A DNA stretch of 64,000 bases, from contig CM119264.1 in NCBI GenBank assembly GCA_051294375.1, positions 7,566,151-7,630,150 of the forward strand, given 5' to 3'. Made by a program: the position numbers and the translations under genes. This stretch comes from Paraspadella gotoi (Eukaryota > Animalia > Chaetognatha). The notes below the pieces were generated by a model, which saw only the letters and a program-made list of their open reading frames with translations, had not been told where the DNA came from and searched no databases. The first letter of the stretch is position 1. The number at the start of each line of letters is the position of its first letter. Shown piece by piece: positions 1 to 64,000 of the stretch.

Positions 1-689
1 TCTCATCTTTTTCATCAAAGGTCATAGGTCTTTCGTAATGTCGTAGTCCGAGTAAGAACTTGCCTCCTGCTCGTCGCTCTACATCGGTCGTCACCGGCGT
101 CGTGAGATGTTTCTCTGCCGACTCCCGCGCTCGATCGCGGCCGGGTAGAATCGCGATCCCATCTCGATTCCTCGGCGCCGGCCGAGTTGATTCGACGACG
201 GCGCGGACGCCGACGGGGATGGCGCCGATGAGAACGGCGCCAACAGCGGCACGCGCCATCTCTACCGGTCGAGGATGAAAATAAAAAATGGACACGGCGA
301 AGCTTGATAGTTTATAACAATTCGACCCGCAAGGTGAGAAAAAAATTAGATTGATTTATGATTTTGTATAGATTAGATTTCTCTATTTATAAAATTTACT
401 GATTTTTTATTTATTGATTATTGATTCTAGTGAAAATCTTGAGTTAGTGAATTATTAATTTGGATTGATTTGTTGAATCACTTGACTCTTAAAAATTTAT
501 TCAAAATTTATTTCATAAAAATCGTAGAGTTTTTGTTCTCCTATCTGTTTAAAGTAATAATAATGATATCTTTTGTTAAATCCTCTTCGTTTTGCCTCCC
601 CCTCCTCCTCCTCCTCCTCCTCCCCCCCCTTTTCGCCCTCCTCGTCTTTCTCAATCCCCACGCCTGCGACGGCTCGCCCTCTCCAGTAC

Positions 690-859
690 CTCACTACGTC
701 GCCGGGCGCCCCGCAACTCATCCCCGGCCGCCACCTCGCCAGAACCGCGTCCTTTTTCTTCCGTCTGGCGCCATCTTCATCCGTCACAGACCGCTTTGCG
801 CTGGGGATGGGTAGATCGTCGGGCGTGCCGAAGCCTGCTGTGGTGGCCGGGAAATGAAC
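690..859 (-). CDS. Putative internal exon of an unidentified minus-strand gene running off the window start; likely next exon starts at 261
   Basis: GC-rich 170-nt block bounded by TTCCCAG| and |GTACTG on the minus strand; one open frame VHFPATTAGFGTPDDLPIPSAKRSVTDEDGARRKKKDAVLARWRPGMSCGAPGDVV; no family recognised. Confidence 0.3.
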
Positions 860-1173
860 CTGGGAACGGTTGAATTTTTAGACATACTTCGGCTCGATAT
901 GGAATACAGGTGGGAAAGTAAGAGAGAGAGAGAGAGACGGAGAGACGAGAGAGAGAGAAGGAGAGAGAGAGACGAGAGAGGAGAGAGAGAGAGAGAAAGA
1001 AAGGTGCGAGAGAGAAGAGTGAGAACTGACGGTGAGAAACAATAATAGACGAGCTTCCTCTCCCAAAAATGTTTCGAAGGAATCACGGCGAGTTCAACGC
1101 CGGAAGAATACCATAAAAATATTGATTATTTGAAAGGAAGAGAGAGAAGAAAGAGAGAAAGAAGAAGAAAGAG

Positions 1174-1204
<31 letters not shown>

Positions 1205-1997
1205 AAATATACGACGCGAAGTATACGACCGCTGAAGGGTCATTTTTTATTTCTACGAATTTGAACTCTGACCGGACGCGAATAACTATTTTCAGTGATC
1301 ACCAATTCACCATAGATGGGATAACGATTCAAAATGGCGCTACTTAGATGGGATTATTTTAGATAGCAGCACGCCCCTGTCGGGAAAATAATCTCCTTAA
1401 TTAGCCGGAAATTGATGGTGATTCAAATTTGATATTTAGTTCATCCGATTCATCACAGGCAACCCGGCTATTTCCGATTTTTTTCACGTCATCCAGATTC
1501 AGAAGGTGGGCGCTTTTAAAAAGTTAACTGATTTCTGAAAGCCTCTTTATCGTCACCTTGATCCAAAAATATGCGTCTCTCCGAAAGTATTAAAGCGCGC
1601 GAGCGATAACGATTTAGGAGATTTATAAGCGGCGGGTCTCCGGAGAACGTGGACACGCGCTGTTAACCGCAGCGTGTCCGAAAGCGGTACGATCTCTTTC
1701 CCCCCCCTCCACTATGCCCCTTTCGCTCCCCGACTCGTAAAAAAAGGCGTCGACGAACGTGGAGATTTACCGCCTCCTCGCCAAAGTCATAACTTTGCGT
1801 TTTCACGAGTTTTTTCGGTTGACTCCTCGTTCTTCACTGCGTTTTTCTCACTCGGTCACGCCCATTTTCAAAATGGAACCAGAAAACTTTTTTTGATATT
1901 TCCGTTTCCATTGAGGACGGTTGAGCCTTTGTGAAAAGAATCTTTGGGACAGGTGGTGGGGGTTTTTTATCCTGGTTTTAATGTAATCGTTTTTTTT

Positions 1998-2755
1998 AGT
2001 CGGATCTGCTTACGGCAGATTCCGTCTCTATAATTCACTCTGTCGGTCCGTCGGTCCGCCCACCCAATCTTGTAGGTAAGTCAGTTAAATCATGTCAGAA
2101 CATCGAATTATGATAAATTATGGGAAAAAAATTGATGTCCGTCTGACCGTCCCCCCTTAGCTTTGAACGCCAATTACTCATGATTGTTTTGGTCGATTGA
2201 CTTGAAATTTTGTATGTGGTTAGGAAAGTATGTGATTAAGCCGGAAATCAAGTTTCGATGGAATCCTCCGAGTGGAAATGAGTTTAAAGGGAAAAACAAT
2301 TCACTAATTGATTTTGCTTCTTTTTCTTTTAATATTAAATGTAAATGCAAGATATATTATTTAATCAAATATTTAATTAGTTAACTAATCAATTAGTCAA
2401 TTAATTAAGCAATAATTAATTAATTATTCATTCAATTCATCAATCAATTAATTTCTCAATCAATTAATTTTTTTATCTGTAAAATAATTATTCAATCAAT
2501 CACTTTATTTATCAATTATTTAATTATTCACTCAATCTATCAATCAAGTAAGTCAATCAATTAATCGTTATCGGCGTTATTGTCGTCATCGCCAATCGCC
2601 ATCTTCCTCTTAGTTGCTTTTGTCGTGGTCAGTGACGAAAAGACTTAAAAACAAACATGTCAGATCGAATTAATTAAATTTTTAATTGACTAATTAATTA
2701 ATTAACTTAACCAGATCCGGCATTGTTAGCTCTACCACATTGACTGACCTGATAT
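1998..2755 (+). mobile_element. DINE-1/HINE-like non-autonomous element (Helentron-associated architecture); mirrored at about 13205-13985
   Basis: T-run, CGGATCTG (2001-2008) with nearby inverted copy CAGATTCCG (2016-2024), (GTCC/GTCG)n microsatellite, GATTGACTTGAAATTTTG core, 3' subterminal inverted copy CAGATCCG (2712-2719), then an imperfect stem-loop and a T-run. Confidence 0.5.
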
Positions 2756-2774
2756 TTTTCCCGAGAAACACAAT

Positions 2775-4045
2775 CTTTCCCGCCCTTCCCTCCACGACGA
2801 TCGCCCTTCTCCCACGTGATGATCGCCCTTCTCGCCACGACGATCGCCCTTTTCCCTCGCCACGACCAAAGATTCATTCATTCTTCGTCATCCACTATCT
2901 TCGCTTAGCTATGATTCGTGACGAGATTCGCCCTTCCCTCCTTCGATGATCTCCGCCCCCCTTCTTCTCCTACGTAACGTGACGGACGCCTCCCTTTCCC
3001 TCCACGACGATCTGCCCTTCTTCTTCCCACTTTGAACGAGTTATCGCCCTTCCCTCCACTTTGATACGATCACCCTTTCTCACCACTTGACGATATCGCC
3101 CCTTTCCCTACCACTTGAACTCGTGATTCACCCTTCTCCCACTTGTGTATCACGATCGTCGCCCTTCCCATCCACTTGATNNNNNNNNNNNNNNNNNNNN
3201 NNNNNCCGCAACAATCGCCTTTCCCTCCACGTACGATCGCCCTTCTCTACGTGAACGTCGCCCTTCCCTTCCACGACGATCGCCCTTCTTCCCACTGACG
3301 CATCACCCTTCCTGCCACGACCGATCACCCTTTTCCTCCGCATACAATCGCCTTTCCCTTCACGATGATCGCCCTTCCTACGTGACGTCGCCCTTCCCTC
3401 CACGACCGATTCACCCTTCTCCCACTTGACGATCACCCTTGCCTCCACGACAATCGCCCTTCTCCTATGTGGTACGATCGCCCTTCCCTCCACGACAATC
3501 GCCCTTTTCCCCCGCAACCACAACTGCCCCATTCCCTCCACAATCCAGATCGCCCTTTCCCTCCTCGATTGATCGCCCTTTCTCACTACGTGACGATCGC
3601 CTTCTCCTACGTGATCGATCGCCCTTCTCCTACGGACGATCGCCCTTCCCTCCACGACGAACGATCGCCCTTCCTCCCACTTGACGATCGCCCTTCTCCT
3701 ACGTGACGATCCCCCTTCTCTCCACGACAACTTGCCCTTTTCCCCCGCAAACAACTGCTCCTTTCCCTCCACAACGATCGCCTATCCCCCACCGTGAGAT
3801 CGCCTTCCCTCCCGAGATCGCCCTCTCCCACTTGGACGATTCGCCCTTCCCTCCACTTCGACGATTTCCCCACTTGACGATCGCCCTTCCCTCCACTTCG
3901 ACATCGCCCTTCTCCCATTTGATGATCGCCCTTCTCCCACTTGACGTGTCGGCCTTCTCCCATTTGACGATCGACGGTGGTCTCTTCCCAACTCTCTCTC
4001 TTTTTGACGATCGCCCTTCTCCCACTTGACGATCGACGATGGTCT
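2775..4045. repeat. Degenerate ~20-22 bp minisatellite (CGATCGCCCTTCTCCCACTTGA / CGATCGCCCTTCCCTCCACGA); inverted copy at about 12450-13180
   Basis: Dozens of GATCGCCCTT cores at ~20-bp spacing; contains a 25-N gap at 3181-3205. Confidence 0.9.
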
Positions 4046-4517
4046 TTCCCCATTTTCCCTTCGCTCGATTTATTCGCGTCAAAACAACTTTCGGTTTCCG
4101 CTTTTCACTTTACGTCGTCGTAATGATTTTCTGGCGCAGATTTTTTTTTTTTAATCGTGAAATAAATCTCTTTTTCTCACTCATTTTCGCTTTCGCTCTG
4201 TTTCTCTCTCTCTCTCTCTGTTTCTCTCTCTGTTTCTCTCTCTCTCTCTCTCTCTCTGTTTCTCTCTCTTTCTCTCCCTCCATTCCTTTCTCTCTCTCTC
4301 CAATCTCGTACCAAAATTTGGATATTTATTTTGTTTTCACTTTTGTTTTCCTTTTCCTTTATTTTCTTCTTTTATCCATGTAATTGCTTTTTTTTACACT
4401 TCCTTTTTTTCCCTTTTCTTCTTTTTTCGCTTTTTTTCTGTCTCCCTGGCGGTAAATCGTGTAAATATTTACCCCTTCACGTTTTTAGCTCACATGATTT
4501 AACTCTTTCTATCCAAA

Positions 4518-4603
<86 letters not shown>

Positions 4604-4673
4604 AGGATTTTCACGCGCAAGACACCTACGCACTATTCTACTTTCCTCTCAAACTCTATGATTAGGATGTCTA

Positions 4674-4706
<33 letters not shown>

Positions 4707-4861
4707 GCTTGTTGTATGATGACGAAAATCCTTCAGGGTACATCTAGACTAATGCTTCATATTGCCTCATACTTTCCTCAGATCTCAAGGATTTCTTGCG
4801 CTGTCGGAAGGAGCCTTTAGGACAACAAGTAGTTGTCTCTTGCTTTCATCCTTCTGGGTAT

Positions 4862-5000
4862 ATTTCACAATCCACATTCCACATTACACAAAGTTCACAT
4901 TTCCACAATCCACATTACACAATTTCCACAAACCACATTCAACATTGCACAAAGTTCACAATTCCACAATCCACGTTACACAATTTCGCAATCCACATTT
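4862..5000. repeat. Degenerate CACAAT(T/C)C short-unit tandem repeat; mirrored at 11488-11625
   Basis: Repeated TTCACAATTCCACAATCCACATT units. Confidence 0.7.
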
Positions 5001-5189
5001 CTTAGTAAAAGCGAAAATCACGGCTTTTGCTTTAGAGATTGATGGTGAGTTCCAATGTCTTCCTCGGTGAGCACTCCTCTTTCTTGACTCTCTCTTTTTT
5101 CTTTCNNNNNNNNNNNNNNNNNNNNNNNNNGGAGCGGAGATGGATGGAGATATCTTCTCTGGCTCTCTACTCTAATCTGCTCTTTCAGT

Positions 5190-6620
5190 AATTTAACAGG
5201 TCACATGGCGCCGGTTTAACTTGGCTTCATAAAACCAGTCTCCGCGTGCTCGTCTCACGCGGCGATGTGACCTATTCTCATTCCTCCTCTCTCTCTCTCT
5301 CCTCTCTCATCTTCTATCTCTCCAGTCTCGATTCATTATCTTCTCCTTCTTACATCATCTCGTCACTCCTCCGATTCTCGTTTCTTCGTTCTCTGCATCC
5401 TCTATTATATATACTCACACTCTCTTCCTCTTCTCAGAGAAACTGATCCACTAATCATCACACCTTCCACCAAATCATTTTTTTGTATATGTACCCTCTT
5501 CGTTTCTACGGTCGAAGTGCCTTATCCACACCCCGTTATGATTAATCTACTCCACTAGAAGCACCAGTGTGAGAAAGTGAGCGGTCATTACACTTCGCCG
5601 TATGCTTATTTCAGTCTCGAGCTCTGCGCGCGTGTCGGCTGCGGAGTAGGCAGACTCCTCGATTATCTGATTTTATTACCAGGCATCTGGCTGCTTCTTC
5701 CTAAGGCGAACGACGGCGACAAGCTCGGAAGCGCTGAAGCTGCGTCGCTTTTTTGTCTGCCGCTTCATCGTCGACGATCGGTGGCCGACGGTGCTGGAAA
5801 AGCGGACACTTTACGGTCTCTGTCGATATCCTGCAACTGCCAATCCTCCCTGCACGATCCTCACGCCGGGCGACGAAGGAGTTCGCCGGACGACGCTCCG
5901 TGTCCCTGGTGTCGCCGCGCCTTCCGATTTTTTCTGTTTTCCAGAATTCCATTTCCACTTGAGCTCTTCTTTTAGCGCTTATCGAAAAGGTGCGCTTTCG
6001 ATGTCGATCTGTTCTAAGTGCCGCTCTCTGACAAGATGAAATGGAACGACTTGCGTTTGTTTTACTGTAGGTTTGTTATTGTCGGTGGGAAGCGAAGACG
6101 GCCGCGTGGCATTAAATCTCTTGGCTCGGCACCACTGAGATCATCCTTCCACATCCGGTGCGGATAGCTGCCTCGCAAGAAGAGGCTCGACCGCCGCTAA
6201 AACGAGGAGGCGTAACGAAGAAATTCGTGGAGCAACGGATCGTACGCCGTTCGGCCGGCGGCGTCGTCTCTTCCAGCCGACAATATATACCGGCAGTCCG
6301 TCGATCGTGTTAACTCTCCGATATTCGTCCCCTCCTTATCCAGAAGCTGTAAATCACAAAATCCAATCAAGAGCTCATCGAAAGAAGATTCTTTGAGTCG
6401 AGAGTTCGACGAATCCTGTCCGTCTACGTCGCTTGTCGTACCTCCAGACGTATTTTGCAATGTTTAGGTGCGATCCGGATTTAATCGCAAAGGCTTTTTT
6501 CTCACTAAGAACTAAATAGTTTGCGTATAATTATGTGATGATATCTCATTAGCCCGGTCGGCCCATATGTCCTTTAAAAGCTAGAATAACGGTATTTCAG
6601 AAAAATATAATGAAATTTTT
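5190..6620 (-). repeat. Very noisy inverted copy of 15300-16285 (HGSNAT exons 15503-15672 and 15764-16114)
   Basis: For example 5925-5980 is the reverse complement of 15803-15855; heavy indel load; starts just after a 25-N gap. Confidence 0.85.
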
Positions 6621-7759
6621 CTTTCAACCAATATTATAGACGAGACGTAGAACACGCAATTCCTAAAGGTGTAAACGCTAAAGTGTTTAATATATAAAAA
6701 TCTCTATAGAAGGGGAGGACAGAACAAATTATTTGAAACTTATCAACATTTATGTATTACATTTTTTTTTCCCTTTCTCTAGAAAAAGATTAGAAAAATG
6801 ATAAAAGATGTAGTTTTACTCGATCGCAGAGTTGTACGCGCATGTTAAGTGTGGCCATATCTTTTTTTTTGAGATAGTGAATTACGCCTAAAAGGGGTCA
6901 AGGACCGATAAAGCGCAAGAGCATGTAAATATTATCTCACCAAACATCTTTTTTTTCCTTAGAGAGATAATATTCTCTTCTCTTGGTCCATGTACTCTTC
7001 GGATCTTCGTCTACTTCAAAATTACAATCAGTTGATTAAAAAGCAAATAATAAACTCTTTTTGCAAAAATTTCTCTATCTCATTAAGTGAGGTTCCAATA
7101 AATTAGTAAAAAGGTCATCCTATTCTCACTCTCTGCAATTCTTTAACTTCGAAATTTAACTTCTTTTTACATTTATTACACTAGTACTAGTTTTTTCTTC
7201 AACTTTTCTAACCTCACTTTAAATTCGAAAGAATTATTTAAACATCAATTATATCTCTCTCTCTCTCTCTCTCTCTTTCACTCTCTGTCTCAATTAATTT
7301 TCTTTTATAACTTTTTTGACGAGGATTCAAATCTGAATCAAAATTAAAAAAAGCCTATTTTGAAATTTTTCAGATTTTAATAAGGATAGTTACATATATA
7401 TAAATATAGCCTACTGCGAAAATAAACATAAAATTACATTTTTTTTACAATTAATGTTCACTGATGGTATGTTGTTCAAAATTGACTTTGTAGAATTTTT
7501 GTTTATGTACTTCACTACGCTTATGTCAACGATATACTTGATTTGCATCTGTCTCAATAACTTACAAATTACCACTAGTTTGTTTTGCACTTTACAATGT
7601 TTATTTAACAATAGTTTAATCTTAGTTTATAAAATAAATTTTATCAAAAAAGAGACGAAACCGCCTAGTGCCGCAAAACGAATTATTTTCGCCTTTGCTC
7701 AGTCAAGAGCCGAGTTTTCGTTCCGGCGCCGGATTTAAAAACCGATTTTTTTTATCCTT

Positions 7760-7945
7760 TGAAGCCATCTAGGCGTCGTTCTTAATCTTGATATCGCATC
7801 AAAGCCGATCTTTTTAGCCTTGATGCAAGTCGGACCGTTTGTAGCCTTGATTCCATCACGGCGCCGTTCTTAGCCTTGTGCCATCTAGGCTTTTGTTTCT
7901 TTAAAATCTCGATGCCGTCAGCGACGCAACGTTCTTAGCCTACAT
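7760..7945 (-). repeat. ~27-bp degenerate tandem repeat (minus strand GATGGCATCAAGGCTAAGAACGGCNNN); second copy 10108-10295
   Basis: About six units of TTCTTAGCCTTGATGCCATC-like sequence on the plus strand. Confidence 0.7.
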
Positions 7946-8178
7946 GCCCTCACGGCGACGCCGTAAAACAAGAAATTCCAATGCTGCGCCCGCTCGCCAA
8001 GATCTAGATTCCATGATTGCGACGGAACCGCATAACCCGAGCTTATCGATTCATATTTCAGACGTCAACCAATAACGAAGCCTATTTGTGACGCCTGGAG
8101 GGGCTGAAAGGGAGAAGCAAATGCAAGAGGGGGAGGTTGAGAGAGAAGAGAGAGAGAGAGGAGAGAGAGAGAGAGGAC

Positions 8179-8231
<53 letters not shown>

Positions 8232-9659
8232 GCGAGATCTTTGGCTCCGAAAATCTCTCTCTGCCCTATCACACGACCTCCATGATAATGGTTTTTAGGG
8301 ATTTCTTTTCAAGAAAAAAAGGGGGAGAAGCGGATTCCGGATTATGTTAGGAAAAGGCAGGGGGGGGAAAAGGGGATGGGAGGGGGCGAGGTGAGCGTCG
8401 ACGCCCAAGGGGGGGTGTTTTTTCGTGAGGCGAAGGGAGGGGTAAGTGATGTGCGAGTGGGAAACGAGGGAAGATCGATTTGGGAAAAGAGGTCAAGGAT
8501 TTAGAAGAAACCATTGGCTGGAGGCGAAGAAGGGATTACGAAGAAGGATGGAGATTTTTTCTATTTGACGGCGAGTTCGTTTCTAGTTTATATTAATTAT
8601 ATTAACATAAATAGAACTTAAATATATATTTGTTAATAGAATCCAATATTTTTTGACAAAATCGTTTACTTTTTGTTGCGAAGTTCTGGCCAAGGTAAAC
8701 CGCGATTCGGCAAAGGCCATTTTACCTTTCAATTTGTAGCTAATAAAAAAAGGTCATTGTTTACACACGTACAAAGGCTGAAATAGGGTATAGAAGAAAA
8801 GAAGTGTAAAAAATAATAAATATTATTTAGTCGACGTGTTCTCGGACATGATCGTATTGTTCTTCTTCAAGAAGGCAAACATAACAAGTAAATATATATA
8901 TTCATATATATTAGAGATTTATTCAATACTTATCAAACGAGAGGAATAATAAATTATTTAGAGTATTATAATTTTATCATTGGTTGTACCAATTTCATAT
9001 ACATATTATGTAACCTGCGACTTAAACCCAGCAGGCTTTGGTAGGAATAGTAAAAGAAACATAAAATCTACGGAATAGTAAGAGAAGATTATGGGATAAA
9101 ACAGAAAAATAAGAAAAGCTTCAAGGATAAAAAAACGCGATTTAATCCGGCGCCGAACGAAACTCGGCTTTGACTGAGCAAAGGCGAAAATAATTCGTTT
9201 TGCGGCCACTAGACGGTTCCGTCTTTTGATAAAATTTATTTTATAAACTTAAGATTAAANNNNNNNNNNNNNNNNNNNNNNNNNAAGGCGTAGTAAAAAT
9301 TCCTAAGTTTAACTTTAATTAAAATTCTAAAAGTGAGGAACGAACAACATTATACTTATGAACATTTATGTATAAAAAAAATTTATAATAAATTTTACAA
9401 TTTACACAGTAGGCCATATTTATACTAGTACTAAACCAATAAATGTTAAAATTTCAAAACATTTTTTCTAAGATTTTTTTGCAGATTTGGATTCGTCATA
9501 AAAAGTTGATAAAAAGGAAAATATAACTCTTTTGAAAAATTTCTTCATTAAGTGGGTCAAAAATTAGAAAAAGCTATATTTTAAACTGAAATTTAACTTT
9601 TATTTATTAAATATAGTTTTTTTAATTTTTACCTACTTAATGAAAGAATTTTTAAAAAT

Positions 9660-10513
9660 GAATTATATTTTCTTTTATCAACTTTTGACGAGAATTCAAA
9701 TCTGCAATCAAAATTAAAAAAAGCCTATTTTAAATTTTTCGATTTTATAAGGATAGTACTATATATAATATAGCCTACTGCGAAAATTAAAAAACATAAA
9801 ATTATTTTTTTACAAATTAATGTTCACTGATGGTATGGTTGTTCAAAATTGACTTTTAGAATTTTTGTATGTTAACTTTCACTACGCCTTATTCAACAAT
9901 TATACTTGCATCTGTCTCATAACTTACAATTACCACTATTTGTTGTTTGACTTTACAATGTTTTATTAACAATAGTTTAATCTTAAGTTTATAAAATAAA
10001 TTTTATCAAAAGACGAAACCGCCTAGTGGCCGCAAAACGAATATTTTCGCCTTTGCTCAATCAAAGCCGAGTTTCGTTCGGGCGCCGGATTTAAATCCGT
10101 TTTTTTATCCTTGAAGCCATCTAGGCGTTCCGTTCTTAATCTTGATGCCAATCAAAGCCGATTTTTAGCCTTGATGCCAAGTCGGCACCGTTTGTAGCTA
10201 TGATTCCATCACGGCCGTTCTTAGCCTTGTTGCCATCTAGGCTTTGTTACTTAATCTCGATGCCGTCACGACCGGCACCGTTCTTAGCCTACAGCCCTCA
10301 CGGCGACGCCGTAAAACAAGGAATCCAATGCTGCGCCGCTCAAGATCTTAGATTCCATTGCGAACGCGACCGATAACCGGCTTTTCGATTCATTTTCAGA
10401 CTCAACCAATACGAAGCCTATTTGTGACGGCCGGAGGGGCTGAAAGGAGAAGCCAAATGCAAGAGGGGGAGGTTTGAAGAGAGAGAGAGAGAGAGAGAGT
10501 AGAGAGAGAAGAG

Positions 10514-10553
<40 letters not shown>

Positions 10554-11385
10554 AGAGGAGAGAGAGAGATGGGCGAGATCTTTGGCCTCGAAAATCTCTC
10601 TCTGGCCCTATCCACGACCCCATGATAATGGTTTTTAGGGGATATTTTTTCAAAAAAATAAAGGGGGAGAAGCGGATTCCGGATTATCTAGAGAAAGAGG
10701 GCAGGGGGGAAAAAGGGGATGGAGGGGGCGAGGTTGAGCGTCGACGCCCAGGGGGGTTTTTTCGTGAGGCGAAGGGAGGTAGAAGTGATGTGCGAGTGGA
10801 AACGAGGGAAGATCGATTTTGGGAAAAAGAGGTCTAAGGATTTAGAAGAACCATTGGCTGGAGGCGAAGAAGGGATTACGAAGAAGGATGGAGATTTTTC
10901 TATTTGACGGCGAGTCGTTTCTAGTTTTATATTTAATTATATACGTAAATAGACTTAAATATAATATTTGTTAATAGAATACAATATTTTGTTACAAAAA
11001 TCGTTACTTTTTGTTGCGAGTCTGGAAGAACCGCGATCGCAAAGGCCATTTTACTTTCAATTGTAGCTAATAAAAAAAGTCATTGTTTACAACGTACAAA
11101 GGCTGGAATATTAGGAAAAAATGTAAAAAAATTACAATATATTATCGAACGTTTCTTCGACATGATCTATTTTTCTTCTTCAAGAAGGCAAACAAAATAT
11201 ATTATATTTATTATATATTTATATATATAATGTATTATAATTTTTACATTGGTTGTACCAATTTAATATACATATTATGTAACCTCGACTTAAACCCAGA
11301 GGCTTTGGTAGGAAAGTAAAAGAAAACATAAATCTACGGAAAAGTAGAGGAAAGAATTATGGATAAAAAGAAAAATAAGAAAGAA
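9660..11385 (+). repeat. Direct copy of about 7290-9120; 9118-9530 are short inverted pieces of 7300-7765
   Basis: Colinear sequence differing mainly by 1-nt indels, on either side of the 25-N gap at 9260-9284. Confidence 0.9.
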
Positions 11386-11880
11386 AGAAAAAGAGAGAGT
11401 CAAGAAAGAGGAGTGCTCACCAGGAAGACATTGGAACTCACCATCAATCTCTAAAAGCAAAAGCCGTGATTTTCGCTTTTACTAAGGAATGTGGATGCGA
11501 AATTGTGTAACGTGGATTGTGGAATTGTGAACTTTGTGCAATGTTGAATGTGGTTTTGGAAATTATGTAATGTGGATTGTGGAAATGTGAACTTTGTGTG
11601 TAAGTGGAATGTGGATTGTGAAATATAACACCAGAAGGGATGAAAGCAAGAGACAACTACTTGTTGTCCTAAAGGTCCTTCCGACAGCGCAAGAAATCCT
11701 TGAGATCTGAGGAAAGATGAGGCAATATGAAGCATTAGTCTGATGTACCCTGAAGGATTTTCGTCATCATACAACAACGCGAGGGCGACGACGACGACGA
11801 CGACGGTAGACATCCTAATCATTAAGAGTTTGAGAGGAAGTAGAATAGTGCGTAGGTGTCTTGCGCGTGAAAATCCTGAA

Positions 11881-11958
<78 letters not shown>

Positions 11959-12235
11959 TTTTGATAGAAAAAGTTAAATCATGTGAGCTAAAAACGTGAA
12001 GGGTAAATATTTAACCGATTTACCGCCAGGAGACAGAAAAAAAGCGAAAAAGAAGAAAAGGGAAAAAAGGAAGTGTAAAAAAAAGCAATTACATGGATAA
12101 AGAAGAAAATAAAGGAAAAGGAAAACAAAGTGAAAACAAAATAAATATCCAAATTTTGGTACGAGATTGGAGAGAGAGAGAAAGGAATGGAGGGAGAGAA
12201 GAAGAGAGAAACAGAGAGAGAGAAGAGAGAGAGAG

Positions 12236-12266
<31 letters not shown>

Positions 12267-14785
12267 AACAGAGAGAGAAACAGAGAAACAGAGCGAAAGC
12301 GAAAATGAGTGAGAAAAAGAGATTTATTTCACGATTAAAAAAAAAAATCTGCGCCAGAAAATCATTACGAGACACGTAAGTGAAAAGCGGAAACCGAAAG
12401 TTGTTTTGACGCGAATAAATCGAGCGAAGGGAAAATGGGGAAAGACCAGCGTCGATCGTCAAGTGGAGAAGGGCGATCGTCAAGTGGAGGGAAGGGCGAT
12501 CGTCAAGTTGGAGAAGGGTGAATCGTCAAGTGGAGGGAAGGGCGATCGTCAAGTGGGAGAAGGGCGATCGCTCGTGGGGGAAGGGCGATCGTCACGTAGG
12601 AGAAGGGCGATCATCGAGGAGGGAAGGGCGATCGTCACGTAGGAGAAGGGCGATCGTTCGTGGAGGGAAAGGCGATTGTTGCGGGGGAAAAGGCGATCGT
12701 CGTGGCGAGAAGGGCGTCATCATCACGTGGAGAAGGGCGATCGTTCGTGAGGGAAGGGCGGGAAAGATTTGTGGGCAGTTGTTGCGGGGGAAAAGGGCGA
12801 TTGTCGTGGAGGGAAAGGGCGATCGTCACATAGGAGAAGGGCGATCGTCGTGGAGGCAAGGGTGATCGTCAAGTGGGAGAAAGGGTGATCGTCGTGGAGG
12901 GAAAGGCGATCGTCCACGTAGGAGAAGGGCGATCATCGGTGGAGGGAAAGGCGATTGTTGCGGAGGGAAAAGGGTGATCGTCGTGGCAGGAAGGGCGATC
13001 GTACAAGTGGGAGAAGGGCGATCGTCGTGGAGGAAGAGGGCGATCGTCACGTAGGAGAAGGGCGATTCGTCGTGGAGGGAAAGGGCGATTGTTGCAGGGA
13101 AAAGGGTCGATCGTCGTGGCGAGAAGGGCGATCATCACGTGGAGAAGGGCGATCGTTCGATGGAGGGAAGGGCGGGAAAGATTGTGTTTCTCGGAAGAAA
13201 AATATCAGGTCAGTCAATGTGGTAGGACTAACAATGCCAGGATCTGGTTAAGTTATAATTAATTAGTCATTAAAAATTTAATTAATGATCGTTGACATGT
13301 TTGTTTTTTAAGTCTTTTCGTCACTGACCACGACAAAAGCAACTAAGAGGAAGATGGGGCGATTGGGGCATGAGCGACAATAACGCCGATAACGATTAAT
13401 TGATTGACTTACTTGATTGATAGATTGAGTGAATAATTAAATAATGATAAATAAAGTGATATGATTGAAATAATTATTTAACAGATAAAAAATTAATTGA
13501 TTGAGAAATTAATTGATTGATAGATGAATGAATAATAAAATAATTATTGCTTAATAATTGAACTAATTGATTAGTTAACTAATTAAATATAGATTAAATA
13601 ATATATCATTGCATTTAATTTAATATTAAAGAAAAAAGAAGCAAAATCAATTAGTGATGAAGTTTTTTTTCCCTTTAAACTCATTTCCACTCGGAGGATA
13701 TTCAATCGAAACTTGATTTCCGGCTTATAATCACCATACTTTCCTAACCACATAACAAAATTTCAAGTACAATCGACCAAAACAATCATATGAGTAATAT
13801 GGCGTTCAAAAGCTAAGGGGGAGACGGTCAGAACGGACATCAATTTTTTTTTCCCATAATTAATCATAAATTTCGATGTTCTGACATGATTTAACTTACT
13901 TACCTACAAGATTGGTGGGGGCGACGACAGGACGACAGAGTGAATTATAAGAAACGGAATCCTGCCGTTAAGCAGATCCGACTAAAAAAAACGATTACAT
14001 TAAAACCAGGATAAAAAACGCCCCACCACCTGTCCCAAAGATTTCTTTTCACAAAAGGCTCAACCGTCCTCAATGGAAACGGAATATATCAAAAAAAGTT
14101 TTTCTGGTTCCATTTTGAAAGGGCGTGACCGAGTGAGAAAAAACGCAGTGAGAAGAACGAAGGAGTAAACACCGAAAAAACTCAGTGAAAAGGCAAAGTT
14201 TTGACTTTGGCGAGGAGGCGGTAAATCTCCACGTTCGTCGACCCTTTTTTAGAGTCGAGGAGACGAGAAGGCGGCATAGTGAAGGGGGGGGGAGAAGAGA
14301 TGCGTACCGCTTTCGGACACGCTGCGGTTAACAGCGCGTGTCCACGTTCTCCGGAGACCCGGCCGCTTATAAATCTCCTAAATCGTTAAACGCCGCGCGC
14401 TTTAATACTTCGGAGAGAGACGCATATTTTTGGATCAAGGAGTGCGATAAAGAGCGTTTCAGAAAATCAGATTAACTTTTTTAAAAAGCCCCACTTCTGA
14501 ATCTGGTGACGTGAAAAAAATCGGAAATAGCCGGGTGTTGCCTGTGATAGAATCGGATGAACTAAAATATCAAATTTGAAATCACCATCCAATTTCCGGC
14601 TAATTAAGGAGATTATTTTCCCGACAGGGGCGTGCTGCTATCTAAAATAATCCCATCTAAGTAGCGCCATTTTGAATCGTTTATCCCATCTATGGTGAAT
14701 TGAGGTGATCACTGAAATAGTTATTCGCGTCCGGTCAGAGTTCAAATTCGTAGAAATAAAAATTGACCCTTCAGCGGTCGTATAT
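11385..14785 (-). repeat. Large inverted copy of 1220-5105 (continues in degraded form to about 15250, matching about 880)
   Basis: End points match in reverse complement (5080-5105 with 11385-11410; 1221-1242 with 14764-14785); differences are mostly 1-nt indels. Confidence 0.92.
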
Positions 14786-15502
14786 ACTTATCTCTCTCAC
14801 CATCTCTCTCTCTCTCAGTCATCTCTCTCTCTACTCTTCTCTGCTTCTCCCTCATTTCTTCTATTTTCTTCTCTCTATTTCTCCGACAAATCTTCTCTCA
14901 CGTCACGACCAGTACAATCTTCCGCTTCAATTTCCCTTAAAATCAATATTTTTCCCTCAGGTGTGTTTATTCTTCGAGCGGTTGAACTCGGTGATTCCTT
15001 TCGAACATTTTGGAGAGTGAACTCAGTTATTATGTTTCTCACCGTCAGTTCATCTTACTACTCGCACCCCTTTTCTCTTCTCTCATTCTCTCTCTCTATC
15101 TCTCTCTCAGAGACACTCCTCATGTAATCTCATCTCATCTCTCTCTCTTCCCTTCCTTCTCTCTCTTCGCTCTCGACTCCCATCCTCTCATCTCTCGATC
15201 TCTCTCCTCACTCTCATCCTCTGCTCACTCTCATCGATTCTCATACCCTCGCCTCTCAATCACAATTGTAAGTTATGAGACAGATGCAAGTATATTGTTG
15301 AATCATTATATTTTTACTTAAATCCGTTTCTGCCTTAAAAATATCCGCCGCTAAGATATCTCTTTTCACAATATTAGTCTTTGTGAAAAGCCTTTGCCGA
15401 TTAAATCCGATCGCCCTCATTGCAATACGTCTGGACGCAACGACGTCGCAAGTCGTCGCCTCTCGACTCAAATCTTCTTTCGATGCTCTTTTTTTTTTTC
15501 AG

Positions 15503-16185
15503 CTTCTGGGAAGGAGGCGAATATCGCTTAACGATCGACGACGCCGGATTTTGTCGGCTGGAAGAGACGACGCCGCCGCCGACGCCGTTTCTCCCGATTC
15601 TCTACGCCTTCCTCGTTTTAGCGGCGGCGCCTCTTCTTTGCGAGGCGCTCCCCCGGATGTGGAAGATGATCAGTGAGTCCGAGTCAAGAGATTAATGCCG
15701 GCGGCGTCTTTCTTCCCACCGCATCAACCACAGAAACAAACCAAGTCTCCCATTTCCTTTCAGAGAGCGCCATTGCGTCGCATCGAAACGCCCTTTCCGA
15801 AAGCGCTAAAAGAAGAGCTCAAGTGGAAATGGAATCTGGAAACAGAAAATCGGAAGGCGCGGCGACACCGAGGACACCGGCGTCGTCCGGCGACTCCTCG
15901 TCGCCGGCGTCGTCGGGCGTCGAATCCACGACCGGAAGTCGCTCCACCGTCGCCACCGACGTCGACGATGAAGCCGACAAAGCCGCAGCTTCAGCGTCCG
16001 ACTTGTCGCCCGTCGTCCCTGGAAACGCCGCCGGGAAAAATCGGATATCGGGGGCCGCCGCAGCCGCCGCCGGCGCAGCCGAGCGGAAAGACGCTAAGAA
16101 TGACGCCACTTCCGGTAGGTGGAAACAACGGGGGGAAGAGTAGAGAGAGAGAGAGAAAAAAGTGAGAGAGAAAGAGAGAGGAGAG

Positions 16186-16222
<37 letters not shown>

Positions 16223-18538
16223 CATCGCGCGTGGGCGCGGACTTTTTATGAAGCAAGTTAACGCACCTGTGCCTGTTAAATTATGACCGATTATGGACTT
16301 TTCATACGTTTAAGCGTTGATAAGACACGGAATGATTTTAAATGATCGCTTTTATCGGATTAAATTATTCATTGATCACTTGAGTAATTTTTGTAGTTGA
16401 TATATAAAAAAACTTTTTTTTAAAAAAACGTTACAAAAAAGAAATGATAGAGTAATATTTCTAAAAAAACCAAATAATAATGAACTACTTTTTTAGAAAG
16501 GTCTAACCTTTAGACATCAATTGGAAACGAAATAATTCATTCTTTCTCTCCTTTATTTTCCATTTTTGCTTTGCTTCCTGTTTCTTTTTTCTCCTAGTCA
16601 ATTATTCACAATGTTTTCTCTTTTTTTTTTCATTATTCTGAGGGTTTTTTTTTGTTTGACATTATTTAAGGTGGTCTATGGCGATGACCTCATTAACACC
16701 AAGCACAATTACCACCCGAAAAAGATTAATAACCATTGAATTACCAAGGCAAACAAACTTCATTTTTTTCGGTTAGTTTAAATCTTTTGGATAAAAACAT
16801 TAAATTTTTAAAATTTAAAGAAATTTACCTGAAGATTTTTTTCGCACTCAACAAACTTCAACAAATAAGATTGTTGTAACCGAATACCGTCGTTAAATAT
16901 TGAGAAAAACATAATGAGACTACTTTAATATGCAAATTGAATATTGTTGCGACGTCAAGCGAGGTCTCACCTGACTCTCTCTTTCCTCTTTTTTTTCGTT
17001 TGATCGGATGAGAAGATGAAATTTAGATTTGCTTCTGCTTTGATCCAGGATTCATTCCTTGTTTAACGTTTATGCCATTTCCAAAATCGGTCACCTTGAG
17101 TACCGTATCCGCTAGACGGTGGATAGACGCTAACAGCCCCTCTCGCGACGCGCTTGAGCGTTTCTCCGTCTCCTTTTTTTCTTCTTGCGTTTATCCGTCC
17201 GGCGTTAACCTCACACACCCCATTTGACGAAAAAGATGAGGTAGATGGCGCAAAGAGCAGGTGCGTCGGCGCACTGTAAGTCGGCAGCTGCTGCTTCGAC
17301 GGACCAGGCAGCGTTCTATTTTACATTTGATGATCCTCTCTATTATCTTACCTTTCTTAGCTTATCTCTCTATACTTACCCATTTATTGACTTGCGGGAT
17401 TGTTGACATAATAATATATATCTCACCAAGAACGAAGTAACGACATTCCATCCTGACGATGGTCGTCCTCTAAGTCGTCGTTTTCTTCCTACACTTATAC
17501 ATTAACTTTAATGGTTACCATTTATCACTATTATCCCTTTTATGACAAACTTCGCGCCGAGTAGATGGCCGGAGCTCACCTGAGTCTTGATTTTGAAATA
17601 GAGATAGAGAGGAAGGAGGTGAGATAGAGAGGGAAAGGGAGAATCCGAGAAAAGAAAGAAAGACTTCCAACGACAAAAGACATTAGTTAAAAACGACAGT
17701 GATGATATAAATAGTTTAGAGGCCTCCAATTTCCCCAAAACGACCAATGACAAATCAGCGAAAAAAAAGAATTGAATAGTCGAGTTACAAAAGGAAAAAA
17801 AAAAAGAATTAATTTAAAAAAGAAAAAGGTAGGAGGTAAAGAAAGAGAAACAACAAAGAGATCAACGCAAACGCCCAAGATTGAATTTCTAAATCGGCGC
17901 GATTAGGGCGGAGCCGAGACGAGGCAGTCTCGTAACCATGGCAACGGTAAAGATGGAGGAAGAGGGTGATGTGAATACTGAATAAGCGGTAGAGATGGTG
18001 GCAAATTAGATAAGGCCAAAAAAAATGACTGAAATGATAAAAGAGAAAGGATAGAAGCAAAAGAAGCAGTTTTAATTGAGAAAATTGACAAATGCAGAAA
18101 TCTGTGAAAGACTGCGAAACTGCATCATGCATTGGGATCAAATTGGTTTTAATTAATATATTAAGAGAGAAAATTTAAAAGAAAGAGGATTATAATTTAT
18201 ATAATTTATATAATTTATATAATTTATATGAAAAATACGAAATGAAATGTTAATATAACCAAAAAGCGTTTTTCTCTTTATTTTTATCATTAGGAAAGAA
18301 AGAAAAAGAAAAATCTGGCGGAAAAACTAAACGTAAGCGAGTGGAGTCTCTCGACACTTTTCGCGGGCTCAGCATTGTGCTCATGGTGAGTGGGTCATTC
18401 TATGGGTTAAGTGACATCTGTGTTTAGTTTTACTGTGAATGTAGGTGAAATTTTTGGATATTTTTTCTATAATCGAATAATTGGTGGTTTTAAAGTGAAA
18501 TGATACGTATTTTCAACGACGTTGAAATTATTTATTCT

Positions 18539-18622
<84 letters not shown>

Positions 18623-19881
18623 CTCTCTCTCCTTCCCTTTCCCTTCAGATCTTCGTCAACTACGGCGGCGGTGGATACGCCTTCTTCGAACACGCCCCCT
18701 GGGACGGCGTCCACCTGGCGGATTTTGTTTTTCCGTGGTTCATCTGGATCATGGGCGTTTCAATGGCGTTCGCCATCCGAGGCGCCGTCAAGAAGGGAAT
18801 ATCGAAGTAAGCGAACGAAAAAAAAATTCAAAAACTCTCGCCTGAGTTTAATACGCACTAAAATGGCGATTGTGTTGGCCTAAGATAAAAAAAAAAAACT
18901 GGATAAATTGAAGTGTGAGGTGTGAATCCTTTGGAAAGCGATTATTTTTTACGTGACGAAAAGAAGAGAAAATCGAAGGCGTCGACGGCATCCTCTATGG
19001 AATTCGACGCCAGCTTATCTTTGACGAGCGCCTGTTGCGAAGCCGGCGCCCTTTTGTTTTTTTGTTTTTTTGTTTTTTTTTTTTTAAAGAATCGATGACA
19101 GATTTTTTTAAACTCGTGATGGAAGGAGATTAGATTTTGTCACCTCTGACTATCTTGCTTTAAAATAGTTCCTTTTAATCCTTTTTACTATGACGACGTC
19201 TCAATCTTATCAAGAAGGATAAATTTTGTCAAATGAGTAAAACGCGTTGAAAAATTAAGAGCACTGCATGAACACTGTTGAACAGATCCTGAAATCAATC
19301 ACATTTACATCTTTCAAAAATGTTTCAAATCTTAATTTTGAGTTTATATCAATCAACTATAAGGTACGTAATTATCCAAAAACAAATATTGCTGAACATT
19401 GAACAAGTTGGAAGACAGGACGAGAGAGAATGATTATTAAAGAATTGACGGTGATTGTTAAGAAAAAAATCCTGATTTTCTTTCGTCTTTTATCCTTACC
19501 ATGTGTCCGCCAATTATTACGATTCTCATTACATTTTCTTTCAACCCATCCTTCCTCTCCACCTGCTCCATCCCCACGCCCACTCCTCCTTCAGGAAACG
19601 CCTGGTCAGCGTCGTCTTCGTCCGCACCCTCAAACTCTTCTTCCTCGGCATCGTCCTCAACACCGCCGGCGGGTGGGTCGAGTTGTCCGGCCTCCGCATC
19701 CCCGGGGTGCTGCAGCGGTTCGCCGCCGCGTACGGGATGCTGGCGGGACTCGAAATCATCTTCGCCGGGTGAGGTCGTCGTCGTTGTTGTTGTTGTCATC
19801 GTTTTTTTATTTCTTTACCTTTTCTCTTCCATATTTTGTTTCTTTAGTATTTTTAATTAATCTATCTGACTTTCCGTGTTT

Positions 19882-19920
<39 letters not shown>

Positions 19921-22063
19921 GAGGGTCCTATGCTTTGAGTTCTTTTAGTTTTAATCGTAAATTCTTGTCGAGAAAACAAAGAAATACGATTTGATTAATG
20001 AATGGATGTTTTTATTTTTTCAGTTCATATGTTGCCATCGTTTATTTTTAGTTTCGCCGCGAGTACTCGCGGAGCAACTCTACAAGTCACTTTTTGTCGG
20101 TCTCTCGGTCCGTCCGTCCGTCGGTATGTCTGGCCCTCGGTCTGTCCCACTTTCGTTAAAAACAATATTATTCGCATTAAATCCTTAAATCTAAGAGACT
20201 GCAAGCGCCGTCTTCAGGAATTCCTAAAACTATAAATAATAAATACACGGGCAAAGAAAATTTTTTTAGTCATGTCATGTCATGTCGGATCATCGACACG
20301 GGCTCGTTTTTCCCGATGGCATGAAGCCCCTCTTCTCATTGGTCTATTCCGACCGTAATTCATCCAATCGTCGAGTCCTTGGCGGATTCCATCCGAGTCG
20401 CGGATCCCATTCCCTTTTCGGTTCTGATTCCTTCCGCGATGTGATCGAAGGAAAATACAGGAAATAAAGTCACTGCGGCGCAACACATTGAAATTCCCGT
20501 TCTTGTTTATAGATTTTCCGAGCGATGAAAGGACCAACCCTTACCTTTATGGTTACGGCGGAGATTTGATCGATGGAATTTGAGTCCGACTTTGTTGCTG
20601 TTGTTGTTGTTGATGATTCCAGGTGGTTTTCCCTACGACGACGACGACGACGACGACGACGTCTGCGTTGATGAAGAGCGTCTCTCACTTCGTCGCCTGA
20701 TTAATCAAGTCTGCATCGTTGATGGTTGAAATAATCAGAGTAAACGGGTCCTCGCTTGTTTTGTCATTTCGAGAAGGAGGCTTCATTAATGACTGATGGG
20801 TGATGTCATGTTATATGCCACGTTATGCCAGCTATACTATGTAAAACCAAGTGATGCCATTTGATTCCTTAAGACGCCACTAGTGCTATGTAATGTCAGT
20901 AATGCCAGTGAGGAGACGTATTTCCTTTAAAACAAAATCCGTTGCAGTTTTCGCTTCCGTTGGTTTTGAAATAGAAGGGAAAAAAATGTAATCAAAATGA
21001 AGAGACAGAAAAGCGACTTAGAAGTTAGATTCGTTGAAAGAAAGAACCATACGTCACTTGCATCCGCCAGATTTCTCTTTCAAACTTTTTTTCTTTCCTC
21101 GTTTCCTCAAAAAAAAAAAAATCTGAGAATTCCGTTTCTTTTCGCCCATTTTTTTTTTCACGAAAATTTCAACTCACACTCTCTCTCTTAAGTCTCATGT
21201 TCACGGTTAAATCTTCTTCTTTTATGGCCAACGATCAACTTACGACAACTTCCAACTTAACTGTGTTCAAACGTGAATCATTAGTTAAAAAACTTCTCAA
21301 CTTTTTTTGTGAATCAATTTCAATACGTAATACGTAATTATTTTCTTGGCCTAATACGTTGAAATTGCGAAAACAATGTATTTTCTTGATGAAAAGGAAT
21401 AACAATTTTAAATTATTACTTAAAATAGCCTAAATAATCATTTGGTAGGTGCGGTTTGTGTATTCTAATTATATTACTTATTACTTATTAATTATATTAC
21501 TTTGGCTTCGACTTGGGTAAAGATAAATTGAATTTTATTATTAGCTGTCATTTGCTATTGAACACGGGGTACGAGTTGTCACTTTCCTCATTCATATAAT
21601 CTTACATTTCTTTCTTTCTCCTACTTCTCACTCTCAACACGATCTCTTTTTTCCCCACATCCCCTACTTCTTCCCTTCACCTTCTCCCCTTCTCCAGGAT
21701 GGACGACGCCCCAGTCTCTCGCGACTCCCACTTCCGGTTTTTCGTCGACATCATCGCGTCGTGGCCGATGTGGGTCGTCAACCTCGCTCTCGTCTTCCTT
21801 CATCTCGCTATTACATACGGACTTCCGGTGCCCGGATGTCCCACGGGATACGTGGGTGAGAAGATTCTCGAAGATGAAGATGGGAAATTGTGTCGAAATG
21901 TGGGGGGGGGAGAGATTGAAGAGAAAAAGAAAAAGAAAGAAGAGAAGAGAGAAAAATAGTGGAAAAGAAAATAAAAAAGAAAACAAAGCCAAAAATAAGG
22001 TAATGAGAAGAAAGAGGACGTATTATAAAAAGATAAATAAGAAACGCAAAAAAAGTACCCTGA

Positions 22064-22131
<68 letters not shown>

Positions 22132-24769
22132 AAAGTAAGAAACAAAAGACAAAATGAGAACGGAATAGAAAAGACAAAGAAAGAAAAGAAAAAAGAAGAA
22201 AGGAAAAGACAGAGGAAAAGAGTTGTCGGACGATACAGTAAAATTTCAATTCTTTGCGGCAATGAGTAGATTTGATTGCCTCTGATTGTGATTTTCTTTC
22301 CTCAGGTCCCGGCGGTCTCCACGACGGAGCGCGCCACTGGAACTGCACAGGTGGCGCTGCGGGTTACGTCGACAAACTCTTTTACGGCGTCAACCACATT
22401 TACCAAAATCCCACCGTCAAGATTCTTTACAGGACAGAAGAGCCTTTCGACCCTGAAGGACTTTTGGGTGGGTGTCTATATAGCAAGAGTTGATTGGATT
22501 TACATATTTTTAGGGATAAATAATTTGTAACTTTAATAAAAAAAAAACCCACAGAAATGCAAATCATTAATTTTCTTTCACGCAATTTTTTTTTGGTTTC
22601 CATTTTCGTCCGCCAGGGAATCTGACGTCGATTTTCCTCACTTTCCTCGGCGTCGTCGCCGGTCGCGTCATAGTTTTTTACTCGGACACGAGGGGACGCT
22701 TGACACGCTTCGCCGCTTGGGGCGTGGTCCTCTGTCTCCTCACTGTCGTTCTGTGTCAGGTGCGTAAATGAAAAGTTAGTTGAGTTGATTTTTACCACTG
22801 TAAATTATACCTAATGTATTTAATAAATGATTTGTAAATGTCGCCGAATCATTGATATTTATCCTTGCGCAAGTTTTGATAACGTTCATCATGGGCTGTA
22901 AGATGAGACTCTAAGGCATCACGAATGAATTTCGTTTTCAGTTTTATTCTGTTATCAAATATGTCGATAAAGGAAACCGCCATTTCTCCCTTAGATAGAC
23001 TTTCTTTCTCCCTCGAGGGAAGAGGAATTTCCTAAATGATCCTTCGAATAAAATTTTCAAATTCTCGCGCCACAAAGTTTCGCCAAAATTTTTTTCGTTT
23101 TCGCCCACGACAAAAATTCTTTCACTTTTCTTCTTCCCAAATTTTTTTTAAGATTCAATTTTCTTAGGTCGATCAACTTTGTAAATTCTCAATTCGATTC
23201 TGAGACGTCTTGTTCTGTGCTCGAGGCAAATATCCCCTTACATCCCCGCCTTACTCCATCTTCTCCCCCCCCACCCACCTCCATCACCTTTCTCTCTCTC
23301 AAATGCATCCCCCACTTTTCATTACCCCCTTTATCTCCAGGGCTCCATGAGCGAAGGCGCTGTCCCCATTAACAAGAACCTTTGGTCCCTGAGCTTCGTG
23401 ACGCTGACGGGGGGCGTGGCTTTCCTGCTGCTGGGGCTGCTCTACTACATCATCGACGTCCGCCGCTTCTGGAGCGGATATCCGCTGCGAGAGGCGGGGA
23501 TGAACGCCATCACGTTATATGTCGGACATCAGGTAAGGGCGAACCTTTTGGGTGAGTTCTGTCGTATTGTGGAGAGGAAAAGATATTAAATAAAGAAAAG
23601 TTAACGAATGAAAGTTACATTTTCTATATTTCCAGACGCTCGATAATATTCGTTCTGAATGTAATAACTCAGAAAATAAAATAAAAAAGATTTGTTTATG
23701 GAAATAACGGCCCGCCGATGCTACGAAAGGGACAATGATAAAAAGTTTATATTTTCTTTTATATTTTTCTCTTTTTCTATCGTTTTTATTTATTTATATT
23801 TAGAAAACTAAACGGTTTAACCTCCTTCATATCGTTTATTCGCTCAGCGTTCATAGAATCTCATAAAATTGAAGATGTTACAACCATCTTTCTTTTTTCC
23901 CTTTTCTCTTCATTTCCGTCCATCTTTTTTTTTCTTTTTCTTTCCCCGCGAAGCAAGAAATTCCATGAAACTCTCTGTTAATGGATTTGCGGCGTCATTC
24001 TCCCTAGACGCTCGTGGAATTTTCAAATGATAATTCACAGTTGCTCAGCGGTTTGAGGGAATTTTTAAATGAGGATTATAAGTATTGTACAGAGCGCGAT
24101 TGTAAAAAAAAAATATATATTGGCGGTGGTTACTTGTTCTATTTGAAGAAAGTTTTGAAAAAGTTTCATGAAAAATGTTTGATAAAGGAATTAACATTTT
24201 TGTTGTAATGAAAAATTTAAATCTTTCGTCTTTATAGAAAAAAAAAATTTTGTTGTCTAAATTTTTCGCTTCGGTTGTTCATTTTTTTTTCTTTTCGAAT
24301 TTTCGTATTTTCGAGCTCGATCTAGCGATTATTTCAACTTACTTTTATCGTAATAAGTATAAAAGTAACTGACTTACTAAATTTCGGTTCCCGCTCACTG
24401 TGCAGCGCAGAGCACCGACTTTTTACAAAGACTTTGGATAAGGTTGTAATCGAGGGCCATAAACGAATGATTAGGGACATAATTATTATATAACTCTTAA
24501 TTGACATAAAAAAGAATAACCGTCTCACATTCATAAAAAAATTGACGAATTTCAGATAAAATGGCGGGAATTGAAATTTATAGTAATTATAATAATAACA
24601 ATAATACTATTAACTATTAACTATTAAGGTTCTGGCCGGTTATTTCCCGATTCGCTGGGCGACGGAAGACACTCACCTTAATTCAATGTTCTTTTCTTGT
24701 TGGGGAACGTTCATCTGGATCTACGTGGCTGTGCTCATGCACGACGCCGGGACATTTATCACCTTGTGA
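15503..24769 (+). CDS. HGSNAT: Heparan-alpha-glucosaminide N-acetyltransferase (lysosomal transmembrane acetyltransferase), 5'-incomplete
   Basis: Ten GT-AG exons with matching phases: 15503-15672, 15764-16114, 18294-18385, 18649-18806, 19595-19768, 21698-21855, 22306-22467, 22617-22759, 23341-23532, 24629-24769(TGA); 1741 nt, about 579 aa. Motifs: FWEGGEYRL..C..PFLPILYAF (end of luminal domain plus TM1), [42 protein letters not shown] (catalytic His region), LRIPGVLQRFA, PGCPTGYVGPGG, NCTGGAAGYVD, FDPEGLLG, PINKNLWSLSF, GMNAITLYVGH. Confidence 0.95.
20045..20165 (+). mobile_element. 5' end of a DINE/HINE-like element inside an HGSNAT intron
   Basis: TTTTTAG, perfect palindrome CCGCGAGTACTCGCGG, then CTCTAC and a (GTCC)n microsatellite; same layout as the element at 1998. 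Confidence 0.35.
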
Positions 24770-25780
24770 ATCTTTTCGGTTCCATTTCGTTCATTCATTG
24801 TTCATTCATCGTTAGTTAACTTTTCGTAATTTTTTTGTTAATATTTTTTGCACAACTCCACATTAAATTCGGTGTCTTATTCGTACCCATAGTCATGTGA
24901 TTAAGTGTCATTTCTGAATAGACAACATTGTTGATGTAACGAGAATTAACAATTTTGAATTTCTTGGATGTGGCCTTAGGAGGCGAGGTAAAAAAATTGG
25001 GAAGCAAAATGAGGCTTCTTATTTTTTCGGTCTTTGATCTTTGACTTTGATCTGACTGAATGCTTTTTGACATTTCGCAGTTGTATTAAACAAACATACC
25101 GTTTTATTATTGTTAAAACATTTCTCAACTGAACTCATGCGTGACGTTGCGAGGCTCCAATTTAAAACAGGAAACAAACAAATTCTAAAATCCAATTAAA
25201 ATATAAAAAAAATAGCCTCTCATGTGGCGAACGGAAATTGTGTTTAGATTTTTTGTCCTCATGCGGTGAAACTTCGTTTGGATTTTTTCGCAGTTGGATA
25301 ATCTTAATGTTTTTTTTTGCGACTCGATTTCTCGGAAATAAAGGCAGAAAGAAAGTCTTTTACCGACTAAGCGCGAAACTAAATCCTCTCCTATTATTTC
25401 CCTTTCTTTTTATACCTTCTTTTTACTTTCTTTTTATTTTTTTTTCCTCTCATTTCCTTTTCTAGGTTTTACTTTCGGTCAGTCATTAACTTTTTATCAC
25501 AGAATTTAATTTCCGGCGTGGGCGCTAAATGGCTCGCAACGGCGCGTCGAGCTCGTTGCGGGCGTCGCCTTCGGGAATTAAGCTAACGCCGATACCGATT
25601 CCGCCTTTGATCGAGCGATAAATTTGAAAGAGGAGCTGTGCGACTTGGCTGACGCAAGGGCGCTTCATATGCTTATTAAGTTGTGGTCTAGTCAACGTCT
25701 GTCTGTCTGTCTCTTTCTTTCTTTCTTTCTTTCTTTCTTTTCCTTTCTTTTCTTTCTTTCTTTCTTTCTTTCTTCTTTCT

Positions 25781-25845
<65 letters not shown>

Positions 25846-26354
25846 TACGTGTTCGCTTTCTTCTTTCTTTTTTCCATATTTCTTTTCTTTTTTTTTTTTT
25901 GTTCCGCGTATTATGTTTTTTTTAAAAGAATAATTATAGACAATTTCCTATTTCATTCTCCAAATGTAATGAGTAACAACTGGATACTCCAGCACCATCG
26001 TTGGAAATGACGCCACCGACGCCGCCTCAGATTTCGGCGCCACCGAAATGACTCCGGTTAATCAACGCCTCCTTCGGCCCCATTACATTTTAAAGAAACT
26101 CGAATCGAGTTTTTTTAATCGCTTTATCTTCACTTCAAATATTTTTTTTTGTTTTCCTGCGATGCGATCGTCATCCTTATTTTCTCTGTTATTATTTTGT
26201 CCCTTGTCGCACACTATTCACTTAATATCAATTTAATATTATCATTTATTCATATCTTTTAAATCTTTCATTTTCTGCTCTATCTTAATTTTTTTTTCTT
26301 TTCTTTTTTTCCCCCTTTTTTTCTTTTCCACTCTTTCCAACCTCCCATCTCCCG

Positions 26355-26500
26355 AAAAAAAGGCCATTTTTGTGCCAAGGGTGCGGAAACGGCGTTGGGT
26401 TAAGCCGAGGGTGAAAAATTGGCCATTCTTTTATCCAGGGGTGAGAAAATGGTCTTCGTTTCTTCCAGGGGTGAGGAAATGGTCATAGAAAAATGGCTGG
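26355..26500. repeat. Short degenerate ~32-bp tandem repeat (CCAGGGGTGAGAAAATGGTC core)
   Basis: Four spaced GGGTG(A/C)(G/A).AA cores followed by GG(T/C)C-like sequence. Confidence 0.5.
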
Positions 26501-27911
26501 GCGAAAAACGGTGGAAACTTTTTCCACAAAAACGACCCTCGAGTTCGCGCTGAGATTTTCCTCAATTTTTTTTTACTTGTCTTTCGACTTTCTTATTTTA
26601 TCTTTTCTTTTTGAAACTTATCAATATTATAATTGTCACTTTTTTATAATTTTGACATCGCTTCCCTTCCTATTACCTTTGAAGCGGGCATTGCTTGGGT
26701 TCCGCCCGCCAATAAAATTTTTTCTTCCAGTTGTGACCTCGTGTCTCTTTGAGTAAAGCGAGCGGCTCATGACCACAAGCTACCGGGTTAAATTTCAACC
26801 CCTTACCAACATTTGGGAAGCGCGAAGACGCCCCTAGACCACCTTGTAGCAGGCTCCACCGCACAAGCCTGTTTCCAAACTCTGGACCCTTCCTTCGCTG
26901 AAAGAGGCGGTTGAAAAAGTTACGAAAGTAAGCTTCAGCCCGCTTAGCGCCATCCGCCCCAATTTACGATCCTTTATCTCTGGCGCGTGAACTGGAGAAT
27001 CAAAAGTGAAGTAATCACCGAGGATTAGACGGAGACAGTGATGAGGGTTCTTTCCTCCCGATTCCTATCATCTCAACTCTTTTCTCTTTTTTCTCTCTTA
27101 AAAGATAACAGGTGATTTTCAGAACTTTGTTTCGCTCGCATTTGTTTGGAGCTTATCCCTTACTCTTCGCCGTGAATAGTTTGTTTGTTTATTCAAAGTC
27201 TCACACTTTTTATCTCACCTTAACAGAAAAACAAAGTCGTCATAACCGTAGACGGGCGGAACAAAGAGAAAGAAAAAAAATTTACGAGTCCGGGGCTCCA
27301 TTGTTCAGTCGCGAAACCGATTGTTGCCTAGCAACGAATAAGTGTCTCGCGTGTAAACAAACTGAACCTCGAGCATTCGTCTTCTCGCTTCGGTTTTTCG
27401 TCTTACCTTTGTCGTTGTCCATGAATCGCGGGTCAGTTTGTCGAGTGTAAATATAACTAAACATAGTTTTTAATCGTTATTTCGGTACAACTTAGTCTCC
27501 CGGGTCGTCGTCCCAAACGTCGTCGTCGTCTTTTTCTTATGGGTCGATGGTCATTTGTCATCGTTGTTGACGTCGTTTGAGCCGTCGTCGACCTCGAAAA
27601 ATCAAGACTATTTATCGAAGTTTTTGGTCGTTGTCGTCCTCTTCGTCGTCGTTGTCATCGTCGTCGGCATTATCATCGTCATCGTCGTCATCATCGTCAT
27701 CGTCATCGACCTTTTCGTTCCACTCTTTGATGTTTAAGTCTTCATATTATAATAGTTTAGATTCAAAAGAAAAACGAACAAATATTCCATCGGTTTTTTG
27801 TCTTTGCTTCTTGTTTTCTGCGATTTGTTTTTTTCAATGTTTTGCCACAAATCAGCGACGCCTTCGTATTTGGAAACTGGGGGAAACAAATGGTGAGTGG
27901 TAGATAGGAAA

Positions 27912-27955
<44 letters not shown>

Positions 27956-28279
27956 AGAGAGAGAGAAGAAGAGATTCCAAGAGAAAGAGAACTTTCCGAA
28001 GTCTTGACTTTCAGTAAACAAACACAAAGCTTGGTTCACGGTTGAGAGAGAAAAAGTTCTTTCGAGTCCATCCGTTTTGCTCTCGCGACTTCTGAGATCG
28101 GCGGGTGGGCAATCGGCGTCGTCAGGCGCCCCTATGATTGTCAGGAGGGATGGGCGTCGTCTGGAAATCCCTCTATCATCAGGCATTGTCGATCGAGCGG
28201 CGTCTTCTCGATTTCGCCGACGCAAAGAAAACGTCGCAGGCGACGGAGCGGAAATTGCGCCACCTGCCGTCGAAGATGG

Positions 28280-28313
<34 letters not shown>

Positions 28314-28914
28314 TTTTTTTTTCGAGACGAGGGTTATCACTGTTATAGTCGTTGTCATTATTTGACAAACATGAATCCACCCTTTGCACCCTGACTAAAT
28401 AAAAATACCAAGGGTCTCCTTCAGACTAAAACCTTTAAAACTCGGATTCTGTGAACAGATTTGCGATTAAAACTGAAGACTCTGTTCATTTACCTTGCCA
28501 GGATTCATATATAACCCCGAGACGAGAGGCGCTACATCCATGCACTTAATTTTCCTATACATTTTATTACATACATTCATTACATACATTACTATACATT
28601 TCCTATATATTAGGGCTGGCTGCACTGAGACTGTCGATCTAGTAATATGTCGAACGCCCGTGGCGAAATACCCAGAGCATATTAATTGTATATTTTTTAT
28701 TTTTTATTTTATTTTATATTTTCATATTCTTATATTGTTTTCATGAATGGACAAAAATCAAGACTCATAGCAAAGGAAATCAAGTGCAGTAACTGAATCT
28801 CAGATTTGTTTCCATATTGGAACCTAAAAACAATATATATATATATAAATATATATAAATCTATATAAATATATATATATAAGGGCAATTAATGCTCGTT
28901 AAAACCGAGGAGAC

Positions 28915-28968
<54 letters not shown>

Positions 28969-29396
28969 AAGAGAGTTTGTGTGTCGGATTTATGAAAGTG
29001 GAAATCATCACGTGTTTTTTTGAGACCACCTGTCGGGGGAATGAAATGGGTAATTGAAAAAGTTGTCACGATCACAAAGGAAAAAGGAAAACAAGTAAAA
29101 AAAGTGAAAGAAAAAAAAAAGATACATAACGAAAGAAATAAAAAACGAAAGGATAAAAGATATTGATAAAGATAAAGTATAAAGTATAGAGTAAAAATAA
29201 AGTTTTTTAATTTTAAATATTTACCATGGATTTTAAACTCTTAAAACAAAGAAAGCGAGAGGATAGTCAAATAGTCTTTTATACCAAATTCATTATTACT
29301 CTGAGAAGGAAGTTGAAGTCTTGCGGCATTGTCTCTATATGAATGAATGAAGTCATTCGACTCTCATAACTTTTAAAAGAGAAAAAAAATGAAACT

Positions 29397-29461
<65 letters not shown>

Positions 29462-32095
29462 GCTTCTCGACTCCGGTTTTCTTCCCTTTCCTCATTCTCT
29501 TTCTCCCAGTCGTCAAATCTCCTCGCTCTCCCATTGGTCGACGATGATTCGCGTCCCGCACGGCGATTGGTCGGATGGGCCGGCGGAGGTCGTCTTTGAC
29601 GTCATCTCGGCCGGCGGTTTGGCGCCATTTTTTCCTTCTCGCGACGTTGAATGCGCGAGCTGCGACCGTCAGAGTCGGCGTCGGGCCTATGGATCGAGTT
29701 CTTGGCATATTCCCGATGCTTATTGGCCGAAAAGCGGAAAGGATCGAGAAATTAACACCCAATGAGAATTTATTAAACAACACCCATAACGATGTTGTAT
29801 TAAACTCAATACCTAAATTACTATAGCCTTTGGCCCTTTAGTAAAGGGGATGTAAACATAGGTCGGGAGATCCGAGGCTCGAAAAGAAGAAAGAGTCGAA
29901 ATCCTATTGTCAATTTAAGCCAATGAATTTTTAGGGTAAACCTTAAACTTAACGCTTAACCGCGTGGGTGAAGCTTTTTTTACTTTGGGTATGTTCGACC
30001 TCTTCCTTCCCCAGCGAACAAAAGGGGCCAAAAAAAAAGTTGCAAATTAGGATCCTGAGTGACTCTCTCCCTCCTCTTATCCTTTGGGACATGTAAAGCA
30101 ATCTTACCAAAAAAAGTCTCGACTTTTTCCTCTTAGCCTCCGCTAATTGCGCCAGCTTACCAGCTTTCTTGAGTGCGTGTTTGCTTGCTAAGTTCATTTT
30201 AATCGGTAAATTAATAACATTTTCTCGTATACTTTATTTACTTACATTTTTTCCCCTCCTTTTTTATCTTTCTTTCTTTTTTTTCTCTTTCTATCTTTTT
30301 TTTTCTTTTTTTCTTTCTTTTTTGTCTTTTTTATTTTAAATTTTTGTCTTTTTGTCTTTTTGTCTTGTTGTCTTTTTGTCTTTCTTTCTCTCTTTATTTT
30401 CTCATTCTTTATTTCTTTTTTCAGTCTTTTTTTATTTCTTTTTTCTTATTCATTTTGAGTTCCCAAATTTTCCTTTCCTCTTGACTTAGACATGGACGTC
30501 GCATCCCACGAGACCTCGTTTCGCGTGTTCTCGACGTGCGTGTAACAATTTCGGAGCCGCAGAATTTGCTGAAAAAAAAAAAGATGAGCAAGCGGAACAT
30601 TTTTCAACATTCGCGTGCTAATGCCACGCCAAAAAAAATGCTCTGGTAAGTTTGGTAAATATGTCAATTCGGGCAATATTTGGTAGAAGTGGTAACTAGT
30701 AAGACGTAACCTTAATAGTCAGCAAAAATAATATTTTGATGCTTGAATTTTTTAAAAAATGTTTAAGGACTTGGGAACTTATAAGGAAACAGTATTAATT
30801 AATTAATTTATTATTATTATTTTTATATTATTATTATTATTTATTTATTAATTAATTTTGTTTGTTTTGAGCTAAAAATTCAATTTAAAAAGAGAAATGG
30901 CTGTTTAAAGTTTATTACATGTATTTTTTTAGAGTTATTATAATTATCACCTTGGTGGATCAGAAGATGCTTATTACTATTATCCTTTTAACAATATGAA
31001 CAGGTAAAACTCCTAGTAGAAGACAAGTAAAACAGATGAGAGGGAACTACTGTACATGTACATTGTACTATTTGTACATATACATGTAGGTACAGTGTAC
31101 ATAGATAGTGACAAAACAAACTTGATATCCTTCTAGTAGAATGTGGAATTGATGTATTAATTCATTTCATAACTTTGTTATGTATTTTCCTATATTCTTG
31201 ATTATCATATTTCAAATCATTAAATCTAAAACAAAAAACGAAACTTCTTTTTTCAAAAACCTTTTTTGAATAACTTTTTTGCTGCATTGAGAATTCTTTT
31301 AATTCCTACCAGGTTTGTGATTTTATTTTCAATTCCCTTTGGGTTTTTTTTCTTCTTCCACCTTCTATTCTTTCCCCTTCGCGTCGAGAAAAGATGACAG
31401 CAGATAAATGTTTAAATCTCGCGGAGGAGAGAAGGTCAGAGTTGAGACAAGGAAGGAAAACAAGTCGAGCATGACGAATTGTCGGCTTTCGTCGCCAAAG
31501 ATGACAAAGACGTCAGCTTCAGTTTGAAAAAAAGAAATGGAGATTCGAAGGAACGGAATGAAAAATAAAAGAATTTTAAAAAAAAATGTTTTCTGTCGTT
31601 TTTTTTTTCATATGTATGATAACATATAGCATAAGGTTATTATTCCTTATTTATGAAATTGTTCTTTTCGACTCGTGTATTGTACTTAATCAACCATGTT
31701 TTATTCGAATAAAAACGCGTATATTTTAGCTACACAACACAACATCAAAATAGACAATTCGGTTTTAGACTTAATAAAAAAATTTTAAAAAAAGAAAAAT
31801 ATGTGAGGATGAAATAGAAACCCAGACCTTCACAACCTGGCCAACAACCACAGCAAATTACCTGCTTCATTCATGAGGACAATTTGGGCGAAGACGACGA
31901 CGACAACGACGACGAACACTTCGACGATCCATCCGGACGAGAAAACGAAACCCGTACGCATTTTCCCGGAGGCGCCGTTCTTACCGGGAGCCGAAGCGCT
32001 TCGAGGTTATTTTTGTGGGCGGTAATGGAGTCCGGACTGCTTTTAGTGATTGCAGTTAAACCTTAATCACCGACTCGGATGAAGCTAGAGTGTTG

Positions 32096-32138
<43 letters not shown>

Positions 32139-33253
32139 GAGAGAGAGAGGGGAAAGTAAAGTGATGCCTGTTTAACCGACAGAAGACAGTCTTCGTCGTT
32201 TGTCATCGTCGTCGTCGTCATCGTCGTTTTCTTCCAGTCGTGAAGTAAAACTAATAAAATTGGGTTCAAGAAAAGGGTCGTGTTGAAAACATATTGACTC
32301 CGTAATTCAAGCGAGCGCTTCTGGGTCAAAAACATTTATTTTTGGGTTGAAAGTTCTTTGATATTTAGGTTTTTGATATGATTGCTCCAACTGTTGCGAC
32401 CTTATATCAATACTCTTTGGATAAGGCTCTCCTCAATCTCTGAAAGGTAATGGGGTAACGCTGCATCTCCGAACCCAATGGCAGCGGGTTCTGGCCTTGG
32501 AACGGTCCTGACAGCAAGTCAACTCCTGCACCCGAAGTTCCGGCAGGAAGGCATGTGGCGTAAAAATCTACTAGACCCAATGGCCAAAATAAAGAGGGAT
32601 CTTCTTCGGTTATTCAGTCATCCACACCACAGCATCAGAGATTTTTGGTTGATCCCATCTTTTTCATGTCGATTTCAAAACTAAATCCATTACCAAATAA
32701 TTTTGTAAATATATTTAACCTTACTTCCTGGAACCAACCTTATTATCTGCAGTCCGAAATTGTTTTTATAAGTAAAAGATTGCAAAGGTTTACAATGACT
32801 GGTAACGTTTCAAACAGCTTAATGCCGGTGTTAGATTCATTAATATTTCAAGTTGTACTAAAATCTTATAAAATACCACAACATTGACTAAAGAATATTA
32901 AAATCATTAAAATACAATCTGCATCTTTGACTTCCTTTCTCCATTTCCGGCCTCATTGCATCTAATATTTTCATTTCCTAATCTTAGTTCATTCTCTATT
33001 TGCTCTTCTCGACCTTTTTCTCTTCGGTTCCACTTCGACAGTCGACCATCTTCCTCGATTCCGAGGATTCCAGGTCTCGAAAATCCAAGCGATGAAAAAT
33101 CTCCGCACGACGCGCTAATATTACTGAGTCATAAATAACTGTCGTCTTTGCCGATCGCCAATCGTTTTTTCTTTCTTTCTTTCTTTCATTCATTCATTCA
33201 TTCATTCATTCATTCATTCATTCATTCATTCATTCATTCTTTCATTCTTTCAT

Positions 33254-33292
<39 letters not shown>

Positions 33293-33557
33293 ATCTTTCT
33301 TTCTTTCTTTCATTCATTCATTCATTCATTCATTCATTTTCTTTTAGACCTCAGCCTTATCACACATCGTCTTCCCTAAAATATCGACTCCCCGGATGTC
33401 GTTCGTTTCTCTGACTCATTCCCAAGAGTAAATAATTCCTTCAGCGTCTCTTTCCTGGATCTCACCGAATCCATAGAGTATTCGTTTGTAAATAATTCTT
33501 TCAATGTCCCGAGAAAGGTCGGTTCACAATCGCCCATTTCTACTCTGAAGATTTAAT

Positions 33558-33641
<84 letters not shown>

Positions 33642-34904
33642 TAGAGACAGAGTCATCCCAAACTTTCGTCTCCTCTCTGATCAAATGTCCCCTCGGAAGC
33701 TTTTTCCGAATCGCGATTCTATTCGCTGACGAACGGAAAACTTCCATCCAACTGACCCCAAGATGACCCTAAATTCGAATTGTCGCCGGAAATCCCTTCA
33801 TTTTATATTTCACGATGGGGACTATATTTTTTTGAAACTGTCAAACTTGGCCTTTTTTCAAATGTGCGTCCAGTGGAGATTTTCTTTCTTTTGATTTAAA
33901 AATTCGTGCGGCGCAACTACGAAGCTTTTAAAATGGTGACTGAAGCCAAAGAGCATCGGGTGAACTCGAGGTTGAAGATAAATGTAACTGATTAAATCGA
34001 GGCGGGAAAAATTGCGACGGTTAAAATAGTGTTTGAACAAAAGTCCTAATGATGAAAGTGAGAAGCGAAATCAAGACTTTTAGCGACAGCGGGGACGACT
34101 AGTAAACCTGGAACGTTTACTTTTAATATTTCGTAAAATAAAATTCGGAAAAAATCACACTCGTGCTCACATTCGAACGGGAAAGTTTTATTAAATTTGT
34201 TTATCAGTGAATATATAATAGAGTAGAACAAAAATTAAGAGAATAGAGAGAACAAAAATTTGATTTGAGTCAATTAACAATAATAATTTTACGCGAGATA
34301 GTATGATTATTGAGTAAAAAAAATATTTTGTTCATATTGTTTCGGGAATTGAAAAGCAAAATACAATATATTTATGAAAATTTGCAAATTACTTGTTTCA
34401 CTATTTTTCTATTTTTATATTTTATGAAGGATTAGTATTTAATCTTATTATTTAATCAAATATATATGCTTTCTTTCTTAAAAATGTTTTATTTATCTAA
34501 TAATTCAATTTGGGAAGCGGAAGTCAGTGTTGTCTTCTGGAAATAGAGGGAGCATCTATACAACACAAGGTTAGATTACTATCTGTCCTAGTTTTCTAAT
34601 AGATATTCACACATCATTTCTGTTAGAAAGTCATTAATGAAAAATCATAATATCTAAGAGGCTGAACAGAAAGGGGTGGGAATGGATAATTTTTTGAGGG
34701 GTGACAAAGTTATATATGATTTTTTTTACCAATAGGGATAAGACTACCATGTAGAATTGTATGTTTCTGATAGGGATACATACCGGGGGAAAGGTCTATA
34801 GGGGCACCTTTATGTCATGAATATAATTTTAAAGTTATATTTTTTCTTTATTCTACTTTTTAATTGTTTCTTTTTTGAATATTTTTTATCTTTTATTTTT
34901 ATAC

Positions 34905-35614
34905 TGAAGAGGCTGGTTTTACAGGGCGCCACACCCGCAGCGGTGTCACCTCGTGGCGACAGCGAGACCAGCATGTTCATGTAGTCCAGAGCTTTGGATC
35001 TGGCAGTAGGCCCATGCCTACAGGCGGGTTACCCGGGTCCATCCCACTTTCTACATGACAACCTCAGGGCTCGAACCAGGGACGCACATTGGGATGGTGC
35101 ATTAGTCCACTGAGCCACTGAGGCGCTGTGAAAGTAACAGCTTTAATCCATCTGTGGTGATAGGACCACCAGACAGGCGCCCCCAGGACTCTCGCATATG
35201 AGAGTACGAAGCAGGGGGATGAAGCGCATGTCTCTCCGCTGACTTCATCTCTTGCTTTAGTGGCAGCTGTGTAGCTCAAACCACATCAAGGGCAGAGGAG
35301 TATTATCATGCCCGGGTTGCGTTTCGGGATCACGTCGGGCTCACCATTGAAGAGGCTGGTTTTACAGGGCGCCACACCCGCAGCGGTGTCACCTCTGGCG
35401 ACAGCGAGACAGCATGTTCATGTAGTCCAGAGCTTTGGATCTGGCAGTAGGCCCATGCCTACAGGCGGGTTACCCGGTCCATCCCACTTTCTACATGACA
35501 ACCTCAGGGCTCGAACCAGGGACGGCACATTGGGATGGTGCATTAGTCCACTGAGCCACTGAGGCGCTGTGAAAGTAACAGCTTTAATCCATCTGTGGTG
35601 ATAGGACCACCAGA
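34905..35614 (-). mobile_element. Non-autonomous miniature LTR retrotransposon (TRIM) with tRNA-like LTR segment, Helenus-like
   Basis: Two near-identical ~268-bp direct repeats (34905-35173, 35348-35614) around a ~174-bp non-coding core; 4-bp target duplication ATAC (34901-34904, 35615-35618); minus-strand PBS TGGTGAGCCCGACGTGAT one base after the LTR end ...TTCA (tRNA-Trp-like 3' end with CCA at 35329-35346); G-rich tract before the other LTR. Confidence 0.85.
35061..35124 (-). promoter_or_regulatory. tRNA-like internal Pol III promoter (A box and B box) inside the LTR; second copy at 35501-35565
   Basis: Minus strand GCCTCAG-TGGCTCAGTGG (A box) ... GGTTCGAGCCC (B box)-TGAGG; CCTCAG/CTGAGG can form an acceptor-like stem; no intact anticodon arm. 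Confidence 0.65.
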
Positions 35615-36075
35615 ATACAATGGGAAGGTCATCAGTTGGGAACCTATACCCTTCATGGATTTCGGCTCTTTAATCCCAATATCCAGGTATAGGCGAGCCA
35701 TACCAAATGGTGATCCTTCATTGTGCTTATCTTATATTTTAAATGTATATTTTGAATGTTTATCTGAAACAGACCAAAGCCCTGGCTTCACAGCATCATT
35801 AATTTTAGAGAAATTTTATTCAGGTTTTGTAATAATTTGTAATTTGTAAATAAATAAAATAAGTTAAATAATTAGTTTAATAATAAGTTAATAATTAAGG
35901 TATGTTAATGTAAAGTTAACATTAAGTTAATTGGTAAAAGTAAAAAAATAAATTAAATCAGAGAGTTAAATAAGTTAAATAAGTTTAAATAAGTTATTTA
36001 AATAATATTGTTGATGTATTATTAAATATTATTATTTAGTGGTTTATTTTTGTTATTTTTTCCTTATCATTTTTA

Positions 36076-36360
36076 TTAGGAACTATCATGTATAATCTTT
36101 TTTGAAAATAGATTTACATCAGTAACATTATATTTTTTTATTAGCTCCTTATAATTATTGAAAATTTTAATTCCCATTTTTCTTAAGTCCTTAAATATAT
36201 AACCCTGACTTTGTAGTTTTTTGCTTAAATTTATAGCTCTTGAAGAAAAATCTGTAAACGTCGAACATATTTCTTGCATATCTTATTAATTGGCTAATAA
36301 ATTACACCTAGTGCTGCTTTTTTAGGAATACAACTGTCCATATATGGGTAATTAACTATT
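36076..36360 (-). mobile_element. Penelope-like retroelement reverse transcriptase C-terminal (thumb) fragment, frameshifted
   Basis: Minus-strand translation with two frameshifts: IVNYPYMDSCIPKKAALGVI/ISQLIRYAR/ICSTFTDFSSRAINLSKKLQSQGY, matching the remembered PLE consensus (P..S.IP....GV..SQLIRYAR.CS...DF..R...L..KL..QGY). Confidence 0.7.
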
Positions 36361-37717
36361 ATTTAATTAATTAATTAATATTTAATTAATTATTATTATC
36401 CTTATAAAATATAAAATCTTCAAAATAAGTTTTTTTAAATTTTTATTCAAGATTCAGATTTCTCATAAAAAGTTAGACAAAAAATATAAAACATGTTATC
36501 ACAAATTTCTATGTCTACAAAATTTTACAAAAGTTTCTTATTTTTTTCTGACAAATCCAAATCTGTAATTAAAATTTAAATTTTTTTTTTTAAATTTTAC
36601 AAATTTATAAGTATATTTTTTTAATCACATATACGGAGCCAGCAAAAAAATATTGTTAACTCGCTTAATCTATTCATCACTCTACCCTAATATATAACTC
36701 TTTTAAACACGGACGGTTTCTTAAAATTAAATAAGAAACTTTGTACGTATTCTAAGAAGAAAAAAAATTGACATTTGTGCGTCTCATTACAGATCTTCCA
36801 ACGGTGGCCTTAAAGCAGAAGGGAGACAAAATTCGTTGTGGAAACTCAAGAGAAAAATAAAAAAAAGGAAATTTAATCATCCTAATGGAAATCGTCAACA
36901 AATCGTTGCCCCTTTGTTGTTGTTGTTGTTTTTATTTTTGATTTACCATCATCACTGTCATCGAAAAAGCTATGGGAGGATTAAATATTATTTTTCGATC
37001 TCGTGTTTGCCTATTCGATGACTTTTTTTTTTCATTATCATCATCTTCCGTGTCATTATCGTCGTCACCAAATTGGTTGTTGTCCTATTGAGTGTTGTCT
37101 TCGTTGCAATTGCCATTTCTCTCAGTGCTGGAGACGGTTTCAACGAAAAGGTCAAATTGACCAAAAACATATTTTTTTCCCAGAATTTTCCGCGTGACGA
37201 CGAAACGTCAGTATGAATGATCAGAGTTTGCAAATTTCTCTGCTCATTGCTAATTGGGAATCGACTATATAGACAAATCAACCTAGAATAAAAAAAAACC
37301 CTGGTCTGCATTTATTGACTTTTTTTCTCAAAAAATATTTGCCGTGGGTCCAAAGGAATCGAAAGAACCGCTCGGCATTAATAACTGTGACCTGTGATCT
37401 ATATTCTATATTCCTGTTGCATGTCGGAAGGATTAGTTTTATTCATATCAAATATAAATTTTTTTTCGCGAGATTAATTTTTCATATAATTTAAATATCA
37501 AAGCTCATATTATCGCTAAAATGTGAATCCTTAAACGAATTCATAGTTCCAAAAATTTCCATCCCTTACAATGATATATTTTTTCTAAAGTCAGTTTCAT
37601 TGGTTATTAAATAAAATAATAAAATAAGAGGATCTTACCTGATGCACACAAAGCAATTCCCTAAGCACCAGAATCCGGTTTCTCTACTCTCTCTCTCTCT
37701 CCTCTCTCTCTTTTCTC

Positions 37718-37770
<53 letters not shown>

Positions 37771-38305
37771 CTCTCTCTCTCTCTCTCTCTCCCTCCCTTC
37801 CCCCTTTCTCTCTTCACCCCCGCATCTTTCCAGACTCTCCCTCTCTCTTCCCCCGTCTCCAGTTTTTTAACATTAAAAACTCCTCATATTTCCATCTCCT
37901 TTGTTCGAATTCCTCTCTTCTCGCGCCTCCACTTTTCCGTCTCGCGCCAACGCGGTTTCGACCATCGCGCGTGCATCGCGAACTCGCGCCACGTGACGAA
38001 GACGACGACGACGAGGCTCTTCCGTTGCCTGGCAACGATGACGTCACCAAAGATTGCTTCCATAAATTTTTCAGGTGATATTCTCATCTCCCGCCTCCTT
38101 TTGTTTCTTTCTTTTTTTCTTTTTTTTTTTTGGGGGGGGGGGTTCCCGCGGCGACCGGTGCCACCCGACTTGGTTTCCCCTTTCGTCGAGGGCGGAATCC
38201 CTTGAGAGACTAAACCGAAGGAGGCTCGTCTTCGAATCCTAGTACAGGGTGATACTGAACTAAACCATTTCGTAAATTATGAAAGAGAAATGTATAAAAA
38301 AAAAT

Positions 38306-38408
38306 ATATGAAATTGGTATAACCAATATAAAAATTATCCATTCATTTAATAAATAAGCTATCTTGCCCCTGACTTTGGACAGGCTTTGGTGGTTTAAGG
38401 CCTCCATC
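38306..38408 (+). mobile_element. Truncated copy of the same dispersed repeat
   Basis: Reverse complement of about 50435-50535. Confidence 0.65.
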
Positions 38409-41400
38409 TGATTCCGGATTTTATTTAATATATATTTTTAGTCGAGTTAGAATTTTATTCGAATCATACAAGCCATCTTTCTCTTCTTCCTTCCATATTT
38501 GTTTTTCGTATTTCCTCCTTTTTTCTTTTCCTCCTTTCCCGAGTTTACAAACTATGTACAAGAAGATTCAAGGGAACCGCAAAAAAGGCTCTAGCCAAAT
38601 TTCTCGGTGCAAATACTTTCTAGTTTTCCACAAATGAAAAACCTTTTGATAAAAATAGATTTATTTAAAACTGACCAACTCGCTAATCATAATTTTTTAC
38701 CTCTTATAGAATTTTTTACTCGGTAGGTTTAGCTTTTAAAAACTTACCAGTGTTTTAACAACATTACATTTAAAGTCGACAGAGTTAAATGTTGAACGGA
38801 CTACTCTTAAATCCGAGACCTTCTGGCAACCTGCAACGAAATCCTTGACGTCCCAGTGTTATCAACTCTATATCTTCGCCTTTTAATCGAGAGAAAATAT
38901 TGACGACCGAGCTAAATAATAATAATTAACTAAATTAGTAGATGTCCGCAATTCTGTATCTATAAAACAGATGCCAGAAACGTTTTCTTATCTCTGGATT
39001 TAAAAGTTCAAACTCTAGTTGCCATGACAACGATGGATTAACGCCATCCCTCTTAAAAGCGAATGGAAATGACATCGACTCAAGAGGAAAAGAGAGAGTT
39101 TGTATTCTGGGAGGAATCCCGCCAACGCCGTTTTTGAAATTGGCGAATTTAAACGACGCCGTCGGCGCCAGAAAATGAAGACAATTTTTCTGTTTTGTTT
39201 TTTATTTGTTTTTTTTTTTTTTTTTTTTGAGAAGGGCGGATATATGCAGATAGAAGCCTCGATTGTCGAATTACAAAAAATGTAAATAAGCAGACGTGTC
39301 GGTGCATTGTGGACTCGTTCGTCGAAGCACTGCTCTTGCGTTTTTCGGTGCAGCGTCGGTCCCCATTTTAACTTTTATTCGAAGGTCGGTTTAAAAAAAA
39401 GGAAAAGAGAAAAAACCAAATCTGCATAAAATCTTTATTAGGGATTAGAAGAAATTTTGATTCTGCCTTTTTTTTTTGTCTCCCGGTTTAACAGGTGTTA
39501 TAAAATACATTTACAGGGACTTCAATCTAGAGTGACAAGAAAAGGCTTTCGGTGTATATTATTTTTATAACATTTATTAGTTATTATTATTTTTATTCTG
39601 GTTCGTGATATCTCATTGATAAAAAAAATAAAGCATTAAAAAAAATGTAATCGTTTTAATAGGAATCGAAGGATCAATAGTAAAGTCATCTTTCAAAGTA
39701 AATATTCTGCTTCTTCAGATATTTACCATCACAGGAAAATCTTTATTACATAGAATGTAGAAACTATCCTAGCAAGAATGTTGCGAATTGGTATGAAAAA
39801 AGTATGAAAACATTTTGGAATCCGATTGCTCTTTCTTTTCGATTATATTACAAGTTCTTTCGTATCACTCCAGTTTGATGTCCCTGGAGCAATTCCAAAT
39901 TGTCCAAATAGGAAATGTATTTATAACTAAAGAGAGATTTTTGGTTGAGGCATCTTGGTACAAAGGGGCCATGGGGAATGAGAATAGCTAATCAATGCCT
40001 AGAGGGCTCTCGAACTTGCCAGTAGCGCTGTTTATTCAAATTTATTATTATTAATTTTTATGGATCTAGTTAACGTTATTTTTGAATATCGTTATCTTTT
40101 TGTTTGCCGACCTTGTTTAAATTGTTTAGGGCCTAAATGTTCTTATTTATCTAGAAATCTTTTGACACTAAATTTCGTTAGTTTTTTTTCGGTTTGTATT
40201 TTCCAACAGTTAATTCTGCGAGGAACGTTTATTTGTGTCGTTCATTCTCTTTTTTTTTTTCTCTCTCTCTCTCTCTCTCTCTCCCTTGCGCGCAAAAATG
40301 TTGCCCGAGAAAAAAGCGCGTGCAGACGTCGGGTTTTGTAAGAAGAGACGAGTAATGGAACCCCGGAGATTCTATCGTCAGGCAGAGAACCATAATTAGT
40401 GGGGTTGCGGGTAAAACGACGACGACGACGACGACGAAGACGACGACGACGAAAATGACGATGAGCTTCGACGCCTCAGTAGATGAAAGAAGAAATATGC
40501 GCCAAAAATTAACAAGAGAACCGACAGAACTGGAGGCCAGCAGGCGAGCCGGCGAGCAGGCGAGCAGGCGGGCCGTCGGGCTTGGGGGAAAGGCAGGCAG
40601 GCAGACGAACTGATTAGGGGAAACGTTGGGAGGAAGACGTAGATGGAACGGACGACATGAGAAGTTACGAGAAATGGAGGGAGAAAATGGAGAGCAAGAA
40701 AAAAGGAAAGGAAAGGAAAAAGGAAAGGAAAGGAAAGGAAAAGGAAAGGAAAAGGAAAGGAAAGGAAAGGAGAGGAGAAAAGAAACAGAAAAAAGGACTG
40801 AAAGATGAGATTAGGTGGATTTAAAGGTGAAATGATATGTAGTTAATGGGTAAACTAAGGGAGAAAGCGAAGAGCGAGTAGTAAAGAAAATCGGATGGAC
40901 TTAGTTGAGGAAAGGGAAGAACGACAGAATAAAAAAAAAATTGGAGGTCATTGCGAAGAGAGATGTAACGAAGAGTAAATGGAGAAACGAGAGAGAATAA
41001 GAAAGGGGTCTAACAAAACAGAGGAGACTCGCTCCACGGCCCGTAACGAGAGAAAAACAGTCGGACGTGGGTGTCTCCGAGAGTTGGGAGAAATGCTTGG
41101 TTGGAGGCGGGACGGACCAATCAAAACTGGGGCTGCCTCGGAGAGGCTCCAGCTCTTCCGATCGTTAACGAAAAAAAAAGCGGGCATGTCATTGGACGAG
41201 AGAGGGCCAATCAGAAAGGAGATACGGTCGGGAGACCCGAGTCTTCCCGCGCAAAATGGCGGAGCAACGACCGCGGATGAAAGTTTTAATGACTACGCGG
41301 GAGACTGGGTAATTTAAGGGGAGTCACGTGATTGCGAATTTCGACGATTTCAAAGATTCGGGCCGTTCAATGAAGGAAGTCAATCATGCGACAAGGTTCA

Positions 41401-42029
41401 TCTGAATTTTATTTCACACTTTCAAATAAAATTACCAACATTGTGGTCACCATACCCAAGCAAGGTGTAAATTTTTGGCAATCTCTGCTGTAGTATGAAA
41501 TTGAAACTTAAGTTTAAAAAAAACTATATATTCGACCAAAAGTAAGATTTTTTCCCACATGGACGTGCATCGCTACTTAAACGCTCGTTTTAGCCTCCTC
41601 TCTCCTCTCGGTATAACCTCCGTTAAAATGTTAAGTAATTCGTCAAATTAAGCGAAGGTTTTTCCCCTGAAAAGTGAATTTTACGACGTCGTTACGTTAC
41701 TCTCTGGCGAAGTAACACGCGCGAAAAAATTATGGTTTTCTCATGCGGTAAAATAAGATATTCGTGATTTTTTTTAGGCTAAACACATGTTCGTTGACAT
41801 AAAAGTCCAAAAAGTTATTGAAATGTATAAAATTGGTACAACCAATATCGGAGTTGCTTGACTTTGTCTCCCGATCTCTTCCTCTTTTTCATTTTTATCT
41901 TCCCCTTATTTGTTCTCGTTTATTGTTGACATAAGTTATTTTTGCAACCATTCCCGCAATTATTTGTTTGCTCTGTTTTCTTTTCAGAAAAAAAAAAAAA
42001 AAAAAAAAAATTAATTAAATCGATTCATA

Positions 42030-42210
42030 AAATAAATAAGCTATCTTGCCCCTGACTTTGGATAGGCTTTGGTGGTTTAAGGCCTCCCTCACTCTTACAA
42101 GATAATGACATAGTAAGTCACTGCAAGCTTTCAATCAAGACTCTTTCACAGTCTTGTTTATTCACTCCCAGAGTACCTGACTTCCCTATCAATGAAGTGG
42201 CATAATATTT
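42030..42210 (+). mobile_element. Copy of the same dispersed repeat
   Basis: Matches 38350-38405 directly and 50312-50495 in reverse. Confidence 0.7.
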
Positions 42211-43278
42211 CTAAGAATATTTCTATTGTATGAAAATGCCACTGTCATTATGCATGTATATATATATATCTAAAAAACCTCACATTATACTCGTAAAAAA
42301 ACACGTTCCTTTCCTCAGTGGCTATAAAAAGAATTTCTAATTTCCCCCACCTTTATAGCTTTAAAACGAAGGAAGAAAAAAATCGGCAACAAAGAAAACG
42401 ATAATGTTTGATGCGCGTAATAAATAAACAAACGAGCATCGCTCTCTGCTCGCTATGGCTGCTCGAACGCGTTTGCGTTTTTCCTTTTCTCTTTCCCGCT
42501 ATTTCCTCCGCCCCTTCTTCCCATCTTCCCCCCCCCCTAAAGCCCAGCCAATTAGCGCGTGCGCCTCGTCAGCGCGGACAAAGAGAAAAACACATCTCTC
42601 CCCGATATTTTTCTCTCATTTTCACCGTCGATGACTGAACGTGACGGTGGGGGGGGGGGTGACGGCTGACGGGCCAGTGGATTGAGGTGGATTGTTGGAT
42701 TTAAAGAGTCAGGAGCTGTGGGACGCCTAAGATCGGTAGTTGGATTAAAATATAGGAGATAATTATAGATAGAATTATAATAATTATGATAATAATTATG
42801 GGAGTTGAAAGATGATCCACAGATTTCCAGACTCGGAATAACGGTGATGAACCACTAGTTCAAAACGAGGCGCGTTTTTGCGGCGAATAAAAAATCCCGC
42901 CCGCATCGAAACCGAAGGATGGAAATGCGCGTGGGAGACGCCAGGGGCGCTACTCGAAGGGGGCGTGGCTGCGTCGAAACGTGAGCGGAATCTCTAGAGG
43001 AGAAACGACTAAATGTGAAACCAAATTTGGGTGAGTTTCTCTCTTCTCTTTAGTTGGGGTTTCGAGTTCTACTCTATAACAACTTTTTAATGAATTATTT
43101 TGTTCTATTTAATAGTTGTAAAAATATCGCAAGATATGTACATTGTACAAGCAAAATAACACAGCAGAAGGAGAAATATGCACAGAATGTCAAGAACTTT
43201 TGCAACAATGGTTAATTGGTTAATACGGTTAATATAATGGTTAATAATATGGTTATAATATTGGTTATACAACATTTT

Positions 43279-43390
<112 letters not shown>

Positions 43391-44031
43391 AATTCAATAT
43401 CTTTCTCTGTATAACCCCCGTAGAATTACCGCCACATTTTTCTGATCAATAGAATTATCTCAATTATCGAACACACGACATTCAATTGAGTTTTCTTTGC
43501 AGATGCCTTCATAGCGACGCACGTTTTCTTGTTTAAGTTAGTTCCGTTCATGCCATTATAAATAGCTGCGGCCATGCACCTCTTTAACTCTTATACTTTC
43601 AGGCTGAATATTAACTTATTTGTGGTAACCGTTTTTCCATGATAATCCATACACAGATTGTTATGAATTTTTAAAACAAATAAAACAACGACTTGATCAA
43701 TCCGAATTCAAAATCATGAAGAGGTCATAAACTTATTTTGTTTTTTCGTCATATGACTCATGAGTCAATCAAATGGGTCGCTGGGAAGAGCCGAGAATTT
43801 TTGGGCTTAAGATTAAAATTTGTCGCGTGACGAGTTTTTTGAATTTAATCGTAAAACAAGTTATCCCTGGTTTTTCTTCGTCGTTGTCGTCGATCGATTA
43901 TTTTTGGTCGCGACAAGCGACCATACAATTTATAAGATAATTTTTAAATTTTATGTTTATATTTATTAGTGTAACTGAGAGTTATATATATTATATTATA
44001 TTATATATATTTACATAACAAAATAATTTAG

Positions 44032-44335
44032 AGGATCACCATTTGGTGATGGCTCGCCTCTATCTGGATATTGGGATTAAAGAGCCGAAATCTAAGAAGG
44101 ATATGGGTTCCCAACTGATAACCTCGAAAATTATTTTGAACATATATAAAAATATTTAAAAAAAAAAATCGAATAAATTCGTTGCAGAATCACAATTTAA
44201 ACTTTTTCTTTTGTCCCAAACGCAACGAAAAAGAAAGGAAATTATAACAAAAATATTAAAAAATAAATAACAAATGTATTCTATTTAAAATATAAGAATA
44301 ACAAACAAGATTATTTCCAGAAGACAACACTAACG
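44032..44335 (+). mobile_element. Second fragment of the repeat that flanks the Penelope-like remnant
   Basis: 44032-44125 is the reverse complement of about 35625-35720, and 44312-44335 (TATTTCCAGAAGACAACAC) matches 34523-34545 in reverse. Confidence 0.6.
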
Positions 44336-44968
44336 TCCCTCTCACCATAACATAATAAAAGAATATACTCTAAATAAAGAATATAATTAAATATAATATA
44401 TAGTGAAATTTATTAAATTCTTATATTTATTTTAAAATTTTAATATAAAATTTATTCAGATTTATTATAATTTATTAAATTCTTACATTTATTTTAAAAT
44501 TTTAATATAAAGTTTTAAAGTCTAATTTAATATAACAAGTAGTCTTGCAATTTTTCATATAAATTTCATAAATAAGCTTAGTTTGGATAGGCATAACCAT
44601 ACAAAAAAAGAATATAACGTAATCTTGACTAAAAACATCAAAGTTAGTATTAATAAAGTATTTAACAAATTAGTACTATGAACAACGGTAAAATAACCGC
44701 AACTTGAAAAACAGCTTGCTCTACTTGTCTTTTTTTAAGCGACACGTAACTCTCGTGACTTTTCCCAAAAACTCTCTCCTTTTATGGACGCGCCCTGTCA
44801 ATCAGCTCGGGGATCAGCTTTAATTTGTTAGGTTGAATCTACATGGATTAAAATTAACATGACTAAAAAGTTTTGAATAAATTCTAATATAATAATTATA
44901 TAAGCTTGGTCCGCTTTGCAAGCATTGCCGATATTTATTCGAATCGATTTTCCCTAATTAAAAAAAAA

Positions 44969-47496
44969 ATGGAAAAATCATTGATTTTGATGTTTTTGAT
45001 TCTCGTCGCGCAAACCGGAGCCTTGCAACCAAATGAGACTATTGCGGTAGCAAAAGGACTTGGGGCGGCTGGAGGGCGTCAAGGTATTGCGATAACGTCC
45101 AATACTTACACAATGTTACACAATGTTTGTACATTCATCCGCACTTAAAACTATCAGAATCTCTATATGGCTATCGACAATACTATCTCTCCTTTGTATC
45201 TCTAATCCGAAACAGGGAAAGGAGCGAACGAGCTGGTGGAAGCCGTGAAAAGAGAGTCTGACAACGGAATGTTCGCCTTGAGAAGAGGAGAATATTGGGA
45301 AATATTTATGACTTTCAAACTGCTGGGCGTTTTGGAATTGGACGACGACGGGGTAAGGCGCTTTAAACCGTGCGACCTTGATCAATTAAAAATGTATATT
45401 ATTTTTTTTTTCAGATACTAAAAACTCAATTTCGACTCTTGGTCTCGTGGAGAGACGAACAATTAGCGTATGACCCAAAGAAATTCGATAACTACAATCG
45501 AATAGTTGTGCCTTCGCAATTCGCCAGGTGACATCCTGAGATTCGAAGACTCCTTCCAATCACAAATCGTTGCTTTCCATCACGGCCTCACATTCACTGA
45601 TTTCACGCAGATATCCACACTTGGTCCTCCTGGAAAACGCGGAGAGAGAGACGCTGCGACAGAAGATGTCGGAATACCCGATCGTGATCACCAACGACGG
45701 GACCAACTCGATCGAATCCGAGGTGACCACCTACACCTATTGCAACATGGACGTCTCTCTCTTTCCCAACGATTATCACTCGTGTCAAATTAAAATCGCT
45801 CTCGCTCCGTTGCAAGTCAAGTGAGTTAAGATACTTGCATACTTGCATACTACCTATTCAATGCATAGGTCTTATAGAACTAAGAATCATATATATGACA
45901 AAAAAATACGTACAAATTGTAATAAAAAATGTTCGCAGATTTTTTGGCAAACTTAAAGTTAAACACGAGACTTCGAATATGTTCAACGAGAATCCGGATT
46001 GGCCGTTGCAAGGGAAGGTCACCGCCGGGATTCAAAAGACTCCGGAAATGGCCGATAATAACCAAATCCAATATAATTTCGTGAGTTTAGCGAGTTGAAC
46101 GGGAATTTTAACCGTTTTCTTTAAATGTTGATTCTATTTTTTTTTTTACTCGAGATATATTTAGTTTTAAATAAAGTTTAAGTAACGTTTGCTCTTCCAT
46201 TACTTTTTCAAGTCTTTGGTGAGTCGTTATAACTGTATTTTAAAAAAATAATAGGATGAAGAAACAACCGATAATTTTATGAATAAAAATACACTGAATA
46301 GTGAATATGTTTTATTATTTTTTTAATCAGCTTCACTCACATTTCAAGTAAATAAAAGGGAATTAAATTTTCGTTGAAGCAATCACAACGGTTAATCATA
46401 ACGTCACATGTTGTTTATTAAAGCGAAAAAAAGGGTCACTTTCTTTCTCTAATCGGAATTTCTTTGTCCAACGTCCATAGGACTTCGCCTACATGAACGT
46501 GACCGTCCGCCGCAACGGAGAGTCTGTATCAACAGCACTGGTGAACCCAATGTACTGCTTTTCATTTCTTACCGCTCTTGTCTTCATACTCCCGCCCTCT
46601 AGTGGCGAAAGAGTTGGAACCGCCATCACCCTACTTCTTACTATATCGGTCACAATGATCTCTGTGAAAGTAAGTGACTGAAAATAACATCCCATCGTGT
46701 GGGCCACACCATTGTAACTTTAAAATTTATCTTTCAAGCGCGATGACAATGACTTTATTGCATCGTTATTAATCCATTAGGACCTTTTACCGACGGAGTT
46801 GCCCGAATCAGAAGGCATTTACTTCAAAACTTTCGTCAACATGACTTTTCTTCAGACCATCACCGCCTTCATCGAAACGCTAGCGGTGCTTGCCCTTTCC
46901 GACATGAATTGCAACTTCTTGAGGACGATGGGTAAACCATAATTCATCTTTGACAGTGCCAGATTATAAAATGTTTCGTTAGTCACTGCGTTAACGCGTT
47001 TGTGAGGCTCGTGATTTAAGGATTTTTTGAAGTTGTAGACATTTGCTTCCTTTTAAGGTAAAGCCAGAACATCTAGTTCATATGATCCGAAAAAGGGCGA
47101 TGAACGAGGAAGTGAAAAGGAAAAGGATTCAGAATTTTCTAAGGTAGGCCTTGCAAGTTATTCTACTTGACTAAGTAAGTTACAAATTTAAAAAAAAAAA
47201 AATATTTAACTACCTCGCTCAAAATAAAGACCTGTGACTCGGAGTTTCCGATCAAAATTTTTTTTTTTTTTTTGGTGATATCCGCGAATGATAAAGTCAC
47301 GTGATTATTTTTCAAATCCCTATTTCAGAAATTAGCGCGGGCGGTCGACTATATCTTCCTTGTCGTCAACTTGTGCGTCAGCGTTTACTACATCTCGATG
47401 ACGCACAGCAACATCCACCGTGCCATGCCGGAGGGTGAAGGCCCCGAGATTGAAGACAATCCCATGGAATTTCCTCAGGAGACGTATACCGTTTGA
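44969..47496 (+). CDS. Divergent Cys-loop (pentameric) ligand-gated ion channel subunit, nAChR/5-HT3-like cation-type pore; paralog A (436 aa)
   Basis: Nine exons: 44969-45083, 45216-45352, 45415-45527, 45611-45820, 45939-46080, 46481-46669, 46781-46931, 47058-47143, 47329-47496; 1311 nt open frame. Signal peptide MEKSLILMFLILVAQTGA, SWRD motif, Cys-loop CNMDVSLFPNDYHSC (C-x13-C), ENPDW, pre-M1 VRR, M1-M2 LPPSSGERVGTAITLLLTISV, M2-M3 LLP, M4 LARAVDYIFLVV. Confidence 0.92.
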
Positions 47497-48368
47497 AGGG
47501 GCTCGTCGGGAGAGTCAAGAGGACGTTTTAAAAGGATCTCCTTCGGTACTGTTAAGGATTTTGCCACCAAGATATAGTTTTATCTGGGGATGGACTATGA
47601 AGTTGGAAAACGGAAATTAAGTTTCAAGTCTCTTTTACGTTAAAATACAAAGCTAATAATCATGTTTGTATTAAAAATTTACTATTATCTGTCTCGCTCG
47701 CACCCACCAAGTCTTTAAAAGCATTTGAAGGTATTTGACCTGTATCGTACTTGTACAATTCATTTTTGATTGGCAAATACATTCGTGATAATCGTTTTCA
47801 AATTTATTCTTACTACGTTATCTGAAGTACATCGAAAAAATTAGCTGATGAAAAAAAGATTGTATTCGACACCGCAAACTAGGTAAACTGAAGTGAATTT
47901 GAGAACTAGGACTTGAGCTTGCAAACTATTTTTGGGGGAATTTTAAACTTTTGGCGTCTCCGGTTGTTCAAAGAAGCTTTGCATACAATATGTGATACTA
48001 GAATTTTTAGTTTGAATCGCAGGTGTGTCTCGGATTAAAACTCACACGTCACAAATCACAATCAGAAAAAAAAAAGGAGAAAATATTCGAATCGGGATTT
48101 TGAGTCAGTGACACGAAAATTTAGAGATCGAGTTTCAACGTCTCGTTTAAAAGCAAATTACGGTTGATGTTGGATGCTGGTCTTTTTCACACTCTTTTTA
48201 TCACCCTACGTTGGCAACAGTCTTAAATTGAAACCTTTCCCAATTTAAAACATTAATTCGACCTAATTGGATATGAATAACAAATTCAAATTTTTTTTAC
48301 CTCGATTTCGAAAAAAATGAATAATCGGACGATACAATTTAGTTAAAATTTACTAATAGAAAAACAAA

Positions 48369-51766
<3,398 letters not shown>

Positions 51767-52588
51767 TAGAAACTTTGCTATTGCCTCAAATTCGTTTGCT
51801 GTCTCATTATTTCTTAAATTTTTTATTACAATGTTTATATAGATTGTTTACATACTGTGCTAATATATTAAAGTTTTTCAACATTGCATAATTTTATAAA
51901 TAACAATAATGTCTGAAACAAAAAACACAAAAACTCTTTTAGATAGTTATGATAGTTTTCAGCTTTTTTTCTTTTTTTTTTCAACAATTACTGTGTCGTG
52001 TGCTCGTGTAGATCAGCAATAACCAGTTTCATGCCGAATTTAGTTCCCAAATAGAAAAGATTTTTTGACGGCCGAGGAGAAAAAAAATCGCTTAAGTCAT
52101 GTATTTAATTTCTGTATTTAATTGTAATGATTTCTCTTCTTTAAAAAGAAATTGATGCAAAAGCTTTGATATATATCATAACCAAAGTCATTATTCAAAA
52201 AATAATATTTTTCGGTACGAATTTTTATGTCAAACTTAAGTCAGATTGTTGAACTTTGTTCTTTGTTCTATTTTTTTAATAAAATTTGAAATTTGTCTCT
52301 CCCTCTCTCTCTTCTTTCTTTCCTCAAAATCGGAGAGCAAAAGTCAAAATTTCCCTTCGCGCTGAATTATCAATTTTTTTTTCGTTTACGACAGTAGGCG
52401 ACGACTCGTTTCTTCAATTTTTTTGATTTCGTAATCCATTTAAAAAAAAAAATTCGATGAAAGAGTAAAACGCGAAAAATCACAAATATAAATCGGTTTT
52501 AAAAAATCTGAAATTTGTAAAAAAATTAACAGAATGAGTGATTTAAACGAAAAGAAATTAAAACTGTTAAATATAAAACAAAAACCAC

Positions 52589-54798
52589 ATGATTAAGAAG
52601 AAGCGTCTTCTCATGACGATGCTGCTCGTCACGATAATGGCGTCAGCGGCGCTTTTCGCGGCGTCGGCGTTGTCTTCAAATGCTGTGAATCAAGAGTTCC
52701 CCAATACGTTGTCGTCGAGTACCTCATCTTCCCCATCCCCCACGTGCGAAATCGTCCTCACTGCGATGAACTACAACACGCGACAACTCCCACGCTTTCT
52801 CGGCTTCAACGACTGGGATCAGGCGGCCAGACTCCGGCGCCTGACGGAGACTCTTCGCCTGCCAATCTATCAGGCGGACGTCTTGATTCTCAACGAGCTC
52901 GTCACGGAGTGGGCGTTGCTGAAGGTGAAGGGTTTGACCGACGTTTATCCCTACATGACGTCGGTCGTCGGTAGAAACTGCTCCGGCGTCGGCCTGGACT
53001 CCCTGTCGGGCCGCTGCCACCCGCTGCTTCCCCGTTCGGGCGTCATGGCGCTCAGCAAGTTTCCCATTTTGGAGAGTCACGGGCTGATCTTCGCCAACGC
53101 CGCCGCCGGCACCTGGGACGCCAGATGCAACAAGGGAGCCCTCTACATCAAGGTGGGTTGACGGAAAAGTTGGTCGGTTTACGACGCGTTCATTGATGGC
53201 ATAAGAAATTGTTTATTACATCCAAGGAAAAAACTTTTTCGTTGATTTGGAACTTAGGAAAGACTTCGCAAGTATAGTTAGTCACTTATCACTTTTACGA
53301 CATAAGATGAACCTTATATAAACCACTTGTGGGCTAAATATTAAATAATAACAAAAACTCGTTTCGTTGAACCTTTGCAAAATAAACGTGTTAACTAAAG
53401 AAGAACATTTAACTAACTGTTAATTAACTTCACTTAAAAGTATGTACAAAGTAAAAACCAATCAAAAAACTTCAATCAAAAACAAACCGTTGAATCAGGT
53501 TAACGTGAACGGAACGTTCGTCCACGTGGTGGGCACGCACCTGCAAGCCGACGAGGGCGGCGTCGACGCCACGGGGACGAGGGTGGCGCAGGTGGCGGAG
53601 ATGCGGAGGTGGATGGAGAGATTCGAGATTCCGAAGGCGGAACCGATCCTTTTGGTGGGCGACATCAACGTTCAGTTCGGGAGTAGGGTGAGTGAGTGAG
53701 TAAATTAGCGAATCAGCGAGTGCGTAAGTATGAGTGATTGAGTGAGTATGTGAGTAAATTAGTGATTGAGTGAATAAGTGAGTGACTGAGTTAGTGAGTA
53801 AATGAGAGAGTGAGTGACTGAAAGAGTCAGTGAGTGTGTAAGTTAGAGCGGTCAGCGATATTTACGTTCAGTTTAGCACTTGTGTAAGTGAGAACAAGGT
53901 TCGATTCGCCATCAGATTGACGGAGAGTGAGTAAGGAAGTGAGTAAGGGCTACTATTTTGTGATTTCAAACCACACGATCGAAAAAATAAAAACAAACAC
54001 AATGACGTCCTTCTCCCAATCTAACCGCAACCACAACCCGCCCACTGTTTCCCCCTTTTCTTTGCCCACAACCTCAGGAGTTCCACCAGATGTTCGACGG
54101 CCGCTTCGCTCTCTCGTTCAGACCCGGACCAATCAGCTCCTATTCGCCCTCGACCAATTGGCTGGCCAGAGCTGATCGCTACTTCGCCGGCCGTTCTCTC
54201 TACGACGACAATCATCTTGACTACGTGGCCGTTTGGGCCGATCACGCCCAGCCCGTCCGGAACGCTGACATGAGGGTGGGTGAGGCGGTTGGGGATGCTA
54301 AGTTTGGGCCCAGTAGAGGACGTCTGCGTTGAAGGTTTTTTTTTTTAAATATGAATAAAAGTACAACTGATTCTAAAACTGATAATCGGAGAATACACGA
54401 ATAAATATATCGCTCTCGCACAGAGATGACAGAATGTTTACGTGTGCCATGTCTCTAGTGTCGCCCATTTTATATTTCTTACAAAAAGAGTTTTCGCGAT
54501 TAAATTAGAAATCAACATGTAAGTTAAAAATAAAACCGAGGCGGCTAAACGACATATCATTCGGTCTCTATTTACTCGGCGCTCTATTCTTCAGGTGATC
54601 AAACTGAAAGCCAAAGTGCCCTGGCACTGGAGTTACCTTCAAGGCTGGTGGCGACTTCGTCAAGGCCTCTTCCGTCACGATGGCTTCTACAGCGACGTCT
54701 CGGATCATTACCCCGTCGCCGCCACCTTTCATTTCCCGACCGCTGGAGGGTGTCGCCGCCATCCGACGCGCGGGTGGCTGAGGAAATGGTTCTTTTAA
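52589..54798 (+). CDS. Secreted sphingomyelinase C, bacterial beta-toxin/Sph type (EEP/DNase I-like fold), 384 aa
   Basis: Exons 52589-53152, 53499-53687, 54078-54275, 54595-54798 (all introns GT-AG, phase 0; 1155 nt). Signal peptide MIKKKRLLMTMLLVTIMASAALFAASA; EEP/SMase motifs MNYN, DVLILNE, YPYMTSVVGR, GVMALSKFPI, NKGALYIKV, VHVVGTHLQA, GDIN, HLDYV, SDHYPV. Confidence 0.9.
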
Positions 54799-55094
54799 AT
54801 GGGGAATGGTTACAATTTTTTAAATTTAAGGTTAATGGAGGAAATTGACTTTCCGTGAGATTAGCGTATTGATCAAAGGGCTGTATGGAGTCGGTATTCC
54901 TTAAAAAATGAAAATGGCAGAAATAGTAAAGAAAATAGAATTTTTTGAAATTTTGTTCTTCCAATTTTTTTTTTTTATTTTACTGTCTTTTTCTCTCATT
55001 ATTTATCGTCTTTTTCTATCTTTTTTTTCATTCTTTCCCTTTTTTTTCTTTTTTTCTTTTTGCATTTTTTGTTTCTTTATTTTTTTGTTAATTT

Positions 55095-55131
<37 letters not shown>

Positions 55132-55679
55132 TTTTCTTTCATATTTTTTCCTCTCTTTTCTCTCTTTCTTTTCTTTCTCTTTCTTTCTTTCTTTTTTCTC
55201 TTTCTTATCTTCTTTCTCTTTTCTTTCTTTTTCTTTCTTTCTTTCTTTCTTTCTTTTTTTTACTTTCTCTTATCTCTCTTTCTCTATCTCTCTCTCTCTC
55301 TCTCTCTTCCTCTCCTCATGCTACTGCTCATCTCTCAGCGTCTCATCTACTCCATCTTCTCTCCTCTCGTCCTCTCCTCTCCCCTACTCTTTTGTTTATG
55401 ATCTGACCTTTAACCGAGAATTCGATTTTTGGAGACTCAACTCTTGGCAGCTTCATTCTGCATGAAAACGTATTGTCGCAGCCGCTTATGGGCCAAACAA
55501 AACCTTCGCATTTCAATATTATTCAACTTTTTTAAGAATAAAGATAAGCAGTAGCCGTAGGCATGATTTATTATTCTTGTATAATTAGTTAGCAGTGATA
55601 ATTAAGAGACCCTCTATCTCTCTCTCTCTCTGGGGCTTGCATGAAAAAAAAAATAAGCCGAAACGTTGCTGCCGAAAGG

Positions 55680-55736
<57 letters not shown>

Positions 55737-56134
55737 GTCAGTAAACTCATTTTCAGTCTCGACGACAGAAGTTTTTTCGTCGTTAACCAAAAACGAATTT
55801 AGGAAGGAAAAGGAAAGGGGCTCTTTGTGCGTACGAGGTGGGGTAGGCGTGGCGGAGGGGGTGAGGTCGACCAAGTGGGACGGNNNNNNNNNNNNNNNNN
55901 NNNNNNNNGCTCCTCTCTCTCTCTCTCTCCTCTCTCCTCTCTCTTCTCTCTCTCTCTTCTCTGCTCTTCTCTTCTCCTCTCTCTCTCTCTCTACAGGCAT
56001 ACACACTAAACAAAATTACCCCACAGGTTCGGGTCTCCCTAACCTAACATATTCCAATGCGAGAGCGCCGAAACCACCATACCCAGTGCCCCTACCAGTT
56101 TTTCCACCGACCCTCTTCCAGTCTTTTTAGAAAC

Positions 56135-56171
<37 letters not shown>

Positions 56172-57098
56172 CTGAATCCGAGACTGCAACATAGAGAGCG
56201 AGAGAAAGAGTAAGCATAAGGAAAGCGAAATGATGGATCGCTTCCCAAGTGGACGTAATTTTCTTTTCTGCCGCTGAGCGACTCTTGCGTCGCGCCCGAG
56301 GAGCTTGACCTTATTTCCGAAAGAAGTCGGTATGACGATGATCTGTGGACGAAAGTGGAGAGAAAGAGACTGAGACAGAGACGCCAATACTTATTCCATT
56401 TAGATTTAGATAGGATAGTATCTCTTGTGAAATATTTTTATACATGAAATGTTTCGATAAGAAATGTTTAGTTGCAAAATGTTTAGATGCGAATTTCGTT
56501 CCCGGAGTTCCTAATCTCTTGATCTCTTTTTTGTGGACTGCGATATTTAGTTTCATTGCTTGCAACAGACGGCCAATTTACAGTTTTTGTTATCTTTTTG
56601 GAAATTCCTGTCAATTGCTACATCCGTTATAAAAATTATCCATTGCAACCAATACTTAAGCTATCTTTCCCCTTGATTTTTGACATTCAGATGATTTTTA
56701 TTTTTTTATTTTTTTTTGTGGTTTAACTTTTCCACTTTTTCAAAATTTTCTCTTCTCGTCTTTTCCTTTCAAACTTTTCCGCTTTTCATTTTCTTTTTCC
56801 CTTTTCCTTTTTTTTTTCCTTTTCTTTTCATTTTCATCCGAGATTCCCGTTTCTGTTTTCTCTTTCTCTCTTTTCCTTTTTCTCTTTCCTCTATTTTTCT
56901 GCGTGTTATGCTTCTTCTTTTCATATGCGATTCTTTCTGCCTGACTCGTTCTCTCCTACATTTTTCAACTTCTTTTCCTCTCTTCGTCCTTGGCTCGAGT
57001 GTCTGTAGTTCTTTAATATTTTCTTAAGACTAAATAATAAACTCGTCTTCTCGATTCCCTTTTGTCTTCAAATTCGATCCCTGTTTTTTTCTTTTTTT

Positions 57099-57684
57099 NN
57101 NNNNNNNNNNNNNNNNNNNNNNNNNNNNNNNNNNNNNNNNNNNNNNNNNNNNNNNNNNNNNNNNNNNNNNNNNNNNNNNNNNNNNNNNNNNNNNNNNNNN
57201 NNNNNNNNNNNNNNNNNNNNNNNNNNNNNNNNNNNNNNNNNNNNNNNNNNNNNNNNNNNNNNNNNNNNNNNNNNNNNNNNNNNNNNNNNNNNNNNNNNNN
57301 NNNNNNNNNNNNNNNNNNNNNNNNNNNNNNNNNNNNNNNNNNNNNNNNNNNNNNNNNNNNNNNNNNNNNNNNNNNNNNNNNNNNNNNNNNNNNNNNNNNN
57401 NNNNNNNNNNNNNNNNNNNNNNNNNNNNNNNNNNNNNNNNNNNNNNNNNNNNNNNNNNNNNNNNNNNNNNNNNNNNNNNNNNNNNNNNNNNNNAAAATAG
57501 GTTTTACTGAGCAAGCTGCTAGTCACTAGAGGTTTGTACTAATAACGCTAATAACTGTTAAGAATCGTTTTCTGGCTCACACGATAAAAAGTTTGGCAAT
57601 AAAAAACGTTTTATTTCAAGTTTCAAAAGTTAAGTTAAAATGCAATAGTAAAATAAGCAAACATCCAATAGAGAAACAATTCAT

Positions 57685-57721
<37 letters not shown>

Positions 57722-57904
57722 NNNNNNNNNNNNNNNNNNNNNNNNNNNNNNNNNNNNNNNNNNNNNNNNNNNNNNNNNNNNNNNNNNNNNNNNNNNNNNN
57801 NNNNNNNNNNNNNNNNNNNNNNNNNNNNNNNNNNNNNNNNNNNNNNNNNNNNNNNNNNNNNNNNNNNNNNNNNNNNNNNNNNNNNNNNNNNNNNNNNNNN
57901 NNNN
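57099..57904. other. Assembly gaps (57099-57493, 57722-57904); fixed 25-N gaps at 3181, 5106, 9260, 55884 and 58439
   Basis: Runs of N visible in the sequence. Confidence 0.99.
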
Positions 57905-60778
57905 GAGAGAGAGACAGAGAGAGACAGAGAGAGAGAGAGAGAGATATGTTACGATAAAGAAGCTAAATAAATAATAGCGAGAAAAACAAAGAGATACAAA
58001 AGATAATTTACAAAAAATAAAAAATAAAAAAGAAGAGAGATTTGGGGCCGAGAATTTCGTTTAATATCCTCAAGGTTTAACTGCGAAAAAAATCATTTTT
58101 GGCCAAGTTAAAATTTCATCTTTACTGTTGACGCTGTATCGTTCTGTGAAAGAATAAAAGGAAAAAAGAGAGAGATATTTTTGGCCAAGTTAAAATTTCA
58201 TCTTACTGTTGACCTGCTATCGTTCTGTGAAAGAATAAAGGGAGCGGGTGAAGAGGGGGCGTGAAAGGGGCGGGGAGAAAGGGGGAAGAGCAAAAGGAAA
58301 CAAATAGGAAACAACTAACGAGCGTAGAATCGTTTTGAAAGGCAACAGAAGTCTCGTGGAGACATCACTCCCCGACGTCGGTTTCCGCGCAAAGAGAGAA
58401 AGCATGAGAGGAGAGTGGTGAGAGAGAGAGAGAGACGANNNNNNNNNNNNNNNNNNNNNNNNNGAGAGAGAGAGAGAGAGAGAGAGAGAGACGGTGGGAA
58501 ACGAGCAATGGAAGTGTTAGACTCGAGAGACAAAGAGATAATAAAAATTTGATTTTTTTGACGATTTTTGCCGACAGATTTAAACGACAAATTTGACGAA
58601 AAATTTGACGACAAATTTTGCCGAACAAATGTCGACAGAGTGAAAGGAGAAATTTAAAGTTAAAAAGGATCATCGTAACTTTAAAAATTAAAACCAAACA
58701 GAATATGATGTAATGATGTAATTTGACATTAAAGAATTCTTTAAAAAATATATTGACTCTTTCAAATCTTTATCTCTTAAATTTGAATAAAATTTTTGTT
58801 TCAGCCTTTCACCCTAAAGGTTTTTTTTTCTACGGTCAAAACGTTTGACGTAGGTTATGTAATGAATATTTTTTAATGGTTTCAAAATCCGTAAAAAAAT
58901 ATTTGTTTTTATTCAATGAAAAGGATATGGTCGCCGTTTGAAATTAAAGCCATTCTGTAAAATTGCCCACGAAATAAATCGGCACGGGGGGCTAATGATG
59001 ACTATTAAATTCTTCTTATTGTTAAATGATTAGTATTACAATCGTAAAATTCTCTTATTTTGATTTTAAAGAGTTGTAGTTAGTAATTCTGCTAATGGTT
59101 AAAAGTTAAAACTTTCATTTTGATTGTTCATCACAAAATCGGCGCAAAATTTTTCCCACCTTAAGTTTTTTTTTGTTTTTTTTTGTCAATAAACATGATT
59201 TATATAAATGCTGTTAAGAATTTAACGGATGGCCCAGCCATTTTTTCTAACGTAAAATCAAAGTATTTTTAGTTACGATTTAGTCATCTTTCAAAAAAAT
59301 AATAATAAGGAAAGGAATTGCACGATTTTTTGAGAAAAAGGGCTTCTAAAGCTTAAAAAGATATGTTAGTTCGGAAAGGCGAAACTAAACTATTTCTAGG
59401 TAAAACCATAAAAACTGATAACTCAGAACTAAAACGAGATTAGCAATATTTGCCATACTATTTCGGCTTGAGACCATAAAATTTGAAACAGACTTTATAA
59501 GATCGTTATAAACTTACTAAGTCTGAGATAGAAGCGATGATCTACGTAAAAACGTTAGCGTAAAAAGTATAAGAATATCGTTGGATTACTTTTTTATGGC
59601 TTTCTTTTTTACAAAGCTATTGTTTAATTTTACTCTATGAACAACTAAATCGTAATAATTAAGATTTATATAATTTTTATTAAAAACTATGAACCTTTTC
59701 TATTTTGTTTATCCAAAAAAAAAGTAAATAAACTATGTCTATGAAGACACGGATCTTGATTCGATCCCTTATTCTTTCAGCTTTAGCAAATGGCAAAAAA
59801 AAAATAATCATGCAAACATTTAAGAATGAAAAAAGATCAGTTTTTTCATTTATTTTTGTTGATTTTTTAACGATCGAGGAAATTATCTCATGCAATACTT
59901 TATCCATGGATAGTCGATGATAAAGAAACAAGTGATATAAAAAACGTGTATAAACGTATTGATTGAACGCATGCTGAAAACCCCTTCAAAAAGCAAATCG
60001 GATCGTTGAGATATCGCCTCTTCCATTTGATAAAAGGAACCGAAAAAATAAATCGGATTGGCCCATTGTACGTGGTGGCGTGGGGCGAGGCAATTGTCGT
60101 ATCCATGAGAAACGTTAAATGAGTTCATTAAAAAAAAAGGAAAATTATGTATCTACATACAAAGAAATGAAAAAGAGAGAAAACCATGAAATGACAGATA
60201 TATGCACTTGCGGATAGTCGACCACTGTGCTCTGACTCTCTTCTTTTACATATGTTACAAAACTAAGTTGGACTATAAATTGGGATATAAAAAAAAATAA
60301 AGTAGTACTAATCTAAATTACTTAGACTTATTAGCTTACAGTTGTTTATTTTAAGCGAATGTTAAGTTAATGACTTTCTCTCTAAATTCTAAAGTAAAAA
60401 CGCGTTAAAAATTAAGCACTATAAATTGAAACATGGATTTTTAAAGCAAATATTTGAAAAAAAAAAATAATTACAATCGACTGTGATTCCAAACAACATT
60501 CGGCGTGCTCGTATGGTACCGTGTACTTAAAACCCAAAAAAGAAATAAGCTGCGTTGCGCTTTTGTTGATAATCGTTCGATTTATCCGATAGGTGCGCGC
60601 AGATTTTAGCCAATTACAACAATGAAACAATATATCAAAAACAAAACACATCCAATTAATTAAGTAAAAAACGCTTTGGGCGTGTCTCCTTTAGGGGGAT
60701 GGAGCAGCGAGAGAAATGGAAGAGAAATGAAGTAAATTCGATGTGAGGATATGATGTTGTTGAAGAGATTCGAGTTAT

Positions 60779-60816
<38 letters not shown>

Positions 60817-61065
60817 TATGATGAATGAGATGACAGAGATCGCGAGAATCCTCCGTCGATGAGGCTTATCACAAATTCCATCGAAACGCGGCGCATTAAT
60901 TCCATAACTCGGAAGGGGACGCCGCCAACGCCAACCCGGCGCCTCGGCGTCGAAATCGCGTGGAAAGACGTGTCCGGAAAAGTCTCTACTTTTCCGCCTC
61001 CACGCCCACTTTCGCTTAAAAAAACCCGGGTTTCCCTTTCCCACCCCCGGCGAAGAAATCTGTCG

Positions 61066-61896
61066 TCATTTCTTCATAACGTTCGCGACGAATCCGATTC
61101 CTATCAACAAAATGGCGGCGCCCACAAAAAACGTGATTCCGGCACAAAGTTTGGCTCGCTCTCCGTGATGCCGCGCGTCCTTCAAGTTTCCCTCGGCCGT
61201 TTGACGCCGACACTCCCGCGCCGCTTTGATCGCCGACACCCCGCAACAGGCCATCCACGGGCAGAGCAGAAAGGCCAGGGCAGCCCATATAAGGTTGGAG
61301 GCGGGCGGAGTCGGGTCCTCCGGCGGGCAGAGCACCTCGCGCGGCAAGGAGTTGAGGATCTCGTAGCTGCCGTATCCCTTTCGCGAGGTCTCCGGCGTGC
61401 CGGACATGGTGGTGTTCAAACTCGTGGTGATGTTGAGGGTGGCGTTGCTCTTCCGCCGCGTCTCGGGCGTCTCTGAGAAGGAGAGCTGGGCGGAGCACTG
61501 GTGTTCCGAGAGTTCGTCTTCGGGGACTAAGGACACTTTGACGGAGGACGAGATCTGCCGCTTGGTGCGCGGCGGTGTGAGGGCCGCGATCATGACGGCC
61601 ATCGCGATGTCACGGTTCATCTCCTTCCGAATCTCGATCTGGCGCAGGGCTTCCCTCTCCTCCTTGTCCTTGATCTTCTTCCCCACCAGAGGGGACTTGA
61701 GCTTGTCCGGCGTCAACATTCCGATCCGCTCCTTCGACTTGGACTTTTCCCGGCCGACCGAGAGGCCGCCGAGACCCCCGGCGGCGCCGTTCGCGTTCGC
61801 CGTCGACGTCGTTGCCTTCGACGCCGAGGATTTGATCGATTCCGTTGTGGAGCCCTCCATGCGGTTCATGGACGCCATCTCCACCGAGGCGTCCAT
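61066..61896 (-). CDS. CD225/dispanin-family membrane protein (PRRT/SynDIG/IFITM-like), intronless, 276 aa
   Basis: GC-rich single ORF. Long low-complexity N-terminus, then PPASNLIWAALAFLLCPWMACCGVSAIKAA (first hydrophobic segment with Cys), G-x3-A-x5-A-K loop (GNLKDARHHGERAK) and a C-terminal TM helix AGITFFVGAAILLIGIGFV. Confidence 0.8.
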   Translation of the reverse strand: MDASVEMASMNRMEGSTTESIKSSASKATTSTANANGAAGGLGGLSVGREKSKSKERIGMLTPDKLKSPLVGKKIKDKEEREALRQIEIRKEMNRDIAMAVMIAALTPPRTKRQISSSVKVSLVPEDELSEHQCSAQLSFSETPETRRKSNATLNITTSLNTTMSGTPETSRKGYGSYEILNSLPREVLCPPEDPTPPASNLIWAALAFLLCPWMACCGVSAIKAARECRRQTAEGNLKDARHHGERAKLCAGITFFVGAAILLIGIGFVANVMKK

Positions 61897-61921
61897 GGTG
61901 GGGAGAGAAGAGAGAGGGAGA

Positions 61922-61981
<60 letters not shown>

Positions 61982-62117
61982 GAGAGAGAGAGGAGAGAGA
62001 AGAGAGAGAGAAAGTAAGCCGAATCAGGAGCGGGTCCGATAAATTGGAGGAGAAAATCGAGACACGGACAGAGTCTGGAATCTTTTTCCGAGAAATCGCT
62101 TTTTTACGTCATCTAGT

Positions 62118-62177
62118 CGTGGCGTGACGTGACGTGACGTGACTTGGCGTAGAGTGACGTGGCGTGACGTAGCGTGG
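62118..62177. repeat. (CGTGA)n pentamer array creating several TGACGT (CRE-like) sites upstream of the CD225 gene
   Basis: CGTGGCGTGACGTGACGTGACGTGAC...; about 220-280 bp 5' of the minus-strand ATG at 61896. Confidence 0.5.
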
Positions 62178-64000
62178 CTCTCGCCGGGCGGTTTTTAAAA
62201 TGGCGTTTCTTTTTCTATTCCTGGCACTGACAAATTGTTTTTTATTCCCGACGAGGGCGTAAATTTACGCTTGGCGTGGGCGGCGCTATTTCCGGCGCGG
62301 ATGAGCTTCTTTCGGCTTGGGCGTCACTCTTTCCGGCGGCGCCGTCTTAAATTTCCACCGAGAGTTTCCGGTTCTAGTCTCATGGCGTTGACGTGGGAGC
62401 AATCGACCGCGACGAGGATGACGATAATTTGGGCAGCGAAGGAATTTCACGCCGTTGATCGTCTGGAGTGGGAGGGACAAAGTGGGAGAGGAGGGTGAGT
62501 AAAAGGTGAGGATGTTGCATGAAATCTTTTCTTGTTGTTTGTGGAAAGACTTTCTATTTTTTCATAAATAATGATACGTGACAGACCGACCGAAAAGGCG
62601 GAGAAAGATAGAATTCAAAATCTATTTTGCAGATTGATTGTGTCAGTCAACAATAAGATAAAATCTAGAAAACGTTAGGTTTTTGTTATAAAGTTTTTTT
62701 ATAAGAAATACCGAGAAGAAAACGGATTAGAGAGAGAGACATACGTTAAGTAATCTCTATGGAGTTAACAAATAAATTTTTACTATACGTAAATTCTCTT
62801 AAGACAAAATGGATTCCAAAACTTGACATTTTCTCCGGACGACATGAAATGATACTCTGCAAAACAGAATTCAATCTGAAATATTGTGAATCAAGTTATC
62901 TCATTGGTAAACCTCGAAGGCTCGCACAGCCCAAGGTTAAATTTTTAATCAATTTTCGCTGAAGTAATTTTTTGGATTGTTCCCATTTTTTTAATCAAAT
63001 CCTCTGTTTACATAAACTTTCTACACATTTGAATTTATGTGAAAACCTTTTATTTGTTGATACATGTTCGATTCGATAAAGATATTACAAACCTTTTTAC
63101 CCTATAGTCTCAAAGCTAAGCAACATAATTAAATAGCAAAAGATCCATTTCTAACATGGAATTGAAACAATAGCCTAATTAGTAATTAATTACGTAACAA
63201 AAAGGCCGCCTCACAAGTAACTGAATTGATAAATAAAAAAAATATTCCATGCGATAAAAAGAAATGAAAAAGAAAAAAAAGGAAAGAAAAAAAAAGAGGA
63301 TTCTGGAAAGCGGGAACTTCTTGCCTTTGTCGATGAAACGGGCGTGGTAATTTGGTAGCGAAAGGCGGAAGGCAATGAGATGGGTGTGGTTATTTCGCAG
63401 TAGTCAAGCTTAGCTTTTCGACAAATACATTTCTTAATTTCTGTATTTGTGGACTGTATTGCATTTCTGTACCGTATACGCTTTTGTGAGATTACAATTT
63501 AAAATAAAGGTTTAATTAAAGAATTGCTATTTCATTATGCGACTTTGGAGTTTTAATCAGAACAGTACATTTTTAAATAATTAACCGTAATGAGAAGATC
63601 ATTTAATATAAAATATAATTAAAAAGCAGAAATCATTCTAAGTAAAAACGTTGAGTAGCTGTAGCATGAGAATTTTCTATAAAAAAATTGTATGAAAGGG
63701 AAATGTAGTTTGGGAGTGGCGTTTCTTCGGGTTGTTGCAAAACTCGAGCGAATTCGGCTTCGGCATTTGGTGCAGAAGGGCGATAAGCGCCAAACACAGA
63801 AGCAGAGAGACAAGATTATCGATTTTTTTTATTGGTTCCTTCTCCTCCCTTTTTTTCTTTCTTCTTTCCTCCCCTCCTTCCACACTTTCCTCCCCTTTCT
63901 CCTTCATTCGCAGAGGATTTAAGAAAAGGCCGACGAAACCGGCAAAAAAAAAAGGAGGAAAGGAAATGTGGAATGGGGTGAACACTGAACAGGATTCGTA

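Follow-up and report, generated by a model that had tools for sequence, protein, structure and literature searches.

The window, by which we mean the whole 64-kb stretch of DNA that was analysed, holds a single copy of a sphingomyelinase C gene, which the sequence and one assembled contig of a public sequencing run (X1) divide into four exons with 384 codons plus a stop. Its parts are the following.

52423..52588 (+): 5' UTR, at least from 52423, where the X1 contig starts; 22% GC
52589..53152 (+): coding part of exon 1, aa 1-188, with predicted signal peptide, Ser/Thr-rich linker and first EEP half; key residues N63, E103, C131/C143 and R149
52589..52669 (+): predicted signal peptide, aa 1 to about 27, from sequence and hydropathy
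53153..53498 (+): intron 1, 346 nt, GT..AG, phase 0, 9 in-frame stops
53499..53687 (+): exon 2, aa 189-251, with H202 (53538), D243 (53661) and N245 (53667)
53688..54077 (+): intron 2, 390 nt, GT..AG, phase 0, 18 in-frame stops
54078..54275 (+): exon 3, aa 252-317, with D299 (54219)
54276..54594 (+): intron 3, 319 nt, GT..AG, phase 0, 7 in-frame stops
54595..54798 (+): coding part of exon 4, aa 318-384 and stop, with D354/H355 (54703-54708) and a basic-aromatic tail
54616..54696 (+): long aromatic beta-hairpin segment, aa 325-351, from the alignment and the strands of the P0011 model; predicted to dock on membranes
54799..54994 (+): 3' UTR, at least to 54994, where the X1 contig ends; 28% GC

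Three public runs were examined; the stretch was present in X1, and X2 and X3 yielded nothing on the gene and were uninformative. In X1, a single 1517-nt contig covered positions 52423-54994 and skipped three of three introns at the predicted sites, reproducing exactly the model of four exons and three phase-0 introns that the preliminary description had proposed. The contig differed from the window by one letter, synonymous and in a Gly codon, and depth was zero in the bins lying wholly within the three introns, which indicates that X1 carries the joined form and not the genomic one. As X1 is one run of one study, is RNA by guess only and could have the same origin as the assembly, we count it, junctions included, as one line of evidence. 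A pseudogene was rejected, the frames being open and the sole difference synonymous. The four-exon sphingomyelinase C gene is real, intact and spliced. Contig depths in X1 were 146 for this gene and 12.6 for a neighbour, values that do not rank expression. GC3 of the coding part is 0.77, which lies within the 0.63-0.93 measured in frame for 10 exon stretches nearby, and both the UTRs (22-28% GC) and the flanks are AT-rich.

The gene starts 822 bp behind a spliced Cys-loop gene. No N occurs from 9285 to 55883, a gap-free stretch of 46.6 kb in the one assembly, which also contains HGSNAT and two Cys-loop subunit genes; a CD225 gene comes after, past the assembly gaps. The Cys-loop subunit genes, for which LBD and TM exons were detected, stand in tandem at 44900-47500 and 48800-51850 (+) and are highly divergent, with matching exons 43-82% identical and Pfam LBD matches at E of about 1e-6 to 1e-8; one LBD exon searched against the PDB gave no match. 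These receptor genes carry the C-x13-C loop typical of animal Cys-loop receptors, from which the host is taken to be an animal, and the second of them is spliced in X1, with zero other letters in its four listed pieces. A high-copy repeat lies in a Cys-loop intron at about 50280-50540, with a summed X1 depth of 46,000-84,000 and many loose ends, and a stretch near 38213-38437 (-) resembles it. The HGSNAT gene (about 18500-24800, +) has several exons, one of which matched human HGSNAT at E 4.5e-17, and its expression was not seen; the CD225/dispanin gene (61069-61900, -) consists of a single long open frame whose extended N-terminal region is rich in Ser, Thr and Lys.

When the exons were scanned singly, exon 1 matched the TIGR03395 sphingomyelin phosphodiesterase model over model positions 5-130 (E 3.1e-11, 43.3 bits) and exon 2 followed colinearly over positions 132-194 (E 1e-11, 44.9 bits), with no family match for exons 3 and 4; exon 1 also gave a weak match to Pfam PF03372 (E 0.0024). 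The PDB sequence matches of exon 1 and those of exon 2 were bacterial sphingomyelinases C in seven of seven cases each, and both atlas searches returned bacterial clusters (at least 50 members) only. A profile of the relatives matched bacterial SMases C at E 1e-57 to 1e-66, human SMPD3 at 1.7e-15 and human SMPD2 at 4.2e-11. For the structure we used the AlphaFold model of P0011, which is a 58% identical relative and not the window protein itself (pLDDT 92, 59 sequences). This model gave Z 36.7-38.1 with rmsd 2.0-2.5 against bacterial SMases C, and Z 27.6 and 23.7 against human nSMases; its Foldseek E values were 1e-22 to 1e-28, and all SMase C entries had VIA Z values of 33-38, the next family standing at 27.6. 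As judged from sequence and from the relative's model, the broad class of the window protein is that of the sphingomyelinase C-like EEP enzymes. Assignment to the animal nSMases SMPD2/SMPD3 was rejected on their much lower scores and on a hydrophobic segment found only at the N-terminus.

A search with exon 1 found nine proteins at 53-69% identity among 4520 candidates, profile searches with the relatives matched 17 of 7996 and 31 of 3003, and a further profile search gave 1877 representatives at E <=0.001, 150 of which are among the matches listed. At least 21 eukaryote-like relatives group with the window protein, in three clades named E1-E3, and identity to the window protein is 55-62% in E1, its own clade, 41-45% in E2 and 34-40% in E3, as compared with 37-44% for marine bacteria, 27-34% for classical rows and 25-29% for hemichordate-type rows. 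Full-length members of E1-E3 sit on contigs of 1-2.5 kb, two loci of this type resemble single-gene transcripts with AT-rich 3' ends, and one E2 protein bears the source label 'merc', which we take to be a marine eukaryote catalogue. Among 27 fragments whose ends were compared, several stop at fixed places, some then with a Val, as expected of exon ends read into GT. Two E1 fragments (P0145 and P0020) break exactly at intron 2 of the window gene, five E1 fragments (P0019, P0024, P0070, P0073 and P0159) start or stop at two sites absent in the window, and four E2 fragments and one E3 fragment have exon-like breaks at sites of their own. Read from protein ends and not from DNA, the position of intron 2 is apparently common to the window gene and two E1 relatives.

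The nearest named organism among the matches listed was Zooshikella (WP_212718592.1). Named genome loci, within the best 80 of 109, were from Hahella, Photobacterium, Oleiphilaceae, Algicola, Kangiella, Reinekea, Saccharospirillum and one Desulfobacteraceae MAG, and most other loci among these 80 were from Actinomycetota, at lower scores. One bacterial relative (locus L002) lies in a plainly bacterial neighbourhood. Presence in bacteria is patchy: in the family to which the Hahella genome belongs, 4 of 61 genomes have the gene. At the DNA level the gene gave no match in three of three related bacterial genomes. Marine bacterial members at L005:3705-7325 and in P0055, P0056 and P0054 are fused to repeat domains in secreted proteins of 600-1200 aa, and by our own reading these fusions appear to include a lipase-like domain. 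A distant EEP relative (L103:3001-3573; 31%, partial) sits on a 97-kb IMG/VR contig labelled GVMAG; it was the one weak locus among 13 candidate stretches, and a viral vector was unsupported.

No named eukaryote protein of the marine-type subfamily was among the matches listed, where the only named animal relatives were Ptychodera proteins at 25-28% identity. Another set of animal SMase C-like proteins, which forms a clade of its own, has Cys-rich extensions and comprises P0228, P0230, P0077, P0104, P0150 and P0175, of which the first two are from Ptychodera flava and P0077 has tandem domains; this clade is possibly an independent acquisition. P0045, P0060, P0061, P0063, P0064 and P0066 stand as singles inside the marine clade and outside E1-E3, on contigs of 1.6-4.6 kb (P0066 excepted), and may be further eukaryote acquisitions.

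Trees were built with FastTree from 267 rows of 331 profile matches, rows of <60% cover and hand-picked near-duplicates being dropped, with a quick IQ-TREE run on 80 rows and with a careful IQ-TREE run on 45 rows (LG+C20) hand-picked from the first tree. The family search and maximum-likelihood tree foreseen in the preliminary description were carried out with bacterial and Ptychodera rows, and without rows of B. cereus, S. aureus or SMPD2/3; Carnobacterium-cluster P0101 and Streptomyces served as classical rows. In the 45-row tree the window protein fell within E1 (support 100/99), and E1 was joined to E2 at 91/81 (SH 95 in the 80-row tree). Monophyly of E1, E2 and E3 together was weak (89/57), with Zooshikella as sister at 96/83, and the 80-row tree placed E3 and Zooshikella without resolution. 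All three trees agree in grouping E1 and E2 with marine bacteria and in keeping them away from the classical and hemichordate-type rows, and several bacterial lineages fall, one after another, outside the eukaryote-like rows, on a backbone of moderate support (82/76, 86/78). AU tests were run on the 45 rows, for groups that had been picked once the trees were known; they rejected a union of E1-E3 with the classical rows (n=5, p=0.0014) and with the hemichordate-type rows (p=0.026), and also rejected the bacteria-like rows as one clade (p=0.0006), some rows having been assigned by our own reading. The root was not inferred by the trees; taking the classical enzymes as outgroup gives the direction from bacterium to eukaryote and, as the bacterial side is patchy too, the direction of transfer rests on this rooting.

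Marks in the protein itself were compared across the same alignment. The N-terminus has a basic n-region, a hydrophobic stretch at 7-25 and an A-S-A end; the 19-residue KD maximum is 2.26, at residue 7, with values of <=1.13 beyond residue 35 of exon 1 and <=0.63 in exons 2-4, so that the sole hydrophobic segment is the N-terminal one. This suggests a signal peptide, as had been described, by hydropathy and as a prediction; it would be followed by a Ser/Thr linker, and the protein has two N-glycosylation sequons. All motifs named at the outset are present in the sequence, and the central catalytic and metal set is kept in eight of eight positions (N63, E103, H202, D243, N245, D299, D354 and H355), as it is in 22/22 eukaryote-like and 17/17 marine-clade rows, the organism being named for 12 of the latter. 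Part of this set presumably bears the numbers H151, D195, D253 and D295 in the B. cereus SMase. The other positions are given as E53, H296, N16 and N197 in PMC9710629, which also places the edge metal site of that enzyme at F55/N57/E99/D100 and its membrane-binding part in an aromatic hairpin.

None of the four edge metal residues is kept in the window protein, which has V105, E107 and P-R-S at 148-150, in either alignment register. An Arg stands at the edge position in 18/22 eukaryote-like and 17/17 marine rows and in 0/10 classical rows, and the loop Cys pair C131/C143 is found in 22/22 eukaryote-like, 17/17 marine, 0/10 classical and 0/3 hemichordate-type rows. The hairpin measures 27 aa in the window protein and 24-28 aa in marine rows, as against 12-18 in classical rows; that of the window (aa 325-351) has 8 aromatic residues and 4 Trp, and the P0011 model has beta strands at 301-330 with pLDDT 96-98. 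The Cys pair, the edge Arg and the hairpin back the tree in a way that does not depend on its branch supports, although they come from the same alignment. The Cys pair and the long Trp-rich hairpin, along with the lost edge metal site, are the marks of the subfamily to which the window protein and the marine enzymes belong. Membership in the classical beta-toxin/Sph branch (the TIGR03395 equivalog) was rejected on the edge site, the clade and the cut-off score, the relative P0011 reaching 123.9 of the 248 bits and the window exons having been scored singly. Cys residues just before and just after the domain are both present in 9/12 E1 rows, the window included, and probably form a further disulfide. 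The basic-aromatic C-terminal tail (54751-54798, +) is absent from the aligned relatives and could be an extra membrane-binding patch.

We regard it as highly probable that the gene arrived by bacterium-to-animal transfer, long ago and from a marine-bacterial source. As the preliminary description had argued, the introns speak for a bacterium-derived gene that gained them and against a contaminant. None of the outcomes that it named as refuting was observed: the gene is spliced in X1 and contiguous with host genes in the assembly, and the protein is nested among bacterial rows and stands apart from the SMase C-like proteins of named animals. Several points of that description needed revision. 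The Bacillus/Staphylococcus beta-toxin type did not hold, since identity to it is 27-34% as compared with 37-44% for the marine enzymes, the edge metal site is kept in 0/4 positions and descent from the classical branch was rejected (AU p=0.0014); and the transfer, which stands, is not peculiar to this genome, as the gene belongs to an old eukaryote-like family with 55-62% identity. Similarly, SMPD2 and SMPD3 are not the only animal SMases to be considered, given the Ptychodera SMase C-like proteins, though these do form a separate clade and orthology to them was rejected (AU p=0.026). A recent transfer was ruled out by the 37-44% identity to bacteria and the host-like GC3.

That contamination or mis-assembly joined a gene of a bacterium or of another eukaryote into the contig is extremely improbable; the linkage comes from one assembly, whose source X1 may share, but the spliceosomal introns are removed in X1, no N lies between 9285 and 55883, the UTRs and flanks are AT-rich and GC3 is host-like, and X1 also holds the upstream Cys-loop transcript with zero other letters. 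A family old in eukaryotes, maintained by vertical descent with many losses or spread from eukaryote to eukaryote, with the bacteria as recipients or an ancient reverse transfer, would account for three deep eukaryote-like clades and for unplaced singles on short contigs, and the patchiness in bacteria, the second animal clade and the moderate backbone all speak for it. We nevertheless consider it quite improbable, as a bacteria-only clade (p-AU 0.0006) and a union with the hemichordate-type rows (p-AU 0.026) were both rejected, successive bacterial lineages lie outside the eukaryote-like rows, and named eukaryote proteins of the subfamily were absent from the matches listed.

The protein is probably a phosphosphingolipid hydrolase, going by its sequence, and a digestive role on food membranes seems somewhat favoured. 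The explanation as a whole, in which an old marine-bacterial transfer would now provide a secreted, Mg2+-dependent sphingomyelinase C that digests sphingolipids outside the cell, is on balance the likely one. The signal peptide would lead the protein into the secretory route, and the Trp-rich hairpin, together with the disulfide-tied loop bearing Arg149, would dock on a lipid surface, replacing the classical edge metal site. A metal at Glu103/His355, with His202, Asp243, Asn245, Asp299 and Asp354, would then cut the phosphodiester, giving ceramide and a phospho-headgroup, either phosphocholine from sphingomyelin or a related headgroup of invertebrate sphingolipids. The enzyme would most likely serve to digest the membranes of food, in the gut or at a feeding surface, with a cytolysin role second.

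Such a cytolysin, of the same bacterial origin and disrupting cell membranes as a venom for catching prey or as a secretion for defence, is in our estimation rather unlikely. It would agree with the secreted-type build, with a hairpin that exceeds those of classical enzymes in length and in Trp content and with the several divergent copies among relatives, and there is a precedent in centipede venoms, which are reportedly stocked by horizontal transfer. The findings of PMC9710629 point both ways: in the B. cereus SMase the aromatic apex of the hairpin is needed for liposome binding and haemolysis, which we count for a cytolysin, and erythrocyte binding falls when N57, E99 or D100 is lost, which we count against it, the edge-metal residues being kept in 0/4 positions here. 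In addition, we infer that the steady 55-62% conservation of the catalytic domain in E1 fits a metabolic enzyme at least equally, and venom context is absent from the window. A bacterially derived enzyme whose main substrate is not sphingomyelin, such as a phosphate- or choline-scavenging phospholipase C acting on glycerophospholipids or phosphonosphingolipids, appears improbable; scores below the equivalog cut-off, the remodelled edge site and hairpin, and bacterial members labelled just 'phospholipase C' or, by our reading, fused to a lipase-like domain would be consistent with it, but the best matches by sequence, by profile, in the atlas and by fold are all sphingomyelinases C, and the NCBI name of the Zooshikella relatives, an annotation, is sphingomyelin phosphodiesterase. 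Full-text literature searches brought up no publication on what substrate the marine subfamily uses. Beyond the digestive sphingomyelinase that we prefer, one may also picture a single ancient transfer from a Zooshikella-like gammaproteobacterium that founded the E1-E3 family in a common marine invertebrate group, as an undescribed subfamily with edge-metal-free membrane binding through the Trp hairpin and the disulfide-tied Arg loop, serving as a secreted enzyme for lysing prey or for defence, adapted to invertebrate sphingolipids; taken whole, this scenario is speculative and unlikely.

Full-text searches found no report of the marine SMase C subfamily or of its transfer (in PMC12465592 the term occurs in the reference list only); the gene may still stand, without a name, in a table of transfer candidates that supplements a genome paper. 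The case is a well-supported and apparently unreported one, in which a lipid-cleaving enzyme of a bacterial virulence family has turned into an ordinary family of animal genes with introns. Marine bacteria and eukaryotes have in common an SMase C subfamily with a remodelled membrane-binding surface. As there is ample precedent for animals acquiring secreted hydrolases from bacteria, the surprise is moderate.

Among known systems, the classical SMases C (B. cereus 2DDR, S. aureus beta-toxin 3I5V, L. ivanovii SmcL 1ZWX and S. griseocarneus 7CNE) have the same EEP/DNase I fold, as judged from the P0011 model, and have in common with the window protein the central positions, the secreted build and an aromatic beta-hairpin near the C-terminus. 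In contrast to them, the window protein, at 27-34% identity and in a separate clade, has lost the edge metal site, has a hairpin about 10 aa longer and an extra Cys pair in an exposed loop, and comes from a gene with three spliceosomal introns, its relative P0011 scoring below the TIGR03395 cut-off. The SMase C-like enzymes of marine gammaproteobacteria (Zooshikella, Hahella, Photobacterium, Algicola, Kangiella, Reinekea and Oleiphilaceae; loci L023-L037) fall in the same clade in three trees and have the Cys pair, the edge-site Arg and the long Trp-rich hairpin in common with it; they are intron-free, annotated by similarity and without the Cys before the first strand that 9/12 E1 rows have.

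Among animal proteins, SMPD2 and SMPD3 (8J2F, 5UVG) have the fold and chemistry class of the window protein, but both are membrane-anchored, whereas the window protein has a single, N-terminal hydrophobic segment. The Ptychodera flava 'sphingomyelinase C-like' proteins (P0228, P0230) belong to the same superfamily branch and keep the central residues, but have a Cys-rich N-terminal extension and lack the Trp hairpin and the loop Cys pair; their separate clade (p-AU 0.026) probably reflects an independent history. A parallel in evolutionary pattern is the aquatic SMase D/PLD clade (GDPD-like), for which PMC6299612 describes a proteobacterial origin, a patchy distribution in aquatic animals and roles that are not necessarily toxic, one member being specific to the feeding polyp. 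Its fold and its reaction, of phospholipase D type, are unrelated to those of the window protein, and that clade is an analogy and not a relative.
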